A stretch of DNA of 49,804 nucleotides from a virus (lineage: Duplodnaviria > Heunggongvirae > Uroviricota > Caudoviricetes): IMG/VR virus record IMGVR_UViG_2579779034_000011, positions 1 through 49,804 of that record. One strand, given 5' to 3'. This document shows, piece after piece, positions 1 through 49,804 of the stretch; the first letter of the stretch is position 1; each line of letters starts with the position of its first letter. The position numbers were made by a program, and so were the translations under genes. Below the pieces are notes generated by a model. The model did no database searches, was not told the DNA's origin, and worked only from the letters and a program-made list of their open reading frames with translations.

Positions 1-861
1 ATGGTTGACAATGTTTTTAAGAAGAAATTGGCATCAATTAAGAACGAACATGTGTCGGTGTTAGATAGTTACAAAGTAAGATCATTTAAAGAGACTCATA
101 GCGACACGGCCTGTATTGTGCGTATTATTGAAATATATTCACTGAATAAGCTGCGAGCTAAAGGTGAAAAGCTGTATTCACTTACGGGGTTAACAGTACC
201 TGATACGGAAACTGTGGCGAATGAGATCAACCTGCTCCTGAGCCGTTATGCCCAGTTGTGTCGTCAGGAAGAGGAAGAGTTATCTTTCCGGCAGCGTGAA
301 GTGACAAATGCGGAAGTTGCATGGAAAAGCACATTCTCAAAAAACGGCGTCAGTAGCATTGCTGAAGCCAAAACGAATAAAATGGGGCATGCTGAACGAG
401 CGGATGCTGAACGGTATTACCATCTGGCTGTTTCCCGGTTGAATGAACAACATAGTCGATTGAGCACGATCAAGCTTTTGCCGGGAGTACTGGCCGATGA
501 AGGAAACTACATTGGGAAGGGAATCGATAAGCGTTTACTGAATATATTTCCTCAATCCGGCCAGATCCCTGCTGATTTTATTTCTGTATTTAATGACAGT
601 GACGTTGTCCGTGATATTAAATTTATTACTGATGCACTCAAGTCTTTATCTGATTCCGTGAGTGAAATTATTAGTCGTTGTAGCGTTCCAACTGATCGTT
701 ATGTATTAAATAACGGTGGAATGGCAAGAGCTATGGCTTACAGGGAGTACTATCGAGCAGATAATTATGTATTACGTTCAGTCGTAAGTGACCGGGATTA
801 TGTTGAGCATGTAATGAAATACAATCTGGTTACTGAGTACAAAAATAAAATCTTTTCTTAA
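1..861 (+). CDS. hypothetical protein, possible scaffold-like partner of the downstream capsid gene (5' end may be cut by the window edge)
   Basis: 286-codon ORF beginning at window position 1; co-oriented with and 22 bp upstream of a P2-family capsid-like gene; no motif recognised. Confidence 0.45.
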   Translation: MVDNVFKKKLASIKNEHVSVLDSYKVRSFKETHSDTACIVRIIEIYSLNKLRAKGEKLYSLTGLTVPDTETVANEINLLLSRYAQLCRQEEEELSFRQREVTNAEVAWKSTFSKNGVSSIAEAKTNKMGHAERADAERYYHLAVSRLNEQHSRLSTIKLLPGVLADEGNYIGKGIDKRLLNIFPQSGQIPADFISVFNDSDVVRDIKFITDALKSLSDSVSEIISRCSVPTDRYVLNNGGMARAMAYREYYRADNYVLRSVVSDRDYVEHVMKYNLVTEYKNKIFS

Positions 862-883
862 ATACTTAAAAAGGTGAAAAACT

Positions 884-1888
884 ATGTATGCCTTCAAAAC
901 TGAAAGGCCGGACGCAGCACGTCGTTATCATAATAAATTCGTCACTGGCACTAACTATCAGGAAGAATCAAACAGACGCTTTGCATTAAGCGAACCTACT
1001 GAAAATATACTGCGTACCTCAATTCTGGAATCCGGGTGGCTTATTAAAAATATTACCCTACGTGATGTTAACGCCGTGTCAGGTAATGCCGTCAATATTG
1101 GTGCCAGTGAACTGTATACCGGACGTGTGGATGGTGGCCGTTTCCACAAAAAAATGGCAATCAATGGTACGGAGTTCTTTCTGACAGAGACGGATACCTG
1201 CGCCCGGATCAGCTATTCCGATATGTCTCATATTTACCATACCGGCGTGCCGGATGAGTTTGAGAAAACGGTTGAGAGCTTTTTTGCCCAGGCATATGCG
1301 CTGGACATGCTGCGGGTCGGTTTCAACGGTGTGTCGATTGCAAATACTACAAACCCGGAAATCAATAAAAAAGGCGAGGATGTCAATATTGGCTGGCATG
1401 CACTGGCGAAAGCCTACGGGAACGGAAAGCAAATCATCTCTGAGCCTGTCACTCTGGGAGAGACTGGCACCTGGAAAAATATTGATGCTCTGGCCAACCA
1501 TCTGATTACAGAGCTTATTGCTGAGCAGTTTCGTGAAGATCCTCGTCTGGTTGTACTGGTTGGGGCAGAGCTGGCAGCACATCAACGCCTGAAGTTATTT
1601 AATGCCGCAGACCGCCCGTCTGATGTGAATGCGGCACAGATGGCTACAAGTTCTGTTGCTGGCCGCTTTGCGTTTATTCCCCCGTTTATGCCGGGTAAGC
1701 GTCTGGCAGTAACGACGCTGGATAATCTGCATATTTACACTCAGGCGATAACACGCTGGTTTCGTGCTGAGTTTGATGATGAAAGCAGTGAATACGTGCA
1801 TTCCTACCTGCGCAATGAAGGTTATGCACTCGGTGAACCTGAACTGTACGCGGCTGTTGATGAGTGCACCCTGACGTTTGCGGATTGA
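884..1888 (+). CDS. P2-family (gpN-like) major capsid protein
   Basis: 334 aa; blocks LDMLRVGFNGV, VNIGW, FREDPRLVVLVGAELAA, TLDNLHIYTQ and C-terminal YAAVDEC resemble P2 gpN as I recall it; RBS-like AAAGGTGAAAA upstream. Confidence 0.6.
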   Translation: MYAFKTERPDAARRYHNKFVTGTNYQEESNRRFALSEPTENILRTSILESGWLIKNITLRDVNAVSGNAVNIGASELYTGRVDGGRFHKKMAINGTEFFLTETDTCARISYSDMSHIYHTGVPDEFEKTVESFFAQAYALDMLRVGFNGVSIANTTNPEINKKGEDVNIGWHALAKAYGNGKQIISEPVTLGETGTWKNIDALANHLITELIAEQFREDPRLVVLVGAELAAHQRLKLFNAADRPSDVNAAQMATSSVAGRFAFIPPFMPGKRLAVTTLDNLHIYTQAITRWFRAEFDDESSEYVHSYLRNEGYALGEPELYAAVDECTLTFAD

Positions 1889-1901
1889 CTTAGCGACAGA
1901 A

Positions 1902-1923
1902 AGACCCGCTCAGAGGCGGGTCT
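1902..1923 (+). terminator. hairpin after the capsid-like gene (terminator-like)
   Basis: inverted repeat AGACCCGC/GCGGGTCT 14 bp after the stop codon, followed by a weak T tract. Confidence 0.4.
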
Positions 1924-2085
1924 CGTTTACAGCATCAGGAAAAATGAAGAACTATTTTTAAGCAGAGGCTTAAGCATGCCAGCGTTAATTAATCCAGGCA
2001 ATGATCAGTTTTCGGTTATAAATTTCTTGCCTCACCAGGAATGCGCGGGATATAGTTTAAAGGTTGCCGCAAAATCGGCAGCCGG

Positions 2086-2111
2086 GCGTAGGAACCCGTG
2101 TTATCTGAAGG
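2086..2111 (+). promoter_or_regulatory. seqA-like box of a P4-type RNA immunity leader
   Basis: GTAGGAAC...TCTGAAGG; both blocks are complementary to the box at 2262..2288 on the same strand. Confidence 0.4.
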
Positions 2112-2261
2112 CGATACTACACGCGCTAGGCGTGTTTTTTTGTGTCGCAGCTTTGACTCACCTAAAATTTATGGTGTGGTGGCTGATTGTATTTTTTTAT
2201 TTTTTACGCCACATCATCAGAATTATGGTAGTCCAGGCGGGGCAGCTTTCGGGCTGGCCGG

Positions 2262-2288
2262 TATCCTTCAGAGCCGGTATTCCTACCC
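2262..2288 (+). ncRNA. candidate CI-RNA-like immunity RNA core (seqB-like); RNA ends not determinable
   Basis: CCTTCAGA...TTCCTAC is the reverse complement of both blocks in the upstream and downstream boxes. Confidence 0.35.
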
Positions 2289-2310
2289 CCGTCTGGGCTA
2301 CCACCCATGA

Positions 2311-2351
2311 GCGTAGGAACTCCGGTGGTAGCGTTACCCGCTATCTGAAGG
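2311..2351 (+). promoter_or_regulatory. seqC-like box overlapping the RBS of the first gene of the primase operon
   Basis: GTAGGAAC...TCTGAAGG repeated; the TCTGAAGGAGG segment contains the Shine-Dalgarno of the ORF starting at 2363. Confidence 0.4.
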
Positions 2352-2362
2352 AGGTTGCCATT

Positions 2363-2566
2363 ATGGCTACAGTCCCTGCTTTATCTCACCCTGAATTTAC
2401 CTTTGTCTTTCTGGCTGTCCGCCGTACAGACCGTGATGCCCGTCCACGCCCTGTGCGTGTAATCGCAGAATGCGAGCATGCTGCACGCCTTAAACTTGCC
2501 ACTGAATTTATCCTGAGCTTTGCTGCCCGTATCCCTGTGAAAAGAGCCGGGGAGGTGGTTGCATGA
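2363..2566 (+). CDS. hypothetical protein (first gene of the primase operon)
   Basis: 67 aa; GGAGG 8 nt upstream of ATG; stop overlaps the next start (ATGA). Confidence 0.5.
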   Translation: MATVPALSHPEFTFVFLAVRRTDRDARPRPVRVIAECEHAARLKLATEFILSFAARIPVKRAGEVVA

Positions 2567-2799
2567 AATCCATGAATTTTAAGCAAGGCTGCATATTGAG
2601 TGAACAGGGGGAGAGTCGTCTGTTACGGGCGGCACTGGCCAGTGAGTTTCTTGCAGAGGTCTTGTCCGTGCCCACAGTGAATGGAGCGAGAACTGTTTCA
2701 GCGGAAGGCGCTGCGGCTTTAGTGGCCTGTATTGCCGAACAACTGGATGGCGTTGTTAAGGAAACCAGCACAATTAAGGGAGTGATGCGCGATGAATAA
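2563..2799 (+). CDS. hypothetical protein
   Basis: 78 aa; start and stop overlap the neighbouring genes (translational coupling). Confidence 0.55.
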   Translation: MKSMNFKQGCILSEQGESRLLRAALASEFLAEVLSVPTVNGARTVSAEGAAALVACIAEQLDGVVKETSTIKGVMRDE

Positions 2800-3202
2800 T
2801 AATCAAAATTTAAAGGCGCATGCTTTACGAACAGCAGTCTTACGCTACTACATTGCTGATGCATTCATTTCCTTAATGGTGCGTGTTCATAATGAACCTG
2901 TTTATATTGAAGATGGCGAACGAATAGAACTCTCCCACGAAAAAGTGGTGAGTAATATTATTTACCATATTGAAATGCCGTGGGTGAATGAGTTTGGGGC
3001 TGATGCTGGTTGCATACTGGCCGCAGAGAAACTGGAAAAAATGCTTAAACCAGGCTTTATGTCAGAAAATATTCGCCTGTCAGTTTTTGGTGTCACAGAG
3101 ATGCGTGAGGTTTACCGGGATATTATTTTCGGAGCACCTGATGGCGAACTACCCGAAGGTTTTGAATTTGTGAAGCCGGAAGGTCAGGAGGTGCTGCTGT
3201 GA
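2792..3202 (+). CDS. hypothetical protein
   Basis: 136 aa; 8-bp overlap upstream, 4-bp overlap with the primase start. Confidence 0.6.
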   Translation: MNNNQNLKAHALRTAVLRYYIADAFISLMVRVHNEPVYIEDGERIELSHEKVVSNIIYHIEMPWVNEFGADAGCILAAEKLEKMLKPGFMSENIRLSVFGVTEMREVYRDIIFGAPDGELPEGFEFVKPEGQEVLL

Positions 3203-5886
3203 AAACACCGTCTGTATCCACGATTTCCGGAGCTGCAATTGGGCGCTGGCCTTATATCCTGTCAGCATTAGGTATTAAAGTACCGTCCGCAGGACATCAT
3301 GGGGCTTGCCCTGCCTGTGGTGGAAAAGATCGTTTTCGACTGGACGATAAAGCGGGGCGAGGGACGTGGTTTTGTAATCAGTGCGGTCATGGCGATGGTC
3401 TTGATCTGGTTCGTCTGGTGACAGGAAGAAAGATAAAAGAAGTCGCCGGGATGGTATCTGAGGCGCTTGCATTACCAGAAATACAGGAGAAGCCCGCATT
3501 GCCAGCCAGGAAAAAGGCCGCAGGAAAAGAAGCGGGCGCGGAGCGATATACCAGACTCAGACAGCAGTCCTGCAATGGTGAGCCGGTCTATCTGACAAAT
3601 AAGAGCTTACACGGGTATTCACTTCCCTTGCTGTCACAGCCTTTGAATCTGGCCGGAATAACATTTTCCACCGGTTCATTACTGCTGCCTTTGACGGATA
3701 TTTCCGGGAATATTACTGGTGGCCAGCTTATCAATCCTGACGGGGATAAAAGTCTGCTGCCCGGTAGCCAGCTGTCTGGCGCATTCATTGCCCTGACCGA
3801 TATACCCGCTGAAACACCTGAACAGGTGATTATCACTGAGGGTTTTGCCACGGCGCTTACCGTCAGTCTGCTGACTGAAGGATGGATCGTGGCGGCTGTC
3901 GCTGCCACCAATTTACTGAAGGTGACGGAGCAGATCCGAAAACGCTGGCCGGAAACCCGGATCATTCTGGCCGGAGATAATGATCTGGCTGACGGCAAAG
4001 AAAACACCGGGCGTATTCAGGCAGAGAAAGCCGCCAAAGCGGTGGATGGCTGGGTAACGCTCCCTCCGGTACGCCATAAGGCTGACTGGGATGATTATCG
4101 GCAGGAAGTGGGGAAAGAACGGGCGAGAGATGCCTTTCGTGAAGAAATGACGCTGCATGGCAAAGGGCAGACCCGTTTACCAGAAGGGTTCCGGCTGACA
4201 AAAGAATATTTGTGGTACGACAAGCTGGTTAATAAGTCTGATGGTGATACAGAGATACGTAATATCAAAATTTGCAGTCCGTTGCGGGTGACGGCAATCA
4301 CCAGTGATGCTGATGGAAGTAATTACGGGCGTTTGCTGGAATGGGAAGATACCAACGGAAACAGCCGTAAATGGGCAATGCCGATGGAGATGCTGGGCGG
4401 TAGCGGGGAAGAACTGCGCCGCGTTCTGCTGGTTAACGGGCTTTCTTACATCAACATTAACGGCATGGCCAGAGCATTCCTGATGGAATATATCTCGCTG
4501 TGTAAACCGGACAGAAAAGTAACCTGTGTGAATAAAACTGGCTGGCACGGCGGGGTTTACGTTCTCCAGGATGAAGTGATAGGGCGCGAAGCCCAGTCAG
4601 TCATCTTACAAACATCGAGTGTGCAGGGGCGTGATTTTCGTGTCAGCGGCACATCAGAGGGCTGGCGTGAAAATATAGGCCGTTATTGCATAAAGAATGC
4701 CCGTCTTGCCTTTGCGGTGAGTCTGGCATTTGCTGCCCCCCTTCTGAAACTGGTTGGTATCGGCGGTGGAGGTTATCACCTCAAAGGGGAATCCACAGAC
4801 GGTAAAACCACGACGATGAAAGTGGCTGCATCAGTATGTGGTGGAACAGATTTCTGGCATACGTGGCGGGCGACGGGGAATGCCTTAGAAGGAACGGCGA
4901 GCCGCCGCAATGATGCCACGCTGATGCTGGATGAAATCCGGGAGGTTGACGGCAGGGAGGCGGGAAATATCGCTTATATGCTGGCTAACGGGCAGGGCAA
5001 AGCCAGAGCCAGAACAGATGGTTCGGTAAGGGAAACCAACCGCTGGAATCTGTTGTTTCTGTCTACCGGGGAACTGTCACTGGTAGAGCATGCGGCAAGC
5101 GCCGGGGAACGTACGTATGCCGGGGTTGAGGTCAGAATGATCCAGATCCCAAGCGATTCGGGCAAGTATGGCGTGTTTGAAGAACTTCATGGCTTCAGTA
5201 GCGGGAAAACCCTGGCTGAGCATCTTGAGCAGCACGTAGCGCATTATCATGGTGCACCATTCCGCGACTGGCTGTATTGCCTGACCGCTGATCTGCCGGA
5301 ACTGACCAGTCAGGCGAAAGCCTTATTGAAAGAGTATACCCGAAGGCTGACGCCGGAAAATGCCGGGAATCAGGTTGGCCGGGCTGTTACCCGTTTTGCT
5401 CTGGTTGCGATGGCCGGGGAGCTGGCCACAAAAGCGGGCATCACAGGATGGCCGGAGGGAGAGGCCTTTCGTGCCGCTCAAAGCTGTCTGGCTGCATGGA
5501 TGGCTGACCGGGGCCATACAGCTAATCAGGAAGATAAAGCGGCACTTGAACAGGTTCGGGACTTCATGACGCGTAATCAGTTCAGTCGGTTTGCTGACTG
5601 GAATGACGACAGGAACCGGCCTGTTTCAATGATGGGATTCAGAAAAGTCGATAAAGGAGACAACGTGACAGAGCCGGTTGTGACGTTCTACGTTCTCCCG
5701 TCAGGCTGGAAGGAGATCTGTAAGGGATTTGACTCGCGTAAGGTGGCCAGGTTGTGTGTGGACGCGGGCTGGCTGAAACCCGGTGAAGATGGCCGGACGC
5801 AAAACAGCATTCGCCTGCCAGAAATAGGGCTTAAACGTGTGTACCAGTTCAATACACAGGTACTGGGAAGCGCTGAACCTGAGTGA
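3199..5886 (+). CDS. P4 alpha-like primase-helicase (Zn ribbon + TOPRIM primase + P-loop NTPase)
   Basis: 895 aa; CPACGG...CNQCGH zinc ribbon; EGFATA primase motif; DND acidic motif; Walker A GESTDGKTT; Walker B LMLDEI. Confidence 0.85.
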   Translation: MKTPSVSTISGAAIGRWPYILSALGIKVPSAGHHGACPACGGKDRFRLDDKAGRGTWFCNQCGHGDGLDLVRLVTGRKIKEVAGMVSEALALPEIQEKPALPARKKAAGKEAGAERYTRLRQQSCNGEPVYLTNKSLHGYSLPLLSQPLNLAGITFSTGSLLLPLTDISGNITGGQLINPDGDKSLLPGSQLSGAFIALTDIPAETPEQVIITEGFATALTVSLLTEGWIVAAVAATNLLKVTEQIRKRWPETRIILAGDNDLADGKENTGRIQAEKAAKAVDGWVTLPPVRHKADWDDYRQEVGKERARDAFREEMTLHGKGQTRLPEGFRLTKEYLWYDKLVNKSDGDTEIRNIKICSPLRVTAITSDADGSNYGRLLEWEDTNGNSRKWAMPMEMLGGSGEELRRVLLVNGLSYININGMARAFLMEYISLCKPDRKVTCVNKTGWHGGVYVLQDEVIGREAQSVILQTSSVQGRDFRVSGTSEGWRENIGRYCIKNARLAFAVSLAFAAPLLKLVGIGGGGYHLKGESTDGKTTTMKVAASVCGGTDFWHTWRATGNALEGTASRRNDATLMLDEIREVDGREAGNIAYMLANGQGKARARTDGSVRETNRWNLLFLSTGELSLVEHAASAGERTYAGVEVRMIQIPSDSGKYGVFEELHGFSSGKTLAEHLEQHVAHYHGAPFRDWLYCLTADLPELTSQAKALLKEYTRRLTPENAGNQVGRAVTRFALVAMAGELATKAGITGWPEGEAFRAAQSCLAAWMADRGHTANQEDKAALEQVRDFMTRNQFSRFADWNDDRNRPVSMMGFRKVDKGDNVTEPVVTFYVLPSGWKEICKGFDSRKVARLCVDAGWLKPGEDGRTQNSIRLPEIGLKRVYQFNTQVLGSAEPE

Positions 5887-5911
5887 TTATCGCGTGAGTC
5901 TTATTTTTATG

Positions 5912-6105
5912 AGGTAACACTGGTAACAGAGGTAACACCCGTTACTGATGCGGTTCTTCAGTGTTACCAGTCAAAAATACTGACTGGTAACAGAGGTAAC
6001 AAAAAATGGTGTGTTACCACGCGTTACCTCTTGATTTTGCTAACTGGTAACAGATTAAATCCTTTTAAATCAATAGCGTTACACGTGTTACCAGTGTTAC
6101 ACGTT
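5912..6105. repeat. iteron array, probable origin of replication of the P4-like element
   Basis: about 12 copies of heptamer GGTAACA/TGTTACC in both orientations, including an 18-bp direct repeat CTGGTAACAGAGGTAACA twice; immediately downstream of the primase-helicase gene. Confidence 0.6.
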
Positions 6106-6168
6106 CAGAACAAGAGGTAGGGATCCAAATCCCTTCTTCTGGCGGGCAACAGTATAGGGCACAGAACG

Positions 6169-6441
6169 ATGAAGATGATGAGAATGTACTGCCCCACATG
6201 TCAGGCAGTAGCACGGATAGGTAAAACAAACAGGAAACACCCACAACTGTACGATGTGTACTGCTATTGCTCTAATGTGGAGTGCGGTCACTCGTTTGTG
6301 ATGAATGTTGCTTTCTCCCATTCCGTTAGTCCAAGCGCGCTGAACGGGCAGGGAAGGGTTAAAGAGCTGATTGATGCAATTCCACCCGAGGAACGGGAAA
6401 AGGCTTTAAAGTTGCTGCTGGCTGCGCAAAAGAATGGGTAA
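6169..6441 (+). CDS. Ogr/Delta-family zinc-finger late-gene activator (start may be an internal Met at 6178 or 6187)
   Basis: C-x2-C-x22-C-x4-C spacing (CPTC ... CSNVEC) matching P2 Ogr CPLC ... CQNVNC. Confidence 0.65.
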   Translation: MKMMRMYCPTCQAVARIGKTNRKHPQLYDVYCYCSNVECGHSFVMNVAFSHSVSPSALNGQGRVKELIDAIPPEEREKALKLLLAAQKNG

Positions 6442-7120
6442 AGTATGCGTCGGGAATGGCCGATCTGTTCCCGGAACCTGAACACAGGATTTCAGTTTAT
6501 ACGGTCATAAAATTATTATTTTTCAACTGGTTATCTTCTTCATGTTTCACAAACCTTCATAAAATCACACACCTAAAATTAATTATCCATTTAATATCAT
6601 AGAGTTGCGTATTCAGGCCATAGATTCGACGGACAGTAAAACTGAAAAAAAATGAATTTCTTTTCATTCTTTTCAGTTCCTGTATCGCAGTACATCTCGA
6701 GGACTGGCACGGACTGGCGGTATCGTTTGTAAAAAATCCAGGCTGAAAATTTTTAGTGATATGAAAACCGCAGGCGGGTGCGGTGTAGTGCCGTTTTGGT
6801 CTGTCGAGCGTATATTTTCCTTTTTCACGATTGCTGCATATCAAAACGAATGTGCAGATATCAGGCCGTGTCAAACCGTGAATCGTGGAGCCTAAATGCC
6901 CAAACTACGTTTGTAGACCTAGCTAGGGGAAGGTTTCCACATATACTGCTACCTATCTTCCAGTCGCTGGTGAGGATCAAGGTAAGCTAACTGGTGAACA
7001 AGAAAAGTACTTTCGTATCTTGCGTACTCGTTTTTTTTGATTAGTATGTACAGGTAGTAACTGGATGGTGAGAATTCGTCATAACTTATCAAATTGCATG
7101 ATGTTTATAGAGTATGAGTA

Positions 7121-8002
7121 ATGAGTCATAATAAAAAGGAATATGCTAAATTTTTCCGTCGCCCCATTTTTTCATCCTTAGCAAAAGGTAAGGATATTTC
7201 GGATTTATTTGGGAGTTTTGATTCTTACTGCTATGAAACACTGTTTTCAAACAATGATAATAATGAACATGAGATTTCACTAAGGGATTTATTTACATCA
7301 TTATATGATTTTTTGCGTCTGAATTATAGAAATGAATATGTTTATAAGACAGCACTTGTCAATAAAATAATATTCGGTAAGCACAGCCCAAAAACAAGTT
7401 CGTCGTCCATAGAGTTACCAATTAAAAACTCTATAGTGGATGTTGCGGTGTTTAATGGTACGTCTACAGCTTACGAGATTAAGACAGAGTATGATTCACC
7501 AAAAAGGTTGATTACTCAAGCCCCTGATTATTTGGATGTTTTTGATAAAGTGTATATAGTTACACATCCAGAGTATGCAAGTAAATATTGTGCTTTAAAT
7601 CTCCCCAGAGTGGGAGTTATGGTTTTGAATAAAAAAGATCAATTGAGTGTCATTAAGGAGGCAGATTCAAATATTGATTATATTAAAAGTGACAGCTTGT
7701 TTTCAGTTCTTAGAAAGGAAGAGTTCTTAGCTATAATAGAAGATTACACTTCAACTAAAATAAATATGCCTAACGGATTGGTTTATGAATATTGTAAAGA
7801 GATATTCATGCAGATGCCATTAAACATAGCAAATAAATACTTTATCTCTGCTATGAAAAAAAGATGTAACGATAAAGTTTTTTTGGATTATATTTATTCT
7901 CTTCCAGCATGTTTACGTGTTTTAGGTTATGCAACACCATTATCAAGAAAGCAAAAAGAATTCATCATGAATTTGATGGATGTAAAAATTAAAATTTGTT
8001 GA
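7121..8002 (+). CDS. hypothetical protein, AT-rich cargo gene A; PD-(D/E)xK nuclease-like motif
   Basis: 293 aa; strongly AT-rich relative to flanks; acidic/Lys pattern E72 ... D107 (IVDVAVF) ... E119-I-K121 (AYEIKTE). Confidence 0.6.
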   Translation: MSHNKKEYAKFFRRPIFSSLAKGKDISDLFGSFDSYCYETLFSNNDNNEHEISLRDLFTSLYDFLRLNYRNEYVYKTALVNKIIFGKHSPKTSSSSIELPIKNSIVDVAVFNGTSTAYEIKTEYDSPKRLITQAPDYLDVFDKVYIVTHPEYASKYCALNLPRVGVMVLNKKDQLSVIKEADSNIDYIKSDSLFSVLRKEEFLAIIEDYTSTKINMPNGLVYEYCKEIFMQMPLNIANKYFISAMKKRCNDKVFLDYIYSLPACLRVLGYATPLSRKQKEFIMNLMDVKIKIC

Positions 8003-8023
8003 TATCCTCAGGAGTTGTAAGTT

Positions 8024-8974
8024 ATGTATAGCCCATATTTGTATGCGAGAAGTACAGAGTTATTATGCCTTAGGGACCTCGTTGCGAAGGGAGTTAGCCT
8101 AAATGGTCTGCTACCAATTTTAGAACCAATTAACGTCAATACGAGAAATTTATTAACATGTTTAAATGTTTGGAATTCTGACATAATTGTTATCCTTAAT
8201 CCTTATCAGGAAGATTTTTCTTCACACAATAACGTCTTAACTTTAAATCAAAATTTATCAAGTGTATTAACAAATAAAAATAATATCATCTCTGGATATC
8301 TTATTCAGCCCAATACAACGATTAATGATATTAATAATTGGTTGAATGCTAACTTAAATAGACGAGTTGCACTTCTATATGATAATCCATCATTATCCAA
8401 CTCTGATATTCAGTTGTTGGCGACAAATCAATTGATTAGTTATCATGTTGTTTTAAATAATAAAATGCTTCCTAATCAGTGCGCTCTTCTTCCTTTGTCG
8501 AAGTTAATTATTATTAGCGATAACTTTAGAAAGTTAGCAAAAAATGCTGATTATAATGGGCCGGAACTTTTCACGCACGCACATCAATTCGTGGGACAAA
8601 ATTACTTAGGATTTGGCGATTATACAATTACTGGCCAGGTACTAGATCTTGGAGGTGGTCAACCTTCTGCTGTTGCCGCACATTTGGTGTTCAAGAATTT
8701 ACAAGCGAATACAGTTTGGATTCGTCATTTTGTATCAAGCAACACGCAACGAGGAAGTTCAAATGTTACTGCAAAATTTTTAGATGTTTCAGATCAAATT
8801 ACAAATCTTGTTCCCCAACATCCAACCCAGTTTGGCAGCAACATTGGTCTTAACTATTATTATTACAATAGTCAACCAACTGTAAGGCATTTCCCTGGGT
8901 TGCCAAAAAACAAACAGTATCAAATTACTCACCATATTTGTTTCATGCTGGATTTAATAGCAGGTCGTATTTAA
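8024..8974 (+). CDS. hypothetical protein, AT-rich cargo gene B
   Basis: 316 aa; 21 bp downstream of gene A, same strand and composition; last 7 codons overlap the integrase 3' end on the opposite strand; no motif recognised. Confidence 0.6.
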   Translation: MYSPYLYARSTELLCLRDLVAKGVSLNGLLPILEPINVNTRNLLTCLNVWNSDIIVILNPYQEDFSSHNNVLTLNQNLSSVLTNKNNIISGYLIQPNTTINDINNWLNANLNRRVALLYDNPSLSNSDIQLLATNQLISYHVVLNNKMLPNQCALLPLSKLIIISDNFRKLAKNADYNGPELFTHAHQFVGQNYLGFGDYTITGQVLDLGGGQPSAVAAHLVFKNLQANTVWIRHFVSSNTQRGSSNVTAKFLDVSDQITNLVPQHPTQFGSNIGLNYYYYNSQPTVRHFPGLPKNKQYQITHHICFMLDLIAGRI

Positions 8975-10129
8975 TAAGCTAGCGTACCATTCCATCATTA
9001 CTTGTCGATCTTTAATATATTGCGCATGATTGTAAGTACCTCGAATAGAGTTCTTATCAACATGCGCAAGCTGCATTTCAATCCAGGCACTTTCAAACCC
9101 ATGCTCATGCAAGATGGTGCTCATGGTATGCCTGAAACCGTGACCCGTTAACCGACCGTGATAACCCAGTAGTTTTATCACTTTGTTGATGCTGGCTTCG
9201 CTCATTGGTTTACTGACGTCATTCCGGCCAGGGAAAACGAGGCTGTAATTCCCTGTTATTTCTTGCAGCTTTTTCAGGATATTGATCGCCTGAGTTGATA
9301 ACGGAACCAGATGGGGGCGGCGTTTCTTCATCCGTTCTTTGGGGATCTCCCATAAGGCATTATCTAAATCAAACTCAGCCCATTCCGCTGCACGTAGTTC
9401 AATTGTTCGCACGCCTGTTAGCATCAACAGCTGCGTGGCGTATTTGGTAACTAAACTGCCCTGATAGTTATCCAGAGCATTAACGAACTCGGGCAACTCG
9501 CTTTCAGTCAGGAACGGGAAGTGTTGGGTTTTAGGTTTGTTGAGTGCGATAGCTAAATCGGGTGCAAAATTATACTTTGCTCTACCAGTGGCAACAGCAT
9601 AACGAAGCACTTCACCACAGCGGCGGCGGATCTTACTGGTTTGCTCTAGCGCACCTCTTTTCTCTATTTTTTGCAGGACGGTTAGCAGTTCTAATGGTTC
9701 AATCTGCTCAATTGGGCGCTGGCCGATAAAAGGAAAAATATCCTTTTCCATACAATTGAGAACCTCTTTTGCATAACCCTCTGACCAGGTGGCTTTTTTC
9801 GATGAGTGCCATTCTCTGGCCACAGACTCAAAGCTGTTCTCATGCGCGAACTGCAAAGCAATCTTATCTGCTTTTCTGGCTTCACTTGGGTTTATCCCGT
9901 TGGCTAACATCGAACGCGCTTCATCACGTTTGGTACGTGCCTGTGCCAACGACACATCGCCATATACGCCAAAGGAAATCATCTTAGGCTTACCTGCAAA
10001 GCGATAGCGAAAACGCCAGCCTTTACTGCCCGCTGTGTCGATCAGGAGTGATAGCCCCATACCATCGTTAAGCGTATAGGGTTTGTCCTTCGGTTTTGCT
10101 CTTTTTATTTGGATGTCAGATAGCAGCAT
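8954..10129 (-). CDS. int: tyrosine integrase, P4-type (start taken at MLLSDIQIK; ORF extends to 10177)
   Basis: N-terminal KPKDKPY arm-binding motif; C-terminal HGFRHT ... LAH ... RGTYNHAQY catalytic region. Confidence 0.9.
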   Translation of the reverse strand: MLLSDIQIKRAKPKDKPYTLNDGMGLSLLIDTAGSKGWRFRYRFAGKPKMISFGVYGDVSLAQARTKRDEARSMLANGINPSEARKADKIALQFAHENSFESVAREWHSSKKATWSEGYAKEVLNCMEKDIFPFIGQRPIEQIEPLELLTVLQKIEKRGALEQTSKIRRRCGEVLRYAVATGRAKYNFAPDLAIALNKPKTQHFPFLTESELPEFVNALDNYQGSLVTKYATQLLMLTGVRTIELRAAEWAEFDLDNALWEIPKERMKKRRPHLVPLSTQAINILKKLQEITGNYSLVFPGRNDVSKPMSEASINKVIKLLGYHGRLTGHGFRHTMSTILHEHGFESAWIEMQLAHVDKNSIRGTYNHAQYIKDRQVMMEWYASLLNTTCY

Positions 10130-10377
10130 GTGTATAGAAAAAAGATCGAACTCAGTTATACACAATGTTATACGCAAAGATGTATAGATTCCATTAGAAA
10201 TAATGGTACTTTGCTGGACGAGTATAAGGAGATGATATCAGTTAAAACAGTGAGTTATGGAATTAATTGAACTTAGTGAGAAGTGTTCATGGTGTCCCCT
10301 GCAGACATCTACTTCAAGCGGCAGGGGATTGATTGGAATGGTGTTTTTTAGATGTGAAAAATATTTTACCCGCTATT

Positions 10378-10593
10378 TTACCCATTGGCGCGGCTTAAGA
10401 GCTTATTTTTGAATTCACAATGGTCACGATATAACCATCTTGCTCGTCCGTGGATAACTTTGGCTTTAGGCAGGTCGCCGGACTTAATCCGGTCATAGAT
10501 GAAGGTCTTACCGAAGCCAGTATCAGCCATGATGAATTTCAAATCAACCAGTGAATCAGGTTGTAGTTCGTGTTGCATGAGTGCTATCTCCAA
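10378..10593 (-). CDS. xis: AlpA/Xis-type excisionase-like DNA-binding protein
   Basis: 71 aa; resembles AlpA-type excisionases as I recall them; about 250 bp upstream of int on the same strand. Confidence 0.6.
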   Translation of the reverse strand: MEIALMQHELQPDSLVDLKFIMADTGFGKTFIYDRIKSGDLPKAKVIHGRARWLYRDHCEFKNKLLSRANG

Positions 10594-10623
10594 ATAGGGA
10601 ATCGAACCTGCAAATCAGGCAAT

Positions 10624-10645
10624 AAAAAACCGCCATCAGGCGGCT
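10624..10645 (-). terminator. rho-independent terminator
   Basis: minus-strand GCCGCC-TGAT-GGCGG hairpin followed by TTTTTT, overlapping the stop of the 55-aa ORF. Confidence 0.6.
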
Positions 10646-10803
10646 TGGTGTTCTTTCAGTTCTTCAATTCGAATATTGGTTACGTCTGCATGTGCCATCT
10701 GCGCCCACAGCATCCAGTGGTCATAGCAGTCGTTGATGTTCTCTGCTTCGATAACTCTGTTGAATGGTTCTCCATTCCATTCACCTGTTACTCGGAAGTG
10801 CAT
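10636..10803 (-). CDS. hypothetical small protein (55 aa)
   Basis: ORF found by manual translation (below the 60-aa track cutoff); followed by an intrinsic terminator. Confidence 0.4.
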   Translation of the reverse strand: MHFRVTGEWNGEPFNRVIEAENINDCYDHWMLWAQMAHADVTNIRIEELKEHQAA

Positions 10804-10860
10804 TTATCATCTCCATAAAACAAAACTCGCCGTAGCGAGTTCAGATAAAAGAAATCCGCA

Positions 10861-11034
10861 TTAAGCGGCGTCGGTGAATTCAAATAAAAAACCGGCTTGC
10901 GCCGGCTCTCTCATCTTTCTGTCTACCCATGCTGATATCGATGGCATTGGCTTTACGCGTTGGCGAATAATCATTTCTGCCGGAAGAATGCCGGGATTGT
11001 ATGCAAGTCCTCTCATGGTAAATTCCTCAGTCAT
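10861..11034 (-). CDS. hypothetical protein (start taken at internal Met)
   Basis: start overlaps the upstream gene's stop in the early-left operon. Confidence 0.35.
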
Positions 11035-11320
11035 TACTGATAGCGCCATAACGTGAGCGGTAATTACGCAGGCGCGGGTCAATTTCAGGGAAGTGGGTAT
11101 ATGTGGCTTTGCGGAATGGTCGGATTGATGTCTGGTAAATTCGCTCGCGCTCTTCTTTCTCTGCAAGCCATATACAATGGCGAAATTCCTTTTCCTCTTT
11201 CGTTTCCTGCGGTAGCGACATTATCCGATCGTAGTTTTTTCTGAATTTATCCAGCACCTCCGATACGGAATTGCCGGAACAGCGGCGCGGGTCATCCGCA
11301 CCATACAGAGGCGCTGGCAT
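11027..11320 (-). CDS. hypothetical early-left protein
   Basis: 97-aa ORF directly downstream of ssb on the same strand. Confidence 0.5.
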
Positions 11321-11333
11321 GATTTTCTCCTGA

Positions 11334-11840
11334 TTAAATTGCGTGAATAGCGTGACGAGGGAAGGGGAGAGTTACTGGTGCAAAGGGTATATCGTCGTCA
11401 AAATCCATCGGAGGTTCGTTGTGTTGTGCTGGTGATGATTGCTGCTGTGGCTTCTGTGATTGCCTTCTGGATGCTTGTTGTTTGCTGTCGCCAATGCCGC
11501 CAAGCATTTGCATCACACCATTAATTCCGACATGAACCTCGGTTGTGTAACGGTCTTGCCCTGACTGGTCTTTCCACTTTCTGGTTCTCAGCATTCCCTC
11601 GAAATAAATCTGATCACCTTTTTTCACATACTGCCCCACGACCTCAGCCAGTTTCCCGGATACAGCAACACGATGCCATTCAGTCAATTCCTTTTGCTCG
11701 CCAGTATTTTTATCTCGCCATTGTTCTGACGTGGCTATTGTCAGGTTAGCGAACGCTGTTCCTGATGGTGAGTATCGAACTTCCGGGTCTTGTCCTACCC
11801 GACCAAGGATAATCACCTTATTTACGCCTCTGCTTGCCAT
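11334..11840 (-). CDS. ssb: single-stranded DNA-binding protein
   Basis: OB-fold SSB N-terminus ([23 protein letters not shown]), Gly/Gln-rich linker, acidic C-terminal DDDIPF tail. Confidence 0.9.
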
Positions 11841-12548
11841 TTATGCCGCCTGTTTTAGTTCGTTAACTCTGATGTTCATTACCTGAACGCATTTAGCCTG
11901 CGCCTCCTCGTTGCCAGCCATTAATTGCCAGTCACGCTGATAACGCTCGATGAGTTTTTTCTTGTCAGTTTCTGTTGACGCATAATCGCTGAAGTCTTTC
12001 AGGATTTGTTCGCAGTCAACCAATGGAGATTTCTGGTTGGTATTTTCTGGTGATGGTTTGTTATCTGATGCTGGGATTGCCCAGCCCGGCAGCGATGGAG
12101 GGAGCCAGTAAAATCCTGTTCCATCCTTCAGTTTTGCCCTGTGCCACCCCTGCTTTTTATCGGGAGATGTTTGTGCGAAACCTTCCTCAAGGTTATACAG
12201 ATACCGACCGATTCCCCACTGAACGGCAGCGCGCTTCATTGCACCGGAACGACCACCTTTGACGGCTTCTACCTGCGTGTTTTCAGCAGCATCCCATTTG
12301 GTTACCCATTCGGAATCAATCTTTATTGATATGCCGCATTCAACGCCGCCGTTGTTGGGAATATCGCGGTATTCATTGCGCCATCCTGCTTTGCCGCAAA
12401 CATCGTCCAGGCGTTTCATGATTGCCCGGTTCGTGACATAAGCCAGCACCATAGCCCACACCTTGCCATCGCGTGTTTTACCGCTTTGCTGTATTCGCCA
12501 TTCGATATCTTCAGGGCTGAATGGCTCATCGAATTTATTCAAATCCAT
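11841..12548 (-). CDS. Rad52-like single-strand annealing recombinase
   Basis: 235 aa; AVQWGIGRYLY motif; abuts ssb. Confidence 0.7.
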   Translation of the reverse strand: MDLNKFDEPFSPEDIEWRIQQSGKTRDGKVWAMVLAYVTNRAIMKRLDDVCGKAGWRNEYRDIPNNGGVECGISIKIDSEWVTKWDAAENTQVEAVKGGRSGAMKRAAVQWGIGRYLYNLEEGFAQTSPDKKQGWHRAKLKDGTGFYWLPPSLPGWAIPASDNKPSPENTNQKSPLVDCEQILKDFSDYASTETDKKKLIERYQRDWQLMAGNEEAQAKCVQVMNIRVNELKQAA

Positions 12549-12635
12549 AATTCACCTCAGAATGGACACGGCCCAAGGAAATAACGCTGATTTAATACTT
12601 CAGTCTTTGCCGCATTTAAAAATACGCGAACACCT

Positions 12636-12809
12636 TCACGATCTCCCTTCTGGCGATACATTAACGCCTGCTGCGTGTACATGCGTCTCTGTAACTTGCT
12701 CTCCTTCACTGTGGTTGCAAGTGACATGAATATCTCCTTCGTTACCGATTAATTCTTTCATCTGACGAATGAATTCTTCGTCTGACCAGTTATCTGGAAA
12801 ACTCATTTT
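12636..12809 (-). CDS. hypothetical protein
   Basis: 57 aa; ATGA start/stop overlap with the kil-like gene. Confidence 0.4.
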   Translation of the reverse strand, partial: KMSFPDNWSDEEFIRQMKELIGNEGDIHVTCNHSEGEQVTETHVHAAGVNVSPEGRS

Positions 12810-12955
12810 CTGCGATACCACGGAAGGTTGATAGCTGATTTCATCGCTTTATTTGCTTCAAGCCACATTTTTGAATCACCAATAAATCTGGCTATTACTG
12901 CTTTGTTCTGTGCAGCACGAAGCATCTGGTGATTAATGGCTATTTCATTGCGCAT
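12806..12955 (-). CDS. kil: Kil-like host-killing protein
   Basis: 49 aa found by manual translation; IARFIGDSKMWLEA resembles lambda Kil; lies downstream of the cIII-like gene as in lambda. Confidence 0.5.
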
Positions 12956-13074
12956 AACGCCTCCAGTTGTTTCTTTGCTGCTCTGATTAATTGTTTAACT
13001 CGGCGTGATAATTCAGATTCGTGCGGGTAGAAAGCGGACATGACGCCGCTACCCGCGAGCTGAAAGTGCATCAT
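12940..13074 (-). CDS. cIII: CIII-like protease inhibitor
   Basis: MMHFQLAGSGVMSAFYPHESELSRRVKQL resembles lambda CIII (AIAGWPV ... PSESLLERITRKL). Confidence 0.55.
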   Translation of the reverse strand: MMHFQLAGSGVMSAFYPHESELSRRVKQLIRAAKKQLEALCAMK

Positions 13075-13149
13075 GGGTAACTCCTTATATTTGATTGCAT
13101 AACGAAAACGCCTCAAGTGAAGCGTTATTGGTATGCGGTAAAGCCGCAC

Positions 13150-13518
13150 TCAGGCGGCCTTGATAGTCATATCATCTGAATCAAATATTCCTGATGTATC
13201 GATATCGGTAATTCTTATTCCTTCGCTACCATCCATTGGAGGCCATCCTTCCTGACCATTTCCATCATTCCAGTCGAACTCACACACAACACCATATGCA
13301 TTTAAGTCGCTTGAAATTGCTATAAGCAGAGCATGTTGCGCCAGCATGATTAATACAGCATTTAATACAGAGCCGTGTTTATTGAGTCGGTATTCAGAGT
13401 CTGACCAGAAATTATTAATCTGGTGAAGTTTTTCCTCTGTCATTACGTCATGGTCGATTTCAATTTCTATTGATGCTTTCCAGTCGTAATCAATGATGTA
13501 TTTTTTGATGTTTGACAT
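13150..13518 (-). CDS. hypothetical early-left accessory protein (acidic C-terminus)
   Basis: 122-aa ORF between the N and cIII genes. Confidence 0.55.
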   Translation of the reverse strand: MSNIKKYIIDYDWKASIEIEIDHDVMTEEKLHQINNFWSDSEYRLNKHGSVLNAVLIMLAQHALLIAISSDLNAYGVVCEFDWNDGNGQEGWPPMDGSEGIRITDIDTSGIFDSDDMTIKAA

Positions 13519-13659
13519 CTGTTCATATCCTCACAGATAAAAAATCGCCCTCACATTGGAGGGCAAAGAAGATTTCCAATAATCAGAACAAGTCGGCTCC
13601 TGTTTAGTTACGAGCGACATTGCTCCGTGTATTCACTCGTTGGAATGAATACACAGTGC

Positions 13660-13848
13660 TTATTCGTCATGCATTTCAGGTAATTCTTCGTATTCGACTC
13701 CCCATACGAGTTTACACCAAGTGACTCGCTCATATCTTTTACAAAAATCAGACCACATAACTTGTGTTCCATCATGGTTTGTTATTACTTCTGTAATATC
13801 ACCAACACTAACAAAACTGGTATTAGAAGCAGTTATTTTTACTTTCAT
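13660..13848 (-). CDS. hypothetical protein
   Basis: 62-aa ORF in the early-left operon. Confidence 0.4.
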   Translation of the reverse strand: MKVKITASNTSFVSVGDITEVITNHDGTQVMWSDFCKRYERVTWCKLVWGVEYEELPEMHDE

Positions 13849-14144
13849 TACTTATCCCCAAGAGCTTTTCTGATTGCTGCGAGACCTTTATTAACAGCTC
13901 CATACCATTCTGGATATGTTGTCGTTGTTCTATTTTTGGTTTGCTTAAGTAATAACTGAAGTGCTTCGAGAAGGTCAGGCGCTGCCGCTATTAGATTGGC
14001 ATCTTCAATGCATTGAACTTCCTCACAGATTGCAATATACGAACGCCAGCCTGCGCCATTTTCAAGTGAGTCTGCCTGGATGATTTTAATCTCATCGCCA
14101 TCCATCATTATTTCCCACTTACCTTCAGTACCTTTAAATTCCAT
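13848..14144 (-). CDS. hypothetical protein
   Basis: 98-aa ORF; stop and start abut neighbouring genes. Confidence 0.5.
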   Translation of the reverse strand: MEFKGTEGKWEIMMDGDEIKIIQADSLENGAGWRSYIAICEEVQCIEDANLIAAAPDLLEALQLLLKQTKNRTTTTYPEWYGAVNKGLAAIRKALGDK

Positions 14145-14181
14145 GTTAGCCTCTGTTGTTTATGCCAAAAATAAAGGCCGA

Positions 14182-14505
14182 CTATTCGGCCTTATCTACA
14201 TTCCTGAACCAAACGCAGATCGGACCGTCTTCTGTATCGTGAATCGAACCGACAAACCATCCTTCTCCATCTGGCATGCTTGGCTCCCATCCACTGATGT
14301 TTTGATTCCCATCTTCAAAATACGCGTCAATTACCGTTTGATTGTTGTCGTTTTCCATTTCAACAATTGATGATTCAATGCCATGCTGCTTGCAGAAAGA
14401 TCTGAACTCATCAACTGAAATTACCTCTCTATCCCCAAACAGGTTGGCGTATTCTGGGTGCGTCCAGTAGCCATCCTCGCTTCGCTCTACTACTAATGCT
14501 TCCAT
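14182..14505 (-). CDS. hypothetical acidic protein
   Basis: 107-aa ORF in the early-left operon. Confidence 0.5.
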   Translation of the reverse strand: MEALVVERSEDGYWTHPEYANLFGDREVISVDEFRSFCKQHGIESSIVEMENDNNQTVIDAYFEDGNQNISGWEPSMPDGEGWFVGSIHDTEDGPICVWFRNVDKAE

Positions 14506-14560
14506 ATCTCACCTCAAATAAGTGGTTTGCTGCGAAAAAGTAAAACAAGGATACTCACTT

Positions 14561-14830
14561 CTATTTGTCATCGTGTAAGCGACGCAGGTTATTAACTCGC
14601 GGCCAGTAATATTTTGGCTTGGCACGAGATCCGGGTCTTGGGCCTACACAAACTATATAGCTCTCTTCTTTCCTCGGAAGGCCAGGTGCATCTAGCAGAC
14701 GGCCTAGTTCGAATTTTTTTACGTTGACACCAGGAGGAATCACCTCGACGATAAACCCGATTTTTACCTTCGTTACACCGTTTGATGAGCTTGACCATTT
14801 AACTTCATCGTTCAATTTGAATTTCATCAT
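14561..14830 (-). CDS. hypothetical protein (start taken at MMKFKL)
   Basis: ORF directly downstream of N. Confidence 0.45.
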   Translation of the reverse strand: MMKFKLNDEVKWSSSSNGVTKVKIGFIVEVIPPGVNVKKFELGRLLDAPGLPRKEESYIVCVGPRPGSRAKPKYYWPRVNNLRRLHDDK

Positions 14831-14835
14831 TAACC

Positions 14836-15168
14836 TCAATCGTAATAAGCCGGAATTGATTTTCCGCGTTGCTTCTGGCGGCCTGAGCATGTCACTCCCA
14901 TTTCACTGCGTGGCTTGCTGTACCATGTGCGCTGATTCTTGCGCTCAATACGTTGCAGGTTGCTTTCAATCTGTTCGTGGTATTCAGCCAGCACTGTAAG
15001 GTCTATCGGATTCAGTGCGCTTTCTACTCGTGATTTCGGTTTGCGATTCAGCGAGAGAATAGGGCGGTTAACTGGCTTTGCGCTTACCCCAACCAACAGG
15101 GGATTTGCTGCTTTCCATTGAGCCTGTTTCTCTGCGCGACGTTCGCGGCGGCGTGTTTGTGCATCCAT
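14836..15168 (-). CDS. N: antitermination protein N
   Basis: MDAQTRRRERRAEKQAQWKAANPLLVGVSAKPVNRP ... matches lambda N as I recall it. Confidence 0.9.
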   Translation of the reverse strand: MDAQTRRRERRAEKQAQWKAANPLLVGVSAKPVNRPILSLNRKPKSRVESALNPIDLTVLAEYHEQIESNLQRIERKNQRTWYSKPRSEMGVTCSGRQKQRGKSIPAYYD

Positions 15169-15436
15169 CTGGATTCTCCTGTCAGTTAGCTTTGGTGGTG
15201 TGGTGGCTGGTAGTCTAGCTCCAGCTTGTTGAGTCTCATTCGGAGGGGTATAACCGGCACCCCAGCGATTTTTCCATGCGACAACGTGCGCGTTATGGCG
15301 GCCTTATCGCCCGCGGCTCCCCATCTCGTCCACGCTATTGCTAGCGTTGGGAGCGCTTCACCGCTCAACAGTAGGTAAGCACTTGCCAGTGACTAGCTGG
15401 CTTCACCACACCCCAAAGCCTTCTGCTTTGAATGCT

Positions 15437-15468
15437 GCCCTTCTTCAGGGCTTAATTTTTAAGAGCGT
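15437..15468 (-). promoter_or_regulatory. nutL (boxA CGCTCTTA + boxB GCCCTGAAGAAGGGC)
   Basis: canonical boxA and boxB hairpin read on the minus strand upstream of N. Confidence 0.8.
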
Positions 15469-15469
15469 C

Positions 15470-15600
15470 ACCTTCATGGTGGTCAGTGCGTCCTGCTGAT
15501 GGCTAAATAGTACGATTTGTACTTTATCGAGTCAATACAAAATGTTCTAAATATAATTAGTTTTTTATAACGCTTTGTATTTAATGGGTTTATATTTTGG
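15470..15600 (-). promoter_or_regulatory. pL/oL region (operators not resolved)
   Basis: position between the cI terminator and nutL; near-palindrome AGTACGATTTGTACT. Confidence 0.4.
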
Positions 15601-15609
15601 AAAAAGAAA

Positions 15610-15635
15610 ACCCGACGCTAAGGTCGGGTTATTGT
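15610..15635 (-). terminator. terminator-like hairpin downstream of cI
   Basis: inverted repeat CCCGAC/GTCGGG with a T run on the minus strand. Confidence 0.5.
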
Positions 15636-15660
15636 TGTGTGTTTTAGAGTGGTGAGGCTG

Positions 15661-16320
15661 TTAACTAAATGTCTCTTCAGGCCACTGGCTGGCGATAACT
15701 TTCCCTACTACGGAACAGCTATCATTGCATGGAATCATTGGATATTGCGGGTTTAGTGGCTGTAGGAACACCTGACCGCTATCCCTGATCAGTTTCTTGA
15801 AGGTAAACTCGTCACCACCAAGTCTGGCTATGCAGAAATCACCTGGCTCAACAGCCTGCTCAGGGTCAACGAGAATTAACATCCCGTCAGGAAAGCTTGG
15901 CTTGGATCCTGTTGGCGCGGTCATGGAATTACCTTCAACTTCAAGCCAAAACGCACAATCACTGGCTTTTTTGGTTGTGCTGACCCATCTCTCCGCATCA
16001 CCTTTGGTAAAGGTTCTAAGCTCAGGCGAGAACATCCCGGCCTGAACATGAGAAAAAACAGGGTACTCATATTGTTTTTTAACGGGGGCAGATGAGTATT
16101 CGCCAACAGGTGAAAATGTACCGTCGTGGTTGAATGAGACATTATCAATACCAAGGTATTTAAACACCACACCAATCTCGTCAAGAGATGGATGACGAGA
16201 TCCGCGCAACCAGTGACCAATTCCACCCTGCGTCATACCAAGCTCTTCAGCTAACTTCTCTTGAGTTATGCCGAGCTCTTTCATTCTGGATCTAGCCAGT
16301 TCATACCATTTCATTTTCAT
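15661..16320 (-). CDS. cI: CI repressor (HTH plus S24 LexA-like autopeptidase domain)
   Basis: C-terminal about 130 aa near-identical to lambda cI ([21 protein letters not shown] ... EGNSM ... [13 protein letters not shown]); N-terminal DNA-binding domain differs; start chosen at MKMKWYE to leave about 110 bp of operator. Confidence 0.9.
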
Positions 16321-16431
16321 ACCCTTATTATTACGCTCTGTACTAAAACCATCCATGCACAAGATGTATTTTTTGTTTGCATTCTAAAAGTACATATCGT
16401 ATTATTGTTTCATGGTTACTATGGAGGGCAT
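16321..16431. promoter_or_regulatory. divergent PRM/PR operator region
   Basis: intergenic between divergent cI and cro; contains AGTAC/GTACT half-site-like repeats. Confidence 0.5.
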
Positions 16432-16647
16432 ATGAGCAACCTACGAAAATATCGAGAGTCACTGAATATCTCTCAAACAACACTTGCTAAGGCAGTTGGA
16501 TGCACACAGGGAGCTATCGGACATTGGGAATCTGGTCGTCGCTTCCCAGACCTTAAAACATGCCGCGCTCTTGTTGCATGCCTAAACAAGTTAGGCGCAA
16601 AAGTCAGTCTTGATGACGTGTTCCCTCCGGAACACAAAGCCGCTTAA
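16432..16647 (+). CDS. cro: Cro-like repressor (HTH)
   Basis: 71 aa; helix-turn-helix ISQTTLAKAVGCTQGAIGHWESG; divergent from cI. Confidence 0.8.
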   Translation: MSNLRKYRESLNISQTTLAKAVGCTQGAIGHWESGRRFPDLKTCRALVACLNKLGAKVSLDDVFPPEHKAA

Positions 16648-16655
16648 GACATTCC

Positions 16656-16687
16656 CGCTCTTACACATTCCAGCCCTGAAAAAGGGC
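16656..16687 (+). promoter_or_regulatory. nutR (boxA CGCTCTTA + boxB GCCCTGAAAAAGGGC)
   Basis: canonical boxA/boxB immediately after cro. Confidence 0.8.
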
Positions 16688-16766
16688 ATCAAATTAAACC
16701 ACACCTATGGTGTATGCATTTATTTGCATACCTTCAATCAATTGTTATCTAAGGAAATACTGACAT

Positions 16767-17060
16767 ATGGTTCGTGCAAACAAACGCAACGAGGCTCTAA
16801 GAATCGAGAGTGCGTTGCTTAACAAAATCGCAATGCTTGGAACTGAGAAGACAGCGGAAGCTGTGGGAGTTGATAAGTCGCAGATCAGCAGGTGGAAGAG
16901 GGACTGGATTCCAAAGTTATCAATGCTGCTTGCTGTTCTTGAATGGGGCGTCGTTGACGACGACATGGCTCGATTGGCACGACAAGTTGCTTCGATTCTC
17001 ACCAATAAAAAACGCCCGGCGGCAACCGAGCGTTCTGATCAAACACAAATGGAATTTTAA
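16767..17060 (+). CDS. cII: CII transcriptional activator
   Basis: MVRANKRNEALRIESALLNKIAMLGTEKTAEAVGVDKSQISRWKRDWIPK ... near-identical to lambda CII. Confidence 0.95.
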   Translation: MVRANKRNEALRIESALLNKIAMLGTEKTAEAVGVDKSQISRWKRDWIPKLSMLLAVLEWGVVDDDMARLARQVASILTNKKRPAATERSDQTQMEF

Positions 17061-17082
17061 CAACATCCAACGAGGTAATTAT

Positions 17083-17355
17083 ATGCGAAACAAAGGCTTT
17101 AATCCACCTGATACACACAAAGAAGTTAAGCGTTTGCGCTTCCTTCGTTCCATTGATGAAAGAACTCAAATCTCTTTTGTGAAAGTTGCCAGAACTGAGC
17201 TTCTGAAGGCTGAGGCAAGGGCGTTGCTCCCGTCTCTACCAAAAGAGGAGGGATATACGTTCATTCCAAACGCATTTCTGGAAAAGCTGCTCAAAGAAGA
17301 CATATCCGTAAGTCAGTTTAACGATGTTCTTAAGGTCTTTCGTCAAGGCAGGTAG
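17083..17355 (+). CDS. hypothetical protein between cII and the replication genes
   Basis: 90 aa; GAGG RBS 8 nt upstream; lambda has no gene at this position. Confidence 0.5.
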   Translation: MRNKGFNPPDTHKEVKRLRFLRSIDERTQISFVKVARTELLKAEARALLPSLPKEEGYTFIPNAFLEKLLKEDISVSQFNDVLKVFRQGR

Positions 17356-17357
17356 TT

Positions 17358-18305
17358 ATGAGCAATACAGCAAAAATCTACGATTTCAGCGCCGCACACG
17401 AGCGCAGGAGCAACAGGATGGAGAACCAGAAAACTGGTTACATTCCGTTGTACCGGAGCATTCTGAAACAGTCATGGGCGAAAGATGTTTATCTTCGCAC
17501 CCTGTGGGAAAACCTTCTCCTGAATGCCGCCAGAAAGCCATACAAAGCGAATTTCAAAGGTCATGAATGGCATCTGCAACCCGGTCAACTGGTTGTGACA
17601 GCAGCTGATTTAGGTCTTCAGTTATGCGACAGGCATGGCAAGCCAGCAAGCCGTGATCAGGTTGAGCGGATGCTTCAGGTTTTTGTGAAAGAGGGGATGA
17701 TCTCCATTGATGGAGAGAAGCAAAAAGGTCGTGTGATCACCATCACAAATTACCATGAATACGCTCAAAAAATGGACAATTCACCCGCACATGAAGCCGC
17801 ACAAACAACCGCACATGATGCCGCACATGATGAAGCCAGTAATGGAGCGGCTTTCAGCGTACATGCCGCACATGAAAGCGCACATGAAGCCGCACAAACA
17901 ACCGCACATCATGAACAAGAAGGTATTAACAAGAATATAAATAATACCCCCCTACCCCCCAATGGGGGCGGCGATGGGCAGGTTAAACCTGAACGTCGCA
18001 AGGCAGAACGAATCGACTATGAATCCTTCCTGAACGCCTACAACACCGAAGTCGGTGACAGACTGCCACACGCTGTTGCGGTCAACGAGAAACGCAAACG
18101 CCGCCTGAAGAAAATCATCCCGCAACTGAAAACGCCAAACGTGGACGGTTTCAGAGCGTATGTCAGGGCGTTTGTGCATCAGGCCAAGCCGTTTTACTTC
18201 GGAGACAACGACACTGGCTGGACGGCAGATTTTGATTACCTGCTGAGGGAAGATTCGTTAACGGGAGTACGGGAAGGGAAGTTTGCAGACAGGGGGATTG
18301 CATGA
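17358..18305 (+). CDS. O: replication initiator, lambda O-like
   Basis: MSNTAKI N-terminus; C-terminal region ([65 protein letters not shown]) lambda O-like; ori iterons inside the gene. Confidence 0.85.
17785..17950. repeat. origin iterons inside the O-like gene plus adjacent AT-rich tract
   Basis: repeated CCGCACATGA(A/T)G units, then AAGAATATAAATAATA. Confidence 0.6.
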
Positions 18306-19678
18306 GACAGGATATCGAAGCGAGCGTTATCGGTGGCTTGCTGATTGGTGGATTAACACCAACCGCCAGCGACGTTCTGGCAACGCTGGAGCCGGAAGCG
18401 TTTTCAATTCCGCTCTACCGGAAAGCCTTCGAAGTTATCCGCAAGCAGGCGAGAAACAGAAACCTAATCGACGCGCTGATGGTTGCCGAGGCGTGCGGAG
18501 AGGAGCATTTCACGTCAATCCTGATGACCAGCAAAAACTGCCCGAGTGCCGCAAACCTGAAGGGATATGCCGGAATGGTCGCGGATAACTATCACCGCCG
18601 TCTGGTGCTGGAAATCATGGATGAAATGCGTGAACCAATTCAGAGCGGAACCATCGACGCATCGAGTCAGGCGATGGATGAACTTGTAAAGCGTCTTTCA
18701 GCCATCAGAAAGCCCCGTGACGAGGTTAAACCTGTACGGTTAGGGGAAATCATCACTGACTACACTGACACGCTTGACAGGCGTCTGAGGAACGGAGAAG
18801 AGTCAGATACCCTGAAGACCGGAATCGAAGAACTTGATGTCATCACCGGAGGGATGAACTCGGAAGACCTGGTGATTATCGCTGCTCGTCCGGGTATGGG
18901 GAAAACCGAGCTGGCGCTGAAGATTGCCGAAGGCGTTGCAAGCCGCGTTATTCCTGGTTCTGACGTCCGGCGCGGAGTGTTGATTTTCTCGATGGAAATG
19001 AGCGCATTGCAGATCGCAGAGCGAAGCATTGCCAACGCCGGGAGGATGTCGGTTAGCGTACTGCGAAATCCTGCATCGATGGATGACGAGGGCTGGGCAC
19101 GTGTTGCTAAAGGCATGAGTCAGCTTGCAGATTTGGATGTATGGGTAGTCGATGCCTCGCGGTTATCGGTCGAAGAAATTCGCTCAATCGCAGAACGGCA
19201 CAAACAGGAAAATCCAAACCTGTCACTCATCATGGCAGATTATCTTGGCCTGATTGAGAAGCCGAAAGCAGATCGCAACGACCTCGCAATTGCTCACATC
19301 TCCGGAAGCCTGAAGGCGATGGCGAAAGACCTGAAAACGCCAGTTATCTCCCTGAGTCAGCTTTCGCGCGATGTTGAGAAGCGACCAAACAAACGCCCGA
19401 CAAACGCAGATTTGCGTGATTCAGGAAGCATTGAACAGGACGCAGACTCAATCATCATGCTCTATCGGGAAGCGGTATATGACGAGAACAGTAGCGCCGC
19501 GCCATTTGCTGAAATCATTGTGACGAAAAACCGTTTTGGCTCGCTTGGTACGGTTTACCAGCGATTCTGCAACGGACACTTTGTTGCATGTGACCAGGAT
19601 GAAGCCAGACAGATTTGCACAGCATCAAATGCACCTGCTGCGCGTGGCAGACGATATGCACAAGGGGCTGACGTATGA
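18302..19678 (+). CDS. DnaB-family replicative helicase
   Basis: 458 aa; Walker [13 protein letters not shown]; overlaps the O stop (ATGA). Confidence 0.85.
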
Positions 19679-19750
19679 CCATCTACATCACCGAGCTAAT
19701 AACAGGCCTGCTGGTAATCGCAGGTCTTTTTATTTGGGGGAGAGGGAAGT

Positions 19751-20077
19751 GTGGCTGACTGGCAAATTCCAATCATCATTCTTGCCGGAGCTTCGCTGGT
19801 TGCTGGCTTTATCCTGCTGAAAAAGCATAAAGACCGTGATCAAAAAGTCGAAGTTCTCTATGGGTATCCAGCGAACAGCACAACATGGCTGACCATTTAC
19901 CACTACCGAAAATCAGGCCGCTGGGTATTCGAATGGGATGATCTGTTCGCTGAAAAGCGACCAAAGTCATGGGGAGACATCAGCGAATGCATGATGTTTG
20001 AAGAAAGAAAATCCGGCGCAACCCGAGAAGAGTTTAACGAAGCGTGGAGGCGATTAAGTGAGAGAGGGTATCAATGA
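19751..20077 (+). CDS. hypothetical membrane-anchored protein (GTG start)
   Basis: N-terminal hydrophobic helix IPIIILAGASLVAGFILL; GAGGGAAG RBS. Confidence 0.45.
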   Translation: MADWQIPIIILAGASLVAGFILLKKHKDRDQKVEVLYGYPANSTTWLTIYHYRKSGRWVFEWDDLFAEKRPKSWGDISECMMFEERKSGATREEFNEAWRRLSERGYQ

Positions 20078-20310
20078 GCAGAATTAAATCTGGTTATCCA
20101 GGGAATGGGGAATACCCGAAGCCATATTTACCTGTAACAGTGACCACTCAATCTAGGCATCCACATCATTTCAAGCAAAGTGGTACAGCTTATTGGAGTG
20201 GCAAGCGGTGGATAGGTATTGATGGGTTCAAAATTGGGTATGCAAAGGTAATTAAATGGGAATTTAACATCGCACACTGGAGTTCATCCCATGAGGAAAC
20301 TAACGTTTGA
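20074..20310 (+). CDS. hypothetical protein
   Basis: 78 aa; ATGA overlap with the upstream ORF. Confidence 0.45.
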   Translation: MSRIKSGYPGNGEYPKPYLPVTVTTQSRHPHHFKQSGTAYWSGKRWIGIDGFKIGYAKVIKWEFNIAHWSSSHEETNV

Positions 20311-20731
20311 ACTAAGAAGCCCCATCCATCAGCAGAACGCCATTCAAGCCATCCAGCAAATCCTTCCAGACCCAACCAAACCAATCGTAGTAACCATTCA
20401 GGAGCGCAACCGCAGCTTAGACCAGAATCGAAAGCTTTGGGCTTGCCTTGGTGACGTTTCTCGTCAGGTTGAATGGCATGGTCGCTGGCTGGATGCAGAA
20501 AGCTGGAAGTGTGTGTTTACCGCAGCCTTAAAGCAGCAGGACGTTGTTCCTAACCTTGCCGGGAATGGCTTTGTGGTAATAGGCCAGTCAACCAGCAGGA
20601 TGCGGGTAGGCGAATTTGCGGAGCTATTAGAGCTTATACAGGCATTCGGTACAGAACGTGGCGTTAAGTGGTCAGACGAAGCGCGACTGGCTCTGGAGTG
20701 GAAAGCGCGATGGGGAGACCGGGCAGCATGA
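20291..20731 (+). CDS. ninB: NinB recombination protein
   Basis: near-identical to lambda NinB as recalled ([11 protein letters not shown] ... KARWGDRAA). Confidence 0.9.
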
Positions 20732-20901
20732 TGCGATGTTATCGGTGCGGTGAATGCAAAGAAGATAACCGCTTCCGACCAAATCAACCTTACTGGAATC
20801 GATGGTGTCTCCGGTGTGAAAGAACACCAACAGGGGTGTTACCACTACCGCAGGAAAAGGAGGACGTGTGGCGAGACAGCGACGAAGTATCACCGACATA
20901 A
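20728..20901 (+). CDS. NinD-like zinc-ribbon protein
   Basis: 57 aa; CYRCGEC ... CLRC cysteine pairs; ATGA overlap with ninB. Confidence 0.5.
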
Positions 20902-21050
20902 TCTGCGAAAACTGCAAATACCTTCCAACGAAACGCTCCAGAAATAAACGCAAGCCAATCCCAAAAGAATCTGACGTAAAAACCTTCAATTACACGGCTC
21001 ACCTGTGGGATATCCGGTGGCTAAGACATCGTGCGAGGAAAACAAGGTGA
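20868..21050 (+). CDS. ninE: NinE
   Basis: [53 protein letters not shown] matches lambda NinE. Confidence 0.85.
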
Positions 21051-21217
21051 TTGACCCAAATCGAAGTTACGAACAACAAAGCGTCGAGCGGGCATTAACG
21101 TGCGCTAACTGCGGTCAGAAGCTGCATGTGCTGGAAGTTCACGTGTGCTCCGATTGCTGCGCAGAACTGATGAGCGATCCGAATAGCTCAATGTGCGAGG
21201 AAGAAGACGATGAATGA
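21047..21217 (+). CDS. ninF: NinF (GTG start)
   Basis: [23 protein letters not shown] ... [11 protein letters not shown] matches lambda NinF. Confidence 0.7.
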
Positions 21218-21932
21218 GTTAATAAATGGCAATGCCATCAAAATGACAAGCATTGAAATCGCTGAGTTGGTTGGTAAGCGTCATGACAATGTGAAACGTA
21301 CCATCGAAACGCTGGCTAAAAATGGTGTTATCCGGCTTCCTCAAATTGAGGATTGTGGAAGAATCAATGGGTTAGGATTAAATCAAAGTTTTTGTGTGTA
21401 TGTATTCGAAGGCGAACAAGGAAAGCGAGACAGTATTGTCGTTGTTGCCCAGTTGTCGCCAGAGTTCACCGCTCGCCTTGTTGACCGCTGGCGAGAGCTT
21501 GAAGAAGCTGCGGTTAATATCCCCAAAACGCTACCGGAAGCGTTGCGCCTTGCTGCTGATCTTGCTGAGCAGAAAATGCAACTGGAAAACCAGCTCGCAA
21601 TTGCCGCACCTAAAGTTGAGTTTGCCGATCGCGTTGGCGAGGCCAGTGGAATTTTGATTGGAAACTTTGCAAAGGTTGTTGGAATTGGTCCAAACAAACT
21701 GTTTGCGTGGATGCGCGATCACAAAATCCTTATTGCTTCAGGTTCCCGGCGCAATGTGCCAATGCAGGAATATATGGATCGCGGCTATTTCACAGTGAAA
21801 GAAACAGCGTTCAACACAAATCACGGAATACAGATATCGTTCACCACAAAAATCACCGGGCGTGGTCAACAGTGGCTGACCAGAAAGCTGCTCGATAACG
21901 GAATGCTGAAAGTAACCGGGGAGGCTGCTTAA
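21210..21932 (+). CDS. antirepressor-like protein (Rha-type N-terminal region, KilA-C-like C-terminal region)
   Basis: 240 aa in the nin region; domain call from recalled family features only. Confidence 0.55.
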   Translation: MNELINGNAIKMTSIEIAELVGKRHDNVKRTIETLAKNGVIRLPQIEDCGRINGLGLNQSFCVYVFEGEQGKRDSIVVVAQLSPEFTARLVDRWRELEEAAVNIPKTLPEALRLAADLAEQKMQLENQLAIAAPKVEFADRVGEASGILIGNFAKVVGIGPNKLFAWMRDHKILIASGSRRNVPMQEYMDRGYFTVKETAFNTNHGIQISFTTKITGRGQQWLTRKLLDNGMLKVTGEAA

Positions 21933-22222
21933 TGGCTAACCTACGCAAAGAAGCACGCGGCAGAGAATGCCAGGTACGTATTTACGGCGTATGCAATGGC
22001 AATCCTGGAACTACAGTTCTGGCACATTACCGGATGGCTGGAATTTGCGGAACGGGAATGAAGCCTGACGACCTGATCGGCGCATGGGCTTGTAGCGCGT
22101 GTCACGATGAAATCGACCGACGCACCCATAATCTCGACAACAAAGACGCCAGACTTTACCACCTCGAAGGCGTGATCAGGACGCAGGCGATACTGCTGAA
22201 GGAGGGGAAGATTAAGTCATGA
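21932..22222 (+). CDS. DUF1364-like nin-region protein
   Basis: 96 aa; Cys/His-rich (CQVRIYGVCNG ... CSACHDE); sits where ybcO sits in DLP12-type nin regions. Confidence 0.5.
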   Translation: MANLRKEARGRECQVRIYGVCNGNPGTTVLAHYRMAGICGTGMKPDDLIGAWACSACHDEIDRRTHNLDNKDARLYHLEGVIRTQAILLKEGKIKS

Positions 22223-22581
22223 ACGAATATCAGTTTGTGCTTCCATACCCGCCGTCGGTGAATACCTACTGGCGAAGACGGGGAAGCCAATACTACATCA
22301 GCGATAAAGGCCAGAAATACCGAAAAGACGTTCAGCAAATCATCCGCCAACTTAAGTTAGACATTTTCACCAAATCACGACTCCGCATCAAAGTCATCGC
22401 AGACGTTCCAGACTCCCGCCGCCGCGACCTCGACAACATCCTGAAAGGTTTACTCGACTCCCTTATCCACGCCGGATTTGCGGAAGACGACGAGCAATTC
22501 GATGACATTCGCGTAATTCGTGGTGTGAAAGTACCAGGCGGACGGCTTGGAATAAAAATCACCGAACTGGAGAACGCATGA
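22219..22581 (+). CDS. rusA: RusA Holliday junction resolvase
   Basis: 120 aa; PDSRRRDLDN and GGRLGIKITEL resemble RusA. Confidence 0.85.
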   Translation: MNEYQFVLPYPPSVNTYWRRRGSQYYISDKGQKYRKDVQQIIRQLKLDIFTKSRLRIKVIADVPDSRRRDLDNILKGLLDSLIHAGFAEDDEQFDDIRVIRGVKVPGGRLGIKITELENA

Positions 22582-22766
22582 ACGCCACAATTCAAACGAT
22601 ACCAGAGCTTCTTATCCAGACACGAGGCAATCAGACCGAAGTGGCGAGGATGCTTTCCTGCGCAAGAGGAACAGTGCTCAAGTACAACCGAGACAGCAAA
22701 GGCGAGCGTCACGTAATAGTTAACGGCGTCCTGATGGTCAAACAGGGCAAGAGGGGAAGACCATGA
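22578..22766 (+). CDS. ninH: NinH-like DNA-binding protein
   Basis: GNQTEVARML.C.RGTV.KY matches lambda NinH. Confidence 0.7.
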   Translation: MNATIQTIPELLIQTRGNQTEVARMLSCARGTVLKYNRDSKGERHVIVNGVLMVKQGKRGRP

Positions 22767-23386
22767 GACTCGAAAGCGTAGCTAAATTTCATTCGCCAAA
22801 AAGCCCGATGATGAGCGACTCACCACGGGCTACGGCTTCTGACTCTCTTTCCGTTACTGATGTGATGGCTGCTATGGGGATGGCACAATCACAGGCCGGA
22901 TTCGGAATGGCTGCATTCTGTGGTAAGCACGAACTCAGCCAGAACGACAAACAAAAGGCTATCAACTATCTGATGCAATTTGCACACAAGGTATCGGGGA
23001 AATACCGTGGTGTGGCAAAGCTCGAAGGAAATACTAAGGCAAAGGTACTGCAAGTGCTCGCAACATTCGCTTATGCGGATTATTGCCGTAGTGCCGCGAC
23101 GCCGGGCGCAAGATGCAGAGATTGCCACGGTACAGGCCGTGCGGTTGATATAGCCAAAACGGAGCAGTGGGGGAGAGTTGTTGAGAAAGAGTGCGGAAGA
23201 TGCAAAGGTGTCGGCTATTCAAGAATGCCAGCAAGCGCCGCATATCGCGCTGTAACGATGCTAATCCCAAACCTTACCCAACCCACCTGGTCACGCACTG
23301 TTAAGCCGCTGTATGACGCTCTGGTGGTGCAATGCCACAAAGAAGAGTCAATCGCAGACAACATTTTGAATGCGGTCACACGTTAG
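22763..23386 (+). CDS. Q: late antiterminator Q
   Basis: 207 aa, essentially identical to lambda Q as recalled. Confidence 0.95.
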   Translation: MRLESVAKFHSPKSPMMSDSPRATASDSLSVTDVMAAMGMAQSQAGFGMAAFCGKHELSQNDKQKAINYLMQFAHKVSGKYRGVAKLEGNTKAKVLQVLATFAYADYCRSAATPGARCRDCHGTGRAVDIAKTEQWGRVVEKECGRCKGVGYSRMPASAAYRAVTMLIPNLTQPTWSRTVKPLYDALVVQCHKEESIADNILNAVTR

Positions 23387-23428
23387 CAGCATGATTGCCA
23401 CGGATGGCAACATATTAACGGCATGATA

Positions 23429-23457
23429 TTGACTTTTTGAATAAAGTTGGGTAAATT
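23429..23457 (+). promoter_or_regulatory. late promoter pR' (-35 TTGACT, 17-bp spacer, -10 TAAATT)
   Basis: sequence TTGACTTTTTGAATAAAGTTGGGTAAATT matches the lambda pR' region. Confidence 0.75.
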
Positions 23458-23657
23458 TGACCCAAGAATGGCAGATTTATATCCGTTCACATTCTTTCAG
23501 CTTTTACCCACCTCATCTTTAAGTTCTAAGCGCACTGACATGCGCATCATAAACTCGAGAGCACATAGGAATAGAGCCTGAGAAATATCGCTTTTGGCGA
23601 CTTCTCTCGTGGTGATATTTCTATGTCAGCAGGCTCTAATATCTATGTGGTTCGCCT

Positions 23658-24149
23658 ATGTTAAAACGTGAAGATGCATTGAGACTTTTTAATTACAATC
23701 CAGATACTGGAATTCTTACATGGAAGAATCCACCTCGGTCCTCTAGATTTATCTATGGCGCTGTTGTTGGCTATAAAACAAATGGATATCTGCAGGTAAA
23801 ACTTTATGGAATGCGGCTATATGTCCATAGAATTGCATGGCTGATGGTTTACAATGATTGGCCAACCGATGTGATTGACCATATTAATGGTGATAGGTCT
23901 GATAACCGGATAGCCAATCTTCGTGTTGTTACTAACACTCAAAACTCATGGAACAGCAAGATGAGGAAAAACAATTCATCTGGTGTGAAGGGAGTGACTT
24001 TTAATTCTGCTGCAAACAAGTGGGTTGGAAGAATTAGAGTCAATGGTAAAAGGATTCATGTAGGGTGTTTTGACGATATCGAGGAGGCTAGAAAGGCAAT
24101 GGAAAATGCCAGGATAAAATATCATGGTGAATTCTCCAGTATGGGATAG
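23658..24149 (+). CDS. HNH homing endonuclease with AP2-like DNA-binding domain
   Basis: VIDHINGDRSDNRIANLR HNH motif; C-terminal GVKGVTFNSAANKWVGRI AP2-like; absent from lambda at this position. Confidence 0.8.
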   Translation: MLKREDALRLFNYNPDTGILTWKNPPRSSRFIYGAVVGYKTNGYLQVKLYGMRLYVHRIAWLMVYNDWPTDVIDHINGDRSDNRIANLRVVTNTQNSWNSKMRKNNSSGVKGVTFNSAANKWVGRIRVNGKRIHVGCFDDIEEARKAMENARIKYHGEFSSMG

Positions 24150-24282
24150 ATGGGTTAATTCGCTCGTTGTGGTAGTGAGATAAAAAGAGGCGGCGCTTAC
24201 TACCGATTCCGCCTAGTTGGTCACTTCGACGTATCGTCTGGAACTCCAACCATTGCAGGCTGAGAGGTCTGCAAAATGCAAT

Positions 24283-24340
24283 CCCGAAACCGTTGTGCAG
24301 GCTCTAACTATTACCTGCGAACTGTTTCGGGATTTTTTCT
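24283..24340 (+). terminator. tR'-like terminator ending the lambda 6S-RNA-like leader
   Basis: CCCGAAAC ... GTTTCGGG stem followed by ATTTTTTCTTT. Confidence 0.7.
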
Positions 24341-24342
24341 TT

Positions 24343-24417
24343 GGGTCAGTCGTATAAAGGTCATTACGGAAGGCTGTTAACCTTCTTATCGTGGTTCGAG
24401 TCCACGCTGTCCCGCCA
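24343..24417 (+). tRNA. tRNA-Asn-like (anticodon GUU), possibly degenerate
   Basis: hand-folded cloverleaf: perfect anticodon stem GAAGG/CCTTC with loop CTGTTAA, perfect T arm CGTGG-TTCGAGT-CCACG, 3' CCA; one mismatch each in acceptor and D stems. Confidence 0.55.
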
Positions 24418-24422
24418 AATAT

Positions 24423-24498
24423 GCTGGTTTAGCTCCAATGGTAGAGCAGTCGCCTTGTAAGCGAATGGGTAGCGGTTCAAGTCCGTTAACCAGCACCA
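24423..24498 (+). tRNA. tRNA-Thr (anticodon UGU)
   Basis: hand-folded cloverleaf: 7-bp acceptor GCTGGTT/AACCAGC, D stem GCTC/GAGC, anticodon loop CTTGTAA, T loop TTCAAGT, 3' ACCA. Confidence 0.7.
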
Positions 24499-24740
24499 TA
24501 ACTGAGCCGTAGCCACTGACTATCCTGAATTCATCAGTGATAGTTACGCTGCGGCCTTCTACACATGACCTTCGTGAAAGCGGGTGGCATGAGGTTGCGC
24601 TAACAACCTCATGCCGTTTTGCCCGTGCATATCGGTCACGAACAAATCTGATTACTAAACACAGTAGCCTGGATTTGTTCTATCAGTAATCGACCTTATT
24701 CCTAATTAAATAGAGCAAATCCCCTTATTGGGGGTAAGAC

Positions 24741-25064
24741 ATGAAGATGCCAGAAAAACATGACCTGTTAGCCGCCATTCTCGGGGCAAAGGAACAAGGC
24801 ATCGGGGCAATCCTTGCGTTTGCAATGGCGTACCTTCGCGGCAGATATAATGGCGGTGCGTTTACAAAAACAGTAATCGACGCAACGATGTGCGCCATTA
24901 TCGCCTGGTTCATTCGTGACCTTCTCGACTTCGCCGGACTAAGTAGCAATCTCGCTTATATAACGAGCGTGTTTATCGGCTACATCGGTACTGACTCGAT
25001 TGGTTCGCTTATCAAACGCTTCGCTGCTAAAAAAGCCGGAGTAGAAGATGGTGGAAATCAATAA
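24741..25064 (+). CDS. S: holin S (dual-start MKM motif)
   Basis: 107 aa, essentially identical to lambda S. Confidence 0.95.
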
Positions 25065-25524
25065 TCAACGTAAGGCGTTCCTCGATATGCTGGCGTGGTC
25101 GGAGGGAACTGATAACGGACGTCAGAAAACCAGAAATCATGGTTATGACGTCATTGTTGGCGGAGAGCTATTCACTGATTACTCCGATCACCCTCGCAAA
25201 CTTGTCACGCTAAACCCAAAACTCAAATCAACAGCCGCCGGACGCTACCAGCTTCTTTCCCGTTGGTGGGATGCCTACCGCAAGCAGCTTGGCCTGAAAG
25301 ACTTCTCTCCGAAAAGCCAGGACGCTGTGGCACTGCAACAGATTAAAGAGCGTGGCGCTTTACCGATGATTGACCGCGGTGATATTCGTCAGGCAATCGA
25401 CCGTTGCAGCAATATCTGGGCTTCACTGCCGGGCGCTGGTTATGGTCAGTTCGAGCATAAGACTGACAGCCTGATTGCAAAATTCAAAGAAGCAGGCGGA
25501 ACGGTCAGAGAGATTGAGGTATGA
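25048..25524 (+). CDS. R: endolysin R (lytic transglycosylase)
   Basis: 158 aa, essentially identical to lambda R. Confidence 0.95.
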
Positions 25525-25958
25525 GCAGAGTAACCGCGATTATCTCCGCTCTGGTTATCTGCATCATCGTCTGTCTGTCATGAGCTGTTAATCATTACCG
25601 TGATAACGCCATGACCTACAAAGAGCAGCGCGATAAAGCCACATCCATCATCGCTGATATGCAGAAGCGTCAACGTGATGTAGCAGAACTCGACGCCAGA
25701 TACACAAAGGAGCTTGCTGATGCTAACGCGACTATCGAAAGCCTCCGTGCTGATGTTTCTGCTGGTCGTAAGCGCCTGCAAGTCGCCGCCACCTGTGCAA
25801 AGTCAACGACCGGAGCCAGCAGCATGGGCGATGGAGAAAGCCCAAGACTTACAGCAGATGCTGAACTCAATTATTACCGTCTCCGAAGTGGAATCGACAA
25901 GATAACCGCGCAGGTTAACTACCTGCAGGAATACATCAGGACGCAATGCCTGAAATAA
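25521..25958 (+). pseudogene. Rz: Rz spanin gene interrupted by an in-frame TGA at codon 21
   Basis: [20 protein letters not shown] then TGA where lambda has TGG (Trp); the reading frame continues with Rz-like sequence to 25958. Confidence 0.7.
25714..25905 (+). CDS. Rz1: Rz1 outer-membrane lipoprotein spanin (embedded in the +1 frame of Rz)
   Basis: signal peptide with lipobox LVVSAC; proline-rich mature part. Confidence 0.75.
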
Positions 25959-26161
25959 TTTTTTTGCAAATCACAAAGTCCATTTAATGAGCCTCGCGAT
26001 GCGGGGCTTTTTTATGTCCGCAGTAAACGCGCATCTCACGCGCATATTACATCACCCGAGCCTTTCAGAAAGTTGAGCCTGAGAACTGCCGTATATGGTG
26101 GCGACCATCTCGGGGCGGCTTTTCTGTGAGACAGGCTCACTTTCTAAAAGGTAAAGACGCT

Positions 26162-26680
26162 ATGAATCATCAATTGGCTAATCTCGATTTCCGGGACATG
26201 GTGGTTGTTTCTGGTGATCGCGTGATCACAACCTCCCGCAAGGTAGCAGCTTACTTCGACAAGCAGCATCACCACATCATTCAGAAAATCGAAAAGCTAG
26301 ACTGTTCGGATGAATTTCTAACCAGCAACTTTTCGCGGGTTACCTATGAACACAAGGGTAATCAGTATGTTGAATATGAAATTTCCAAAGACGGCGCGAT
26401 GTACATCATCATGTCGTTTACCGGCAAAAAAGCTGCCGCCATCAAAGAGGCGTTTATCAAAGCATTTAATTGGATGCGTGACAGGCTGATGGAGATGGCT
26501 CACTCATACCAAAGAGAGCACAACGAGTTAATGCTGGAGTTCATGAAGGAAAAGGATGTTGCCAGTATGTCAGGACGCTTGCTGAACCGCTGGGGCAGGA
26601 TCAAAAAACCGCAACTCATAGCAAGAATCGAAAGGCTTGAGCAGCAGGCGCAAATATCGATCCCCGGACTGCCAAAGTGA
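26162..26680 (+). CDS. Rha-family phage regulatory protein
   Basis: start at MNHQLANL; N-terminal DFRDMVVVSGDRVITTSRKVAAYFDKQHHHIIQKIEKL matches the Rha N-terminal domain as recalled. Confidence 0.6.
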   Translation: MNHQLANLDFRDMVVVSGDRVITTSRKVAAYFDKQHHHIIQKIEKLDCSDEFLTSNFSRVTYEHKGNQYVEYEISKDGAMYIIMSFTGKKAAAIKEAFIKAFNWMRDRLMEMAHSYQREHNELMLEFMKEKDVASMSGRLLNRWGRIKKPQLIARIERLEQQAQISIPGLPK

Positions 26681-26964
26681 CCATTCCAAAGCCCATCTAC
26701 GGGTGGGCTTGATAATGAAACCGTGATTTACATCCCCACAATCCGGGTATGTAAAAGATAGTTCAGGCGAGAACGGATTTAACTAAATCTGTGCACCACC
26801 AGTTAACGGCAGTACAGCGAAACAACCCAAGCCAGTAAGTGGGGAAATAACACTGGCAGCCACTGAAAGATGAACCTCCTGCCTTATGGCAAAAAAGATT
26901 CTTTGTGGTGGCGGACTGATGGAAAGACATCCTAATCAAGCAACCACTCCACAGGGTCATAATT

Positions 26965-27321
26965 ATGAACGACCAGCAAATCGAAAAAGAAATCGTTGAG
27001 AAAGGCAAAACCGCTCCGCGAGTTACGCCTCAATATATCGAAAGCATCATTCTTGAAGAGCATTTCTTTACTGCTTATGACGGCATTCGTGCTGCCAATA
27101 TGGGCGTTGGCGATTCATGGACAGCGCATAAATCTACAGACCTCCTGACTTTCTGCGTACTGGTGCTGAAGAATGGCTTCACCGTCACCGGCGAAAGCGC
27201 CTGCGCCAGCCCGGAAAACTTCGACCCGGAGATCGGTCGCAAGATCGCCCGCGAAAATGCGGTGAATAAAATCTGGATGCTGGAAGGTTACTTGCTGAAG
27301 CAGAAGTTAAGCGAACAGTAG
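26965..27321 (+). CDS. hypothetical protein
   Basis: 118-aa ORF between the lysis and packaging genes. Confidence 0.5.
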   Translation: MNDQQIEKEIVEKGKTAPRVTPQYIESIILEEHFFTAYDGIRAANMGVGDSWTAHKSTDLLTFCVLVLKNGFTVTGESACASPENFDPEIGRKIARENAVNKIWMLEGYLLKQKLSEQ

Positions 27322-27424
27322 TTATTACAAAAGCCATTCCCTACAGAGTGGCTTTGATAATGGCTTATACCCTACACGGGATAACTTAACTGATATCCCT
27401 TTTAACGGATAAACGGAGCCAACA

Positions 27425-27667
27425 ATGGCAGAGATTATTCCCATGACTGAAGAACAGAAATTCCAGTTAGAGATTTACAAGCTGGTCATGAACCAGAACG
27501 CAGCCGCAGAGGAAGCATTTCAGTTCATTGGCACTGACGAACTGAAGCTTGAGCTATTCAAAATTCACTTCCAGTCAGGCGGCGCTAATTCGGATATCAC
27601 GATCCGCACATTCGAAGCAGTGCGTAAATCGAAGGAAGCGTTAGACCTGTTCACTACCGGAGTGTAA
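27425..27667 (+). CDS. hypothetical protein
   Basis: 80-aa ORF; AGGA-type RBS. Confidence 0.5.
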   Translation: MAEIIPMTEEQKFQLEIYKLVMNQNAAAEEAFQFIGTDELKLELFKIHFQSGGANSDITIRTFEAVRKSKEALDLFTTGV

Positions 27668-27670
27668 GAG

Positions 27671-27958
27671 ATGACTGAACAAGAAATGCCGAGATACCAG
27701 TGCCACAAAAAAGTTCGCGCCCTGAAGATTGGCTCTATAGAACATAAGCCAAACCCAGATCAGTCTGGTAAGACTGGCTCTTCTAGTTATGGGGCAATTA
27801 TTCATCCGGATGATAAGAAATACGCAGCATTTGATGTTAGCGCGGAATATATCTGTAAGCACCGACCAATGTCTGGAGGCTATTACGTTGTCTATGAGGA
27901 TGGATATGAATCATATTCTCCTGCTGAGGTATTTGAGTCTGGATATTCAAAATTATAG
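27671..27958 (+). CDS. hypothetical protein
   Basis: 95-aa ORF immediately after the previous one. Confidence 0.5.
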   Translation: MTEQEMPRYQCHKKVRALKIGSIEHKPNPDQSGKTGSSSYGAIIHPDDKKYAAFDVSAEYICKHRPMSGGYYVVYEDGYESYSPAEVFESGYSKL

Positions 27959-27967
27959 GAATCCTCT

Positions 27968-28147
27968 ATGACAAGCGTCGTTGATCTTGGTAAGGAGAAG
28001 AAATTCCCAATTACTCAAGAGCTATACGAGCGGCTTGAAAGCGTCATCCATGATTACGATGGTGAAATCAGTTTATGCGAGGCGATTGGCACACTCGAAT
28101 TGCTGAAGCAGTCACTGATTGAAGGCACGAAAGAGTCCTCAGCATGA
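27968..28147 (+). CDS. hypothetical small protein (59 aa)
   Basis: found by manual translation; directly precedes terS. Confidence 0.35.
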   Translation: MTSVVDLGKEKKFPITQELYERLESVIHDYDGEISLCEAIGTLELLKQSLIEGTKESSA

Positions 28148-28164
28148 AATAACAACTAAGTGAG

Positions 28165-28659
28165 ATGAATATGGCAGCACCAAAGGGCAACCGATTTTGG
28201 GAGGCCCGCAGTAGTCATGGGCGAAATCCTAAATTCGAATCGCCTGAGGCGCTGTGGGCTGCTTGTTGTGAATACTTCGAGTGGGTGGAAGCTAACCCGC
28301 TATGGGAGATGAAGGCGTTCTCGTATCAGGGTGAAGTGATACAAGAGCCTATCGCCAAGATGCGAGCGATGACCATTACCGGCCTCACTCTGTTCATTGA
28401 TGTGACGCTTGAAACATGGCGCACATATCGCCTGCGAGAAGATTTATCTGAAGTCGTTACGCGAGCAGAGCAGGTCATCTACGACCAGAAATTCTCTGGC
28501 GCAGCCGCTGACCTTCTCAACGCTAACATCATCGCCCGTGATTTGGGCCTCAAAGAGCAGTCGCAAGTTGAAGACGTGACACCTGATAAGGGAGATCGCG
28601 ATAAGCGGCGCTCTCGTATCAAGGAGCTATTCAACCGTGGAACTGGACGCGATTCTTGA
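28165..28659 (+). CDS. 3: terminase small subunit (P22 gp3-like); start may be the Met at 28171
   Basis: [48 protein letters not shown] ... matches P22 gp3. Confidence 0.9.
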
Positions 28660-30139
28660 TAACCTGAGCGACGAAGAGCAAATCGAATTGCTCGAGCTAC
28701 TCGAAGAAGAAGAGAACTACCGGAACACACACCTGCTATATGAATTTACGCCATACAGCAAACAGCGTGAGTTCATCGACGCCGGGCATGACTATCCAGA
28801 GCGCTGTTTTATGGCTGGTAACCAGCTTGGTAAGTCATTTACTGGTGCTGCTGAAGTCGCGTTTCACCTTACCGGGCGTTATCCTGGCACAAAAGGCTAT
28901 CCTGCTGATGGTAAATATGGCGGAGAGTGGAAAGGTAAGCGTTTCTATGAGCCTGTTGTCTTCTGGATTGGCGGCGAGACAAACGAGACTGTAACCAAAA
29001 CGACTCAACGTATCCTGTGCGGTCGTATCGAAGAGAATGATGAGCCTGGCTACGGTTCCATACCGAAAGAAGACATCATTAGCTGGAAGAAGTCTCCTTT
29101 CTTTCCGAACCTTGTTGATCATCTTCTGGTTAAGCATCACACGGCTGATGGCGTTGAAGATGGCATTTCAATCTGCTACTTCAAACCATACTCGCAAGGC
29201 CGTGCTCGCTGGCAGGGTGACACAATCCACGGCGTGTGGTTTGACGAAGAGCCGCCATACAGCATTTATGGTGAAGGCCTTACCCGTACCAACAAATACG
29301 GGCAATTCTCAATTCTGACGTTTACCCCGCTGATGGGGATGTCTGACGTTGTTACCAAGTTCCTGAAGAATCCCAGCAAGTCTCAGAAAGTGGTCAACAT
29401 GACCATCTATGACGCTGAGCACTACACCGACGAGCAGAAAGAGCAAATCATCGCATCCTATCCTGAGCATGAGAGAGAGGCGCGTGCTCGCGGTATTCCT
29501 ACGATGGGTAGTGGTCGAATCTTCCAGATACCGGAAGAGACGATTAAGTGTCAGCCGTTTGAGTGCCCTGATCACTTCTACGTAATTGGCGGGATGGATT
29601 TCGGATGGGATCACCCGCAGGCGCAGGTTCAGCTTTGGTGGGATAAGGACGCAGACACAATCTACGTTTCACGCGCGTGGAAGGCGAAAGAAAAAACAGC
29701 CGTTCAGGCGTGGGGAGCTGTTAAATCATGGGCGCATAAAGTGCCAACAGCATGGCCTCATGACGGAAACCAGCACGAGAAGGGCGGCGGTGAGCAGCTC
29801 AAAGGGCAGTATGCAGATGCTGGTTTTATGATGTTGCAGGAGCATGCGACATGGCCTGATGGTGGTAACGCGGTGGAGCCTGGCATCACTGAATTGCGAG
29901 ACATGATGCTCGATGGTCGCTTCAAAGTATTCAACACCTGTGAGCCATTCTTTGAGGAGTTCCGCCTCTATCACCGTGATGAAAACGGGAAGATCGTCAA
30001 GCTTAACGACGACGTTCTCTCAGCCGTTCGCTATGCATACATGATGCGCCGCTTCGCCAAAATGATGCGCGACATCAAAAAACCAAAAGAGAAAAAGATA
30101 CCAGCCCCAATCAGGCCCATCGCACGGTCAACAAGATAG
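28637..30139 (+). CDS. 2: terminase large subunit (P22 gp2-like)
   Basis: 500 aa; N-terminal [35 protein letters not shown] and ATPase/nuclease core match P22 gp2. Confidence 0.95.
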
Positions 30140-30148
30140 ATACTGTTG

Positions 30149-30649
30149 TTACGGCTTGAGAAATTCAGAGGCAGCGGAATTCAGAGCGTTAATAAATGCT
30201 ACCTTATGCTTGTATGCATCTAATGCTGTAGCGAATCCGCTTTTTGTGTATTTCTTGCCTTCAACCACAAATTGCCACATGTAGTTATTTGTGTCCTTGC
30301 GATAGGAAACTCCTTTGTATCCAGTTGAATTGTCGCAATCCATGCCACGGTTTAGTCCGTTCAACTGCTTATTGGTATCTCTAAGATTACAGATGCGGTT
30401 ATCAGCACGGTTTCCGTTTATGTGATCTACTGCTTCGGGCCAGTAACCATAGTAGTGCGCAAAACAAATTCTGTGCACGTAGTACAGTTTTTTACCAAGC
30501 CTTACATCAAGGTATCCGTTTCCATGCTGGCACCCAACGGGCTTGCCGTTAAGGTCTGTCCTCCTTGTGCGATTAGCCGCGTACAAAATTCCGGTTTCAG
30601 CATCGTATGTGAAATTTTTCCTTATATCTTCTATAGATGGATGGCTCAC
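30149..30649 (-). CDS. HNH homing endonuclease with AP2-like domain (paralogue of 23658..24149)
   Basis: VDHINGNRADNRICNLR HNH motif; GYKGVSYRKDTNNYMWQF AP2-like; antisense between terL and portal. Confidence 0.8.
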   Translation of the reverse strand: MSHPSIEDIRKNFTYDAETGILYAANRTRRTDLNGKPVGCQHGNGYLDVRLGKKLYYVHRICFAHYYGYWPEAVDHINGNRADNRICNLRDTNKQLNGLNRGMDCDNSTGYKGVSYRKDTNNYMWQFVVEGKKYTKSGFATALDAYKHKVAFINALNSAASEFLKP

Positions 30650-30699
30650 AATAGAATCTCCTGTTGAAGTTGTCCCATTGATTTTATCACGGTAAAGTT

Positions 30700-32868
30700 A
30701 TGACTGACAACGCAGAGCGATTAAATAAGATACTGCAAGCATTCGATGTTGATTGGATGTCTTCCGACGAGGCGAGAACAGAAGCCTCTAACGATTTATA
30801 CTTCAGTCGCATAAGCCAATGGGATGACTGGCTATCAAACTACACCACCCTGCAATATCGCGGACAATTCGATGTTGTTCGCCCGGTGGTCAGGAAGCTG
30901 GTCGCAGAGATGCGCCGGAACCCTATCGACGTTCTCTTCCGACCCAAAGACGGCGCTAATCCTGATGCAGCCGATGTGTTGATGGGGATGTATCGTACTG
31001 ATATGCGGCATAACACGGCAAAAATTGCCGTTAACGTTGGCGTTCGTGAGCAGATAGAGTCCGGCGTTGGTGCATGGCGTCTGGTCACGCAGTACGAAGA
31101 CAACGATCCAACAAGCAACAATCAGGTAATTCGACGCCTGCCAATTCATGAAGCCTGCTCACACGTCATATGGGACGCCAACAGCAAGCAGATGGATAAG
31201 AGCGACGCTAAGCACTGCACGGTGATTAACGCCTTGTCGCGCAATGGCTGGAAAGAGTTCGCAGAGGATTACGGTATTGATCCGGACACCTTGCCATCTT
31301 TCCAGAATCCGAACGATACATGGCTGTTTCCGTGGGTATCGAATGATGTCGTCTACGTCGCTGAGTATTACGAGGTCGAAGAGAAGAAAGAGAAAGTCTT
31401 CATCTACCGCGACCCGCTGACAGGTGAGCCGGTCAGCTATTACCAGCAGGATATCAAAGACGTCATCGACGACCTGGCTAATCGTGGATTCATTAAGGTA
31501 GCAGAGCGTAAGGTCAAGCGTCGGCGTGTGTATAAGTCGATCATCACCTGCACGCAGATACTGAAAGACCGCGAGAAGATAGCTGGAGAGCATATCCCAA
31601 TCGTTCCTGTGTACGGCGAATGGTCATTCGCTGGTGACAAGGAGTGCTACGAGGGCGTGGTAAGGCTGACGAAAGACGGTCAACGCCTTCGTAACATGAT
31701 CATGTCGTTCAACGCCGATATTGTTGCTCGTTCACCGAAGAAGAAACCTACCTTCTTCCCTGAGCAAATCGAAGGCTACGAATACATGTACGGTGGAAAT
31801 GATGACTATCCGTACTATCTGCAGAACAGGACCGATGAAAACGGTAACGACCTGCCGATTGGTCCAATCTCCTACATGGAAAACCCTGAAGTGCCGCAAG
31901 CCAACGCTTATATGCTTGAGGCTGCCACCAACGCAGTGAAAGAGGTGGCTAGTCTTGGTGTGGATGCGCAGGCAGCAAACTCTCAGGTCGCTTTCGATAC
32001 CGTCAATCAACTGAACATGCGGGCAGACCTTGAGACATACGTGTTTCAGGATAACCTGGCTACCGCAATGCGACGTGATGGCGAGATTTATGCCTCAATG
32101 GTCAACGATATTTATGACGTTCCTCGTCATGTAACGCTGACACTTGAAGATGGAAGCGAGAAAGACGTTCAACTCTATGCGCAAGTTGTCGATTACCAGT
32201 CCGGCAATGTGGTCACACTCAACGACATTCGCGGTCGCTATGAGTGCTATACAGACGTCGGACCATCCTTCCAGAGTATGAAGGAACAGAACCGCGCAGA
32301 GATTCAGGAGTTGCTAACCAAGGTTCCGCAAGGTACTCCAGAGTTCCAGATGCTGATGCTGCAATACTTCACGTTGCTTGACGGTAAAGGCGTCGAGATG
32401 ATGCGAGAGTACGCGAACAAGCAACTGGTGATGATGGGGCTGAAGAAACCAGAAACACCTGAAGAGATGGAGATGGTGCAGCAGGCACAACAACAGCCGC
32501 AGCAGCCATCAGCAGAGCAAATTCAGGCGCAGGGTATCCTTCTGCAAGGTCAGGCTGAATTGCTCAAGGCAGAGAACCAACAGGCGCAGATTCAGGTTGA
32601 AGCCGCCAAGGTTGAAGCCCAAAACCAACTCAACGCCGCGAAGATTGCGGAAATCTTCAACAATATGGACCTCGACAAGCAGGCAGAACTGCGTGAGTAC
32701 CTCAAGCTCGTAGGTCAATTCCAGCAACAGCGCAGCAAAGATGCTCGTGCTAACGCTGAGCTGCTTCTTAAAGATGCAGACCAGACTCATTCACAACGCA
32801 TGGATTTCGCGAATCTTATGCGTCAAGTTCAAATCCCCTCCGGCGGAGTAGCCGAGACACCTCAATAA
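30700..32868 (+). CDS. 1: portal protein (P22 gp1-like)
   Basis: 722 aa; extensive match to P22 gp1 including the C-terminal coiled-coil region. Confidence 0.95.
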
Positions 32869-32881
32869 GAGAGAGTTAATC

Positions 32882-33793
32882 ATGGAACAAACCACCGACA
32901 TTCAGGCTTCTGAAGAATTAACCCTGCCCGGCAATCATGCAGCGGCATCTACTGATGGCTTAGTTGTCGATAATGCCAACGACAACGCAGGTCAGGAAGA
33001 AGGCTTCGAGATTGTCCTGAAAGACGATGAGAAACCAAAACAAGACCCGGCAACTAATGCTGAATTTGCCCGTCGCCGCATCGAACGCAAACGCCAGCGT
33101 GAGCTTGAGCAGCAGATGGAAGCGGTTAAGCGTGGAGAGTTGCCGGAGCACCTGCGGGTGAACCCTGAGTTACCAAAACAACCAGACCCTAACGATTATC
33201 TTTCCGAAGATGCACTGGCTAAGTACGACTATGACCAGAGCCGCGCACTGGCTGCCTTCCAGCAGGCAAACAGTGAATGGCAGATCAAGGCTATGGACGC
33301 ACGAAGCCAGGCTGTCGCCGAGCAGGGTCGCAAAACTCAGGAGTTCACCCAGCAATCAGCGCAATACGTCGAGGCAGCCCGTAAGCACTACGACGCAGCG
33401 GAAAAGCTCAATATCCCTGACTATCAGGAGAAAGAGGACGCATTCATGCAACTGGTGCCGCCAGCAGTCGGCGCCGACATCATGCGCCTCTTCCCGGAGA
33501 AATCCGCTGCACTCATGTATCACCTTGGTGCTAATCCTGAGAAAACACGCCAGTTGCTGGCGATGGACGGGCAATCCGCGCTGATTGAACTCACTCGACT
33601 GTCAGAACGTTTAACTCTCAAGCCTCGAGCCAAACCTGTTTCAGAAGCCCCGTTACCTGATGAACCCATTCAGGGACACGCTGTTGCTGCAAATATCTCT
33701 GCGATTGAAAAGCAGATGGAAGCGGCAGCAAACAAAGGGGATGTAGAGACGTACCGTAAGCTCAAGGCGCAACTGAATAAAGGAATTCGATAA
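32882..33793 (+). CDS. 8: scaffolding protein (P22 gp8-like)
   Basis: 303 aa; matches P22 gp8 ([21 protein letters not shown] ... [11 protein letters not shown]). Confidence 0.9.
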
Positions 33794-35088
33794 TGGCATT
33801 AAATGAAGGTCAACTGGTCACGTATGCTCTGGATGAAATCATCGAAACCGTCCAGAACCTGACGCCAATGGCGTCCAAAGTGACAAAATACACCCCTCCG
33901 GCAGAATCCATGCAACGTTCAAGCAACACCGTGTGGATGCCTGTTGAGCAGGAAGCGCCAACTCAGACTGGCTGGGATTTAACTGGCAACGCAACCGGGA
34001 TTCTGGAACTCTCCGTAAAATGCAACATGGGCGATCCGGATAACGATTTCTTCGAGCTTCGTGCAGATGACCTGCGTGATGAGCGTTCTTACCGTCGCCG
34101 CATCCAGGCATCCGCCAAAAAACTGGCGAATAACATTGAGTCAGCAATTGCCAAACAGGCAACCGAAATGGGCTCACTTGTTGTTCACGATACCCGCGCA
34201 ATTGGTCCATCTACTGGCCTGTCTGGCTGGGATTTTGTGTCTGATGCAGAGCGCCTGATGTTCTCCCGTGAGCTAAACCGCGATATGGGCATCAGTTACT
34301 TCCTGAACCCTGACGATTACCGCAAAGCAGGCCGCAACCTGGTAGATGGTGACATCTTTGGGCGCGTTCCTGAAGACGCGTATCGCAACGGTACTATTCA
34401 GCGTCAGATTGCTGGCTTTGATGAAATTCTTCGCTCACCGAAACTTCCGGCAGTTACCAAGTCAACCGCTACTGGTGTAACTGTTTTTGGTGCGCAGAAG
34501 TTTAAGCCGCAGGCATACACCCTTGATACCGATGGTAACAAAGAGAACGTCGATAACCGTGTTGCAACGGTGACCGTATCCTCCACCACCGGATTTAAGC
34601 GCGGCGACAAAATCAGCTTCACTGGTGTGAAATTCCTGTCTCAGATGGCGAAGAACGTGCTGACTGATGATGCGACTTTCTCAATCACCCGTGTGATCGA
34701 TGGTACTCACATCGAAATCACGCCGAAGCCGATTGCGCTGGATGACGCGTCACTGACAAAAGAAGAGAAGGCTTACGCTAACGTAAACACCTCTCTTGCT
34801 GATAACACTCCGGTAAACGTTCTGAACGTGGCAACAACCACCGCTAACGTGTTCTGGGCTGATGACTCAATCCGCCTGCTGTCTCAGCCGATCCCGGTAA
34901 CCCATGAACTGTTTGCTGGTATGAAAACGTCTTCCTTCAGCATTCCTGGTATTGGTGTTAACGGCATCTTCGCAACGCAGGGTGATATCAACACTCTGTC
35001 TGGTAAGTGCCGTATTGCTGTGTGGTATTCAGCATGTGCTGTACGACCAGAGGCAATTGGTGTTGGTCTGCCTAACCAGACCGCGTGA
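33793..35088 (+). CDS. 5: coat protein (P22 gp5-like)
   Basis: 431 aa; MALNEGQ start; matches P22 gp5. Confidence 0.95.
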
Positions 35089-35131
35089 TAACCAGAGGGA
35101 GCTTAGGCTCCCTTTTCTATTGGAGATACCA

Positions 35132-35725
35132 ATGAGCGTAATGATTTTTCAGGCTGGCGGAGATACCAAAATATGGGGACGCAAGCTGAAAACGAAAACC
35201 GTTGATCCTGATGATGTAGCTGTGCACTTAGCAAATGGCTGGTATAAGCACCCTGACGATGTTCCTGATGATCATCTTGTTGGTGATCAAATTGGGAGTG
35301 TTGGCGGAGGTGAAACTTCCCCAGTTGATATGGGCGAAGTGTCCGACGGTTATCACACTTTTAACGAGCTTTACGCTCACCGAGTGCGCCTCTTCTCATC
35401 GCTGATGCATGCTTACGCTGAGCTTTCGTGGTGGTCTCGCAAACACAGTGACGGTGAAGAGTGGGATGGCTGGATTATTGCTGGTATCACCACTCCAGAA
35501 GGCGAAATCACTTATCACCTACCTGTTGAAGAAATCGAGTTCCTTCCTGAAGGTACTGAGCTTGAGTTCGGGAAAGAGTGGGATGGTCATGAAGCAAATG
35601 ATGTTCTTGGACGACTCCTGAGTTTGCGTCCGGCCATTGCAGAGCCACAGCCAGAAGAAAAACAGCGTAAAAAGCCTGGTCGAAAACCTAAGGCGGCAGC
35701 AGATGAACCTGACAACGAAGGGTGA
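35132..35725 (+). CDS. hypothetical protein between coat and gp4
   Basis: 197 aa; GGAG RBS; acidic; 3' end overlaps the gp4 start by 23 nt. Confidence 0.55.
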
Positions 35726-36203
35726 TTTAGTTCTTGCGGCATTACGTAAGCTCGGTGTGGCATCAAATGCCACGTTAACCGATGTCGAACCGCAGTCTAT
35801 GGAAGACGGCGTCAACGACCTTGAAATGATGATGGCTGAATGGCTTGGCGGTGATGCGTCACCTGGTATCAACGTTGGCTACATTTTTGCTGATGCAGAT
35901 GTTGCTCCGGATCCGGGCGATGAGCACGGTTTATCAAATAACGCTATCAATGCTGTCATTTTCAACCTTGCCTGCCGCATTGCTCCGGATTATGCGCTGG
36001 AAGCACCTGCAAAACTTATAACTACTGCCAGATACGGGAAAGAGCGACTCGTCAAACTGTCTGCAATGGACAGAGCAAAAGCCGCCAAATGTAAGTCCGG
36101 TTATCCAAACCGTATGCCTGTTGGTAGCGGTAATCAGTTGGCGAAGTGGAACGGTTGGAATTACTTCCACCGGAAGGAACCTTGCGATAACGGGAGCGAA
36201 TAA
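35703..36203 (+). CDS. 4: head-tail adaptor (P22 gp4-like)
   Basis: 166 aa from [10 protein letters not shown]; matches P22 gp4 ([16 protein letters not shown] ... [13 protein letters not shown]). Confidence 0.9.
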
Positions 36204-37622
36204 ATGCCGATTCAGCAACTTCCGCTTATGAAAGGTGTCGGCAAAGACTTTCGAAACGCCGACTATATCGACTATCTGCCAGTGAATATGTTGGCAACCC
36301 CCAAAGAAATCCTGAACAGCAGCGGATATCTTCGCTCATTCCCGGGCATTGCCAAACGCTCTGATGTGAACGGTGTATCGCGCGGCGTCGAGTACAACAT
36401 GGCGCAGAATGCTGTCTATCGTGTGTGTGGCGGCAAGCTGTACAAAGGCGAAAGTGAAGTCGGTGATGTTGCCGGAAGTGGTCGTGTATCAATGGCTCAT
36501 GGTCGGACATCACAGGCGGTGGGCGTTAATGGTCAACTGGTAGAGTATCGTTATGATGGCACGGTTAAAACCGTCTCAAACTGGCCTACAGACAGCGGAT
36601 TCACTCAGTATGAGTTAGGTTCTGTTCGTGACATTACGCGCTTACGCGGGCGTTATGCGTGGTCAAAAGACGGCACTGATTCATGGTTTATCACTGACCT
36701 TGAAGACGAATCGCATCCTGACCGCTACAGTGCACAATATCGTGCCGAGTCTCAGCCGGACGGCATCATCGGCATCGGAACATGGCGAGACTTCATCGTC
36801 TGCTTTGGTTCATCGACGATTGAATATTTCTCCCTGACTGGCGCAACCACCGTTGGTGCCGCTTTGTATGTTGCACAACCATCGCTGATGGTGCAGAAAG
36901 GCATTGCCGGGACTTACTGCAAAACGCCGTTTGCTGATTCCTATGCGTTCATCAGCAACCCGGCAACGGGTGCGCCGTCTGTGTACATCATCGGCTCCGG
37001 TCAGGTGTCACCAATCGCCAGCGCGAGCATTGAGAAAATCCTCCGCTCCTACACTGCTGATGAACTGGCTGATGGCGTGATGGAATCGTTGCGATTTGAT
37101 GCGCATGAGTTGCTGATTATCCACCTTCCGCGCCATGTTCTCGTGTACGACGCATCTTCAAGCGCCAATGGTCCGCAATGGTGTGTGTTGAAAACTGGCT
37201 TGTATGACGATGTGTACCGCGCTATCGACTTCATTTACGAAGGAAATCAGATAACGTGCGGCGATAAGCTGGAGTCCGTGACCGGGAAATTGCAATTCGA
37301 CATCAGCAGTCAGTACGACAAGCAACAGGAACATATTTTATATTCTCCTTTAATAAAGGCAGATAACGCTTTAATAAATGACCTTGAATTAGAAACATCG
37401 GGCGGCGTGTGTGATAGAATAGATAAAATATTTATATCAGCCACTACAGATGGAATTAGTTACGGTCGTGAGCAAATGGTCGTATTACAAAAACCATTTG
37501 TATATGACAATCGCGTTTTATGGCGAAAAGTTGGTCGAGTTAGACGCCTCATTGGATTTAAATTCAGAGTTATTGCAAAAGGTCCTGTTACATTATCAGG
37601 CCTTTCTATTCGTGTAACATAA
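36204..37622 (+). CDS. 10: tail hub/head completion protein (P22 gp10-like)
   Basis: 472 aa, same length and position as P22 gp10. Confidence 0.85.
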   Translation: MPIQQLPLMKGVGKDFRNADYIDYLPVNMLATPKEILNSSGYLRSFPGIAKRSDVNGVSRGVEYNMAQNAVYRVCGGKLYKGESEVGDVAGSGRVSMAHGRTSQAVGVNGQLVEYRYDGTVKTVSNWPTDSGFTQYELGSVRDITRLRGRYAWSKDGTDSWFITDLEDESHPDRYSAQYRAESQPDGIIGIGTWRDFIVCFGSSTIEYFSLTGATTVGAALYVAQPSLMVQKGIAGTYCKTPFADSYAFISNPATGAPSVYIIGSGQVSPIASASIEKILRSYTADELADGVMESLRFDAHELLIIHLPRHVLVYDASSSANGPQWCVLKTGLYDDVYRAIDFIYEGNQITCGDKLESVTGKLQFDISSQYDKQQEHILYSPLIKADNALINDLELETSGGVCDRIDKIFISATTDGISYGREQMVVLQKPFVYDNRVLWRKVGRVRRLIGFKFRVIAKGPVTLSGLSIRVT

Positions 37623-37643
37623 ATCGAAACTAAAGGAGTAGAT

Positions 37644-38189
37644 ATGTTGAGTGAAAACGCAAAAGATATTCCTGGATATGAAGGTTTATATGCCGTAACA
37701 GAGGATGGGCGAGTATATTCTCACTCACGTGTTGTTAAAGCTGCGCATGGCAGCACGCAACTCAGAAAGGGGCGGTGGCTAAAACAACACGAGAATAATA
37801 AAGGTTATCTATATTTGCCACTTAGTGTTGATGGAGTTAAAGTAAAATGGCTTGTGCATAGGCTTGTCGCTCTTGCTTTCGTCCCCAATCCAGAAGGCAA
37901 GCCGTTCATAAATCACATAGATAACAACCGAAAAAATAATAATGCTTCTAATTTAGAGTGGTGTACTCAAAAGGAGAATATGAAGCATTGCTCATCTCAA
38001 GGCAGGGTGAAGTTTCCGGCTTTAAAAGGAGAAAATAATCCAATTTCAAAGCTATCATATGAGCAAGTAATAGAAATAAAGAAATCAAAGGGAGTTAATC
38101 AAAGAGAGCTTGCTAAAAAATACTGTGTCAGTCAGACGGTGATTCACAATATCCAGTCTGGTAAATCGTGGAGGCATGTTAATGGCTGA
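37644..38189 (+). CDS. HNH homing endonuclease (NUMOD4 + HNH + C-terminal HTH)
   Basis: [23 protein letters not shown]4-like; [19 protein letters not shown] motif; AT-rich; overlaps the gp26 start. Confidence 0.8.
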
Positions 38190-38883
38190 TTCGAATCTCA
38201 ATGTGCCGGTAATCATCCAGGCTACACGACTCGATACATCAATCCTTCCACGCAATATATTCAGCCAGTCTTACCTGCTGTATGTCATTAATCAGGGGGC
38301 TGATGTCGGCGCAATTGCCGGGAAGGCAAATCAGGCTGGTCAGGGCGCTTACGATGCCCAGGTAAAAAACGATGAACAGGATGTCGAACTGGCTGATCAC
38401 GACGCAAGAATCACCGCAAACACAAAAGCGATAAATCTCCTTGAGGTCAGGTTAACAACTGCCGAAGGGAAGATAGTCGTACTGCGTAGCGATGTTGATT
38501 ACTTGCTGGATGAGGTTATCGATATTCAGGCGCATCTGGTCACTGTTGACCAAAGGCTGGATGACGTAGAAAGCGATGTATCTGACATTAAGAGTGATTA
38601 CGTATCGAAAACCGTAACCGAATCGCAGTCTCTTGCGTCACCGCTGGATGTAAAAACATCATATTCAGTTGATGGAATTCAGGTTGTTGGAGCAAGAAAT
38701 ACCGGATGGACTGCAGCCACAGGTACGCCACTTCTTGGCTCATTCAACGCTAACCAGTCATACACTGTCGGCACTACGTACACGCAATCCGAAGTCGCAG
38801 CTCTCGCTACAGGTTTGCAGCAGGCGCGGCAGCGTATTCTGGCGCTTGAAACGGCACTTAGATTACATGGGCTGATTGACTGA
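38182..38883 (+). CDS. 26: tail needle (P22 gp26-like)
   Basis: [25 protein letters not shown] ... C-terminal [27 protein letters not shown]. Confidence 0.9.
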
Positions 38884-39338
38884 TGATTACATTCAAACCA
38901 ACGCGAAACATCGACCTGATCGAAGCAGTAGGAAATCACCCTGACATCATCGCCGGGAGCAACAACGGTGATGGATACGACTACAAACCTGATTGCCGTT
39001 ACTTTGAGGTGAACGTGCACGGTCAGTTTGGCGGCATTGTTTACTATCAGGAGATTCAGCCGCTGACATTCGATTGCCACGCCATGTACCTGCCAGAGGT
39101 TCGTGGATTCAGCAAGGAAATCGGGCTGGCGTTCTGGCGATACATTCTGACTAACACCACCGTTCAGTGCGTCACATCGTTCGCTGCACGCAAATTCCGC
39201 CACGGTCAGATGTATTGCGCAATGATTGGCCTTAATCGTGTAGGAACCATCAAGAAATACTTCAAAGGCGTGGATGACGTGACGTTTTACAGCGCCACAC
39301 GCGAAGAACTAATCGACTTCCTGAATCACGGGAGATAG
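38883..39338 (+). CDS. 14: head assembly protein (P22 gp14-like)
   Basis: 151 aa; position and size as P22 gene 14. Confidence 0.75.
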   Translation: MITFKPTRNIDLIEAVGNHPDIIAGSNNGDGYDYKPDCRYFEVNVHGQFGGIVYYQEIQPLTFDCHAMYLPEVRGFSKEIGLAFWRYILTNTTVQCVTSFAARKFRHGQMYCAMIGLNRVGTIKKYFKGVDDVTFYSATREELIDFLNHGR

Positions 39339-39340
39339 CC

Positions 39341-40033
39341 ATGTTATATGCATTTAAGCTGGGCAGAAAACTGCGCGGCGAGGAACCTTATTGCCCTGAA
39401 AAAGGCGGGAAAGGTGGCTCCGATAAAAGCGCAAAGTATGCAGCAGAAGCCCAGAAGTATGCCGCAGACCTGCAAAATCAGCAGTTCAACACCATCATGA
39501 ACAACCTGAAGCCGTTTACTCCTCTGGCTGGGAAGTATGTCGGCAGCCTTGAGAACTTATCGTCTCTGGAGGGGCAAGGTCAGGCACTTAACCAGTATTA
39601 CAACTCTCAGCAGTACAAAGACCTTGCAAGTCAGGCTCGTTATCAGAGTCTGGCGGCAGCGGAAGCAACAGGTGGATTGGGTTCCACCGCAACCAGTAAT
39701 CAGTTAGCAACAATCGCACCAACTCTTGGCCAGCAATGGCTATCTGGACAAATGAACAACTACCAGAATCTGGCAAATATTGGTCTTGGCGCTCTTCAGG
39801 GACAGGCAAACGCCGGGCAAACATATGCCAACAACATGAGCCAGATTTCACAGCAAAGCGCGGCACTGGCGGCGGCAAACGCTAATAGACCTTCCGGCCT
39901 TCAATCTGCAATAGGCGGGGCTGCCTCTGGAGCAATTGCTGGAGCACAGCTTGGCAGCATTGTACCTGGTATTGGTACTGGTATTGGTGCCGCTGTTGGC
40001 GGCGGTCTTGGTCTGCTTGGTTCACTGTTTTAA
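39341..40033 (+). CDS. 7: ejection protein (P22 gp7-like)
   Basis: 230 aa; Gln/Ala/Gly-rich; conserved position. Confidence 0.75.
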   Translation: MLYAFKLGRKLRGEEPYCPEKGGKGGSDKSAKYAAEAQKYAADLQNQQFNTIMNNLKPFTPLAGKYVGSLENLSSLEGQGQALNQYYNSQQYKDLASQARYQSLAAAEATGGLGSTATSNQLATIAPTLGQQWLSGQMNNYQNLANIGLGALQGQANAGQTYANNMSQISQQSAALAAANANRPSGLQSAIGGAASGAIAGAQLGSIVPGIGTGIGAAVGGGLGLLGSLF

Positions 40034-40043
40034 GGGGTAATCA

Positions 40044-41423
40044 ATGGCTACGTGGCAACAGGGTATTAATTCTGGTGGTTTTCTGGCTGGCATCGGTACG
40101 CAAAACGAGAATGCACCAAAGGCAAGCGACATTAACGCAACGCTTGGTCTGATCCGCGAAAACAATGAGTTGGCTCGCTCAGGTGCAAATAACGTTGGTC
40201 TGACCGCGTTACGTGGTCTGGCTGGAGTTGCTGATATTTACAATCAGGAACAGCAACAGAAAGCGATTAATGCGTTCAATAAGGTTCACGCTGATGCATG
40301 GGCTTCTGGTGATCCATCGGGACTATTTAAGTTTGCCCAGGAAAATCCAGCGTTTGTTGCACAGGCACAACAGGCGTTTTCCGGTCTTAATGATCAGCAA
40401 CGTAACGATATGGGCGATTTAGCCATGAGGGCTAACGTCGCTCTTTCTCAGGGACCGGAAGCCTACAGTAAATTCATTACTGACAACAAGGACAGGTTAA
40501 ATCGCGTGGGTGCGAATGCTGACTGGATGATTCAGACAGGTATCCAGAATCCAGAGCAGCTATCACACATGCTGACTACTATGTCTCTCGGTGCACTTGG
40601 GCCAGAAAAGGCGTTTGCTGTTCAGGACAAGATAGCTGGTCGTGAGATTGACCGAGGCAGACTGGCAGAGACAATCCGCAGCAATCAGGCTGGCGAGGCG
40701 CTAACAGCGCGTGGTCAGAATATCACGATGCGCGGTCAGGATTTATCGATGCAGAGAGCATCAATGAAAGGGGCGGTTGGGAATAATGAGCGTACAGTTC
40801 AGTTAGCAGATGGCAGAACTGTAACGGTAGGCGGGAAGCTTCACGGCGCTGGGGCTAATGCGTTCTACGAAGGTATCGACAACGAGGGGAATATGGTTCG
40901 CGTTCCTGCTGGCTCTATTGCCGCTCCGGCTACATCGGCAGCAAGCGCGCAGAATTACGCAATGAAGAAAGATCTTGATGCAATTTCTGGTGCATCAATT
41001 GACGATCTTGGCTTCATGACTGGCATTACAGGCTCTTCAGGTTCTCCTGCTCTTGGTGCAGATATTCGTAGCCGTGCATCTGGTGGTGATCAGAGGAAAC
41101 TATACAACGCTGCACAGCGAATCCAAGGAAAGATGCAGAATCAGGGCATTGCAGCAGCCAGAGACATGGGGGCATCCGGTATCAACACCGTTGCAGAAGC
41201 AAAGATGTATTTTCAAGGTATGCCACAGGTTGATTTCTCAAGCCCTGAAGCACTGCAACAATCAATGCGCGACATTCAGCAATATACCGACAATTACAAC
41301 CAGCAATATAACGTTAATGTCGGTAATGGAGGGAAGAAATCATCAATGCAACAGCCGCCTACTCAGCAATCAGCAGGAGGTAGCTACACGTCAAAATCAG
41401 GCATTCAATTTACGGTGGAATGA
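40044..41423 (+). CDS. 20: ejection protein (P22 gp20-like)
   Basis: 459 aa; conserved position. Confidence 0.75.
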
Positions 41424-43252
41424 TGAAAGTAACTGCAAACGGTAAGACATTTACCTTCCCTGATGGTACGAGCACGGAAGATATTGGCACCGCCATTGAT
41501 GAGTATTTTGCTGGTCAGGCTGTTCAGCAACAAACAGTTAATCAGGCCAATAATGAACCAGCACGTGAAGAACCATCATTGATGCAACAAGCTGGCGATT
41601 GGCTCACAGGTGGTCAAAGTGCAGGGCAAATTGCAGAGCAGGCTGGTCGTGGTCTGGTAAACATACCATTTGACGTATTGCAGGGTGGCGCAAGTCTGAT
41701 TAATGCAATCAGCCAGGGGCTTGGTGGCCCCAAGGTTTTGGACGATGTCTATCGTCCAGTAGATCGACCAACAGACCCTTATGCGCAAGCTGGAGAAACA
41801 ATTGGCGGGTATTTAGTTCCAGGAGTTGGAACGGCAGGAAGCATGGCTATTGGATCACTGGCAGAGGCCGCAAATCAGAAAGGCGATTTCGCACAAAATG
41901 CAGCTAAAAATGCCGGAGTTAACCTTGCCGCTCAGGGGGTTCTTTCCGCAGCAGCAAAGGGAATAGGGCGTGGAATTACTGCTGTTCGTGGCGAAATATC
42001 ACCAGCAGATCAGCAATTGCTCAAGCGTGCCGCTGCGGCAGATGTACCAGTTATGACATCGGATGTAGTTCCTCCAAAAACAAAACTTGGCAATCAACTG
42101 CAGGGTTACTCAGAAGGAGTCATAGCTGGGACTGGACCAATGAGAGCCGCACAGCAGGATGCTAGAACCAAGCTTGTTAATCGCTTCACCGAAAAATACG
42201 GCGACTACGATCCATCTGTAGTCGTTGATAGTCTAAAGTCAGGCGTTGCAAGGGAAAAATCGTTAGCCAAGTCAAAACTAAACAACCTGTCAGGAAGAAT
42301 GGTTGGAAAGCCAGTTGATACAAGTGGCGCCATAAGAGCTATCGACGGAGCAGTAAACGAACTTGGGAAACTTAAAGGTGTTTCTGACACCCAGACCATT
42401 TCTGCGCTTAATGATTATAAGAATGCCATTCAGGAGATAACAAATGGAGATGATGCCTTTGAGTTACTTGATAAGCTGAGAACTCAGTTCCGCATTGACG
42501 TAAAAGGCGATCGTACAGTTCTGCCATCAATGTCGCAAACAATGGTCGACAGGGTCTACAACTCGCTAACCAATAGCCTTAGTAAATCTATAGCGAAAGG
42601 ACTTAGCCCAAAAGATGCTTCAGCATGGAGAGCGGGAAAAGCTGATTATGCAAAAATGGCAACACATGCAACTCAAACGCGCCTTAAAAACGTTCTAAAC
42701 AAAGGAGATTTAACTCCCGAGGCTGTAAATACCATTGTGTATGGACAATATGGGTCAGATATAGCTCGATTGTACGGGAAACTCGATCAAAAAGGTAAAG
42801 ACATGCTAAGGGCGGCATATATCAGCAAAATAGCTGACAAGGTAGGTGACAGCCCTCAGAAAATGATGACCGAGCTTGGCAAGCTGCAAAAACAAGCAAA
42901 TGGTCAGGTGTTTAAAACTGTATTTGGTGGGAAGAACGGAAAAGAGATAGAGGGGATGTTATCTATTCTCGATGCTACCAAAAGAGCATCTGAGGCTAAT
43001 GTTGTGACGAAGACTGGCATGACACTCGCGCCTTTGGTAAGGGTTATTGGTAACCTAAAAACCGGAGGCGCGCTATTGGCAGGGGAAACAGGGATTGGCC
43101 TTATGTCGAGGGTTTATGAAAGCCCTATGGCTAGGAATGCGCTCTTACGTCTGGCAAACACTAAAGCTGGAACGCCAGCTTATGAAAGAGCGTTAAGCAA
43201 AGCTGCAAATGCAATCAGACCGCTGCTTGCCACTGAGGCAACACAGCAGTGA
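41420..43252 (+). CDS. 16: ejection protein (P22 gp16-like)
   Basis: 610 aa; conserved position; ATGA overlap with the gp20 stop. Confidence 0.75.
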
Positions 43253-43269
43253 CTAAATGCCATGGATGG

Positions 43270-43458
43270 TTATTTCCCTAGCACATGAAACAATGTTTGC
43301 TTTAATTCCACCCATACAATTATGACCACTATAGACAGACAAAAGAAACTGAATGCATTGGCATCACGATCGAAACCTTCTCCGGCACTAAATCCGTAAA
43401 AGGTCATAAAAAATATAAAAATTGCGCACTTTGCAACGTTTACAAATTTTTTCTTCAC
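43270..43458 (-). CDS. hypothetical small membrane protein
   Basis: 62 aa with two hydrophobic segments; AT-rich; at the edge of the immI-like region. Confidence 0.4.
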   Translation of the reverse strand: MKKKFVNVAKCAIFIFFMTFYGFSAGEGFDRDANAFSFFCLSIVVIIVWVELKQTLFHVLGK

Positions 43459-43518
43459 ACCAACCTCCTTAGTTTTGCGCAGGATACCAGATGATAATGT
43501 GTCGCTTCCTAAAGGATA

Positions 43519-44160
43519 TCAAAGCAACGGGATTTCAAGGTAAACTGCGGTTGCCAAAATACTAACATCTTCATTTCTAACAAGAATATTAGGATACATT
43601 GGGTTTAGGGATACTAGGTTTGTCTCTATTTCACCAATGTAAACCTGCTTGAAGCTCAATATTTGCTCTTTATCCAATGATGCTATTACATAATCTTTGC
43701 TTTTAGCTTTTACTAGAGGACTGAACGTGACAACCGATCCTCTGGGAAAACTAATACCTGAACTTGTAGTCATAGCTTCACCTTCAATAGTCAATGCAAA
43801 TGCAGAGTCACCAACATTGTATATTGCCGGATGAAATCTAGACGATGAATGTTCACCTGTGTTTAGGTAATGCATAACTTCATCTAGTTTGAGGATTGGT
43901 ATTTGCTTTACCAGAACGTCAGGCATGACGTTTTTTGTTCCCGGACCCTGACCTTCACCTAGAGCTAACCACTCAGCCGTAGTACCTAATGCGTTGGCTA
44001 ATGCCTGCAATACCCGAAGCCGTGGTTTAGCCTCACCACCCTCGTATGCAGCTATTTGACGTTGAACAACACCAGCTAATTTTGACAACTGCGCCTGCGT
44101 CATACCCCTGGACTGTCTTGCCAGAGATACTCTTGATGGGAATTGATCGTCAAAATTCAT
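43519..44160 (-). CDS. CI/LexA-like repressor with HTH and degenerate S24 domain
   Basis: 213 aa; the S24 fold aligns to the lambda cI C-terminal domain, but catalytic Ser is Ala (EGEAM vs EGNSM) and the Lys position is Thr/Ala (ILATAVY vs VVGKVIA). Confidence 0.7.
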   Translation of the reverse strand: MNFDDQFPSRVSLARQSRGMTQAQLSKLAGVVQRQIAAYEGGEAKPRLRVLQALANALGTTAEWLALGEGQGPGTKNVMPDVLVKQIPILKLDEVMHYLNTGEHSSSRFHPAIYNVGDSAFALTIEGEAMTTSSGISFPRGSVVTFSPLVKAKSKDYVIASLDKEQILSFKQVYIGEIETNLVSLNPMYPNILVRNEDVSILATAVYLEIPLL

Positions 44161-44259
44161 TAGTTCACCATAAAAAATTCATTGACTCATACTGAGTGTG
44201 AGTGAATAATCAAACTACAAAAAGTGAGATTATGAGTTTTTTAAAAACAGGAGTGCATA

Positions 44260-44433
44260 ATGACTGAAAAGATATCTTCCATCAAGCCGCGTCAGGTTCG
44301 TTTTACAGAAAAGGTTGATTCACATATCCGCGAATCAGCAAAAAGATGCCATAGGTCAATTCAGGCAGAGATAGCTTATCGAATGGAGTTATTGATGAAA
44401 CTTGAGGCAAAGGGCGATGTTGTCATCCAATAA
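44260..44433 (+). CDS. arc: Arc-like ribbon-helix-helix repressor
   Basis: 57 aa found by manual translation; resembles P22 Arc as I recall it; divergent from the repressor. Confidence 0.5.
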   Translation: MTEKISSIKPRQVRFTEKVDSHIRESAKRCHRSIQAEIAYRMELLMKLEAKGDVVIQ

Positions 44434-44506
44434 AAATAGTGAAGCCCGGCAGTGCGCGAACACAAACCGGGCCTCTATGTCAGTAACCGTATGCAAGGAA
44501 ACTAAC

Positions 44507-45133
44507 ATGAATATTGTAGCAAAATCAGAATACAACTTCCACGGAGTTGAGTTGGTGCCCACCCGTGATATGCATGGTGTTTGGTTTACATCATCTAATA
44601 TTGCATCTGCACTTAAATACGCAAATAGTCGTGCAGTAACAATGATTTATAACAAGTATAGCGATGAGTTTAGCGCTGGAATGACTCAGGTACTCGAAGT
44701 GAGTACCTCAGGAAATTATCGCAAAAAAGTGCGAGTTTTCTCACTACGCGGTGCCCACCTAATCGCGATGTTTGCTCGCACTCCGGTAGCCAAAGAGTTC
44801 CGCCGCTGGGTGCTGGATATTTTGGATCGGCAGGCAGAATGCTCACCGATTGCAAAACAGTTTACTGACGAAGAACTGGTTAATCTCTGCTACTTACAAT
44901 TGTGGATGGAGAAGAGTCAACAAATGTGCAAACACATCTACCCAGGAATGAAGCAAATTGGCTCTGAGCTTTCAGGAAGAATTTACGATATTGCATATGA
45001 GACTCGCTATATGTCAGAAGAAACCAAGAAATCACTTCTTCGTGAAATGAAGAATCTTGATACCAACAATTTTGTCGTAAAGAACGCTCAGCCAATGCTG
45101 ACAAAACTGCGCGGCGAGGAATGGATTCATTGA
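44507..45133 (+). CDS. ant: antirepressor-like protein (Bro-N-type N-terminal domain)
   Basis: 208 aa from MNIVAKSEY; AGGA RBS. Confidence 0.6.
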   Translation: MNIVAKSEYNFHGVELVPTRDMHGVWFTSSNIASALKYANSRAVTMIYNKYSDEFSAGMTQVLEVSTSGNYRKKVRVFSLRGAHLIAMFARTPVAKEFRRWVLDILDRQAECSPIAKQFTDEELVNLCYLQLWMEKSQQMCKHIYPGMKQIGSELSGRIYDIAYETRYMSEETKKSLLREMKNLDTNNFVVKNAQPMLTKLRGEEWIH

Positions 45134-45221
45134 TTGGTGCGCCGGACGGCGCAAAAAGAAAACCGCCAGTGTGCTGCTGGCGGCCTATGTCACACCCTTA
45201 CTACCACATAAGGAATGCCTA

Positions 45222-45947
45222 ATGACTTTGAAGAATGTAGCAAACATCGGATCCGTTGTCACGGATAAAACCATTGACAGCCAAAGTCTTCTGATGATGG
45301 TTAATGAAGCTCGCAAGTTATGTGGAGAGCCATCAGTACGTAACAACAAATTCATCGAGAAAATTGAGGATGAATTGGAGGGCGAGACCTACACAAAAAG
45401 TGTAGGTCGGAAAAACGGGGCTGACATTGATGTTATCTCCATGACTATCAAGCAGGCGCTTCGTGTTGCTGCTCGCGAATCTAAAGCAGTTCGCCGAACA
45501 CTTGTAGACAAACTTGAAAGTATGCAGGAAGCACACATTAAAAGCGGTAAATCAGCGAGTGGACTTGTTGAGTATCGTCAAGCGCGAACACTGAAAATGA
45601 CGGTTGAAGCTGTTACCAATCTGTTCGATCTGATGCCAAATCTTGCGCCGGAGGCAAAGCAGACAGCGGCAGCAAGTATAATCAACCCGCTTGTTGGTTT
45701 TAATGCAATACCTCTTCCGGCAATAGAAGAGCATTACTACTCAGCAGGGGAGGTTGCAGAGCAGCTTGGAGTAACGGCCAACAAGATTGGTCGCATTGCT
45801 AACGCAAACAACCTCAAAACTGAGCAGTACGGGAAGTTCTTCCTGGATAAATCGGCGCATTCCAGCAAACAGGTAGAGGCGTTCCGCTACAATTCTGAAG
45901 GCGTTAAAGCACTACAACACCTGCTACATGGCTCAAATGTGGCGTAA
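45222..45947 (+). CDS. second antirepressor-like protein
   Basis: 241 aa from MTLKNVAN; AAGGA RBS. Confidence 0.5.
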   Translation: MTLKNVANIGSVVTDKTIDSQSLLMMVNEARKLCGEPSVRNNKFIEKIEDELEGETYTKSVGRKNGADIDVISMTIKQALRVAARESKAVRRTLVDKLESMQEAHIKSGKSASGLVEYRQARTLKMTVEAVTNLFDLMPNLAPEAKQTAAASIINPLVGFNAIPLPAIEEHYYSAGEVAEQLGVTANKIGRIANANNLKTEQYGKFFLDKSAHSSKQVEAFRYNSEGVKALQHLLHGSNVA

Positions 45948-45973
45948 CATTTTATAATGAAAACTAAACCCGC

Positions 45974-46231
45974 TTAATCGCGGGTTTTTTCTTTCCTTAG
46001 AATTTCAGCCGCAACTTCTTTTACTCGTTCCGAGATTAATGAGGCCAGTCTCTCTTCTTCATCACGATACCCGCTTACAGGTGATGGTTTGGAGAGAGAT
46101 TCTTCCATCGTAGCCACAATTTCGGAATTGATAGACCTGTTATTCATTTTTGCACGCTGCTTAATCTTAGCGTGCAACTCGTGCGTAAGCCTCAAGTGGA
46201 ACTGCGCCTCATCGTATTTGCTGTACATCAT
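45974..46231 (-). CDS. mnt: Mnt-like ribbon-helix-helix repressor
   Basis: RSINSEIVATMEESLSKPSPVSGYRDEEERLA matches P22 Mnt (RSMNSELLQIVQDALSKPSPVTGYRNDAERLA). Confidence 0.7.
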   Translation of the reverse strand: MMYSKYDEAQFHLRLTHELHAKIKQRAKMNNRSINSEIVATMEESLSKPSPVSGYRDEEERLASLISERVKEVAAEILRKEKTRD

Positions 46232-46363
46232 CAATGCCTCACCAAATGGGTGGAATGGCATCGTAAAACCTACTGTACAAATCAACAATCGTACCGTTTC
46301 GGTATGTAACAAACACTATCCGTAGCCATGCTGCGGCGATTCCTTGTATCTGGAGCAAATTAA

Positions 46364-48538
46364 ATGACAGACATTACAGCCAATGTTGTAGTGAGCATGC
46401 CTTCGCAACTCTTTACTATGGCCCGCTCTTTTAAAGCCGTAGCTAATGGCAAAATTTATATCGGTAAAATTGACACTGACCCAGTAAATCCAGAAAACCA
46501 GATTCAGGTTTATGTGGAGAACGAAGACGGCTCTCACGTTCCTGTTTCTCAACCAATCATCATTAACGCTGCTGGTTACCCGGTATATAACGGACAGATT
46601 GCCAAGTTCGTAACTGTGCAAGGCCATTCTATGGCTGTTTATGATGCATATGGGGCGCAGCAGTTCAATTTTCCTAATGTGTTGAAGTACGACCCGGATC
46701 AGTTTAAATTACTTATTGGCGGTACAGATGGTAGTAAATATATCGGTTTCGGCGCTTCAACGGTTTACGATGCAATCAGGAAAACACCTCAATACTATGG
46801 AGCTAAAGCAGATGGATTGACATCAGATTCTGATGCCATTAATGCCGCAGCATTAGCTGCTTTTAATAATGGTGGCGGGGAAATATTTTACCCTCCAGGT
46901 GTTTATTTAATAGATTCTCCTATCATTCTTTATACAGGCGTTCATCATAAAGGCTCTGGAAAGAGAGCAACATTTCTGTATGTTAAAAAAGGTAGTAATA
47001 CAGATGTATTTAAAACACATGGCTTTGGCGTTGTGGAAAATCTGTCTGATGCGCCATATGGATTTAGCATAAAAGATATGACCATTGATGGTAATTATCT
47101 TGACTTGCAAAGAGATACAAACTCATGGAGAACTTGCGACACTGTTAACAATGATTATGGAACTGCCATTAAAATATTCGGCAGCATGTACCACATTGAC
47201 GTTGAGATTAATAATGTTGCAGAACATGCTCTCTATTCAGAGGGGTATGGATCATTTCATGATAATCAGGAACACGCCTCTGAAGTGAGGATAACGGGAA
47301 GAATTTCAGGGAGAGAGGGGGTTGTGTTCAGGGGGCCAGGTGATATTAACCTAGATTATATTGTTTTTGGCCTGTGTGGACTTCCTCCTTACAGCGCAAG
47401 ATTAACAGCAACAAGCCAACAAAGCCTTCTTTATCCAGGAGAACCATGTCATGGAATTGTTCTTGATAATCAGTCTCCTTATACAGGACATGTCGATATA
47501 AATTACATCCATGTATATGCTGTGTATTATGGCTATGGATTTAAGACGCTGGGTGTTAACCGATTCAATGCGAGGCACGTGTGTGTTGATAATAGTTTAG
47601 GTGGTTACTGGTTTACCAACGGGGCACATGGTGTTGTTGCCATCGCAGAAGCCAGGGCGTGCGGAAGAATGCCAGATAACTACACTGGCGATTCAATTTC
47701 TCCTCTCCGCGACATGCTTCTGGATAACGGTACAATCTGGACACTTAACATCAATATAAAAGCACAAAGATATTCACCTTCAATTGATGATGATGGGTAT
47801 CAGATAGCTATATCAGGCAACAACAATGTAGTTACAATAAACCAAATCGGTCAGTTGCAGAGTGACAATGCCCCTATTAAAGCCTCGCTTCTTTCTGTTA
47901 CTGGTGACAATAACAATGTTACTTTTACATCCAAGAGGATAAAAGGAAATTTATGTTACTTATCCGGCGGTGGTAATAATATAAGAGGTTCGTGTGATAA
48001 TTTGTTTTCGGGTTCTGCTCTTATTCGCGATGCAGTAAATTCAACAACAATTTGTTTTGCGAACAGCGTAGATATAACTGCGAAGGTGCTTTCTTCTGAT
48101 TGCACTGGATTTAACAGCATTGGCACATGTGCATCAGAGAATATAAGATTAATCACTTCAGGCGCAAATGGTTATAATAGGTTTTTAGGTGATAGAATGG
48201 CAGCCCTTAACAGGACGTGTACGTGGACGATTATGGCAACAGTTGGAAACTCAATAAATGGGAAATCAACTGACGATTATATTGAGTGGAATATGCCAAA
48301 CCCAACAGGTAGCGAACCTAACGAGGTTGATATTGAGCATAATTTTCTGTATGCCCCAACACCAAACCAGATTGCTGTGTTGGGGTTTAGACAACCTGCT
48401 GGTTCTGCAGAAGGTGCAACTTTAAGTCCAATAGAAATTATCGGAACTCCAAGTGAGTCTTCTTTCAGAATTAGATACCATTGGTCAGGCCCTTTATCTT
48501 CTGGCTCTGCTCCAATTGTAATGTTCAGGATTAGATAG
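46364..48538 (+). CDS. 9: tailspike: P22-type N-terminal head-binding domain plus a different beta-helix receptor-binding domain
   Basis: first about 115 aa match P22 gp9; the remainder is AT-rich and unlike P22 gp9. Confidence 0.85.
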
Positions 48539-48587
48539 AATTAATTGATATTTTAAAAAATTAAATTATTAGTTGATAAATTGTATG

Positions 48588-48640
48588 CGCAAGGCCTGTA
48601 ACTTGAGTGCCAGGCCTTGCATGTTTTCATTGATTTTTAA
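48588..48640. terminator. bidirectional terminator hairpin between tailspike and integrase
   Basis: GCAAGGCCTG ... CAGGCCTTGC stem with T-rich tracts on both sides. Confidence 0.6.
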
Positions 48641-48646
48641 GATGGT

Positions 48647-49804
48647 TCACTCCACCTTTTCATCAAGCCAGTCCGCCCACCATTGCATCATTTCTCTGCG
48701 CTTATCGAGATACTGAGCATGGTTGTAAATTCCACGTACAGATCCGCCGTTGGCATGTGCCAGTTGCACTTCAATGGCGTCGGCAGGCCATTCGTGCTCG
48801 TTCATAATCGTGCTGAATTCATGCCTGAATCCGTGACCGCTTTCCAGCCCCTCATAGCCGATTTGTTTGATCACAAGCAATACCGCGTTCTCGCAGATTG
48901 GTTTCTTCTTATCGTTGCGCCCGGCAAAAACAAACTCTGAGACTGGTTTGGTGATTGAGCTTAGTGTAGTAAGAAGTTCAACCACCTGGTCTGACATAGG
49001 AACCACATGAATTTTGCGTCCCTTCATCACACTGGCGTCGATGGTGATAATCCTGTTTTCAAAATCGACGTTCTTCCATTGCATGGAGCGAAGCTCTTTC
49101 GTTCTTAGGGCTGTGTAGCGTAAAACTTTGGTCGCAATGAGCGATACGATACTTCCTGAAAATGTTGCCAGTGCTTTGTTGAATGCCGGGATCTGGTCTG
49201 CAGGAAGAAACGGGAAGTTCTTCTTGCGGTATCCCTTCATGGCGTCAGCAAGGTCAGGTGCCGGGTTATATTTAGCCCTACCAGTAACAATAGCGTAACG
49301 AAAAACCTCGCCGCATCTTCTGCGGGCTTTGTTGGCTCGCTCCATTGCACCGCGATCTTCAAATCTGCGGATTACTTCCAGCAGTTGCATCGGCTCAATA
49401 TCCTGAATCTCAAGACCGCCGATGATGGGTAAAATGTCGTCATCAAACATTTTGGCAAGTTCAGTTGCATAGCCTACTGACCAGACTTGCTTCTTGTGCT
49501 CGTACCATTCCTTGTAAATCGCACTAAATGAATTGTTGTTAGACGAAGCCTTTTTCGCCTTTACCGGATCGATGCCAACCGAGATGTCTTTCCTCGCAGT
49601 CCATGCCTTATCCCTTGCTTCCTGCAAAGTCATAAGCGGATATTTTCCGACGGTCAGGATTTTCTCCTTACCGTCAATCTTGTAGCGAAGCTGCCATACC
49701 TTTTTCCCTGACACAGGGACATAAAGGTACAGGCCATTACCATCGAGAAGGCGGTATGGTTTTTCTTTTGGCTTTGCTGCTTCAATCTGCTTAACGGTGA
49801 GCAT
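48647..49804 (-). CDS. int: tyrosine integrase, P4-type (second copy; start codon at window edge)
   Basis: 385 aa; MLTVKQIEAAKPKEKPYRL arm-binding N-terminus; HGFRHEFST ... LAH ... RGIYNHAQY catalytic region. Confidence 0.9.
   Translation of the reverse strand: MLTVKQIEAAKPKEKPYRLLDGNGLYLYVPVSGKKVWQLRYKIDGKEKILTVGKYPLMTLQEARDKAWTARKDISVGIDPVKAKKASSNNNSFSAIYKEWYEHKKQVWSVGYATELAKMFDDDILPIIGGLEIQDIEPMQLLEVIRRFEDRGAMERANKARRRCGEVFRYAIVTGRAKYNPAPDLADAMKGYRKKNFPFLPADQIPAFNKALATFSGSIVSLIATKVLRYTALRTKELRSMQWKNVDFENRIITIDASVMKGRKIHVVPMSDQVVELLTTLSSITKPVSEFVFAGRNDKKKPICENAVLLVIKQIGYEGLESGHGFRHEFSTIMNEHEWPADAIEVQLAHANGGSVRGIYNHAQYLDKRREMMQWWADWLDEKVE

Follow-up and report, generated by a model that had tools for sequence, protein, structure and literature searches.

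The left part of the window (the whole 49,804-nt stretch of viral DNA analysed here) contains the larger part of a phage satellite, an intact integrative element of 11.0 kb that sits at the tRNA-Arg gene argW of Escherichia coli and in which a P4-type immunity and replication core is joined to a diverged P2-family capsid gene and a conserved partner gene. We propose, with a probability of about 0.6 for the explanation as a whole, that this capsid pair replaces Sid and Psu of P4, that it would lead to small capsids, a step which we infer, and that a helper phage would supply the rest of the particle. Coordinates refer to the window, and features lie on its plus strand unless stated otherwise.

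The boundaries of the element were obtained from E. coli genomes that carry it. In a genome matching positions 1-6441 of the window at 100%, the DNA to the left held only alpA and attL (together ~710 bp), followed by the host gene dsdC, and the left flanks of Klebsiella, Yersinia and Providencia loci were likewise of the alpA/attL type only. In the E. coli locus L001, 20-bp direct repeats (ATGGTGTCCCCTGCAGGAAT) flank the satellite between dsdC and tRNA-Arg, 10,989 bp apart. Rightward, the satellite continues past position 6441 with cos, two cargo genes, an integrase and the att core, giving the gene order attL, alpA, partner, capsid, promoter with RNA immunity leader, icd-like gene, two small ORFs, primase-helicase, iteron origin, ogr, cos, variable cargo, int and attR; no portal, terminase, tail or lysis gene was present in the 11.0-kb element. 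The first-pass annotation, all of whose listed features were found at or close to their given positions, had named a complete P2-like prophage to the left as the finding that would overturn it; since the left DNA holds only the AlpA gene and attL, the satellite is a complete island at argW and not a decayed P2 prophage. The AlpA-type regulator (positions 14756..14983 of L001, just left of the window; PF05930, E=5e-20) is 46% identical to P4 ORF88/Vis, and the tyrosine integrase at 8954..10177 (minus strand; Pfam Arm-DNA-bind_3, Phage_int_M and Phage_integrase) is of the P4-int type, with 40% identity to P4 Int (tblastn, E=5e-92). The att core at 10289..10304 corresponds to the 3' end of argW; compared with the L001 repeat, the window sequence departs after CTGCAG at this core, where it forms a hybrid junction with a second prophage. 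This second prophage was ruled out as the helper, being P22-like (P22 portal, coat and tailspike).

The ORF at 884..1888 encodes a 334-aa major capsid protein homologue of the P2 family with the HK97 fold. It matched Pfam Phage_cap_P2 (PF05125) at E=9.5e-67 over profile positions 16-326 of 327 (225.8 bits, cut-off 27) and the phrog_70 major head protein at 1.8e-86, and its sequence also matched two P2-family capsid proteins of solved structure, 7oz4 and 7jw1. Its AF2 model (pLDDT 82.8) had as top Foldseek match 7jw1, gpN in the P4 procapsid (E=7.8e-25, TM 0.69-0.77), so that both the gpN-type assignment made at first reading and the HK97 fold on which it depended are borne out. The score against the TIGR01551 equivalog (204.6) was under the cut-off of 219.65, which would fit a diverged paralogue. 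The protein is 48% identical to the capsid protein of Cronobacter phage ESSI-2 and only 23% identical to P2 gpN, and in a tree the satellite capsid proteins are monophyletic and form the sister clade to those of ESSI-2-like phages, with 50-80% identity among satellites, 76-82% among the phages and 44-50% between satellite and helper-lineage proteins in a full-length alignment. RefSeq names the gene 'P2 family phage major capsid protein'.

Immediately upstream of the capsid gene, always in that position, lies the partner gene (1..861), which encodes an all-alpha orphan protein of 286 aa. The upstream ORF noted at first reading is a real conserved gene, with 105 homologue clusters at 43-95% identity; a profile search of genome contigs with the partner gave 10 loci, a number that would not support a census. 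Searches of Pfam, PHROG, NCBIfam and PADLOC assigned it to no family, and neither it nor the capsid protein matched a PADLOC defence family. By hhalign and fold matches the partner had no detectable sequence or fold similarity to Sid, Psu, gpO or any scaffold, its profile giving a probability of 0.3% for Sid and 0.3% for Psu. Its position, conservation and helical, elongated shape make it a candidate scaffold or size-determining factor. Partner and capsid genes were adjacent, intact and in the same order in 17/17 loci from three Enterobacterales families (Escherichia, Klebsiella, Citrobacter, Enterobacter, Franconibacter, Kosakonia, Phytobacter, Salmonella, Yersinia and Providencia), and the module sits at a fixed position beside alpA in every family member. 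The pair is under purifying selection: dN/dS was 0.06-0.13 for the two genes, with synonymous sites saturated, and 0.06-0.12 for the capsid gene, comparable to the replication gene (0.04-0.08, at 71-89% identity within the family).

The alpA-partner-capsid operon is closed by a G+C-rich hairpin (1902..1923; 9-bp stem, dG -17.5 kcal/mol, z = -2.63). As a terminator, which it had been called before, it keeps its stable stem; its U-tract is weak (CGUUUAC), and for that reason it was absent from the terminator scan. Upstream of the operon, a P2 Ogr box (TGT-N12-ACA) was seen in E. coli only and was not kept in six other loci, so that late-type control of the module would be hypothetical; direct repeats of the TATTCACCA type are conserved there, and the alignment also has a block resembling a promoter.

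Downstream of the hairpin, the immunity region has ~80% DNA identity to the P4 cI region (blastn). A sigma-70-like promoter at 2027..2056 (TTGCCT-18-TATAGT, by consensus match only) would be the analogue of P4 P_LE. It precedes a leader RNA (2050..2140) with c4-a1b1 target elements and an isrK-like RNA with an intrinsic terminator at 2119-2135, and a C4-type antisense RNA at 2221..2308, corresponding to the CI immunity RNA of P4. The P4-type RNA-immunity leader of the first-pass annotation was confirmed by Rfam scores for C4 (RF01695, 81.1 bits, threshold 45) and for isrK at 2063-2140 (68.9 bits, threshold 50), with c4-a1b1 slightly under threshold (43.8 bits against 46.7). The annotated Ash/Icd-like ORF at 1976..2566 (PF10554, 3e-32) carries the Icd-like domain only in its C-terminal part (~2396-2539; NF033153 at residues 141-188), and its 5' part overlaps the Rfam RNA genes; from the position of the domain and this overlap, the ORF is probably over-extended. 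Two small early genes of 78 and 136 aa follow (2563..3202; phrog_38507 and phrog_5991) in the place of P4 epsilon/orf151/orf106, and the Klebsiella counterpart of the 136-aa gene (loci L008/L010) is a DUF5375 gene, the same annotation as P4 orf106.

The replication gene had been described as alpha-like, and only part of that description holds. The primase-helicase at 3199..5886 (Pfam Zn_Ribbon_Prim, Toprim_3 and DUF927) resembles P4 alpha over residues 1-317 (38% identity, 321 aa), whereas its C-terminal 580 aa are DUF927, belong to a different helicase family and gave no alignment with P4 alpha. Immediately 3' of this gene, an iteron cluster at 5913..6092 holds GGTAACA in both orientations, in agreement with the iteron origin proposed earlier: 9 of the 14 copies in the window fall inside these bounds, against 3.98 expected for the whole window, and the repeat families D1, D4 and I1-I18 map to it. 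This cluster is the putative origin. The Ogr/Delta-type activator likewise stands, as a single-domain Ogr-type late-gene activator at 6169..6441 (PF04606, E=5e-14) that is 50% identical to ESSI-2 gp32 (E=1e-35) and 21% identical to P4 Delta.

P4 is the classical example of piracy of capsid size, and its family has been taken to be defined by Sid and Psu. Neither was found in the satellite by tblastn (best E=3.5 for Sid and 0.54 for Psu) or by hhalign against the partner profile, and Sid was absent among the fold matches of the partner, which upholds the earlier statement that no homologue is recognisable. Epsilon was missing too: orf78 gave no alignment, and the only tblastn hit (E=0.018) lay on the wrong strand inside the capsid gene. 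A gene with a 'Derepression' domain is present in the Salmonella relative. The rule for P4-like satellites (SatelliteFinder) lists seven components, of which at most two may be missing. Here the integrase and the AlpA regulator were found, the candidate for alpha shares only the primase domain, with DUF927 as the rest, and the candidate for Delta has a single Ogr_Delta zinc finger. Because sid, psu and epsilon are missing, the satellite, judged by gene content, falls outside the P4-like family as so defined; of the original P4-like label, there remains a P4-type immunity and replication core that carries a capsid gene in place of sid/psu. The features of Gram-negative PICIs are also present (int, alpA, a primase gene with a 3' origin, att repeats, a length of 10-15 kb), and lysis and tail genes are absent, as in that group. 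For helper induction and packaging into helper particles, two further PICI traits, the evidence is indirect and consists of the cos core identical to that of ESSI-2-like phages. From the set typical of capsid-forming PICIs (portal, protease, head-tail connectors, small terminase), the 11.0-kb element has none.

The packaging site points to the identity of the helper. The cos region (6641..6818) contains a core, GCGGGTGCGGTGTAGTGCC at 6774-6792, that is identical to the cohesive end of ESSI-2, whose record starts and ends with the same 15-mer; the flanks are 77% identical over 150 nt to the joined ESSI-2 genome ends. The cos 15-mer was exact in 13/13 related elements, among which protein identity has fallen to 26-58%, and the 19-mer adjoins homologues of ESSI-2 gp01 in 64 of 80 viral contigs, many of them ~30 kb. 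A P2/P4 cos was absent, blastn against P4 having matched only the immunity region. With the cos core identical, and Ogr (50%) and capsid protein (48%) closest to the ESSI-2 group, the helper is probably an ESSI-2-like peduovirus and not P2 itself. The satellite occurred in 446 of the 5426 complete E. coli genomes examined, and ESSI-2-like packaging genes in only 44-134 of them, so most carriers seem to be without a resident helper, which counts against the proposed reading. Judged from strain names, many of the best-matching genomes look like clinical ST131 isolates.

Element length is held within narrow limits across the family: nine elements with varied cargo and two different integrases measured 10.93-11.83 kb, compared with 28.8-30.9 kb for ESSI-2-group phage genomes, a ratio of ~0.37 that is near that of P4 to P2. 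Distant relatives add a gene for a gpO protease domain, 52% identical to the phage gpO N-terminus, which fits a capsid-building role; portal and terminase genes are absent from all of them. Between cos and int lies a variable hotspot, occupied in the window by a low-GC pair of sce7726- and sce7725-family genes (7121..8974; NCBIfam; GC 0.31-0.34), with a PADLOC 'cll' match at 1.2e-18 and a weak similarity to P4 cII. We regard the pair as candidate defence cargo. In other members this slot holds retron-like RT+SLATT, KwaAB (Kiwa) or other genes.

From these data a life cycle can be proposed. In quiescence, the C4-type RNA processed from the leader would silence the early operon, in the manner of P4 and P1. 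Infection by, or induction of, an ESSI-2-like P2-family phage would lead to excision of the satellite by Int and AlpA, after which its own primase-helicase would replicate it from the iterons and its helper-type Ogr would allow late-gene cross-activation. The helper terminase would then cut and package the satellite at a cos with a helper-identical core. In place of Sid and Psu, the diverged capsid protein and the 286-aa helical partner would direct small shells, probably T=4, sized for 11 kb. Satellite capsid protein could make up such a shell by itself, the partner serving specifically as scaffold or to set the size; alternatively, the capsid proteins of satellite and helper could co-assemble. 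The portal, the maturation protease (for the E. coli form), the terminase, the head completion proteins and the tails would come from the helper. The suggestion that the satellite makes its own capsid is thus retained at most in part: it encodes shell protein and partner, and no portal or terminase.

Two alternatives concern the origin of the capsid genes. The window opens with the start codon of the partner gene, its left flank lying outside, and the remaining virion genes of an autonomous P2/P4 hybrid phage could have lain there. This idea, also raised at first reading, was refuted by the left flank (alpA, attL and dsdC in E. coli, with the corresponding flank in Klebsiella, Yersinia and Providencia) and by the att boundaries of an 11.0-kb element devoid of portal, terminase, tail and lysis genes, and we give it a negligible probability. 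Somewhat less remote, and still very improbable, is that the capsid gene and its neighbour are nonfunctional remains from recombination between a P2-like prophage and a P4-like island, as a capsid gene of phage origin at one end of the satellite and its plain RefSeq label might suggest. Both ORFs are, however, intact in the same order at all 17 loci, their dN/dS stays low despite saturated synonymous sites, the satellite capsid proteins form a clade of their own, and no further remnants of phage morphogenesis accompany them within precisely bounding att repeats; this reading is already largely refuted.

The other alternatives accept a functional module and differ in what it does. The E. coli island EcCICFT073 carries a capsid-like gene and redirects packaging, yet it uses full-size heads, and by this precedent a capsid homologue need not imply size redirection. 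The module might only interfere, poisoning or diverting helper capsid assembly for host defence or competition, with the satellite genome travelling as multimers in normal helper heads. Satellites commonly interfere with their helpers, the capsid-like and decoration genes of EcCICFT073 were tested as interference candidates against lambda (Fillol-Salom et al.), and the present satellite itself bears defence-type cargo. We nevertheless consider this improbable: a range of 10.9-11.8 kb, kept while the cargo varies, speaks for a constraint to package unit-length genomes; a trimer of 33-35 kb would be longer than the helper genome of 29-31 kb; and a module that is universal and fixed beside alpA looks like part of the life cycle and not like exchangeable cargo. 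Another form of the main reading, which differs in shell composition and which we hold to be unlikely, is a mixed shell in which the satellite protein takes specific positions (e.g. pentamers) among helper subunits and so tips assembly towards a small T number, with the partner as chaperone or external brace. The capsid homologue Ccm of SaPIbov5, a cos-type pathogenicity island of Staphylococcus aureus, takes the pentamers of T=4 procapsids in this way, and the degree of identity to the helper-lineage protein, aligned over its full length, could permit co-assembly; but the gpO-type protease domain of distant members better suits an autonomous shell, and the greater divergence among satellite than among phage capsid proteins is unexpected under tight co-assembly. 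A more specific form of the proposal, that this is a distinct and widespread Enterobacterales satellite family between P4, which has no head genes, and the capsid-forming PICIs, which have them all, with a small shell wholly its own, the partner as a novel kind of size-determining scaffold, and portal, terminase and tail from ESSI-2-like peduoviruses, is possible, and we advance it tentatively. If true, it would represent a third, independently evolved means of capsid size control in the P2/P4 world.

Comparison with known systems places the satellite closest to P4 in its chassis. With P4 and P4-like satellites (Moura de Sousa & Rocha) it shares a length of ~11 kb, tRNA integration and a Peduoviridae helper, together with the integrase, Vis/AlpA, the C4/CI RNA leader, an Icd/Ash-like ORF, a DUF5375-type ORF before the replication gene, the alpha-type primase domain, iterons, an Ogr/Delta-family activator and a cos beside a variable defence hotspot flanked by int. 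In contrast to P4, it has no sid, psu or epsilon and has instead a capsid homologue and an orphan partner; its helicase domain is DUF927 and not that of alpha; its activator is a single-domain Ogr nearest that of the helper, where P4 has the two-domain Delta; its ogr follows the replication gene co-oriented, where P4 has a divergent sid-delta-psu operon; and its cos is of the ESSI-2 and not the P2/P4 type. SaPIbov5 is likewise a cos-packaged satellite, and its Ccm, a diverged relative of the HK97-fold capsid protein of the helper, is what gives it small T=4 capsids, a precedent for the main reading; a like function in the present satellite is a prediction. The lineage, host and helper of SaPIbov5 are unrelated, the latter a siphovirus with a prolate head that Ccm turns isometric, and nothing in it corresponds to the 286-aa helical protein. 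Capsid-forming PICIs share the int-alpA-primase island of Enterobacteria, an HK97-fold capsid of their own and helper dependence for the rest. They encode capsid, protease, portal, head-tail connectors, TerS and sometimes TerL, and take only tails from the helper, whereas the satellite has only a P2-family shell protein and its partner (with a protease domain in distant relatives) and would rely on the helper's cos-specific terminase. The Gram-negative PICIs EcCICFT073 and PmCI172, both with capsid-like genes, have in common with it int, alpA, a primase with a 3' origin, a length of 10-15 kb and cos packaging by the helper. PmCI172 makes small heads, and the capsid-like gene of EcCICFT073 was tested only for lambda interference. 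Unlike the satellite, they use lambdoid or Mu-like helpers and are without P4-type RNA immunity, Ogr or a P2-family capsid.

No prior description of this satellite type was found in the literature searched, which included papers on the satellite census, PICIs and E. coli defence islands and in which most subscription journals lay out of reach. The family would be a P4-type chassis that has captured a diverged capsid protein of the helper lineage and a helical protein instead of Sid and Psu, and that targets a different, little-studied branch of P2-like phages. Since three of the seven P4-like components are absent and the published rule allows two, such satellites are probably missed by current tools or filed as generic PICIs. 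Through its variable defence cargo, the family matters for maps of defence islands and also for those of gene transfer. ESSI-2-group phages of E. coli have been isolated and sequenced.

The window sequence is of E. coli origin. Of the 5426 complete genomes of this species, 421 contain positions 1-6441 at an identity of at least 99%, and 446 contain them at no less than 80% coverage. In E. coli AR_0089, a 100% match to these positions, the element has dsdC and tRNA-Arg as its neighbours, and left of window base 1 this genome carried only a gene for a 75-aa AlpA-family protein (PF05930) and non-coding DNA. A 20-bp direct repeat, ATGGTGTCCCCTGCAGGAAT, corresponding to the tRNA 3' end, bracketed the element with a spacing of 10,989 bp, and the DNA within these att boundaries lacked genes for portal, terminase, tail, lysis, Sid and Psu. 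The window carries a hybrid junction as its att core (10289-10304), the junction point being 10304/10305. The first-pass annotation had proposed either a P4-like satellite with its own capsid gene or a P2/P4 hybrid, and had named a complete P2-like prophage further left as contrary to its reading; given the left flank, the att repeats and the missing phage genes, both such a prophage and an autonomous hybrid phage were excluded.

The window opens with an ORF for a 286-aa protein matching no family library (1..861, + strand; hereafter the partner), followed on the same strand by the gene for a major capsid protein of the P2 family (334 aa; 884..1888; PF05125, E = 9.5e-67) and, 3' of the latter, by a G+C-rich hairpin with a 9-bp stem (1902-1923; dG -17.5 kcal/mol) and a weak U-tract. 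Next on the + strand are an Ash/Icd-like ORF of 196 aa as annotated in RefSeq (1976..2566), two small ORFs (2563..3202), the gene for an 895-aa primase-helicase with Zn_Ribbon_Prim, Toprim_3 and DUF927 domains (3199..5886), one for a 90-aa Ogr/Delta zinc-finger protein (6169..6441) and a low-GC pair of sce7726- and sce7725-family genes (7121..8974), while a tyrosine integrase gene (8954..10177) lies on the - strand. Rfam models identified a C4-type antisense RNA at 2221-2308, scoring 81 bits where the threshold is 45, and, at 2050-2140, an isrK/a1b1-type leader including its terminator, the RNA immunity stretch being approximately 80% identical at the DNA level to the P4 cI region. Nine of the 14 GGTAACA heptamers in the window were found within 180 bp 3' of the replication gene (about four expected window-wide). 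Searches with every P4 protein (tblastn) matched only the alpha primase domain, Int, Vis/AlpA and a cII fragment, with no Sid, Psu or epsilon found. These results thus confirmed all the features initially observed, namely the capsid gene, RNA leader, primase-helicase, iterons, Ogr/Delta protein and hairpin, together with the lack of Sid and Psu. As annotated, the Ash/Icd ORF (1976-2566) overlaps both the isrK-like RNA (2063-2140) and the C4 RNA (2221-2308). Its Icd-like domain match is confined to residues 141-188, and the true coding start probably lies downstream of the RNA genes, for example at the ATG near 2363.

The predicted structure of the capsid protein (pLDDT 82.8) matched gpN of the P4 procapsid (7jw1, E = 7.8e-25) as well as the phiRSA1 capsid (7oz4), bearing out the HK97/gpN-type fold anticipated for ORF 884..1888. 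The elongated, all-helical predicted form of the partner resembles internal and external scaffolds such as Sid, described as entirely alpha-helical and elongated; this is a likeness of shape and not evidence of relationship. Partner homologues, all unannotated, formed 105 clusters in Enterobacteriaceae, and profile searches extended them to remoter proteins of Salmonella, Yersinia, Providencia and Xenorhabdus (hhalign probability 99-100%). A P2-family capsid gene lay directly 3' of the partner in all 17 loci examined. Moreover, wherever the locus was long enough, the order was the same (AlpA, partner, capsid protein, Ash/Icd, small ORFs, ~895-aa primase-DUF927, Ogr, cos, cargo), with the integrase at either end. 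Although synonymous sites were saturated between members, dN/dS was low in the capsid protein (0.06-0.12), the partner (~0.13) and the replication gene (0.04-0.08). The satellite capsid proteins formed one clade, sister to those of ESSI-2-like phages (ESSI-2 being a Cronobacter phage of the P2 family, Peduoviridae), and the Yersinia satellite copy was 57% identical to other satellite copies vs 48% to a Yersinia phage of the ESSI-2-like group; these relationships indicate a single old capture of the capsid gene, after which it descended within satellites. The Yersinia ruckeri and Providencia relatives had an extra gene 3' of the capsid gene (L012 11011-11532 and L013 11017-11550, respectively), absent from the E. 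coli element. This 173-177-aa ORF encodes the gpO N-terminal protease domain alone, without the scaffolding C-terminus, the Yersinia copy being 52% identical to residues 1-139 of phage YenM_324 gpO.

A gap of 680 bp separates ogr from the cargo, and for one segment of it (6641-6818) ESSI-2-like peduoviruses were the sole matches among 50,697 phage records. The ESSI-2 record has the 15-mer GCGGGTGCGGTGTAG at both its start and its end, a hallmark of filled-in cohesive ends. Compared with the joined ESSI-2 ends, the satellite was identical over the cos core CAGGCGGGTGCGGTGTAGTGCCGTTTT at 6774-6792 and 77% identical in the preceding 150 nt. The exact 15-mer occupied the same place downstream of ogr in each of the 13 related elements that reach this far, among them Salmonella, Yersinia and Providencia ones whose proteins are 26-58% identical to those of the window. 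The 19-mer occurred in more than 120 IMG/VR contigs; in 64 of the 80 looked at it adjoined a homologue of ESSI-2 gp01, a neighbourhood that is the genome-end position in ESSI-2 (many such contigs being ~30 kb), and nine others were satellites. The satellite Ogr was 50% identical to the Ogr-like gp32 of ESSI-2 (E = 1e-35) and 21% to P4 Delta, and the capsid protein 48% identical to that of ESSI-2 and 23% to P2 gpN. Based on the shared cos core and on Ogr and capsid proteins nearer to ESSI-2 than to P4 or P2, the helper is most probably an ESSI-2-like phage (genera Seongnamvirus, Quadragintavirus and Tresduoquattuorvirus) and not P2. Few E. coli genomes contained ESSI-2-like prophages (44-134 of 5426), and most satellite carriers would depend on helper infection from outside.

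Nine att-delimited elements measured 10.93-11.83 kb, with different cargo and two different integration modules, a size of ~37% of the phage genomes (28.8-30.9 kb) and near the P4:P2 ratio. These data describe an 11-kb island with defined ends that combines immunity RNA of P4 type, a replicon of its own with iterons, an Ogr of helper type, a selected pair of capsid protein and partner, and a cos core that is identical in one phage group. Upon helper infection or induction, the satellite would excise and replicate, its DNA would be packaged by the helper terminase, and the capsid protein/partner pair would stand in for Sid and Psu, giving capsids sized for 11 kb. We favour a shell made of the satellite capsid protein alone, in which the partner would serve as scaffold or determine size, since distant members also encode their own maturation protease domain. 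The same domain speaks against a shell mixing satellite and helper proteins, a less likely alternative with a precedent in SaPIbov5, whose capsid homologue Ccm takes the pentamers of T=4 procapsids. The capsid module may instead act in interference only, but this fits less well with the fixed unit size and with a module that is universal and fixed in position.

The published definition of P4-like satellites comprises seven components, of which no more than two may be missing: int, psu, delta, sid, alpA, epsilon and alpha. This element has no sid, psu or epsilon and only partial equivalents of alpha and delta; with three components lacking against two allowed, the element is P4-like in its working, yet lies outside the P4-like satellites as defined. 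It has the genomic hallmarks of Gram-negative PICIs (int, alpA and a primase with the origin 3' of it). The complete head module that marks cf-PICIs is missing from it. Capsid homologues have been described in other satellites (SaPIbov5 Ccm, PmCI172, EcCICFT073 and cf-PICIs), so the principle is not new. Neither a P4-type satellite carrying a P2-family capsid gene, nor the partner family, nor any satellite that exploits ESSI-2-like phages was found described in the searchable literature, whose coverage leaves out many journals.

The window cargo (7121-8974; GC 0.31-0.34) fills a variable slot between cos and int, which in other members held RT+SLATT_5, DprA-like plus hydrolase, Kiwa KwaA/KwaB or HATPase_c_3 genes. 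The sce7726 protein matched the PADLOC model 'cll' (1.2e-18) and was 39% identical over 61 aa to P4 cII, itself labelled sce7726 family in RefSeq. In a sub-lineage of seven loci (L010, L018, L020, L022-L024 and L026, from Franconibacter, Citrobacter, Enterobacter, Phytobacter and others), a different, ~60% identical integrase occupied the left end, preceding the capsid module, and the att core was a different one, TCCTATTA(C/T)CGGCACCA; from this arrangement, Int modules have been exchanged while the rest of the element is collinear.

In AR_0089, a (CCCAGC)x7 microsatellite (L001 14441-14482) lies just inside attL, ~520-560 bp left of window position 1. Two to three direct repeats of a TATTCACCA-like motif are found ~150 bp upstream of alpA (L001 14585-14625, with counterparts in L006, L008 and L012), followed by a TTCAAA-N-TTTGAAT palindrome and a promoter-like conserved block, kept from E. 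coli to Yersinia. The repeats may be Int arm-type sites or sites for AlpA or an activator; the motif is similar to TGTTCACC, the type-I ori repeat of P4. In addition to the 446 chromosomal copies of near full length, the E. coli genomes contained 892 partial plasmid matches to 1-6441 (80-90% identity), which may cover the immunity RNA/icd region or the primase, and IS1A or ISEc23 interrupts some chromosomal copies.

The remainder of the window (10305-49804) is a P22-like prophage that shares the argW att site with the satellite, the two being inserted in tandem. It was rejected as the helper on its P22-like character (P22 portal, coat and tailspike, S24 repressor). Its genes include a Rad52-type recombinase, an S24 CI-like repressor, a T4-type large terminase, a P22 portal, a P22 coat and a tailspike with the P22 head-binding domain, and it carries tRNA-Asn and tRNA-Thr (24343-24498) and its own integrase (48647..49804, - strand).

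Follow-up and report, generated by a model that had tools for sequence, protein, structure and literature searches.

The DNA analysed here, called the window throughout, is a stretch of 49,804 nucleotides. The part of it examined here is 100% identical to E. coli chromosomes and is matched by 423 complete-genome records at an identity of at least 99%. In strain SK1144 (NZ_AP018784.2, with this locus at 1,506,974-1,507,564) the element is flanked by dsdC and tRNA-Arg, and its gene order is an alpA-like gene, a gene for a 286-amino acid protein that has no match in Pfam, PHROGs, or the PDB sequences, a P2-family capsid gene, the putative immunity region described here, two small genes, the primase gene, an ogr/delta-like gene, genes of the sce7726/sce7725 families, and an integrase gene. 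From the end of the capsid gene through the primase gene, the following features were read on the plus strand, in window coordinates.

1903..1922, plus strand: G+C-rich hairpin after the capsid gene, lacking a good T-run; read from the sequence
1976..2566, plus strand: eta-like ORF of 196 codons, from the ORF list, with GAGG upstream at 1965-1968
2027..2056, plus strand: predicted PLE-like constitutive promoter, with -35 TTGCCT (2027-2032), an 18-nt spacer, and -10 TATAGT (2051-2056)
2063..2141, plus strand: IsrK-like leader RNA, from the Rfam isrK model, hairpins, and an intrinsic terminator
2086..2111, plus strand: seqA (box A), with the b-box GTAGGAA at 2088-2094 and the a-box TCTGAAGG at 2104-2111
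2226..2304, plus strand: predicted mature CI (C4-family) RNA of about 79 nt, from the Rfam C4 model, fold, and covariation
2264..2286, plus strand: seqB (box B), with the loop element (U)CCUUCAGA at 2264-2272 and the single-stranded UUCCUAC at 2280-2286
2297..2332, plus strand: conserved alternative hairpin, from a 9/9 inverted repeat and covariation
2311..2352, plus strand: seqC (box C), with the b-box GTAGGAA at 2313-2319 and the a-box TCTGAAGG(A) at 2344-2352
2363..2566, plus strand: kil/Icd-like gene of 67 codons, an ORF matching phrog_1743 (E 3.3e-21)
2563..5886, plus strand: the operon under the proposed control, encoding a 78-amino acid protein, a 136-amino acid protein, and an 895-amino acid primase

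The RefSeq label for the full 196-codon ORF is "Icd-like protein" in hundreds of E. coli genomes, with no RNA gene listed there. The kil/Icd-like gene lies within the eta frame; on transcripts from the leader promoter it is the first to be translated, and it stands at the head of the primase operon, whose primase contains a zinc ribbon, a Toprim domain, and DUF927 and is 38% identical over its N-terminal third to amino acids 4-311 of P4 alpha. Among the downstream genes, Pfam and PHROGs gave no match to an antirepressor (ANT) family. The seqC a-box (2344-2351/2) overlaps the Shine-Dalgarno sequence GGAGG (2350-2354) that precedes the kil ATG at 2363; the preliminary description of this DNA had pointed to this overlap, which is seen between TCTGAAGG at 2344-2351 and GGAGG, and in the genome set described below the seqC a-box abuts the Shine-Dalgarno sequence and start codon in 78 of 96 independent loci. 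At the start of kil lies a C-rich, G-poor tract (C>G skew of -0.23 over 2360-2460), which is compatible with, and weakly suggestive of, a Rho loading site.

The composite GTAGGAAC…TCTGAAGG is present twice on the plus strand, at 2088-2111 and 2313-2351, and there are two direct repeats, GCGTAGGAAC, located by repeat search and string search at 2086-2095 and 2311-2320, and TATCTGAAGG, with copies at 2102-2111 and 2342-2351. The middle box carries the antisense of both blocks: TCTGAAGG at 2104-2111 and CCTTCAGA at 2265-2272 form an inverted repeat of 8/8, TCCTTCAGA at 2264-2272 and TCTGAAGGA at 2344-2352 form one of 9/9, and GTAGGAA at 2088-2094 and 2313-2319 is complementary to TTCCTAC at 2280-2286 in 7/7 positions. 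The earlier claim that the flanking boxes share both blocks, and that the middle box is their reverse complement, therefore stands with its coordinates, and the pairing-energy check that went with it agrees. The predicted duplex energy of the middle box is -27.6 kcal/mol with box A and -31.3 kcal/mol with box C, far below the means for shuffled targets (-14.9 for A and -16.7 for C, with a standard deviation of about 3.2); the real duplexes are about 4 standard deviations better, and only 2 (box A) and 1 (box C) per 2000 shuffles equal them. A chance origin of the boxes was rejected, with the pattern GTAGGAACN{5,30}TCTGAAGG matching twice over both strands of the 49.8-kb window against 0.00 matches expected from 100 dinucleotide-preserving shuffles. 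An extra site complementary to seqB at about 476-510 (-31 kcal/mol) was dropped, as its energy is within the range expected for 20,000 scanned windows.

An Rfam scan of the whole window returned only C4, isrK, and two tRNAs above the gathering score, and the C4 and isrK families correspond to the CI RNA and seqA of P4 (PMC3632133, PMC10111431). The isrK match (RF01394) runs from 2063 to 2140 with 68.9 bits against a threshold of 50, takes in the full length of the model (1-77), and covers the upstream box; the c4-a1b1 model on the same stretch scores 43.8 bits, just under its threshold of 46.7. Within this leader RNA there is a hairpin at 2063-2082, a second hairpin at 2083-2098 whose loop holds the b-box, then an a-box that is single-stranded, and a terminator at 2119-2141, the last called by the terminator scan as a hairpin at 2119-2135 followed by a T-run to 2141. 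The fold energy of the leader alone (2063-2141) is no better than that of shuffles (z -0.90) and carries no weight here. In 31 relatives the leader hairpins and the terminator are 94.6-100% paired, with hairpin 1 covarying at 5/7 of its pairs. The predicted promoter upstream, a 9/12 match in the promoter scan for TTGCCT-18-TATAGT, lies inside the 1976-2566 ORF; its -10 hexamer lines up, position by position, with the "consensus -10 sequence" of P4 record X02534 and is kept in those relatives whose sequence reaches that far. Because a conserved intrinsic terminator stands between the promoter and CI, production of CI would require read-through.

The C4 antisense RNA match is at 2221-2308 on the plus strand, contains the middle box, and scores 81.1 bits against a threshold of 45. 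The structure has a 17-bp outer stem (2226-2242/2287-2303), a hairpin at 2243-2256, and a hairpin at 2257-2278 that presents the first part of seqB in its loop. Its fold over 2226-2304 has a minimum free energy of -47.7 kcal/mol (z -5.43), and in the 31 relatives 100% of cells are paired and 6 pairs are doubly changed, a result reached by 0 of 500 shuffles. The Rfam consensus structure leaves both seqB elements unpaired, one in the hairpin loop and the other in the stretch before the closing stem; the single-sequence minimum free energy fold puts two extra pairs inside the seqB loop and leaves it only partly unpaired. The ends of the RNA at 2226 and 2304 were placed by P4 and P1 precedent and are probable rather than mapped positions; the shape at this place, a 17-bp stem followed by CCCA, is substrate-like.

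A second structure competes with this one. The 3' strand of the CI stem, GCUACCACC at 2297-2305, is fully complementary to GGUGGUAGC at 2324-2332 within seqC, and the helix that they form encloses a 3-bp stem (2309-2311/2320-2322) and holds the seqC b-box in its loop, like the seqA hairpin. This alternative helix excludes the full outer stem of CI. In the 31 representatives it is 99.3% paired and has four covarying pairs, at two of which the 5' strand of CI tolerates the change by G-U wobble and the downstream partner keeps a Watson-Crick pair. In the minimum free energy fold of the whole leader (2063-2380), seqA pairs with seqB in cis and the CI fold is broken, and with predicted folds of this kind cis and trans action are inseparable by computation.

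The best phage match of the region by blastn is the P4 cI region, with 70.9% identity over 396 nt (window 2048-2443, E 4e-49), and the P4 "cI ORF" is found by tblastn with 58% identity at window 2225-2539 (E 2e-33). Features annotated in X02534 fall where they would be expected, the -10 hexamer on the window TATAGT at 2051-2056 and the 76-nt dyad symmetry on the CI stem-loop. The preliminary description had proposed a seqA/seqB/seqC arrangement like that of P4 in the leader of the primase operon, and homology, the RNA-family models, and covariation all back it; the alignment with P4 that it suggested also finds the boxes changed together. Where the window has TAGGAA/TTCCTA, P4 has TGAGAA/TTCTCA, and where the window has TCTGAAGG/CCTTCAGA, P4 has TTCACAGG/CCTGTGAA, with the change made in seqA, seqB, and seqC alike. 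The predicted energies of the window seqB on the P4 targets are -11.1 and -17.0 kcal/mol, compared with -27.6 and -31.3 kcal/mol on its own, and those of the P4 seqB on P4 targets are -28.7 and -32.4 kcal/mol; overall, non-cognate pairings range from -11 to -19 kcal/mol and cognate pairings from -28 to -32 kcal/mol. Heteroimmunity towards P4 is predicted, since the pairing code of the element (of the TTCAGA/CCTA class) is a different one.

All parts have the order and strand that they have in P4, from the promoter -10 through the downstream primase operon. Also shared are the seqA hairpins, an intrinsic terminator, a CI RNA (here predicted from sequence) that is about 79 nt long, closed by a 17-bp stem, and exposes two elements, and a seqC that lies over the Shine-Dalgarno sequence of a kil gene of 65-67 codons nested in a long ORF begun upstream of the promoter. 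The spacer between the terminator and CI, however, is 27 nt shorter here, with the kil ATG 280 nt from seqA as against 307 nt in P4; eta follows the capsid gene and a hairpin, whereas in P4 it overlaps the vis/alpA homologue; and the window primase has a DUF927-type C-terminal part. P4-like satellites have been given a core set of int, psu, delta, sid, alpA, epsilon, and alpha (PMC8628076). When P4 proteins were searched against the window with tblastn, int, vis/alpA, the cI ORF, the N-terminal part of alpha, and part of cII were found, and sid, psu, epsilon, and delta gave no match at E 0.01; P4 epsilon, orf151, sid, and psu are absent from the window, and an Ogr/Delta zinc finger is present by Pfam. 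By every feature testable from sequence, the element belongs to the P4-type CI/seqA/seqC immunity family.

Relatives were retrieved with a pattern that fixed only the conserved CI hairpin and left both seqB elements free, which gave 120 loci from IMG/VR (98 unique) and 102 loci from one-genome-per-species contigs, mostly of Enterobacterales (96 unique), and one representative per code was taken for a covariation alignment of 31 sequences. The two seqB elements occur in 31 combinations in IMG/VR and in 39 in the one-genome-per-species set. Of the 98 unique IMG/VR loci, 86 have upstream, and 87 downstream, exact Watson-Crick matches to the two elements in the correct order, compared with 0.08 (upstream) and 0.0 (downstream) when codes were swapped between loci; in the one-genome-per-species set the counts are 75/96 upstream and 78/96 downstream, with 0 for swapped codes. 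In the alignment, 98.9% of seqA-seqB cells are paired, with 9/15 pairs changed on both sides and 112 doubly changed cells, and 98.0% of seqB-seqC cells are paired, with 9/16 pairs doubly changed and 109 doubly changed cells. For neither helix did any of 500 shuffles reach the covariation score or the paired percentage, and slid controls were 35-57% paired over both helix sets (42-53% for seqA-seqB). Loss of complementarity in relatives had been named beforehand as the observation that would speak against RNA pairing, and the opposite is seen, with boxes that vary and a complementarity that is kept, as expected of an RNA-RNA contact that determines specificity. One and the same loop sequence can be combined with as many as three different second elements, which suggests that the seqB elements may assort as separate modules and may make up a combinatorial immunity code among enterobacterial satellites.

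The long ORF begins 51 nt upstream of the -35 hexamer, spans seqA, the terminator, CI, and seqC, and ends in kil, and Pfam matches Phage_ASH (PF10554) to amino acids 26-141 of its 196 codons (E 3.1e-32). Traced upstream from kil, the frame stays free of stops across seqC, CI, the terminator, and seqA in 89 of 95 unique relatives, compared with 0 and 6 for the other two frames. Relatives place seqA at 13 different distances from the kil ATG, with 94/102 of them in one mod-3 class and indels in multiples of three. There is no excess of third-codon-position diversity upstream of 2363, where it is flat (for example 0.40/0.47/0.43 in the spacer), and in kil it is that of a typical coding sequence (0.25/0.23/0.45). 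The preliminary description had held that the ORF at 1976..2566 is probably non-coding except for its last 67 codons; the flat diversity upstream of 2363 is in keeping with this as far as the peptide is concerned, but the frame has been kept open and the ORF is the counterpart of P4 eta, which leaves that part of the claim to be amended. Selection thus appears, from the pattern of substitutions and indels, to act on translation of the eta frame and not on its peptide, and a frame that is open while its peptide is unconserved fits a role for the act of translation itself. The preserved frame also explains why Pfam has a Phage_ASH family and why RefSeq came to its label for the whole ORF.

P4 eta is described as starting upstream of the constitutive promoter and ending as kil, with the constitutive transcript yielding kil alone (Forti et al. 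1999 in PMC10111431); according to the same account, only on transcripts coming from a late promoter farther upstream is the whole of eta translated, and this translation prevents termination (PMC10111431). The hairpin at 1903-1922, which was not called by the terminator scan, is possibly a leaky terminator between the upstream operon and eta. A late promoter adjoining eta was not found by the promoter scan or by a search for TGT-N12-ACA. Sites of the latter form, that of Ogr/Delta-type late promoters, number 6 in the window against 6.3 expected and are not above chance; two of them stand before operons and none adjoins eta.

We conclude that the region is very probably the immunity region of a P4-related, satellite-like element at tRNA-Arg of E. 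coli, a homologue of that of P4 with a pairing code of its own. The parts and their order, the homology, the conserved complementarity of the three boxes, a seqC that runs into the ribosome-binding site, and the conserved open frame are observed directly; the start of the leader, its processing by RNase P, the action of CI, and Rho-dependent termination would follow by analogy with P4, P1, and Gifsy-1, for which elements of the mechanism are described in PMC4825925, PMC3632133, PMC10111431, and PMC5499578. In the proposed mechanism, the constitutive promoter (-10 at 2051-2056) would start the leader at about 2063, and some transcripts would stop at the terminator at 2119-2141 to give an IsrK-like RNA of about 78 nt carrying seqA. 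RNase P would cleave transcripts that read through at the base of the 17-bp stem, and trimming would leave a stable product of about 79 nt (2226-2304), in the way reported for P4 and P1, where the 5' end of CI/c4 is made by RNase P on a tRNA-acceptor-like stem and the 3' end by exonucleolytic trimming (PMC5499578). The CI RNA would expose CCUUCAGA in its hairpin loop and UUCCUAC in a single-stranded stretch, and both elements would pair with GUAGGAA…UCUGAAGG in the seqA and seqC of nascent leaders. Pairing at seqC would cover the kil Shine-Dalgarno sequence (2350-2354) and block kil translation, and the untranslated RNA would be terminated prematurely, before the primase genes; in P4 the premature termination is reported as Rho-dependent, with CI pairing to seqA and seqC (PMC4825925). 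The primase operon would stay off both in a resident element and in an incoming element of the same code. Transcripts arriving from upstream would carry the eta start (1976), and ribosomes that move across seqA, the terminator, CI, and seqC would render them insensitive to immunity.

Several other readings of the same parts were considered. One is positive control as in Gifsy-1, in which the terminated seqA RNA would act in trans, on CI RNA or on transcripts that read through, as an activator or sponge and not just as a further target, pairing with seqB and freeing the ribosome-binding site of kil; we regard this as improbable, and it could coexist with the P4 mechanism. It draws on the end-to-end match of the isrK model, terminator included, on the conservation of the terminator and hairpins, and on the pairing code common to seqA and seqC, which puts free seqA RNA in competition with seqC for seqB. 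The mechanism has been shown for Gifsy-1 (PMC4825925), and IsrK-like elements of P4-like prophages were required in S. Typhi by TraDIS (PMC3632133). Like Gifsy-1 IsrK/STnc1160, the window is predicted to have an IsrK-type leader RNA of about 77 nt that ends at a Rho-independent terminator with partial read-through, and a processed stable RNA downstream whose complementarity is shared with IsrK. In Gifsy-1, however, what the short RNA turns on is translation of orf45-anrP, which results in AntQ and growth arrest, and those genes are absent here, where kil and the primase gene lie downstream instead; the seqA of P4, for its part, is described as a target needed for termination and not as an activator. 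It is very unlikely that the cassette works as c4-icd-ant does in P1 and P7, with an RNA that blocks icd translation, keeps an antirepressor silent, and controls prophage induction and not replication. The two systems belong to the same Rfam family and clan (C4, c4-a1b1), share recognition by a two-element antisense RNA, a downstream target that covers the ribosome-binding site of the Icd-like first gene, and RNase P processing of a precursor (here by analogy), and the C4 cassettes of Stx phages and RCS47 adjoin antirepressor genes. But P1 controls an antirepressor, and here it is a replication operon that would be controlled: downstream there are two small ORFs and then the primase gene, with no homologue of ant or of an antirepressor, the nearest DNA relative is P4 (70.9% over 396 nt), and c4-a1b1 is under threshold. 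A P1-type c4-icd-ant module was accordingly rejected, as no antirepressor follows.

A switch acting purely in cis, in which A-B and B-C helices of the leader would set kil translation with no stable RNA acting in trans, would account for the seqA-seqB pairing in the minimum free energy fold of 2063-2380 and for the conserved helix (2297-2305/2324-2332) that competes with the CI stem. It is extremely unlikely in view of the character of CI as an independent domain, with a strong z-score, full covariation, and an RNase P-type stem; a processed stable RNA has been observed in P4, P1, and Gifsy-1, and superinfection immunity needs action in trans. That the repeats reflect a conserved protein (Ash/Eta, PF10554), or chance, and not RNA pairing, is a possibility to which we give next to no weight, despite the match of the translation to Phage_ASH (E 3.1e-32) and the conservation of the ORF as an open frame. 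The third-codon-position excess that is clear in kil is missing upstream of 2363, and this flat codon-position diversity led to the rejection of protein repeats as the origin of the boxes; compensatory changes in the boxes extend over three sites, and the pattern expectation of 0.00 speaks against chance. Returning to the P4-type reading, it is a tentative and rather doubtful suggestion that the element is more than a copy of P4, one that joins a combinatorial code, an eta "ribosome track," and a switch at helix 2297-2305/2324-2332. The eta frame would then be a pure "ribosome track," by which transcripts of the element's own capsid operon would override immunity, and the helix could decide the fate of read-through RNA, between mature CI RNA and a presented seqC. 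We found no earlier description in the literature of assorting seqB elements or of the competing helix.

RNA immunity of this kind has been known since the 1990s for P4 and P1, and the region is a known kind of system, correctly identified, in an uncharacterised heteroimmune relative of P4. It is already modelled in Rfam, and matches to C4 and isrK have been reported in PICI-like satellites (PMC10111431). In the Bro zones of Gram-negative and helper-embedded PICIs, as here, these matches lie inside a Phage_ASH ORF between alpA-like and primase genes in an integrative satellite of about 11 kb (PMC10111431); the element in the window differs in its position at tRNA-Arg and in its P2-family capsid gene, and PMC10111431 lists the matches without an analysis of the pairing code. 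The locus exemplifies how a protein annotation can hide an RNA regulator. One cassette serves both the classic sid/psu P4-like elements and a lineage with its own P2-family capsid gene, and its pairing code, highly variable and always matched at three sites, opens the way to sequence-based prediction of which satellites exclude one another.

The entire 196-codon open reading frame at 1976-2566, the counterpart of eta, carries the RefSeq (PGAP) label 'host cell division inhibitor Icd-like protein', and an ncRNA annotation is absent from RefSeq (PGAP) over the same interval. The match of this frame to Pfam PF10554 (Phage_ASH) covers amino acids 26-141, which is the translated stretch from seqA through seqC, and the protein-family signal over this region is largely an RNA signal. 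The 3' strand of the CI stem can also pair with the seqC spacer in a conserved, covarying 9-bp helix (2297-2305/2324-2332) that is mutually exclusive with the CI outer stem and that encloses the seqC b-box in its loop.

The nesting of kil within eta may be arranged differently in one subgroup, a minority of the relatives (loci L003, L012, L028, L038, L063, L064, and L102), where the upstream long open frame is not in the frame of the kil ATG, taken here as the start called in this analysis. The distance from seqA to this ATG is 249 or 252 nt in the subgroup, several members of which have a kil of 81 or 98 codons.

The features of the window and of locus L002 that bear on the remainder of the element and on its neighbor are as follows.

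Window 1-861: gene for a 286-aa protein
Window 884-1888: gene for a divergent major capsid protein of the P2 family (PF05125, E 9.5e-67; P2 gpN 7jw1, E 2.7e-16)
Window 6095-6112: TGT-N12-ACA motif, a type recognised by Ogr/Delta activators, 56 nt upstream of an ogr/delta-like gene (6169-6441)
Window 7121-8002: gene of the RefSeq sce7726 family, low in G+C and beside the integrase
Window 8024-8974: gene of the RefSeq sce7725 family, likewise low in G+C and beside the integrase
Window 24343-24498: tRNA-Asn and tRNA-Thr genes, within the P22-like prophage
L002 9784-9801 (outside the window): TGT-N12-ACA motif of the same kind, 55 nt upstream of an alpA-like gene

After the integrase, the window has only about 15 nt of the tRNA-Arg 3' end (10290-10304), and strain SK1144, an example carrier, has a full tRNA-Arg at the corresponding site. 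The remainder of the window, 10305-49804, is a P22-like prophage, whose terminase-portal-coat region shares ~98% identity with that of Escherichia phages IME10, HZ41, and APC_JM3.2. The same attachment site therefore holds the satellite and, in tandem with it, a non-P2 prophage. The pair of genes beside the integrase takes the same position as the gop-beta-cII defence hotspot of P4; the protein encoded at 7121-8002 shares 39% identity with a portion of P4 cII, which likewise belongs to the sce7726 family.

The alpA-like gene of L002 is the first gene of the capsid operon. TGT-N12-ACA motifs are overall no commoner than expected by chance (6 seen versus 6.3 expected). Close to the element's left boundary, on its inner side, a run of ~11 CCCAG pentanucleotide repeats (L002 9521-9575, outside the window) lies between the alpA-like gene and the copy of the tRNA end at the left attachment site (L002 9384-9400).

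Where P4 has sid and psu, the element has the 286-aa protein, which has no match in Pfam, PHROG or PDB sequences, followed by the P2-family capsid gene. Of 222 loci sharing the CI cassette, 27 carry this capsid gene, and neither P4 sid nor P4 psu occurs in any of the 27. The gene is accompanied by those for the 286-aa, 78-aa and 136-aa proteins and the DUF927 primase. The capsid-bearing elements look like a satellite lineage with its own capsid protein in place of a size-determining scaffold.

Follow-up and report, generated by a model that had tools for sequence, protein, structure and literature searches.

An HNH-AP2 endonuclease gene and its structured leader RNA in the pR'-tR' interval of a lambdoid prophage

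Layout of the late region and endpoints of the insert

The window, the whole stretch of 49,804 nucleotides that was analyzed (IMG/VR record IMGVR_UViG_2579779034_000011), is a lambdoid (P22-like) prophage. Its late region (Table 1) runs from the Q antiterminator gene and the late promoter pR' through a structured leader RNA and an HNH endonuclease gene to a 6S-RNA-like leader that closes in tR', followed by two tRNA genes, with the holin and endolysin genes further downstream. A second, diverged copy of the leader RNA fronts a different gene beyond the spanin gene.

Table 1. Features of the late region of the window, with the elements of leader RNA copy 1
Feature	Position	Strand	Evidence or description
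Q antiterminator gene	22763..23386	+	207 aa, lambda type; Pfam Antiterm E 2e-57; 99% identity to lambda Q
pR' late promoter	23429..23457	+	-35 TTGACT, 17-nt spacer, -10 TAAATT; Q-binding element region between the hexamers
Inferred +1 and sigma70 pause-inducing -10-like element AAGAAT, then GGC	23464..23472	+	Lambda alignment
Alternative initial transcribed region, brought with the insert	23472..23526	+	Fold z = -0.9; homology to relatives
Structured leader RNA, copy 1	23527..23661	+	RNAalifold, pair counts, covariance model R1, pseudoknot table
P1	23530-34 / 23541-45
PK1	23556-61 / 23604-09		CGAGAG with CUCUCG
P2	23562-72 / 23639-49
P3	23573-80 / 23630-37
P4	23581-92 / 23611-22
PK2	23535-40 / 23624-29		P1 loop (CUGACA) with bulge (UGUCAG)
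HNH_3 + AP2 endonuclease gene	23658..24149	+	163 aa; Pfam
Lambda 6S-RNA-like leader, from lambda +4, closing in tR'	24149..24340	+	Lambda alignment, inverted repeat
tR'	Stem 24280-24334 (arms 24280-24294, 24320-24334), T-run 24335-24340	+	Alignment, inverted repeat
tRNA-Asn(GTT) and tRNA-Thr(TGT), directly 3' of tR'	24343..24498	+
Intrinsic terminator between Rz-like (spanin) gene and leader copy 2	25989..26015	+
Structured leader RNA, copy 2 (diverged paralogue)	26024..26163	+	Model R1 50.6 bits, E ~1e-11
Rha + ORF11CD3 gene, cargo of leader copy 2	26162..26680	+	Pfam; cargo-swap junction at ATG

The window was aligned with an occupied locus of E. coli GPEC1240, a near-identical insert-free prophage in E. 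coli ETEC1730, and lambda. Relative to lambda and ETEC1730, the extra DNA amounts to 682 bp and lies between +8 of the pR' transcript (the +8/+9 boundary) and +4 of the 6S/tR' leader, in agreement with the preliminary description, which had placed about 680 bp carrying an HNH-AP2 gene between a lambda-like pR' and a lambda-like 6S leader with tR'. The match to lambda persists through TGACCCAAGAATGG (23458-23471), gives way to the insert, and resumes at GATGGGTTAATTCG (from 24149), from where homology extends to the end of the tR' T-run; the corresponding empty site, contiguous in both lambda and ETEC1730, reads TGACTCAACGATGGGTTAATT. The junctions carry an imperfect repeat, GAATGG (23466-23471) on the left and GATGG (24149-24153) on the right, and the ends of the insert are ambiguous within it. 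This GA(A)TGG repeat suggests that the original insertion event may have been mediated by microhomology. The flanks are ~93-98% identical to those of insert-free loci, and the hairpin upstream of the endonuclease gene is backed by covariation (below), so that the presence of these features is well beyond chance.

The pR' hexamers are identical to those of lambda, the spacer differs by two substitutions, and +1 falls at 23464 by lambda homology. The pause-inducing element, AAGAAT GGC in the window versus AACGAT GGG in lambda, is the final lambda-homologous stretch before the insert, and the roles of such pR' elements are in part presumed here from lambda pR'. From +9 onward the sequence is foreign, with A and T at +16/+17 where lambda has C and G. 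Sigma70-dependent pausing at lambda pR' takes place at +16/+17, with a -10-like element at +1 to +6 and a G/C-rich segment after it as determinants (PMC5001585). The foreign sequence may move or weaken the pause, and the changed bases at +16/+17 could alter Q loading; because the cassette joins after the Q-binding promoter and the pause element and rejoins at 6S +4, loading itself should still work. The proposed separation of the Q-utilisation region from tR' is borne out, the qut determinants upstream of +9 being kept and tR' being displaced by ~680 nt. In the window, no plus-strand terminator was detected between pR' and the leader RNA, no internal promoter between pR' and tR', and no significant structure between +1 and the leader RNA (Table 1).

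The product of the insert is a putative HNH nuclease of I-HmuI-like type, joined to an AP2 domain that would bind DNA; it matches Pfam HNH_3 at E 5.7e-17 and AP2 at E 5e-8, the latter just clearing the curated cut-off. A loss of catalytic HNH residues, which had been considered as grounds for doubting an active enzyme, was not found: the motif D74 H75 ... N83 ... N87 ... N96/N99 is intact, and across 52 homologues D74, H75, N77, D82, N83, N87, R89 and N99 are invariant and N96 nearly so. The AlphaFold model is confident (pLDDT 94), and its Foldseek matches are to AP2 only; the AP2 domain appears to supply the separate, sequence-reading DNA-binding module predicted for such a nuclease. Relatives with less than 60% identity are encoded in thousands of phage records and are often annotated as homing endonucleases. 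The gene does not correspond to the terminase-associated HNH genes of the HK97 gp74 type, small genes next to those for terminase that are required for packaging; it is an HNH_3+AP2 gene in the Q-S leader and lies ~4.5 kb upstream of a 500-aa ORF at 28637 that is a candidate large terminase by its position before a portal-size ORF.

A conserved leader RNA with interchangeable cargo

The long imperfect hairpin noted just upstream of the endonuclease start in the preliminary description is present, with perfect inverted repeats at 23572-23580/23630-23638 and 23581-23589/23614-23622; it does not stand alone and forms the core of a double-pseudoknotted leader RNA. The 135-nt leader (23527-23661) folds at -50.1 kcal/mol, with z = -5.1 against shuffled sequences. 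RNAalifold was applied to sixteen distinct sequences, including six HNH-linked types and eight viral-contig ones located between endolysin and spanin genes, and yielded a hairpin, P1, and a long helix composed of P2, P3, a 7-nt bulge and P4. PK1, which pairs six nucleotides 5' of P2 with the apical loop, was added to this structure before pairs were counted. Across the resulting 41 pairs, 98.9% of 653 cells were paired and compensatory changes were found in seven pairs, and the observed covariation score was reached by none of 500 shuffles. Many pairs alternate with G-U (equivalent to A-C on the opposite strand) and covariance-model scores on the minus strand were far lower, which identifies the plus-strand RNA as the functional molecule and rules out a DNA-level cruciform or a minus-strand RNA.

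A MAFFT alignment of both subfamilies was out of register in the loops, and the evidence for the pseudoknots therefore comes from explicit strand tables, compiled for twelve representatives of both subfamilies. Six distinct complementary pairs were found for PK2 (CUGACA/UGUCAG, CUGACG/CGUCAG, UCUCAC/GUGAGA, UCGCA/UGCGA, UCACAC/GUGUGA, CCGCA/UGCGG) and five for PK1 (CGAGAG/CUCUCG, UCAUGA/UCAUGA, CCCGAG/CUCGGG, CACAGAA/UUCUGUG, CCACCGA/UCGGUGG). The leader thus comprises four covarying helices and two covarying pseudoknots, together with conserved unpaired stretches, e.g. GGUGGCGAC, and its structure is real and conserved. The covariance model R1 scores copy 1 at 144.6 bits. In every member the start codon lies 8-10 nt past P2 and the Shine-Dalgarno sequence lies within the 3' strand of P2, where that of the E. 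coli-type copy is weak (GUGG).

Copy 1 had no match in Rfam 15 at E values up to 1, copy 2 gave sub-threshold noise only at E values up to 10, and a scan of the whole window at gathering thresholds returned only two tRNAs, C4 and isrK, all located elsewhere; the families to which the leader had no Rfam match include the twister, pistol, hatchet, hammerhead and HDV ribozymes as well as C4 and isrK. The literature search turned up neither this RNA nor any lambdoid late leader that contains an HNH gene. A hammerhead-like CUGANGA, spotted by eye, was rejected, as the key G8 is missing in most copies and no Rfam match accompanies it. A leader peptide was rejected as well: E. coli-type copies contain a 13-codon upstream ORF that starts with the ATG at 23623 and whose stop overlaps the ATG of the HNH gene, and in other clades it is fused, out of frame or without an ATG, so it is not a conserved feature.

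Model R1 also finds copy 2 in the window, whose pseudoknots differ in sequence yet remain complementary (PK1 CCCGAG/CUCGGG, PK2 UCUCA/UGAGA). It follows the spanin gene and the terminator, and ends at the ATG of the Rha + ORF11CD3 gene. The subfamily of copy 2 is present in 922 of the 5,426 E. coli genomes (~17% of complete genomes) and in 253 phage records, among them 74 Stx2a-converting phages as well as P22-like, Klebsiella and Enterobacter phages; it always follows a terminator and extends to the start codon of its cargo. The cargo is interchangeable and includes Rha, KilA-N, Ant, GIY-YIG and HNH proteins. In phage epsilon34 the leader follows an annotated terminator and precedes a GIY-YIG nuclease gene, and a leader identical over 135-140 nt fronts Rha in the window, a GIY-YIG nuclease in strain 3359 and KilA-N in strain E308, identity among the three loci stopping two bases past the ATG. 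Viral contigs have the leader in front of genes for a P22-antirepressor-like protein, a Rha protein or a further HNH. A BLAST search of the phage records with the Xenorhabdus/Proteus-type (clade-2) leader found nothing. As judged from sequence, the cargo appears to be either a nuclease or an antirepressor-like DNA-binding protein. The shared leader with swapped ORFs implies that it is a portable 5' module in the order terminator, leader, ORF, and since the same family fronts Rha, KilA-N and Ant, it is not a homing-endonuclease device as such.

Distribution, decay and relatives of the insert

The flanks of the site were found in 1,236 of the 5,426 complete E. coli genomes, 16 of which carry the insert and ~1,220 the flanks only; the insert is absent from all records of the phage collection. 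Identity across the 16 genomes is 98.4-100% for the insert, while 14 of them match the full query, flanks included, at 96.8-98%, which means that in those 14 the flanks have diverged further than the insert. Downstream, the context is either tRNA-Asn/Thr or lambda-type, and a copy with 100% identity is located at ybhC of strain AH21A060, in another P22-like prophage. The E. coli-type cassette is also present in sixteen viral contigs and in three of four metagenome contigs. Decayed alleles exist among the viral contigs, two with an in-frame internal deletion of the HNH core and two with a frameshift. Three E. coli genomes retain only the first 109 nt of the insert and lack the HNH gene; in them TAGAGCCTG runs directly into the distal arm of a tR' of lambda type, and these remnants can be read as the outcome of a deletion between 9-bp repeats. 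To invade a site, decay there and be lost is the classical life cycle of a homing endonuclease gene, and the insert behaves like a free-standing gene of this kind. A scan of the genome collection with the 16-mer GCGCACTGACATGCGC gave only chance matches, in unrelated GC-rich genomes.

Five relatives (L006, L007, L008, L146 from Xenorhabdus bovienii, and L147) encode HNH proteins that are 86, 74, 66, 62 and 56% identical to that of the window, with leader identities of 96, 89, 83, 76 and 77% in the same order. All five lie directly 3' of a Q-family gene, whose products are 92, 37, 38, 32 and 39% identical to the Q of the window, and lysis genes follow downstream in L006 and L007, the two contigs that reach that far. 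With 56-86% protein identity for the cassette against 32-39% for the neighboring Q in four of the five, the cassette is far better conserved than Q. Conservation is higher in the DNA from the late promoter to the HNH start than in the coding region, and the initial transcribed region of the window (23472..23526) is homologous to the matching region of L006-L008 and L146-L147. Leader and HNH gene are thus found together in the late leaders of phages whose Q proteins differ widely, and the cassette is not a one-off insertion. In L006 the HNH stop is followed by a diverged 6S-like region, whose co-divergence indicates that the lambda-type lineage has had this arrangement for some time. An intrinsic terminator separates the late promoter from the cassette in L146 and L147, and placement ahead of tR' is accordingly peculiar to the lambda-type version.

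These relatives bear on a further point of the preliminary description, according to which an ancestral place of the gene in the late leader would contradict an insertion. That situation holds in part, given the leader and HNH gene after divergent Q genes and the co-diverged 6S-like region of L006, and the original interpretation can be regarded as partly supported, correct in outline and incomplete.

A putative homing cassette and alternative readings

We favor, with moderate confidence, the reading that the insert is a free-standing homing-endonuclease cassette that has colonized the terminated leader of a Q-dependent late operon. The cassette would consist of ~55 nt of foreign initial transcribed sequence, the 135-nt leader RNA and the I-HmuI-like HNH-AP2 nuclease. 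The late promoter pR' is constitutively active and its transcript terminated in lysogens (PMC7547250). Since there is no terminator between pR' and the HNH gene, constitutive transcription of the cassette is expected in a lysogen, with an RNA of ~877 nt to tR'. The intact tR' would still end unmodified transcripts, and Rho could shorten the ~877-nt transcript; because Rho may act on untranslated RNA, constitutive expression is uncertain. After induction the cassette would become the first cistron of the antiterminated late mRNA. The endonuclease had been proposed as the first product of the late transcript; its position agrees with this, and its translation is probably throttled by the leader, which would sequester the ribosome-binding site. 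The long P2-P3-P4 helix would be locked by the two pseudoknots, and as the ribosome-binding site lies within the base of P2, we propose that translation of the nuclease is held low, translational throttling being the most likely function of the leader. The nuclease would presumably cut insert-free lambda-type leaders or nearby DNA in co-resident or superinfecting phages, and recombinational repair would then copy the cassette in. Because the late leaders that hold the relatives differ from lambda in their DNA, it is not evident that the nuclease has one conserved target, and the cassette could have reached its present distribution by mosaic recombination alone.

The locus shows that the terminated pR'-tR' leader, a paradigm regulatory region, can host a protein-coding gene, probably a selfish one, and keep its known control elements. 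It is also a natural test of the tolerated distance between qut and tR' and of the sequence needed downstream of +9 for Q loading. Taken by itself, the HNH insertion puts an element of a familiar kind in a new place; the RNA family that accompanies it, found neither in Rfam 15 nor in the literature searched, is the more interesting result. This RNA marks the exact point at which accessory genes, for antirepressor-like proteins or homing nucleases, are exchanged. It could account for the tolerance of potentially harmful cargo in very highly transcribed late operons, and it offers a defined molecule for structural and regulatory study.

Simple occlusion of the ribosome-binding site may not be the whole story, given the complexity of the fold and the unrelated cargo; the double-pseudoknot fold is more elaborate than occlusion requires. 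A wider and rather speculative possibility, to which we give a modest chance, is that the leader belongs to a new functional RNA class (a double-pseudoknotted sensor, ribozyme or protein-docking element) that serves as a universal platform for the expression and exchange of selfish and accessory genes in lambdoid late operons, its DNA acting also as a homology arm or even as the cleavage target for HNH/GIY-YIG swaps at the start codon.

It is unlikely that promoter, leader RNA and first late gene are a module native to one lambdoid lineage, with the window a mosaic recombinant and no endonuclease-driven mobility. Homology of the initial transcribed region, leader and HNH gene at six loci with four Q types would fit such an origin, as would the co-diverged 6S-like region after the HNH gene of L006 and the generality of the leader family in late operons. 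The clean presence or absence at one site in otherwise 93-98% identical lambda-type leaders speaks against it, however, as do the short repeat at both junctions, the much better conservation of the cassette than of the adjacent Q gene, and the intact active site of a protein of homing-endonuclease type.

About equally improbable is a domesticated nuclease that, made in the lysogen from an always-active pR', cuts the late leaders of rival lambda-type phages and so serves the prophage, through superinfection exclusion or competition between phages, rather than its own spread. A promoter that is constitutively active and terminated in lysogens (PMC7547250), the lack of a terminator before the HNH gene, and the insert-free, target-like sequence of ~1,220 of 5,426 E. 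coli genomes would all suit an exclusion function. Against this, the carriers number only 16 genomes, the decayed alleles and deletion derivatives argue against strong selection for the protein, the terminator ahead of the cassette in L146 and L147 means that expression in the lysogen is not conserved, and the leader looks built for low translation.

Least probable, and in our view quite unlikely, is that the leader is no brake at all and instead a catalytic or ligand- or protein-sensing RNA (a ribozyme that cleaves itself or a site of processing, either of which would release the cargo mRNA from the late polycistron, or else a sensor of riboswitch type), for although its two covarying pseudoknots, its conserved unpaired stretches such as GGUGGCGAC, a size of ~135 nt with a complexity beyond the needs of occlusion, and its constant place just after a terminator and just before an ORF would be in keeping with this, no Rfam ribozyme or riboswitch matches even at E up to 1 or 10, the Shine-Dalgarno sequence consistently inside P2 fits occlusion, and no ligand-related genes are found among the cargo.

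Several known systems share part of the arrangement. I-HmuI-type and free-standing phage HNH genes (e.g. T4 mobE) and HNH-AP2 fusions have the HNH_3 motif with its conserved His and Asn in common with the gene of the insert, and the free-standing ones are likewise small intergenic genes with presence/absence polymorphism and decayed copies; here, however, the gene lies in the terminated leader of a temperate, lambdoid, Q-antiterminated late operon, and neither in an intron nor between essential genes of a lytic phage. Translation of the T4 homing endonucleases I-TevI, I-TevII, I-TevIII, segB and mobE is limited by hairpins that sequester the ribosome-binding site (PMC2988022). The likeness is a stable RNA structure that includes the Shine-Dalgarno sequence just upstream of the endonuclease start; unlike those hairpins, the present leader is a 135-nt multi-helix RNA with two pseudoknots and belongs to a conserved family shared with non-nuclease cargo. 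A T4-style promoter inside the leader was looked for and rejected: neither leader copy yielded a sigma70-like promoter whose transcripts would lack the 5' arm, the hand-inspected -35/-10 candidates being poor matches.

The lambda 6S RNA and the StxS RNA of Stx phages, short transcripts made constitutively from pR' to tR' (PMC7547250), have pR', the terminator logic and the homologous 6S sequence downstream of the insert in common with the window. With tR' ~877 nt from +1, versus ~194 nt in lambda, the terminated transcript would here be longer accordingly and would contain a structured leader and a coding gene. Phage morons are accessory genes that have entered the intervals between conserved phage genes together with transcription signals of their own. 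The leader-cargo units resemble them as modular accessory ORFs at fixed intergenic spots of the late operon with a terminator attached, and differ from them in that no promoter was detected, the order is terminator, leader, ORF, and the swap junction lies exactly at the start codon.

A second leader copy and its exchangeable cargo

The window has the structured leader RNA twice; the second copy is diverged, is preceded by a terminator and is followed by a gene encoding Rha and ORF11CD3 domains (table below). In other E. coli genomes, a leader identical to this second copy precedes KilA-N or GIY-YIG nuclease genes, and the ATG is the junction at which the cargo (the gene directly after the leader) is swapped. 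The position of the terminator-leader-cargo module differs between phage groups: it lies 3' of the spanin genes in E. coli and Salmonella phages, whereas in the clade of viral contigs L148–L155 it occupies the middle of the lysis cassette, with endolysin and spanin genes on either side.

Features of the two leader modules in the window
Feature	Position	Remarks
13-codon upstream ORF (MSAGSNIYVVRLC)	23623-23664	starts in leader bulge; stops inside HNH ORF codons 2-3
Terminator of second leader module	25989-26015	
Structured leader RNA, second diverged copy	26024-26163	between spanin gene and Rha+ORF11CD3 gene
Rha+ORF11CD3 gene	26162-26680	downstream of second leader copy

Upstream ORF and decay of the HNH cassette

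The stop codon of the 13-codon upstream ORF in the first leader copy falls 2–4 nt past the HNH start codon (ATGTTAA). This ORF is kept in the E. coli-type copies and in two HNH-cassette relatives (L007 and L147), is fused in frame in a third (L008), and is without an ATG in the Xenorhabdus-type copies. The HNH gene is degenerate by in-frame deletion in L010 and L017 and by frameshift in L014 and L023; one type of allele leaves a 54-aa remnant devoid of the HNH core and the other a 46-aa truncated product, and the leader RNA is intact in both. In E. coli RMDEC465 (L004, 2460-2640) and FDAARGOS_943 (L005, 2460-2680), the first ~109 nt of the insert remain and, at TAGAGCCTG, run into the distal arm of tR', which is of the lambda type. 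Lost are the HNH gene, the greater part of the 6S region and the tR' 5' arm, so that both prophages seem to be without a canonical tR'; L005 has an additional 46-bp insertion.

The tR' loop and other elements

In the tR' hairpin, the inner loop (24296-24319) is the reverse complement of its lambda counterpart (TGCAGGCTCTAACTATTACCTGCG versus CGCAGGTAATAGTTAGAGCCTGCA), and this segment appears to have been flipped between short inverted repeats, a change that leaves the hairpin preserved. In addition, 11 nt of the loop (GCAGGCTCTAA) recur at 23629-23639, on the 3' side of leader helix P3.

Close to the window start, at 2063-2140 and 2221-2308, the Rfam models of isrK Hfq-binding RNA and C4 antisense RNA match over the gathering score (68.9 and 81.1 bits), which suggests a P1/P7-like immI-type antirepressor control region. 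In the prophage of E. coli AH21A060 (L160, 13369-16452), a different HNH endonuclease gene adjoins a DnaB-like helicase gene annotated as three pseudogene pieces, a locus that possibly represents a further endonuclease or intein-type invasion within this prophage.

Follow-up and report, generated by a model that had tools for sequence, protein, structure and literature searches.

The genes for the large terminase subunit (terL, gene 2) and the portal (gene 1) are nearly adjacent in P22, where the stop codon of the first overlaps the start codon of the second as TAATG. The same junction is found in phage L, while in Dewey and IME10 the two genes abut as TAA-ATG. In the window analysed here (the whole stretch of 49,804 nucleotides, IMGVR_UViG_2579779034_000011, a P22-like prophage in an Escherichia coli chromosome), these genes are separated by 560 bp, most of which is filled by an open reading frame on the opposite strand. 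What is this gene, and why does it lie beside the terminase? A sequence-only reading of the window had described it as an HNH-AP2 endonuclease whose position would suit either an aid to DNA packaging or selfish homing.

We consider it very likely that the gene is a free-standing homing endonuclease gene (HEG), carried in a compact cassette (30128..30816) at the junction between the terL stop and the portal start of an E. coli prophage of the Dewey/IME10 type.

An antisense endonuclease gene separates terL from the portal gene

The gene and its neighbours are arranged as follows:

28637..30139, plus strand: terL (P22 gene 2 type), matching Terminase_6N and Terminase_6C (1e-47 and 1e-27)
30149..30649, minus strand: HEG, 166 aa, with a GTG start at 30649-30647 and a stop at 30149-30151
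30658..30662, minus strand: Shine-Dalgarno sequence AGGAG of the HEG, 8 nt before the GTG
30700..32868, plus strand: portal (P22 gene 1 type), matching P22_portal (9e-163)
23658..24149, plus strand: paralogue of the HEG, an HNH_3 + AP2 endonuclease between the antiterminator and the holin, outside the cassette

The end of terL at 30139 and the start of the portal at 30700 bear out the size of the gap given in the sequence-only reading. terL and the HEG are convergent, with their stop codons 9 nt apart, and an SD-like GGAG/AGGA sequence occupies the equivalent position in all carrier types. Upstream of terL, Pfam identifies a small terminase of the P22 gp3 type (GP3_package), which we take to be the mark of a pac/headful phage and not of a cos phage. 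In the window, the only SD-like sequence ahead of the portal is a weak ACGG, and the translational coupling implied by the TAATG and TAAATG junctions of the empty alleles has probably been lost in the carrier.

The antisense HNH reading frame proposed earlier is confirmed by the ORF call, by a match of its product to Pfam HNH_3 (PF13392; E 5e-13, 48.9 bits vs a cut-off of 24.8) and by a match to PHROG 99, 'HNH endonuclease' (E 1e-49). HNH_3 is matched by all 10 members of the clade described below, and an NCBIfam search gave no family for the protein. The paralogy to the endonuclease at 23658..24149 holds as well, with 38% identity over 142 aa in BLASTP (E 2e-27).

Predicted fold and active site

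By sequence, the only solved relative of the HEG protein is I-HmuI (PDB 1u3e), with an E value of 0.015 and approximately 18% identity. In this alignment, VDHINGNRADNRICNLRDTNKQLNGLN of the HEG protein is matched with VDHKDGNKDNNLSTNLRWVTQKINVEN of I-HmuI, so that D75, H76, N88, and N97 fall on the DH…N…N positions of the active site. In I-HmuI we take these residues to be an Asp-His pair acting as general base and metal ligand, a structural Asn, and a metal-binding Asn. All four are invariant across an alignment of 19 homologues. The HEG reading frame and its predicted catalytic residues are intact.

An AlphaFold (AF2) model built from the 19-homologue alignment has a mean pLDDT of 81.7. Foldseek identifies I-HmuI (1u3e) as its top PDB match (E 5e-4, prob 1.00), corresponding to the beta-beta-alpha-metal fold; the TM score reaches only 0.44, as the domains are arranged differently. 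The second match is the AP2 domain 3igm (prob 0.95, E 0.046), which covers residues 114-159 with three strands and a helix. The model thus comprises an N-terminal beta-sheet region, the HNH_3 His-Me finger, and a C-terminal AP2-like domain of three strands and a helix (residues ~109-159).

The AP2 label of the sequence-only reading stands in part. It is supported at the level of the predicted fold, and the C-terminal part of the protein can be aligned with the genuine AP2 domain of the paralogue, which passes the Pfam AP2 threshold (33.6 bits vs 33.3); the Pfam score of the HEG protein itself stays below that cut-off (13.6 bits vs 33.3, E 0.083). The protein can thus be called 'HNH plus AP2-like' at the fold level only. 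We predict that it belongs to the I-HmuI-like HNH_3 class and binds DNA through its AP2-like C-terminal domain.

The slot is empty in most P22-like phages

The closest phages to the window are Dewey, CurroJimenez, HZ41, APC_JM3.2, IME10, and Louie. Their flanks are 96-98% identical to those of the window and the 566 bp in between are absent; in Dewey, terL stops at position 1966 and the portal ATG follows directly at 1967. This terL-portal module was examined in 216 complete E. coli genomes, 2 of which have the insert and 214 an empty slot. The 80 nearest IMG/VR loci comprise 6 occupied alleles, with a HEG protein of 98.8% identity, and 74 empty ones. We also collected 119 P22-like portals with a degenerate pattern from an arbitrary IMG/VR sample, 4 of which are accompanied by the HEG. 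Enough upstream DNA was available for 92 of these loci, and in 89 of them terL and the portal abut or overlap (gaps from -4 to +2). P22, L, Dewey, IME10, ST64T, and epsilon34 likewise have an empty slot.

Comparison of the gene 2-gene 1 junction across P22-like phages, as the sequence-only reading had suggested, hence finds the slot nearly always empty. The same reading would have been contradicted by a widely conserved gene with a broken HNH motif; we find instead a rare gene in which the motif is intact.

No decayed copies of the HEG were found among the sampled loci. Two loci considered as remnants of HEG loss were rejected: the 304-nt 'gap' of L119 is a frameshift in terL, and L132, although it reads CGC-CTA at portal codons 37-38, lacks a carrier-type 5' tract in the portal gene.

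The cassette includes a foreign portal start

A mismatch map against Dewey defines the extent of the imported DNA:

30128..30816, no strand assigned: imported cassette, 689 bp replacing 129 bp of the Dewey/IME10-type junction
30128..30139, plus strand: replaced terL end (last four codons and stop), encoding …ARSTR* instead of …ARRT*, a short terL-side co-conversion tract
30700..30816, plus strand: diverged portal codons 1-39, with 51 mismatches in 117 nt vs Dewey, travelling with the HEG
30817..30829, plus strand: portal CAATGGGATGACT, encoding QWDDW, where identity to HEG-free alleles resumes

From left to right, the cassette thus contains 12 nt of terL end, the HEG, 50 nt of spacer, and foreign portal codons 1-39. 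To its left, the window is ~98% identical to Dewey up to position 30127. Portal nucleotides 1-117 show 56% identity to the HEG-free allele of Dewey, rising to ~98% thereafter; despite this nucleotide divergence, the portal protein is conserved across codons 1-39. Only two states occur among the 80 nearest IMG/VR loci: the diverged portal start is found in 6/6 carriers, the other haplotype in 74/74 empty alleles, and there are no intermediates.

The closest sampled carrier to the window cassette is locus L005, which is 76% identical in the gene, 75% in the portal start, and 74% in the flanks. It has the closest HEG type, and the terL end of the window resembles its own (…RPTR*). A blastn search of 30650-30830 against the phage collection gave no match for the diverged portal 5' tract, the donor of which is unsampled.

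The right-hand boundary falls on a conserved part of the portal. SQWDDWL is the most conserved peptide within the N-terminal 400 aa of the protein, and CAATGGGATGACT encodes part of it. This sequence may belong to the recognition site, or it may simply be the first patch of homology. Next to it, codons 37-38 read CGC-ATA or CGC-CTA in 10/10 carrier types vs 1/105 empty alleles. Such a change would fit immunity of the carrier allele; yet the carrier tracts share descent, and we regard it as a hint.

One endonuclease clade occupies the same site in different phages

An antisense homologue of 166 aa, SEN22_3 (YP_009191456), annotated as a homing/HNH endonuclease, is present in the same slot of the Salmonella phage SEN22 (Lederbergvirus). 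It is 68% identical to the window HEG at the protein level and ~67-71% at the DNA level, and it shares the promoter, the conserved box (both described below), and the portal-side boundary at codon 39. The backbone differs, being of the Salmonella P22/L type and ~75% identical to the window in the 3' part of terL and in the portal. Against the empty allele of L/P22, the flanks of SEN22 are ~96-97% identical. On the left the match extends up to TAATGGC, the old stop/start overlap, and on the right the first 117 nt of the portal contain 47 mismatches vs phage L, after which the match returns at the very codon found for the window. At its left junction SEN22 keeps TAATGG and an unaltered terL, in contrast to the 12 nt of terL replaced in the window. 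TAA-TGG is likewise kept at this junction by several other carrier types. Judging from these remnants, the original insertion took place just within the start of the portal gene.

SEN22_3 was described by its authors as a homing endonuclease or mobile-element insertion, and SEN22 forms plaques (PMC5261728), which shows that the insertion is compatible with phage growth. We read the window HEG as a homing element of a known kind, with a same-site Salmonella homologue already published, and not as a packaging factor.

A search covering 5.8 billion proteins yielded nine clusters at least 65% identical to the HEG protein, the next relatives being at most 44% identical. On the contigs inspected, all nine clusters (9/9) lie antisense between terL and a P22-type portal, and all clade members are full-length. 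The clade spans three small-terminase families (GP3_package, Sf6_terminase, and Terminase_2) and two size classes of terL.

The cassette is less diverged than its surroundings

Eight E. coli carriers entered the comparison: the window itself, a RefSeq prophage, and six loci from IMG/VR. Divergence among them is 0-1.0% in the cassette vs 1.2-3.5% in the adjacent terL and portal/scaffold DNA, which makes the cassette 4-6 times less diverged than its flanks. A further pair of carriers, L006 and L007, share a tract of ~800 bp with a single mismatch, although identity elsewhere is only 65% between their terL genes and 94% between their portals. The tract runs from ~60 nt before the end of terL through the HEG to about nucleotide 190 of the portal.

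The co-converted tracts differ in length between events. On the terL side they measure 12 nt in the window, 0 in SEN22, and ~60 nt in L006/L007, and on the portal side 117, 117, and ~190 nt, respectively. Varying tract lengths are expected from break repair. Taken together, sporadic distribution, precise insertion, co-converted flanks, and low cassette divergence lend strong support to selfish homing, one of the two roles suggested by the sequence-only reading.

Pairwise dN across the clade is 0.08-0.27 and synonymous sites are saturated, which makes dN/dS ratios non-computable and the inference of selection qualitative. On that footing, the comparison indicates long-term purifying selection on the HEG protein.

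A predicted promoter and a conserved box precede the gene

Upstream of the HEG we identify the following elements:

30681..30710, minus strand: predicted sigma-70-like promoter, with a -35 element TTGTCA (30710-30705), an 18-nt spacer, and an extended -10 element TGATAAAAT (30689-30681)
30668..30680, minus strand: conserved box CAATGGGACAACT, beginning 2 nt after the -10 element, at the predicted transcription start

The promoter agrees with the consensus at 10/12 positions and has the TG extension, in a scan that gave no more sites than shuffled sequence, which also averaged ~2. The element is kept in 10/10 HEG-positive types despite 65-76% nucleotide identity. Its -35 element overlaps portal codons 2-4, and carrier portals consequently begin with M-(E/D/T)-(N/D)-(N/K). 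The scan for terminators was likewise no richer than shuffled sequence. A plus-strand hairpin is present inside the HEG reading frame at 30471-30487.

The box follows the form RTGGGAYNAYT at the same distance from the -10 element in 9/9 types. It is an inverted 11/13 match to the portal CAATGGGATGACT at 30817-30829, a level reached in 157 of 200000 shuffles of the spacer for a motif that was chosen post hoc, after the repeat had been seen. RNAalifold independently selects the pairing between the box and the portal motif as the outer helix of the plus-strand RNA, with 95.6% of cells pairing. Covariation in this stem is not above that of shuffles (92/500) because both arms hardly vary. The box may be an autorepression operator, by analogy with the documented case of I-TevI, or it may be an RNA partner of the portal motif in a long-range stem around the portal translation start.

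Comparison with known endonucleases

I-HmuI, from the Bacillus phage SPO1, is the best solved match of the HEG protein in both sequence and fold, with the DH…N…N residues aligned. It differs in being encoded within a group I intron of a DNA polymerase gene and in having a C-terminal helix-turn-helix instead of an AP2-like domain. I-HmuI is a nicking enzyme, and the HEG protein may either nick DNA or cut both strands.

HNH plus AP2 is a recognised architecture of HEGs, which cluster by terminase and structural genes (PMC10448857). The homing endonucleases of this set, found in phages, cyanobacteria, and protists and including the ICP1-like 'IPA-HNH' proteins, resemble the window HEG in having an N-terminal HNH domain followed by a C-terminal domain of three strands and a helix, and in being free-standing, located beside essential genes such as terminase, and sporadic (PMC10448857). 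The AP2 domain of the window HEG, unlike theirs, is below the Pfam threshold. Conversely, IPA-HNH domains are too diverged for the HNH_3 profile (PMC10448857), whereas the window HNH is a canonical HNH_3.

Free-standing HEGs are known to cut away from their insertion site and to co-convert the flanks (PMC2988022). The seg and mob genes of T4 share with the window HEG a position between conserved genes, co-conversion of flanks, and a variant carrier flank that is presumed immune (PMC2988022). The seg genes differ in belonging to the GIY-YIG type, and the T4 elements reside in a virulent phage and use T4 middle/late promoters, whereas the window HEG lies in a temperate P22-like prophage, antisense to the late operon. 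The operator of I-TevI mimics its homing site, and this target-resembling sequence overlaps the promoter of I-TevI itself (PMC2988022). The window HEG has a comparable arrangement, in which the operator is a candidate only.

A further group of small HNH proteins encoded beside terminase genes is represented by HK97 gp74. This type is conserved across its phage group, encoded on the same strand, found in cos phages, and equipped with a zinc-binding [CxxC]2 motif (PMC3592412). None of these hallmarks (conservation, co-orientation, cos, [CxxC]2) is seen for the window HEG.

Proposed mechanism

The evidence fits 'intronless homing' with co-conversion of the flanks (PMC2988022). In our proposal, the HEG would be expressed from its own predicted promoter, against the direction of late transcription, in a cell that also contains a HEG-free P22-like genome, through either co-infection or superinfection of a lysogen. 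The enzyme would nick or cut this genome near the terL/portal junction, and recombinational repair would copy the cassette from the HEG-positive genome, dragging along variable lengths of the flanks. We presume that the diverged 5' end of the portal gene protects the carrier allele from the enzyme it encodes. Since the carrier keeps the invariant portal motif, any such immunity must lie in the neighbouring bases. More speculatively, the enzyme may recognise a stretch that takes in the invariant portal CARTGGGAYGAYTGG and codons 37-39 beside it, and the inverted near-copy of CARTGGGAYGAYTGG at the transcription start may be an operator through which the HEG represses itself, as in I-TevI.

Some observations weigh against homing. 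The right-hand boundary shared by two backgrounds could merely reflect the first perfect patch of homology, SQWDDWL. Low divergence and identical cassettes could arise by ordinary homologous recombination between mosaic P22-like phages. Finally, an occupancy of ~1-4% is unlike that of a very efficient drive.

An extension of the homing proposal, tentative and in our view rather unlikely, regards the cassette as a self-regulating unit of phage competition, combining recognition of CARTGGGAYGAYTGG, protection by recoded codons, and an operator, or an mRNA stem in place of the latter. The enzyme may recognise the invariant CARTGGGAYGAYTGG, which P22-like phages may not easily mutate, and cut beside it in HEG-free genomes, while the recoded codons 37-39 may protect its own allele. 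The operator may hold expression low in the lysogen, by analogy with the action of I-TevI at its own promoter. Alternatively, the inverted repeat may form a long-range stem in the late mRNA and thereby restore control over a portal translation that is uncoupled from terL. If the cassette is such a competition unit, a carrier prophage would both damage and convert superinfecting P22-like phages.

Alternative explanations

The gene could primarily be a weapon in competition or defence, by which the prophage cuts superinfecting HEG-free P22-like phages and the spread of the cassette is a by-product. This explanation is compatible with homing, and we judge it quite improbable as the primary role. 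In its favour, the window is a prophage in the E. coli chromosome, and the predicted sigma-70-like promoter with its extended -10 element faces away from late transcription and is kept in all types. PADLOC gives a weak match of the protein, to the generic 'HEase' model only, and HEGs are documented to cause marker exclusion, as the T4 seg genes do (PMC2988022). However, the promoter may be silent, or the box at its start may mediate autorepression. P22-like prophages already keep relatives out by repressor immunity and other systems, and the low population frequency speaks against a strong benefit.

It is very unlikely that the HEG is a passenger, moved only by ordinary modular recombination with crossovers in short conserved patches, the nuclease being inactive or irrelevant. 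P22-like phages are indeed highly mosaic, and the cassette ends on the right at the best-conserved peptide of the portal. Against this stand the invariant catalytic residues, the full-length reading frame, and the strong purifying selection across a clade with saturated synonymous sites, as well as the occurrence of nine clusters in one slot across three types of terminase module and the 4- to 6-fold lower divergence of the cassette in eight carriers. Such fidelity to a site, conservation of residues, and low divergence would scarcely be expected unless the protein had an activity linked to the site.

Packaging, the other role suggested by the sequence-only reading, does not survive the comparison. 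An accessory nuclease of the HK97 gp74 kind that cooperates with the terminase in DNA cutting would account for the position next to terL, and HNH proteins beside the terminase are known packaging components of cos phages (PMC10448857, PMC3592412). The HEG, however, is absent from ~96-99% of close relatives, including 214/216 E. coli prophages with the same module and the functional phages P22, L, Dewey, and IME10, and it is antisense to the packaging operon. Its HNH domain belongs to HNH_3 and not to PF01844, for which the protein gives no match even at E<=1. There is no CxxC motif in the 166-aa sequence, the cysteines being found only at positions 40, 62, 87, and 104. The small terminase of the P22 gp3 type is that of a pac/headful phage, and a packaging role would leave the flanking co-conversion tract without explanation. 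We therefore regard this role as highly improbable.

Lastly, although many phage HNH endonucleases, such as I-HmuI (the closest solved structure), are encoded within introns, a group I intron interrupting terL or the portal has practically no probability here, since both genes are complete reading frames with full-length Pfam matches, the HEG is intergenic and on the opposite strand, and an Rfam search of 29800..31100 found no family at E<=1.

Implications

The finding leaves the knowledge of packaging in these phages unchanged. It does account for the local, anomalous divergence at the portal start, which would otherwise be mistaken for a mosaic boundary. Beyond the published Salmonella homologue, the locus is of interest for its clean pairs of empty and occupied alleles, for a portal-side boundary that recurs in two backgrounds, and for the target-like box at the HEG promoter.

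Carrier and empty alleles with 98% identical flanks are available in culturable phages and prophages (Dewey, IME10, and P22/L vs SEN22 and E. coli lysogens). They constitute a convenient natural system in which to measure homing, co-conversion tracts, and possible autoregulation in a temperate phage. For P22-like phages as a family, the terL/portal junction emerges as a dedicated landing site for a single clade of HNH homing endonucleases.

Portal codons and sequence features around the endonuclease

Codons 37–38 of the portal gene (30808..30813 in the window) read CGC-ATA or CGC-CTA in every type of carrier, a carrier being an allele with an endonuclease between terL and portal (the window and the comparison loci L002 and L005–L016). 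Among the 105 empty alleles, which lack the endonuclease, the same codon pairs occur only once, in locus L132. E. coli uses both ATA and CTA rarely. The change may confer self-immunity, or may simply reflect the shared descent of the tract.

A conserved inverted repeat pairs 30668..30680, at the predicted transcription start of the endonuclease gene, with 30817..30829, in the codons for the portal motif QWDDW. These two arms are a candidate operator or RNA stem. At the other end of the gene, just 3′ of the endonuclease stop, a weak terminator-like hairpin is observed on the minus strand within the final codons of terL (30103..30117). A minus-strand terminator is annotated at the equivalent place in the record of the Salmonella phage L (MW013502, 1920..1957, minus strand), despite the absence of an endonuclease from this slot in L.

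Within the protein, positions 41 and 92 are near-invariant across the clade of homologues occupying the same slot. Residue 41 is Gln in the sub-lineage of the window and Pro in all other members, while residue 92 is Thr in the window and in the E. coli 23CRST032 prophage (L004) and Ala in the remaining members.

Additional endonuclease genes and a neighboring element

Further endonuclease genes, and the tRNA genes found beside one of them, are located as follows.

Window 23658..24149, plus strand: HNH_3 and AP2 paralogue, flanked by antiterminator and holin
Window 24343..24417: tRNA-Asn, downstream of the paralogue
Window 24423..24498: tRNA-Thr, downstream of tRNA-Asn
L004 2614..3081: additional annotated HNH endonuclease, between ssb and a Rad52-family recombinase gene
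L008 296..844, antisense: HNH_3 gene at the scaffold–coat junction
L013/L014 279..821, antisense: HNH_3 gene at the same junction
L021, L041, L043, L044, L053, L055 and L072, about 5715..5969, antisense: HNH_3 gene at the same junction

Of the 1774 E. coli genomes matching at least part of the 2.1-kb stretch that carries the paralogue and the tRNA genes, only 16 contain it whole, and the L004 prophage, also a carrier, lacks this paralogue. The rarity of the intact stretch indicates that this prophage carries two sporadic endonuclease insertions, the second being the 23658..24498 region.

Positions 1..2500, at the left end of the window, match E. coli chromosomal DNA annotated with a P2-family major capsid protein and an Icd-like cell-division inhibitor. 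By these matches, the window also includes a second prophage or satellite-like element adjoining the P22-like prophage.

The antisense gene at the scaffold–coat junction of several P22-like phages is distinct, encoding about 180 residues with 41% identity over 85 residues. Since this junction is also occupied by an HNH_3 gene, the structural operon of P22-like phages contains at least two endonuclease landing sites.

Follow-up and report, generated by a model that had tools for sequence, protein, structure and literature searches.

A likely homing cassette at the gp10/gp26 junction of a P22-like prophage: an I-HmuI-type HNH endonuclease gene linked to a foreign 3′ end of gene 10

The best explanation for positions 37332-38189 of the window (the whole 49,804-nucleotide stretch of Caudoviricetes DNA analyzed here) is a two-part mobile cassette that combines the foreign last 96 codons of gene 10 with an I-HmuI-type HNH gene. 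We consider it likely that this gene encodes a homing endonuclease and moves by intronless homing, taking the 3′ end of gene 10 along by co-conversion. What supports this explanation directly is that the enzyme is identified and intact, that relatives have precise empty sites, that the gene-10 tract is completely linked, that the cassette varies little, and that the protein is under purifying selection. The junction contains the following features:

36204..37331, plus strand: gene 10 (gp10, head closure/DNA stabilization protein), codons 1-376, resident backbone and putative left homology arm (Phage_stabilise; identity to HK620)
37332..37622, plus strand: gene 10, codons 377-472 and stop codon, foreign AT-rich C-terminal allele of 96 codons (comparison with HK620, GC content of 0.35, linkage)
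37623..37643, plus strand: 21-nt spacer from the gp10 stop codon to the endonuclease ORF, with a Shine-Dalgarno sequence, AAGGAG, at 37633-37638 (read from the sequence)
37644..38189, plus strand: free-standing HNH homing endonuclease gene, 181 aa, ATG start (profile, sequence, and fold matches)
38182..38883, plus strand: gene 26 (gp26 tail needle), whose conserved 5′ end is the putative right homology arm (PHROG 1219, E = 2e-113; alignment with HK620 and 683R2)

An earlier note on this DNA described an AT-rich 181-aa ORF that lies between gp10 and gp26 and overlaps the gp26 start by about 8 nt, and the ORF is present as described. Its GC content is 0.39, whereas that of the late operon is 0.49 and the 5′ part of gene 10 reaches 0.52. 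The overlap is exactly 8 nt (ATGGCTGA, 38182-38189) if gp26 starts at MADSNL, as annotated in HK620 and RefSeq; the mechanical ORF call begins 6 nt earlier, at 38176. Nucleotides 37644-38181 are identical to a gene annotated as encoding WP_021514124.1, a "NUMOD4 domain-containing protein." The left neighbor, ORF 36204..37622, is gp10 (Pfam Phage_stabilise, E = 2.6e-283), and both gp10 and gp26 are full length around the endonuclease gene. The AAGGAG motif ends 5 nt before the endonuclease ATG, and the 21-nt spacing recurs in orthologous loci (L005, L007, L011-L016, and others). An Rfam search of 36000-39500 yielded no group I or group II intron or other relevant structured RNA. We detected no promoter belonging to the endonuclease gene (three promoter-like sites versus 3.3 expected by chance), no terminator around it, and no unusual RBS-sequestering fold in the RNA of 37585-37680 (z = −0.88); with no promoter, terminator, or hairpin of its own, we conclude that the gene is probably expressed by read-through of the late operon.

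The protein is predicted to consist of three domains, with the catalytic residues in the middle one:

37662..37823, plus strand: NUMOD4 N-terminal β-sheet DNA-binding module, residues 7-60 (Pfam; AlphaFold2 strands)
37851..37982, plus strand: HNH_3 catalytic (ββα-metal) domain, residues 70-113 (Pfam)
37911-37916, 37950-37952, and 37977-37979, plus strand: key HNH residues N90-H91, N103, and N112, respectively (alignment with I-HmuI)
38058..38156, plus strand: C-terminal three-helix helix-turn-helix (HTH) DNA-binding domain, residues 139-171 (AlphaFold2 helices; weak HTH_3 match)

This is the architecture that the earlier note had proposed from the letters alone, and each part of it held up. 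NUMOD4 (E = 2.4e-11; 44.1 bits against a cutoff of 23.4) and HNH_3 (E = 1.7e-10; 40.8 bits against a cutoff of 24.8) both exceed their Pfam thresholds, and the AlphaFold2 model places β strands at residues 6-70. The HTH_3 match at residues 144-174 is weak (E = 0.0048; 17.3 bits, under the cutoff of 23), but it is backed by a modeled three-helix domain (helices 139-147, 153-160, and 164-171; pLDDT 86-94 over residues 131-170). The protein matches PHROG 59, "HNH endonuclease" (E = 3e-58), and, by phmmer, I-HmuI itself (1u3e, E = 2.3e-12); no NCBIfam family matches it. Its AlphaFold2 model (pLDDT 90.5) has I-HmuI (1u3e_M) as its top and only significant Foldseek match in the PDB (E = 8.8e-9; 182 columns; TM 0.53/0.55), with an rmsd of 8.3 Å, a high value that is expected for a multidomain protein modeled without DNA. 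PADLOC returned only its generic "HEase" model (E = 8e-27), which restates the family and is no evidence for a defense system.

I-HmuI, the HNH nicking homing endonuclease of Bacillus phage SPO1 (PDB 1U3E), has the same order of NUMOD4, HNH, and C-terminal HTH. N90, H91, N103, and N112 align opposite its D74, H75, N87, and N96; thus, the His that serves as general base and both Asn residues (H75/N87/N96 = H91/N103/N112) are kept. The two proteins differ at the first metal ligand, which is Asp (D74) in I-HmuI and Asn (N90) throughout the present subfamily, and they are only ∼27% identical. N90, H91, N103, N112, and H115 are invariant in 47 homologues; because of this invariance, N90 in place of D74 is probably functional. 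The two genes also differ in setting: that of I-HmuI is carried by a group I intron within a DNA polymerase gene, whereas ours is free-standing between tail genes. Comparison with the L005 orthologue argues for purifying selection (pN = 0.10, pS = 0.73, dN/dS of ∼0.04). From sequence and modeled fold, then, the ORF is a real and intact gene for a free-standing homing endonuclease of the I-HmuI type, with its catalytic His and Asn residues in place. It is not a conserved structural gene, since P22, Sf6, HK620, and most relatives lack it.

Precise empty sites are common. In annotated HK620, P22, and Sf6, gp10 and gp26 abut and the junction is uninterrupted, which settles the comparison with P22 and Sf6 that the earlier note had proposed. 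About 15 to 16 HK620-like phages, including HK620, CUS-3, APC_JM3.2, Huey, and IME10, align across the junction with ∼560 nt missing, and HZ41 is the only carrier of the insert among 50,697 phage records. A NUMOD4 gene occupies the junction in 56 of the ∼922 E. coli complete genomes that have the region, a count that does not stand for 56 independent events because the set is clonally biased, many allele-B genomes being O111:H8 or porcine enterotoxigenic E. coli. Put the other way, no NUMOD4 gene is present here in ∼94% of the P22-like prophages of E. coli. The E. coli genes fall into three alleles (A, n = 16; B, n = 36; C, n = 4). More distant orthologues, at 85, 75, and 68% amino acid identity and including one in Providencia rettgeri, all occupy the junction of gp10 with the needle gene, with a spacer of 21 nt in the 85% and 75% orthologues and of 27 nt in the Providencia loci. 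In phage 683R2 the same junction is occupied by an HNH_3+AP2 gene, annotated as "endolysin." The three NUMOD4 alleles and the HNH_3+AP2 gene therefore share exactly one junction, and several endonuclease types at one junction are typical of targeted insertion, not of random mosaic joints. We found no direct donor: the metagenomic and genomic loci L005-L010 are 68-85% identical in amino acid sequence and ∼70-80% identical in nucleotide sequence across the cassette. Some decaying prophages retain the gene; one (L021) carries a portal/gp10 deletion fusion, and in another (L024) an IS1 element adjoins the gene.

By comparison with HK620, the insert is larger than the ORF: the foreign segment begins ∼310 nt upstream of it, inside gene 10, whose 3′ end the earlier reading had missed as a part of the putative mobile unit. 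Codons 1-376 of gene 10 are 99.7% identical to HK620 in amino acid and 95.7% in nucleotide sequence, while codons 377-472 are only 61.5% and 56.9% identical, respectively, so that a sharp mosaic joint falls at codon ∼377. GC content drops at this joint from 0.52 to 0.35 in the window, from 0.56 to 0.41 in L005, and from 0.53 to 0.38 in L007. The encoded C terminus (codons 377-472) is 100% identical in the O111 allele-B loci and 83-92% identical in KE40, L005, and L007.

Linkage of this AT-rich tract to the endonuclease gene is complete in the data searched. Among E. coli complete genomes the tract occurs in 56, matching exactly the 16, 36, and 4 carriers of the three endonuclease alleles, and these matching counts leave no E. 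coli complete genome with the AT-rich allele but without the endonuclease gene. Among the 50,697 phage records the tract occurs in HZ41 only, and none has the AT-rich allele without the gene (the best gp10 C terminus is 67% identical in amino acid sequence). This is the pattern of a co-converted tract, and we infer repair-driven conversion as the process behind it.

Diversity within the cassette is low compared to that of its flanks. Among 10 allele-A loci, nucleotide diversity was 0.0063 across the spacer and endonuclease gene taken together and 0.016 across the gene-10 tract. It rose to 0.058 in the 5′ portion of gene 10 on one side and, on the other, to 0.16 in the 5′ portion of gp26 and 0.36 in the remainder of that gene; diversity of the endonuclease gene is thus ∼9-fold below that of the left flank and 25- to 57-fold below that of gp26. 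Such a sweep-like pattern, very low diversity between diverse flanks, would need drive or strong selection. A single endonuclease allele (A) is joined to both HK620-type and Sf6-type (knob) needles, and divergence on the gp26 side of the allele-A loci starts at ∼38193-38220. On the left, the boundaries among these loci cluster at ∼37322-37335, where homology resumes; there is no gradient of left conversion-tract ends, and the cut site is not located thereby. The window and L005/L007 are 75-80% identical in nucleotide sequence across the cassette and 71-73% identical in the backbone; because the cassette is about as diverged as its backbone, long vertical co-residence of the two happens as well.

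These data are consistent with the following sequence of events. Transcription of the endonuclease gene would be part of that of the late operon, its own Shine-Dalgarno sequence would direct translation, and the overlap of the endonuclease stop codon with the gp26 start would preserve the gp10-gp26 translational coupling of empty-site phages. Should a phage or induced prophage with the cassette meet a cassette-less P22-like genome in one cell, the enzyme would nick or cut the latter, its presumed nuclease activity yielding either a nick or a double-strand break. The cut would probably be made within or close to a gene 10 3′ end of the ordinary, GC-normal kind, or else at the gp10/gp26 junction, and recombinational repair would then copy the cassette from the carrier genome. 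The right crossover would take place in the conserved 5′ end of gp26. Since the AT-rich tract and the ordinary allele are hardly homologous at the nucleotide level, the left crossover should lie upstream of codon ∼377, and the tract should therefore always be co-converted. Possibly the tract is an immune version of the enzyme's target, and it may thereby protect the carrier from its own enzyme.

Linkage and low diversity could also be explained by ordinary homologous recombination of a recently introduced segment. On this account, which we regard as improbable, the endonuclease gene is inactive or immobile; it was introduced once, together with the gene-10 segment, from a low-GC P22-like phage and has since spread among prophages as a passive passenger. 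P22-like genomes are indeed highly mosaic, the 5′ parts of gene 10 and gp26 offer homology arms, the divergence of the cassette from L005 and L007 resembles that of the backbone, and the gene persists in the decaying prophages L021 and L024. A passenger does not account well for the invariant catalytic residues and the dN/dS of ∼0.04, which point to selection on the protein, nor for an endonuclease diversity so far below that of either flank, nor for the convergence of three NUMOD4 alleles and an HNH_3+AP2 gene on exactly the same junction. A different account, which we think quite unlikely, grants the enzyme activity but makes it a benefit to the phage and not purely selfish: it would damage P22-like competitors through marker exclusion, interphage competition, or defense of the lysogen, with the gene-10 allele conferring immunity. 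Complete linkage of a nuclease with a divergent allele of an essential gene fits such a role, marker exclusion has been reported for the I-HmuI-like HNH genes of Skunavirus (PMC12724721) and for T4 free-standing endonucleases (PMC2988022), and the PADLOC match is to a homing endonuclease model, although this again only restates the family. However, a late-operon gene with no promoter of its own above chance should not be expressed in a lysogen and so would be no protection to it, and the site is empty of NUMOD4 genes in the great majority of E. coli P22-like prophages. In any event, such a role overlaps with homing and is compatible with it.

HNH proteins encoded in morphogenesis operons can also call to mind a packaging cofactor that assists terminase, like those of the HK97 gp74 type in cos phages. 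For the present gene we give this very little credence: it stands between two tail genes, with terL (28637-30139) ∼7.5 kb upstream; P22, Sf6, HK620, and most relatives package normally without it; and its NUMOD4, HNH_3, and HTH architecture is that of I-HmuI. Packaging in P22-like phages is of the headful type and relies on the nuclease of terminase. We rejected a terminase-associated HNH protein of this type on position, since the gene does not adjoin terminase, and on patchy distribution. Spread by intronless homing, with co-conversion of the gene 10 3′ end, remains our preferred explanation.

The window contains two further HNH genes:

23658..24149, plus strand: HNH gene, HNH_3 + AP2
30149..30649, minus strand: another HNH gene, HNH_3, antisense to the late operon

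The earlier note had counted three endonuclease genes of two types in one late operon and called the gp10/gp26 gene unrelated to the other two. Three genes are present, but that at 30149-30649 is antisense to the operon; as for relatedness, the architectures do differ (NUMOD4 and HTH versus AP2), but the HNH_3 core is common to all three. This core is all that the gp10/gp26 gene shares with the other two, which are related to each other (phmmer E = 2.8e-25). Because all three are insertions relative to close relatives, it is reasonable to call their number high for a temperate lambdoid phage.

P22-like phages sporadically carry inserted HNH homing endonuclease genes, for example at the terminase/portal junction in SEN22 (PMC5261728) and as gene 31 in epsilon34 (PMC2629481). 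The 30149-30649 gene of the window sits at the same terminase/portal junction as that of SEN22; the gp10/gp26 gene differs from both reports in site and in HNH type. In T4-like phages, free-standing endonuclease genes are intergenic and patchily distributed, co-convert their flanks, and replace each other at one locus (PMC2988022, PMC2790892). The gp10/gp26 site resembles the intronless homing of MobA and MobE (HNH) and SegA-G (GIY-YIG) in its precise empty sites, its linked gene-10 tract, and its several endonuclease genes per junction. Unlike those systems, it belongs to a temperate P22-like prophage and not to a virulent T-even phage, its tract is an allele, strongly diverged over 96 codons, of an essential structural gene and is completely linked in the data searched, and homing is deduced from sequence. 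The I-HmuI-like free-standing HNH genes of lactococcal Skunavirus vary in number and location among similar phages, cluster by insertion site, and are associated with marker exclusion (PMC12724721). Our orthologues likewise keep the gp10/gp26 site, down to 68% identity; lineage (Lederbergvirus/P22-like phages of Enterobacterales) and insertion sites differ, and the present gene is known from its sequence. In the papers searched, we found no account of a gp10/gp26 insertion or a linked gene-10 module. The element is, then, ordinary in kind and no new type of system; what is unusual is how clean a natural record its spread has left.

A more specific version of the homing explanation, which we put forward only tentatively, is an obligate two-part drive. 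Here the enzyme would target the gene 10 3′ end or junction of rival P22-like phages, the diverged allele would be the immunity, and the three NUMOD4 alleles, with different DNA-binding bodies, would compete for the site. Part of this version is a sister element at the gp4/gp10 site: the spacer, RBS, and first ∼47 codons of our gene are 86-89% identical in nucleotide sequence to an HNH gene located there in UPF_BP1 and L018, and that element would play the same trick in mirror image, carrying codons 1-31 of gene 10 in recoded form.

Some consequences are practical. Genes annotated as "NUMOD4 domain-containing protein" or "hypothetical protein" should be renamed as homing endonucleases, and the 683R2 "endolysin" as an HNH_3+AP2 endonuclease. 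Most work on free-standing homing endonucleases concerns virulent T4-like phages; the present locus is a tractable temperate, P22-like case, for which isolates for crosses exist both with the gene (HZ41) and without it (HK620, CUS-3, Sf6, and P22). The linkage suggests where to look for the target, namely the ordinary gene 10 3′ end and the junction. In comparative genomics of the P22 family, vertical inheritance should not be assumed for the 3′ end of gene 10, and its linkage to the endonuclease points to a way in which a mosaic joint can form inside a structural gene. If the two-part drive is true, each homing event would rewrite one-fifth of an essential tail-hub gene, and endonuclease genes would directly give rise to intragenic mosaic joints in the structural genes of temperate phages.

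The 181-aa ORF described in the earlier note lies at exactly 37644..38189 on the plus strand, begins with ATG, and is AT-rich as claimed (GC 0.39 versus 0.49 for the late operon). The reported overlap of about 8 nt is also present: the stop of the endonuclease gene and the start of gp26 share ATGGCTGA (38182-38189), gp26 beginning at the methionine of MADSNL (38182) according to an HK620 alignment and RefSeq annotations of identical loci. The surrounding features are as follows.

36204..37622, plus strand: gp10 (Pfam Phage_stabilise, E=2.6e-283; PHROG head closure Hc3)
37620-37622, plus strand: gp10 stop codon TAA, 21 nt upstream of the endonuclease gene
37633-37638, plus strand: Shine-Dalgarno (SD) sequence AAGGAG, 5 nt upstream of its ATG
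start 38182, plus strand: gp26 tail needle gene, its right neighbor (PHROG 1219, E=2e-113)

A scan of 37000-38500 yielded no promoter-like or terminator-like signals above chance, the structure of the ribosome-binding region is not unusual, and a search around the gene found no intron. We infer that the endonuclease gene is translated from its own SD sequence on the late-operon transcript; its overlap with gp26 would restore the gp10-gp26 coupling present at junctions that lack the gene (empty sites). In one prophage carrying allele A, the window's own allele (L024 1976-2673; E. coli M160133, NZ_CP022164.1), IS1A sits between the gp10 stop and the endonuclease start and thus cuts the gene off from the upstream late-operon transcript. 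In a defective prophage (L021 1-1918; E. coli 2017.18.04CC, NZ_AP027850.1), a deletion fuses the portal gene to mid-gene 10; its endonuclease gene is still intact and 99.4% identical in nucleotides to that of the window.

A profile search detected both families proposed for the protein, each well over its gathering score: NUMOD4 at the N terminus (Pfam, residues 7-60; E=2.4e-11) and HNH_3 as the core (residues 70-113; E=1.7e-10). The suggested C-terminal HTH corresponds to a sub-threshold Pfam HTH_3 match (residues 144-174) and to three helices that, in a confident AlphaFold2 model (pLDDT 90.5), follow an N-terminal beta region and a beta-beta-alpha core. In the alignment from which the model was built (47 homologues, 39-85% identical), the catalytic His/Asn residues are present, with N90, H91, N103, N112, and H115 invariant; the two pairs N90/H91 and N103/N112 align opposite D74/H75 and N87/N96 of the homing endonuclease I-HmuI (1u3e). 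I-HmuI is the sole real match among PDB sequences (E=2.3e-12) and the top and only significant Foldseek match of the model in PDB (E=8.8e-9, 182 aligned columns). The protein also matches PHROG 59, "HNH endonuclease" (3e-58), and its family is large (3288 homologues at E<=1e-3). Measured against its orthologue in L005, a diverged P22-like contig, the protein has pN=0.10, pS=0.73, and dN/dS of ~0.04, so it is under purifying selection.

The comparison with P22 and Sf6 marks the ORF as an insertion, because both annotated gp10/gp26 junctions are uninterrupted (a 3-nt gap in P22 and a 1-nt overlap in Sf6); so is that of HK620, where the gp10 stop and gp26 start share one base. Among 50,697 phage records searched by megablast, the whole 36900-38900 segment occurs in one, the unannotated Escherichia phage HZ41, and ~16 HK620-like records match both flanks over a span of 1441 nt versus 2001 nt. 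Those without the insert include HK620, CUS-3, APC_JM3.2, Huey, IME10, E212, and HF4s.

The putative mobile unit is larger than the endonuclease ORF: similarity to HK620 and to Escherichia phage vB_EcoP-683R2 collapses within gene 10 (at ~37325-37335) rather than at its stop, and GC drops there from 0.52 to 0.35. Residues 1-376 of gp10 are 99.7% identical to those of HK620 (95.7% in nucleotides), versus 61.5% (56.9%) for residues 377-472, where synonymous sites are saturated. In two diverged, higher-GC P22-like contigs, too, GC drops at the gene-10 3' end and stays low in the endonuclease gene behind it: L005 (0.56 falling to 0.41 and 0.42, respectively) and L007 (0.53 falling to 0.38 in both). 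The C-terminal 96 residues of gp10 split into two clades, one linked to the endonuclease (the window, O111, KE40, and L005-L007 at 83-100% identity; Providencia at 71%) and one in which it is absent or other HNH types are present (HK620, 683R2, and UPF_BP1, ~61% identical to the window). Apart from HZ41, no phage record has a gp10 C terminus >67% identical to that of the window.

Complete E. coli genomes contain three NUMOD4 alleles at this junction; 922 of 5426 genomes have at least a partial match to the 2-kb query. Allele A (WP_021514124.1) is present in 16 genomes at 98.7-100% nucleotide identity. Allele B (WP_000947776.1; 177 aa, 50% identical to the window's protein; e.g., L015 1945-2478 in E. 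coli O111:H- 11128) occurs in 36, mainly O111:H8 and porcine ETEC, and allele C (WP_042048397.1; 181 aa, 56% identical; e.g., L016 1945-2490 in E. coli KE40) in 4; both example loci keep the 21-nt spacer. Of the 56 genomes with the foreign gene-10 tract (codons 377-472), 52 have it at >=96% and 4 at 86.8%, exactly the counts for A plus B and for C. Linkage of tract and NUMOD4 gene thus looks complete in this set, a clonally biased sample in which many genomes are related. A fourth occupant of the junction, in 683R2 (L002 2226-2720, URC09345.1), is a 164-aa HNH_3+AP2 gene (E=4e-16) mis-annotated as "endolysin" and flanked by a GAGTAAT repeat and by a gene-10 3' end of the ordinary, GC-normal kind.

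Diversity was compared across ten loci with allele A: those of the window, of HZ41, and of eight E. coli prophages whose sources (humans, cattle, poultry, pork, and water) span several continents. Nucleotide diversity was 0.0063 in the spacer plus endonuclease gene, 0.016 in the gene-10 tract, and 0.058 in the 5' part of gene 10; in gp26 it was 0.16 for the first 200 nt and 0.36 for the remainder. The common core runs from ~37325-37335 to ~38190-38220, and HK620-type needles and Sf6-type "knob" needles are both joined to the same allele-A endonuclease. This pattern is evidence of recent horizontal spread of allele A. Allele-B loci share the tract at 96-100% nucleotide identity; in the endonuclease gene, similarity to allele A is lost gradually over the first 60-90 nt, is only ~50% in the gene body, and returns for the last ~35 nt, which implies that the body has been exchanged while its frame was conserved. 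The overlap with the gp26 start dictates the ...WRHVNG end that alleles A, B, and C share. The L005 and Providencia orthologues end similarly (HVNG/HING); the L007 gene does not overlap gp26.

The orthologues P0003 (85% identical), P0004 (75%), and P0005 (68%, Providencia rettgeri chromosome) are each located between a Phage_stabilise gene and a needle gene, with a spacer of 21 nt for the first two and 27 nt in Providencia loci. A related 194-aa NUMOD4 HNH gene occupies another site, near the gene 10 5' end, in UPF_BP1 and ~18 E. coli genomes; its spacer, ribosome-binding site, and first ~47 codons are 86-89% identical in nucleotides to the window's.

L018 1084-1849 (E. coli NZ_OZ040490.1): 194-aa NUMOD4 HNH gene, after gene 10 codon 31
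L003 2525-3109 (Salmonella phage UPF_BP1): the same gene, after gene 10 codon 31

In both loci the original 31 codons are left upstream as a remnant, and the HNH gene overlaps, at its 3' end, a recoded copy of them that makes gene 10 intact again; the two copies are similar in protein sequence, with no detectable nucleotide similarity. This arrangement mirrors the gene-10 3' tract that accompanies the endonuclease gene at 37644..38189.

The earlier note counted three endonuclease genes of two types within one late operon. The count of three is confirmed: all are HNH genes, the third being of the NUMOD4 type; the second, however, is antisense to the late operon.

23658..24149, plus strand: HNH_3+AP2 gene (163 aa), between Q (22763..23386) and the holin S gene (24741..25064)
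30149..30649, minus strand: HNH_3 gene (166 aa, GC 0.43; HNH_3 E=5e-13), between terL (28637-30139) and the portal gene (30700-32868)

These two genes are related (phmmer E=2.8e-25), and, compared with close relatives, all three are insertions. The first adds ~680 bp with respect to lambda-like and P22-like relatives and is covered by none of 201 matching phage records. The second, of ~566 bp, is missing from each of the 8 close phage relatives identified; these include HZ41, which has the gp10/gp26 gene, so the HNH genes come and go independently. A "unique" homing endonuclease insertion has been reported at the same terminase/portal junction of Salmonella phage SEN22 (PMC5261728). Between the coat gene and gp4, a 197-aa WDGH-domain ORF (35132-35725, plus strand; PF25311, E=1.3e-39) stands where HK620 has the 62-aa hkbT, and may be another variable insert.

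The best-supported reading of these sequence comparisons is a free-standing, I-HmuI-type HNH homing endonuclease gene that would spread by intronless homing. The enzyme would damage genomes lacking the gene, and repair from a carrier genome would copy it along with the non-homologous gene-10 tract; crossovers would be forced into the nearest homology, that is, gene 10 upstream of codon ~377 and the conserved gp26 5' end. The tract could be either a mere hitchhiker or an immune version of the target. Homing matches the established behavior of T4 free-standing endonucleases, among which MobA and MobE nick, high-frequency inheritance and co-conversion occur, and one endonuclease gene has been replaced by another at a locus (PMC2988022, PMC2790892). 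It likewise matches the I-HmuI-like genes of Skunavirus, with their clustering by insertion site and marker exclusion (PMC12724721).

A passive passenger, carried without homing, is disfavored: the protein is under purifying selection with an invariant active site, the endonuclease gene shows a ~9- to 57-fold diversity deficit relative to its flanks, and four different HNH genes have made repeated use of exactly one junction. A role in competition or defense is possible as a by-product. Protection of the lysogen is unlikely, since the gene belongs to the late operon and lacks a promoter of its own. The position and distribution of the gene rule out a role as terminase cofactor.

Both the enzyme family and the class of selfish element to which the endonuclease gene belongs are well known; in RefSeq its product already bears the label "NUMOD4 domain-containing protein", and for P22-like phages the literature mentions sporadic homing endonuclease genes at other sites (PMC5261728, PMC2629481). 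Among the papers searched, from which the principal survey of P22-like assembly clusters was missing, none describes the gp10/gp26 insertion or the linked gene-10 module. What the present analysis adds is the two-part cassette and its clean population signature.

Follow-up and report, generated by a model that had tools for sequence, protein, structure and literature searches.

The segment at positions 43270–46231 of the window (the whole 49,804-nt stretch of viral DNA analyzed here) is best explained as the "ant moron" (immI region) of a P22-like Escherichia coli prophage, built around a portable cassette in which a 213-aa cI-like repressor, here called REP, takes the role of Mnt. As a whole, we consider this explanation reasonably probable. 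REP itself is most likely a Mnt-like maintenance repressor of the antirepressor promoter Pant that, judging from its residues, would not be cleaved with the help of RecA. The P22 immI region is the textbook second immunity region, and sequence comparison indicates that the present locus is a variant of that known circuit rather than a new kind of system. A preliminary description of this DNA had proposed a second, SOS-independent immunity circuit in addition to the main one. The apparently non-cleavable REP and a control region without a LexA box agree with the SOS independence, but the notion of an additional kind of circuit gives way to the likeness with P22 immI.

Locus layout and distribution of the cassette

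In the list of open reading frames (ORFs), the segment is bordered by a gp16-like gene on one side and the tailspike gene on the other. The product of the former (41420–43252) is 96% identical to a JEP4 protein annotated as a P22-gp16-type DNA transfer protein, for which the PGAP name is "P22-gp16 family phage DNA ejection protein," while the tailspike gene product carries a Head_binding domain (6.7e-66). On the P22 map, the immI region is likewise flanked by gene 16 and gene 9 (tailspike), and the earlier placement of an immI-like locus where P22 has sieA/mnt/arc/ant was borne out. We also recovered every ORF at its previously given position and in the same arrangement, with REP divergent from an Arc-like gene and two antirepressor-like genes, followed by a convergent Mnt-like gene. 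The same locus is present in the isolated phage JEP4.

Comparison of 87 related loci showed a conserved mobile cassette consisting of REP, a control region of ~99 bp, a 57-aa ribbon-helix-helix (RHH) gene, a sar-family RNA, and one or more antirepressors. It is carried by P22-like, lambda-like, and other Enterobacterales prophages whose tail modules differ, in Escherichia, Salmonella, Yersinia, Klebsiella, Providencia, Morganella, and other genera. A homologue of the 57-aa gene is divergent from REP in 82 of the 87 loci, most of which have Ant homologues downstream.

Fold and catalytic residues of the repressor

REP (43519–44160, minus strand) has an HTH_3 domain at its N terminus (Pfam, 9e-13) and an S24 fold at its C terminus (Peptidase_S24, PF00717, 1.3e-12, above the cutoff), joined by a linker that lacks Ala-Gly. 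Both HMMER searches against PDB chains and MAFFT aligned it to the lambda cI C-terminal domain, which together with the Pfam matches confirms its initial identification as an HTH-S24 repressor. In these alignments, Ala129 (codon GCT, EGEAM) stands opposite lambda Ser149 (EGNSM), and the nucleophilic serine (S149 in lambda, S119 in LexA) is absent, as previously claimed. The preliminary description had further held that the lysine position is not occupied by Lys. This was wrong: the general base is kept as K171 (SFKQV), which matched lambda Lys192 (TFKKL; K156 in LexA) in every alignment, so aligning the S24 domain upheld the loss of Ser but not that of Lys. Here the first Lys of the FKKL motif was taken as Lys192 from the K192A label on PDB chain 2hnf; chains 2hnf and 8gmu have Ala at this residue, and K171 falls in the same column.

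The scissile Ala-Gly is absent as well, with LDEVM opposite lambda VQAG/M and neither an AG nor a CG dipeptide near this linker position. In the AlphaFold model (mean pLDDT 84.9), a helix at residues 92–101 replaces the cleavage loop. The best Foldseek matches of this model were the lambda repressor (3bdn) and its C-terminal domain (1f39; TM 0.84, rmsd 2.1 Å), and structures of non-cleavable mutants (PDB 1jhh and related) were also among the matches. LexA S119A and lambda cI S149A are non-cleavable. Because REP lacks both the catalytic Ser and the Ala-Gly site, canonical RecA-stimulated self-cleavage appears very unlikely, in line with the earlier expectation. The main cI of the prophage (15661–16362, minus strand) has intact VQAG, GNSM, and FKKL motifs, a C-terminal domain that aligns as almost identical to that of lambda cI, and NCBIfam lexA and UmuD domain matches, which supports the earlier proposal that the prophage has a separate, cleavable main repressor.

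This copy of REP is not alone in having lost catalysis; the alignments indicate a family-wide pattern. Nearly all family members lack Ala-Gly, and the Ser/Lys dyad has been lost at least four separate times. Ala occupies the catalytic position throughout a clade of 71–100% identity borne by different phage types, and whole clades are without both Ser and Lys (A/R, G/V, S/M) in an otherwise unchanged cassette; catalysis is therefore dispensable for cassette function. About half to most of the family retain Ser and Lys, without Ala-Gly. Many members have VQA followed by R, S, A, or I instead of Gly at the cleavage position, one relative has MAG, and another has QAG. A close relative (81% identity, P0003/L002) has Ser, and its Ala appears to have reverted. 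Since about half of the family keep Ser and Lys and this relative has Ser, cleavage at a non-canonical site may still be possible in some members.

Between REP and L004, which both have Ala, synonymous sites of the C-terminal domain are saturated (pS 0.77), with a pN of 0.21. The Ala-bearing S24-fold domain is hence under strong purifying selection, i.e., functional, and on this evidence we rejected a pseudogene reading of REP. Full-length ORFs are kept in ~28 viral contigs and 28 E. coli genomes.

Divergent control region

The 99-bp region between the two divergent units (44161–44259) was analyzed by promoter scan, repeat search, and comparison of loci. The scan placed the rightward Pant, facing away from REP, at TTGACT (44182–44187) and AATAAT (44205–44210) with a 17-nt spacer (10 of 12 matches). 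A weak leftward promoter candidate for REP (TTGATT-16-TATGAG, 44214 down to 44187) corresponds in position to P22 Pmnt. The REP ATG is 21 nt from the TTGAC of the -35 element, compared with 22 nt between mnt and TTGACA in P22, and 21 of 27 representative loci have TTGAC at 20–22 nt from this ATG. Control regions are ~97–101 bp long in most loci, with lengths of 89 or 114 bp in some. A search for a LexA box (CTGT-N8-ACAG, at most one mismatch) returned none in 44161–44259.

Candidate operators are the palindrome ACTCA-TAC-TGAGT (44185–44197), TGAGT repeats (44193–44203), and GTGAGATTATGAGT (44224–44237). Among 52 distinct control regions, 27 of them non-redundant, the position of TTGAC and the motifs ACTCAT and ATGAGT/TGAGT recur. 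No single conserved palindrome was found across this set, despite a nearly invariant REP recognition helix, and for this reason the candidates are not attributable to REP or to the 57-aa RHH protein. An exact 13-mer repeat, ACTCATACTGAGT, which recurs at 36603–36615, was considered as a second operator. It is probably a coincidence, because the site is in gene 10 and 12 of its 13 bases belong to coding sequence that is conserved in P22 and HK620.

The antirepressor operon and its antisense RNA

The first gene of the antirepressor operon, RHH57 (44260–44433, plus strand), encodes a 57-aa RHH protein with a full-length match to phrog_10182. Its Pfam matches are weak (ParD_like, 8e-4; Arc, 0.011), and BLASTP found no similarity to P22 Arc. 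When a profile of 18 homologues was compared with the PDB, all eight matches with E<0.1 were RHH proteins, at marginal E-values (AmrZ, 1.8e-3; CopG, 2.7e-3; pArc, 3.9e-3; Arc, 0.017). Its likeness to Arc is thus at the profile level only. The ribosome-binding site of arc, GAGGTGAATA, is common to many cassettes. By its place in the operon, RHH57 is the positional counterpart of P22 Arc, and it is probably the functional counterpart too.

Between RHH57 and the first antirepressor gene (ANT1) lies a sar-family antisense RNA of ~76 nt (44431–44506, minus strand) that was absent from the preliminary description and was recognized by covariance model, fold, and alignment with P22 sar. It has two hairpins and a U-run, with complementarity to the ANT1 ribosome-binding site, and its extended -10 promoter (TGC TACAAT, 44513–44521, minus strand) sits within the first ANT1 codons. 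The predicted fold (MFE -33.3 kcal/mol, z=-6.1) has the architecture of P22 sar, and 61 columns are invariant in a 104-column pairwise alignment with P22 sar and its promoter region (P22 segment, 94 nt). Our own covariance model, built from 22 loci plus P22 with the window excluded, matched 44431–44506 on the minus strand at 55.9 bits (E=3.3e-10). It also gave 42 matches at the same position in 48 other representative loci, one locus being matched twice. Within hairpin 2, 99% of cells pair, and six of the nine pairs show compensatory changes. The Rfam sar model (RF00262, gathering threshold 43 bits) scored P22 at 97.8 bits and the sister loci L002 and L053 at 77.7 and 64.2; searched against the window, it did not report the sar copy even at E<=10. 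The copy in the window is, on these scores, a diverged relative beyond the curated model.

ANT1 (44507–45133, plus strand) encodes a 208-aa antirepressor with an N-terminal Bro-N domain (Pfam, 1.9e-10) and a C-terminal P22 antirepressor domain (P22_AR_C, 2.7e-14). It falls in phrog_245, "anti-repressor Ant" (2.9e-54), and is 29% identical to the C-terminal domain of P22 Ant (BLASTP, E=1e-9). The second gene, ANT2 (45222–45947, plus strand), encodes a putative antirepressor of 241 aa; it belongs to a family annotated as anti-repressor (phrog_1726, 4.2e-101), with no domain found in Pfam. Homologues of ANT2 follow Ant in many loci, and IS3 interrupts the gene in E. coli HS. A terminator scan of both strands located a bidirectional intrinsic terminator (45966–45987) that ends both the ant operon and the convergent mnt-like gene.

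On the far side of REP, a 62-aa protein with two hydrophobic segments is encoded at 43270–43458 (minus strand), from a GTG start behind an AAGGAGG ribosome-binding site. It matches phrog_21338 (unknown function) over its full length (E=4e-45), with no matches in Pfam, PADLOC, or NCBIfam and no BLASTP similarity to P22 orf59a. The gene occurs in few P22-like loci only, and in E. coli HS the slot is filled by an unrelated 212-aa gene. The position downstream of REP is a variable "moron" slot and not a conserved part of the cassette; the small membrane protein gene noted in the preliminary description is thus present, but as a changeable neighbor rather than a member of the unit. The proteins of the locus fit no defence-system model in PADLOC, which gave generic HTH matches only for REP, and the NCBIfam search found no specific family.

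Comparison with known systems

Comparison with P22 immI shows control elements that are homologous, only the maintenance repressor having been exchanged, with REP at the exact mnt position. Both loci lie between gene 16 and gene 9. In each, the TTGAC of a strong Pant is ~21 nt from where the divergent maintenance repressor gene starts, the first cistron is an RHH gene, the ant ribosome-binding site is overlapped by a sar-family RNA whose promoter falls within the first codons of ant, and the antirepressor has a P22_AR_C domain; the 5′ end of ant is common to both. However, REP has an HTH and an S24 fold where P22 has the RHH protein Mnt divergent from Pant, the Arc counterpart is beyond BLASTP detection, and ANT1 has Bro-N rather than P22_AR_N. 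The present locus also has a second antirepressor-like gene, a Mnt homologue at the far end that is convergent with the operon, and no sieA, and its cassette is found outside P22-like phages as well. Mnt of P22 lacks an S24 domain and is not, to our knowledge, SOS-cleaved, so SOS independence is to be expected of an immI repressor. The roles of Mnt, Arc, sar, and Ant are summarized in PMC2629481 and annotated in BK000583.

With lambda cI, P22 C2, LexA, and UmuD (MEROPS S24), REP shares the two-domain architecture and the general-base Lys, and its modeled fold superposes (TM 0.84). By contrast, it has Ala for Ser, neither Ala-Gly nor Cys-Gly, and a predicted helix in place of the cleavage loop, and it is not the main repressor of the prophage. 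The Ser-to-Ala change is at the same structural position as in the engineered LexA S119A and lambda cI S149A, but in REP it is natural and clade-wide (71–100% identity) and is accompanied by loss of the cleavage site. The ant/tum modules of Gifsy-1/-2/-3, N15, and 186 resemble this locus in having an antirepressor gene apart from the main immunity region that acts in trans. In those phages, host LexA represses the antirepressors, whose targets are non-cleavable main repressors (PMC3121763), whereas here no LexA box was found in the control region, a seemingly non-cleavable repressor is encoded by the phage, and the main cI is cleavable.

The prophage of E. coli HS carries the same cassette, with 98.7% nucleotide identity across the repressor and control region. 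Villafane et al. (2008; PMC2629481) drew it under the name "HS-1" ant moron. They remarked on antirepressor genes showing an "apparent lack of arc genes" and suggested that control works by another mechanism. Their account covers neither the 57-aa RHH gene nor the sar RNA, nor does it describe the state of the S24 domain in the repressor. In a literature search of incomplete coverage, we found nothing on REP or the cassette beyond this map.

Proposed mechanism and alternative explanations

We propose that REP dimerizes via its S24-fold domain on the putative operator(s) overlapping Pant and would hold the antirepressor operon off in the lysogen, as Mnt does in P22; incoming phages with matching operators would be repressed likewise. 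Because Ser and Ala-Gly are absent and the promoter has no LexA box, neither RecA nor the SOS response would lift this repression. In lytic growth, antirepressor synthesis would be turned off again by the Arc-like protein together with the sar RNA. If expressed, the antirepressor would inactivate the lambda-like cleavable cI, its presumed target, and P22 Ant does act on lambda cI (PMC3121763, citing Susskind and Botstein 1975).

REP could instead respond to SOS non-canonically, by cleavage in trans (by the main cI, LexA, or UmuD) or at a site other than Ala-Gly, forming an SOS-to-Ant relay akin to the LexA-controlled antirepressors of Gifsy, N15, and 186. The retained Lys171, the Ser/Lys dyad in about half to most family members, and the VQA (with R, S, A, or I for Gly), MAG, and QAG of relatives speak for such a relay, as does the fact that antirepressors under SOS control are common (PMC3121763). 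Yet REP itself lacks the nucleophile and the scissile dipeptide and has a predicted helix in place of the cleavage loop, and the clades without Ser and Lys (A/R, G/V, S/M) retain the cassette. Moreover, the P1′ Gly of LexA is highly intolerant to substitution, and we regard an SOS response of REP as quite unlikely. We find it highly doubtful that REP governs the 62-aa gene or another lysogenic-conversion or exclusion function, with its adjacency to the antirepressors being incidental. The two genes are co-oriented and 60 bp apart, and P22 mnt is co-transcribed with orf59a, but related loci vary in what fills the slot downstream of REP, some having nothing there, and no defence-system model matched, while the divergent 57-aa/sar/Ant partner is kept in 82 of 87 loci at a nearly fixed spacing of ~99 bp.

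It is hardly credible that REP, with Ala for Ser, is a repressor that has lost its function and is decaying along with the immI region around it. Ant morons do turn over quickly and often carry degraded genes (PMC2629481), and IS3 disrupts ANT2 in E. coli HS; still, the full-length ORFs in viral contigs and E. coli genomes, the same locus in isolated phage JEP4, the strong purifying selection on the Ala-bearing domain, and its confidently predicted fold argue against decay. Two further ideas are, taken jointly, unlikely: that the dead S24 domain is an Ant docking surface in a portable bistable toggle, or that lineages flip between SOS-coupled and SOS-uncoupled forms. With such a toggle, any temperate phage may acquire a self-contained antirepressor switch. 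Flipping may involve repeated switching between Ser/Lys (SOS-coupled) and Ala/Arg (SOS-uncoupled) states and, if true, would tune whether DNA damage in one prophage causes Ant-mediated cross-induction of co-resident prophages.

Under the favored Mnt-like role of REP, immI can exchange its maintenance repressor for a protein with an unrelated DNA-binding fold and still preserve its promoter geometry, Arc-like gene, sar, and ant. The swapped unit moves as a cassette among Enterobacterales prophages. REP would also be a natural case of a peptidase fold that persists in a non-catalytic capacity, its catalytic residues repeatedly lost under purifying selection. Caution is warranted in naming, as an HTH-S24 protein is not automatically "LexA family," "repressor C2," or SOS-cleavable. 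SOS-uncoupled ant operons matter for predicting prophage induction in polylysogens because antirepressors can cross-induce co-resident prophages.

The Mnt homologue

The gene beside the tailspike gene (45974–46231, minus strand) encodes an 85-aa protein of the Arc/Mnt RHH family (Pfam Arc, 3.2e-15); it runs toward the ant operon, in a convergent arrangement, and away from the tailspike gene, from which it diverges. Upstream of it is a palindrome, TACCGTTTCGGTA, whose conservation is uninformative because only near-identical loci carry it. The protein is 45% identical to P22 Mnt (E=2e-23) and 45–64% identical to Mnt of L, ST64T, epsilon34, CUS-3, and SE1. It is missing from the siphovirus-borne cassettes L002, L004, and L005, and it is part of the P22-like backbone, not of the cassette. 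There it would be a leftover immI repressor or one of a second specificity.

Genomic setting and annotation of the locus

The window matches Escherichia coli chromosome NZ_OZ040950.1 at 100% and contains a P22-like (Lederbergvirus) prophage. The locus is flanked on the left by a gp16-like DNA-ejection gene (41420-43252) and on the right by the tailspike gene (46364-48538; Head_binding domain, E=6.7e-66), and the ORFs named in the preliminary description were found between them. These comprise a 62-aa membrane protein gene (43270-43458, minus strand), a 213-aa HTH and S24-fold repressor gene (REP; 43519-44160, minus strand), a divergent 57-aa Arc-like gene (44260-44433, plus strand), two antirepressor genes, ANT1 (44507-45133) and ANT2 (45222-45947, both plus strand), and a convergent Mnt homologue (45974-46231, minus strand). 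The isolated phage JEP4 carries the equivalent locus at 97.8% identity to the window, and the REP gene with its control region occurs in 28 of 5,426 complete E. coli genomes, E. coli HS among them.

The E. coli HS prophage is the “HS-1” ant moron as drawn by Villafane et al. 2008 (PMC2629481), who took antirepressor genes without arc to imply a different control mechanism. Judging from the sequence, an Arc-like gene and a sar RNA are in fact present in the cassette, and the real difference is the repressor. The locus represents a known circuit in variant form rather than a new type of system, and its interest lies in the swap of a repressor fold inside a textbook circuit, the mobility of the cassette, and repeated catalytic loss under selection. 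In E. coli HS itself (NC_009800, 5204-7005), an IS3-family insertion truncates the ANT2 homologue, leaving REP, the 57-aa gene, sar, and ANT1 intact.

Catalytic residues of REP

REP matches HTH_3 (9e-13) and Peptidase_S24 (1.3e-12) in Pfam, and the AlphaFold model built for it (mean pLDDT 84.9) shows the architecture of lambda repressor, the best Foldseek matches being 3bdn and 1f39 (the lambda C-terminal domain; TM 0.84, rmsd 2.1 Å). The preliminary description held that both catalytic positions had been lost. This was correct for the nucleophile: in HMMER alignments to lambda repressor chains, REP EGEAM lies under lambda EGNSM, placing Ala129 opposite Ser149, and MAFFT agrees. The lysine, by contrast with that claim, is retained, as both programs align REP SFKQV with lambda TFKKL and place K171 in the Lys192 column (the first Lys of FKKL, assigned from the K192A label on 2hnf; PDB chains 2hnf and 8gmu read Ala there). 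The S24 alignment it had proposed, made in MAFFT with lambda cI, P22 C2, LexA, and UmuD, therefore bears out the loss of Ser and not that of Lys; for these reference sequences, the PDB alignment was the sole cross-check.

The scissile Ala-Gly is also absent from REP, with LDEVM opposite lambda VQAG/M and P22 VSAG/Q (slash at the bond), and a helix is predicted at residues 92-101, the site expected for the cleavage loop. Because both nucleophile and scissile bond are absent, REP is predicted to be RecA-insensitive. VQAG, GNSM, and FKKL are all intact in the main cI (15661-16362, minus strand), whose C-terminal domain is lambda-like.

Existing annotations of REP read otherwise. The JEP4 record (MT740315, 2818-3387) names it “repressor protein C2,” truncated at the N terminus by a start 24 codons too late, into HTH helix 1, and one E. 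coli copy is a “LexA family transcriptional regulator” in RefSeq; both names would wrongly imply SOS cleavage. In the JEP4 record, “Rha” and “KilA,” plausible names for the antirepressor pair, are also swapped.

Variation across the REP family

Among the related loci and cluster representatives, the Ser/Lys positions read S/K in 54, A/K in 34 (28 of these being the window's own allele), A/R in 12, S/R in 6, S/M in 2, and G/V and G/R in 1 each. Ala-Gly is essentially absent from the family, the aligned site reading VQAR, VQSR, VQAS, VQAA, GPFA, DEVM, and similar, with one “MAG.” Nearly all of the closest matches (E<=1e-30) obtained from 1.84 billion cluster representatives lacked Ala-Gly, and canonical proteins with AG, Ser, and Lys appeared solely among remoter relatives, beginning at about E=1e-17. 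This confinement indicates that the loss of Ala-Gly is derived and family-wide.

Within the window's clade, Ala is shared by the homologues P0002 (92% identity), P0004 (76%), and P0005 (locus L004, 72%), while P0003 (locus L002, 81%) carries Ser, a single GCT/TCT change. By a rough NJ tree, Ser has been lost independently at least four times and Lys several times. Between the C-terminal domains of the window and L004, both with Ala, synonymous sites are saturated (54.7/71) and non-synonymous differences number 49.3/235, so the S24 domain is not in decay. Degenerate S24 domains are common among REP relatives, so a Ser-less cI-like protein is not itself rare. Six of the best-scoring matches in the representative library (P0023, P0024, P0025, P0050, P0055, and P0056; 640-1,927 aa) have an unusual architecture of 7-11 tandem stretches resembling the REP HTH domain.

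Kinship with P22 immI

The control region between REP and the 57-aa gene (44161-44259 in the window) is ~97-101 bp long in most loci and 89 or 114 bp in some. Its rightward promoter, Pant, reads TTGACT-17-AATAAT in the window (10 of 12 consensus matches) and is directed toward the 57-aa gene; a search of this region found no LexA box at Pant. In P22 (BK000583), 22 nt separate the mnt ATG from the TTGACA of Pant, and the cassettes show the same spacing to the REP start: in 21 of the 27 non-redundant regions, TTGAC falls 20-22 nt from that codon. Likewise, P22 arc is preceded by the ribosome-binding site GAGGTGAATATG, and many cassettes have GAGGTGAATA before the 57-aa gene. The recognition helix of REP, VVQRQIAAYEGGEAKPR, hardly changes across the family, while the -35/-10 spacer shows free variation.

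The 57-aa protein showed no similarity to Arc by BLASTP. When a profile of 18 homologues was compared with the PDB, all eight matches below E=0.1 were ribbon-helix-helix proteins, including AmrZ (1.8e-3), CopG (2.7e-3), pArc (3.9e-3), and Arc (0.017). ANT1 and P22 Ant share 29% identity in the C-terminal domain. The window's Mnt-like protein shares 45% with P22 Mnt and is a member of the Mnt family found in P22-like phages.

Between the 57-aa stop and the ANT1 ATG, the minus strand is predicted to form two hairpins and a U-run (MFE -33.3 kcal/mol, z=-6.1), the architecture of P22 sar. A 104-column pairwise alignment with P22 sar and its promoter (P22 segment 94 nt) has 61 invariant columns, including the extended -10, ATTCAT (the reverse of ant ATG-AAT), and both hairpin bases. 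The Rfam sar model did not report the window copy; at gathering score it detected sister cassettes at the equivalent position (L002, 77.7 bits; L053, 64.2 bits). Our own covariance model, built from 22 such elements with the window excluded, matched the window at 44431-44506 (minus strand; 55.9 bits, E=3.3e-10) and the equivalent place in most of 48 other representative loci (42 matches, one locus twice). In hairpin 2, 99% of cells pair, compensatory changes occur in 6 of 9 pairs, and register-shifted controls collapse, in an alignment that was fitted to the model and so leans toward structure. Five diverse copies each fold into the same two-hairpin shape with differing hairpin-1 stems. The cassette thus appears to equal P22 immI apart from its maintenance repressor. 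L049 also contains a weaker second match (3692-3768, 36.7 bits), roughly 1 kb away from its main one, which may represent a duplicate of the antisense element ahead of a second antirepressor gene.

Proposed circuit

REP most likely fills the role of Mnt. Dimerized through its S24 fold, it would bind the control region and keep Pant off in the lysogen, giving immI-type immunity, and with nucleophile and scissile bond both missing this repression should be unaffected by RecA. As in P22, Ant levels in lytic growth would be limited by the Arc-like protein and by sar. The expected effect of Ant, if produced, is inactivation of the main lambda-like cI; the Ant of P22 has been reported active on lambda repressor (PMC3121763).

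A mobile cassette

We compared 87 loci, including JEP4, drawn from homologue searches, encoding contigs, viral contigs, and species genomes. A 57-aa homologue lies divergently upstream of the REP homologue in 82 of the 87, and ANT1 and/or ANT2 homologues follow in most. Carriers include P22-like phages, with the cassette between gp16 and tailspike; lambda-like siphoviruses (L002 and L005), where the tape-measure gene lies on one side of it and the tail M/L genes on the other; and a phage with a third type of tail (L004). Species-genome loci came from genera including Yersinia, Klebsiella, Tatumella, Providencia, Xenorhabdus, and Morganella, alongside Escherichia/Salmonella copies. This distribution marks REP, the 57-aa gene, sar, and ant as a conserved, mobile unit. 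The 62-aa membrane gene, previously grouped with the locus, does not belong to this unit, as only a minority of P22-like loci carry it and an unrelated gene takes its place in E. coli HS. In L031-L041, L078, and L079, the 57-aa protein is 81-91% identical to the window's and the REP homologue only about 46%, so a recombination boundary seems to cross the control region.

The Mnt homologue travels with P22-like backbones and is missing from the siphovirus-borne cassettes L002, L004, and L005. It may be what is left of an L/ST64T-type moron, a type containing mnt and a short ORF (PMC8022706), or could be the source of a second immI specificity. A perfect palindrome, TACCG-TTT-CGGTA (46292-46304), within the 132-bp gap before the tailspike gene is a candidate operator for it, seen only in loci with Mnt >=98% identical, which makes its conservation uninformative.

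The palindromic 13-mer ACTCATACTGAGT overlaps Pant (44185-44197) and recurs exactly at 36603-36615 (minus strand) in gene 10 (36204-37622), a recurrence with a back-of-envelope chance of about 0.002 in the window. We considered the second copy as an operator and rejected it: 12 of its 13 bases are conserved coding sequence in gene 10 of P22 and HK620, from which the window differs by one synonymous change, and the recurrence is probably coincidence. Between ANT1 and ANT2, a terminator-like hairpin and T-run (45160-45186, minus strand; 10 pairs, 6 GC) could mark the end of another antisense transcript or be a bidirectional element.
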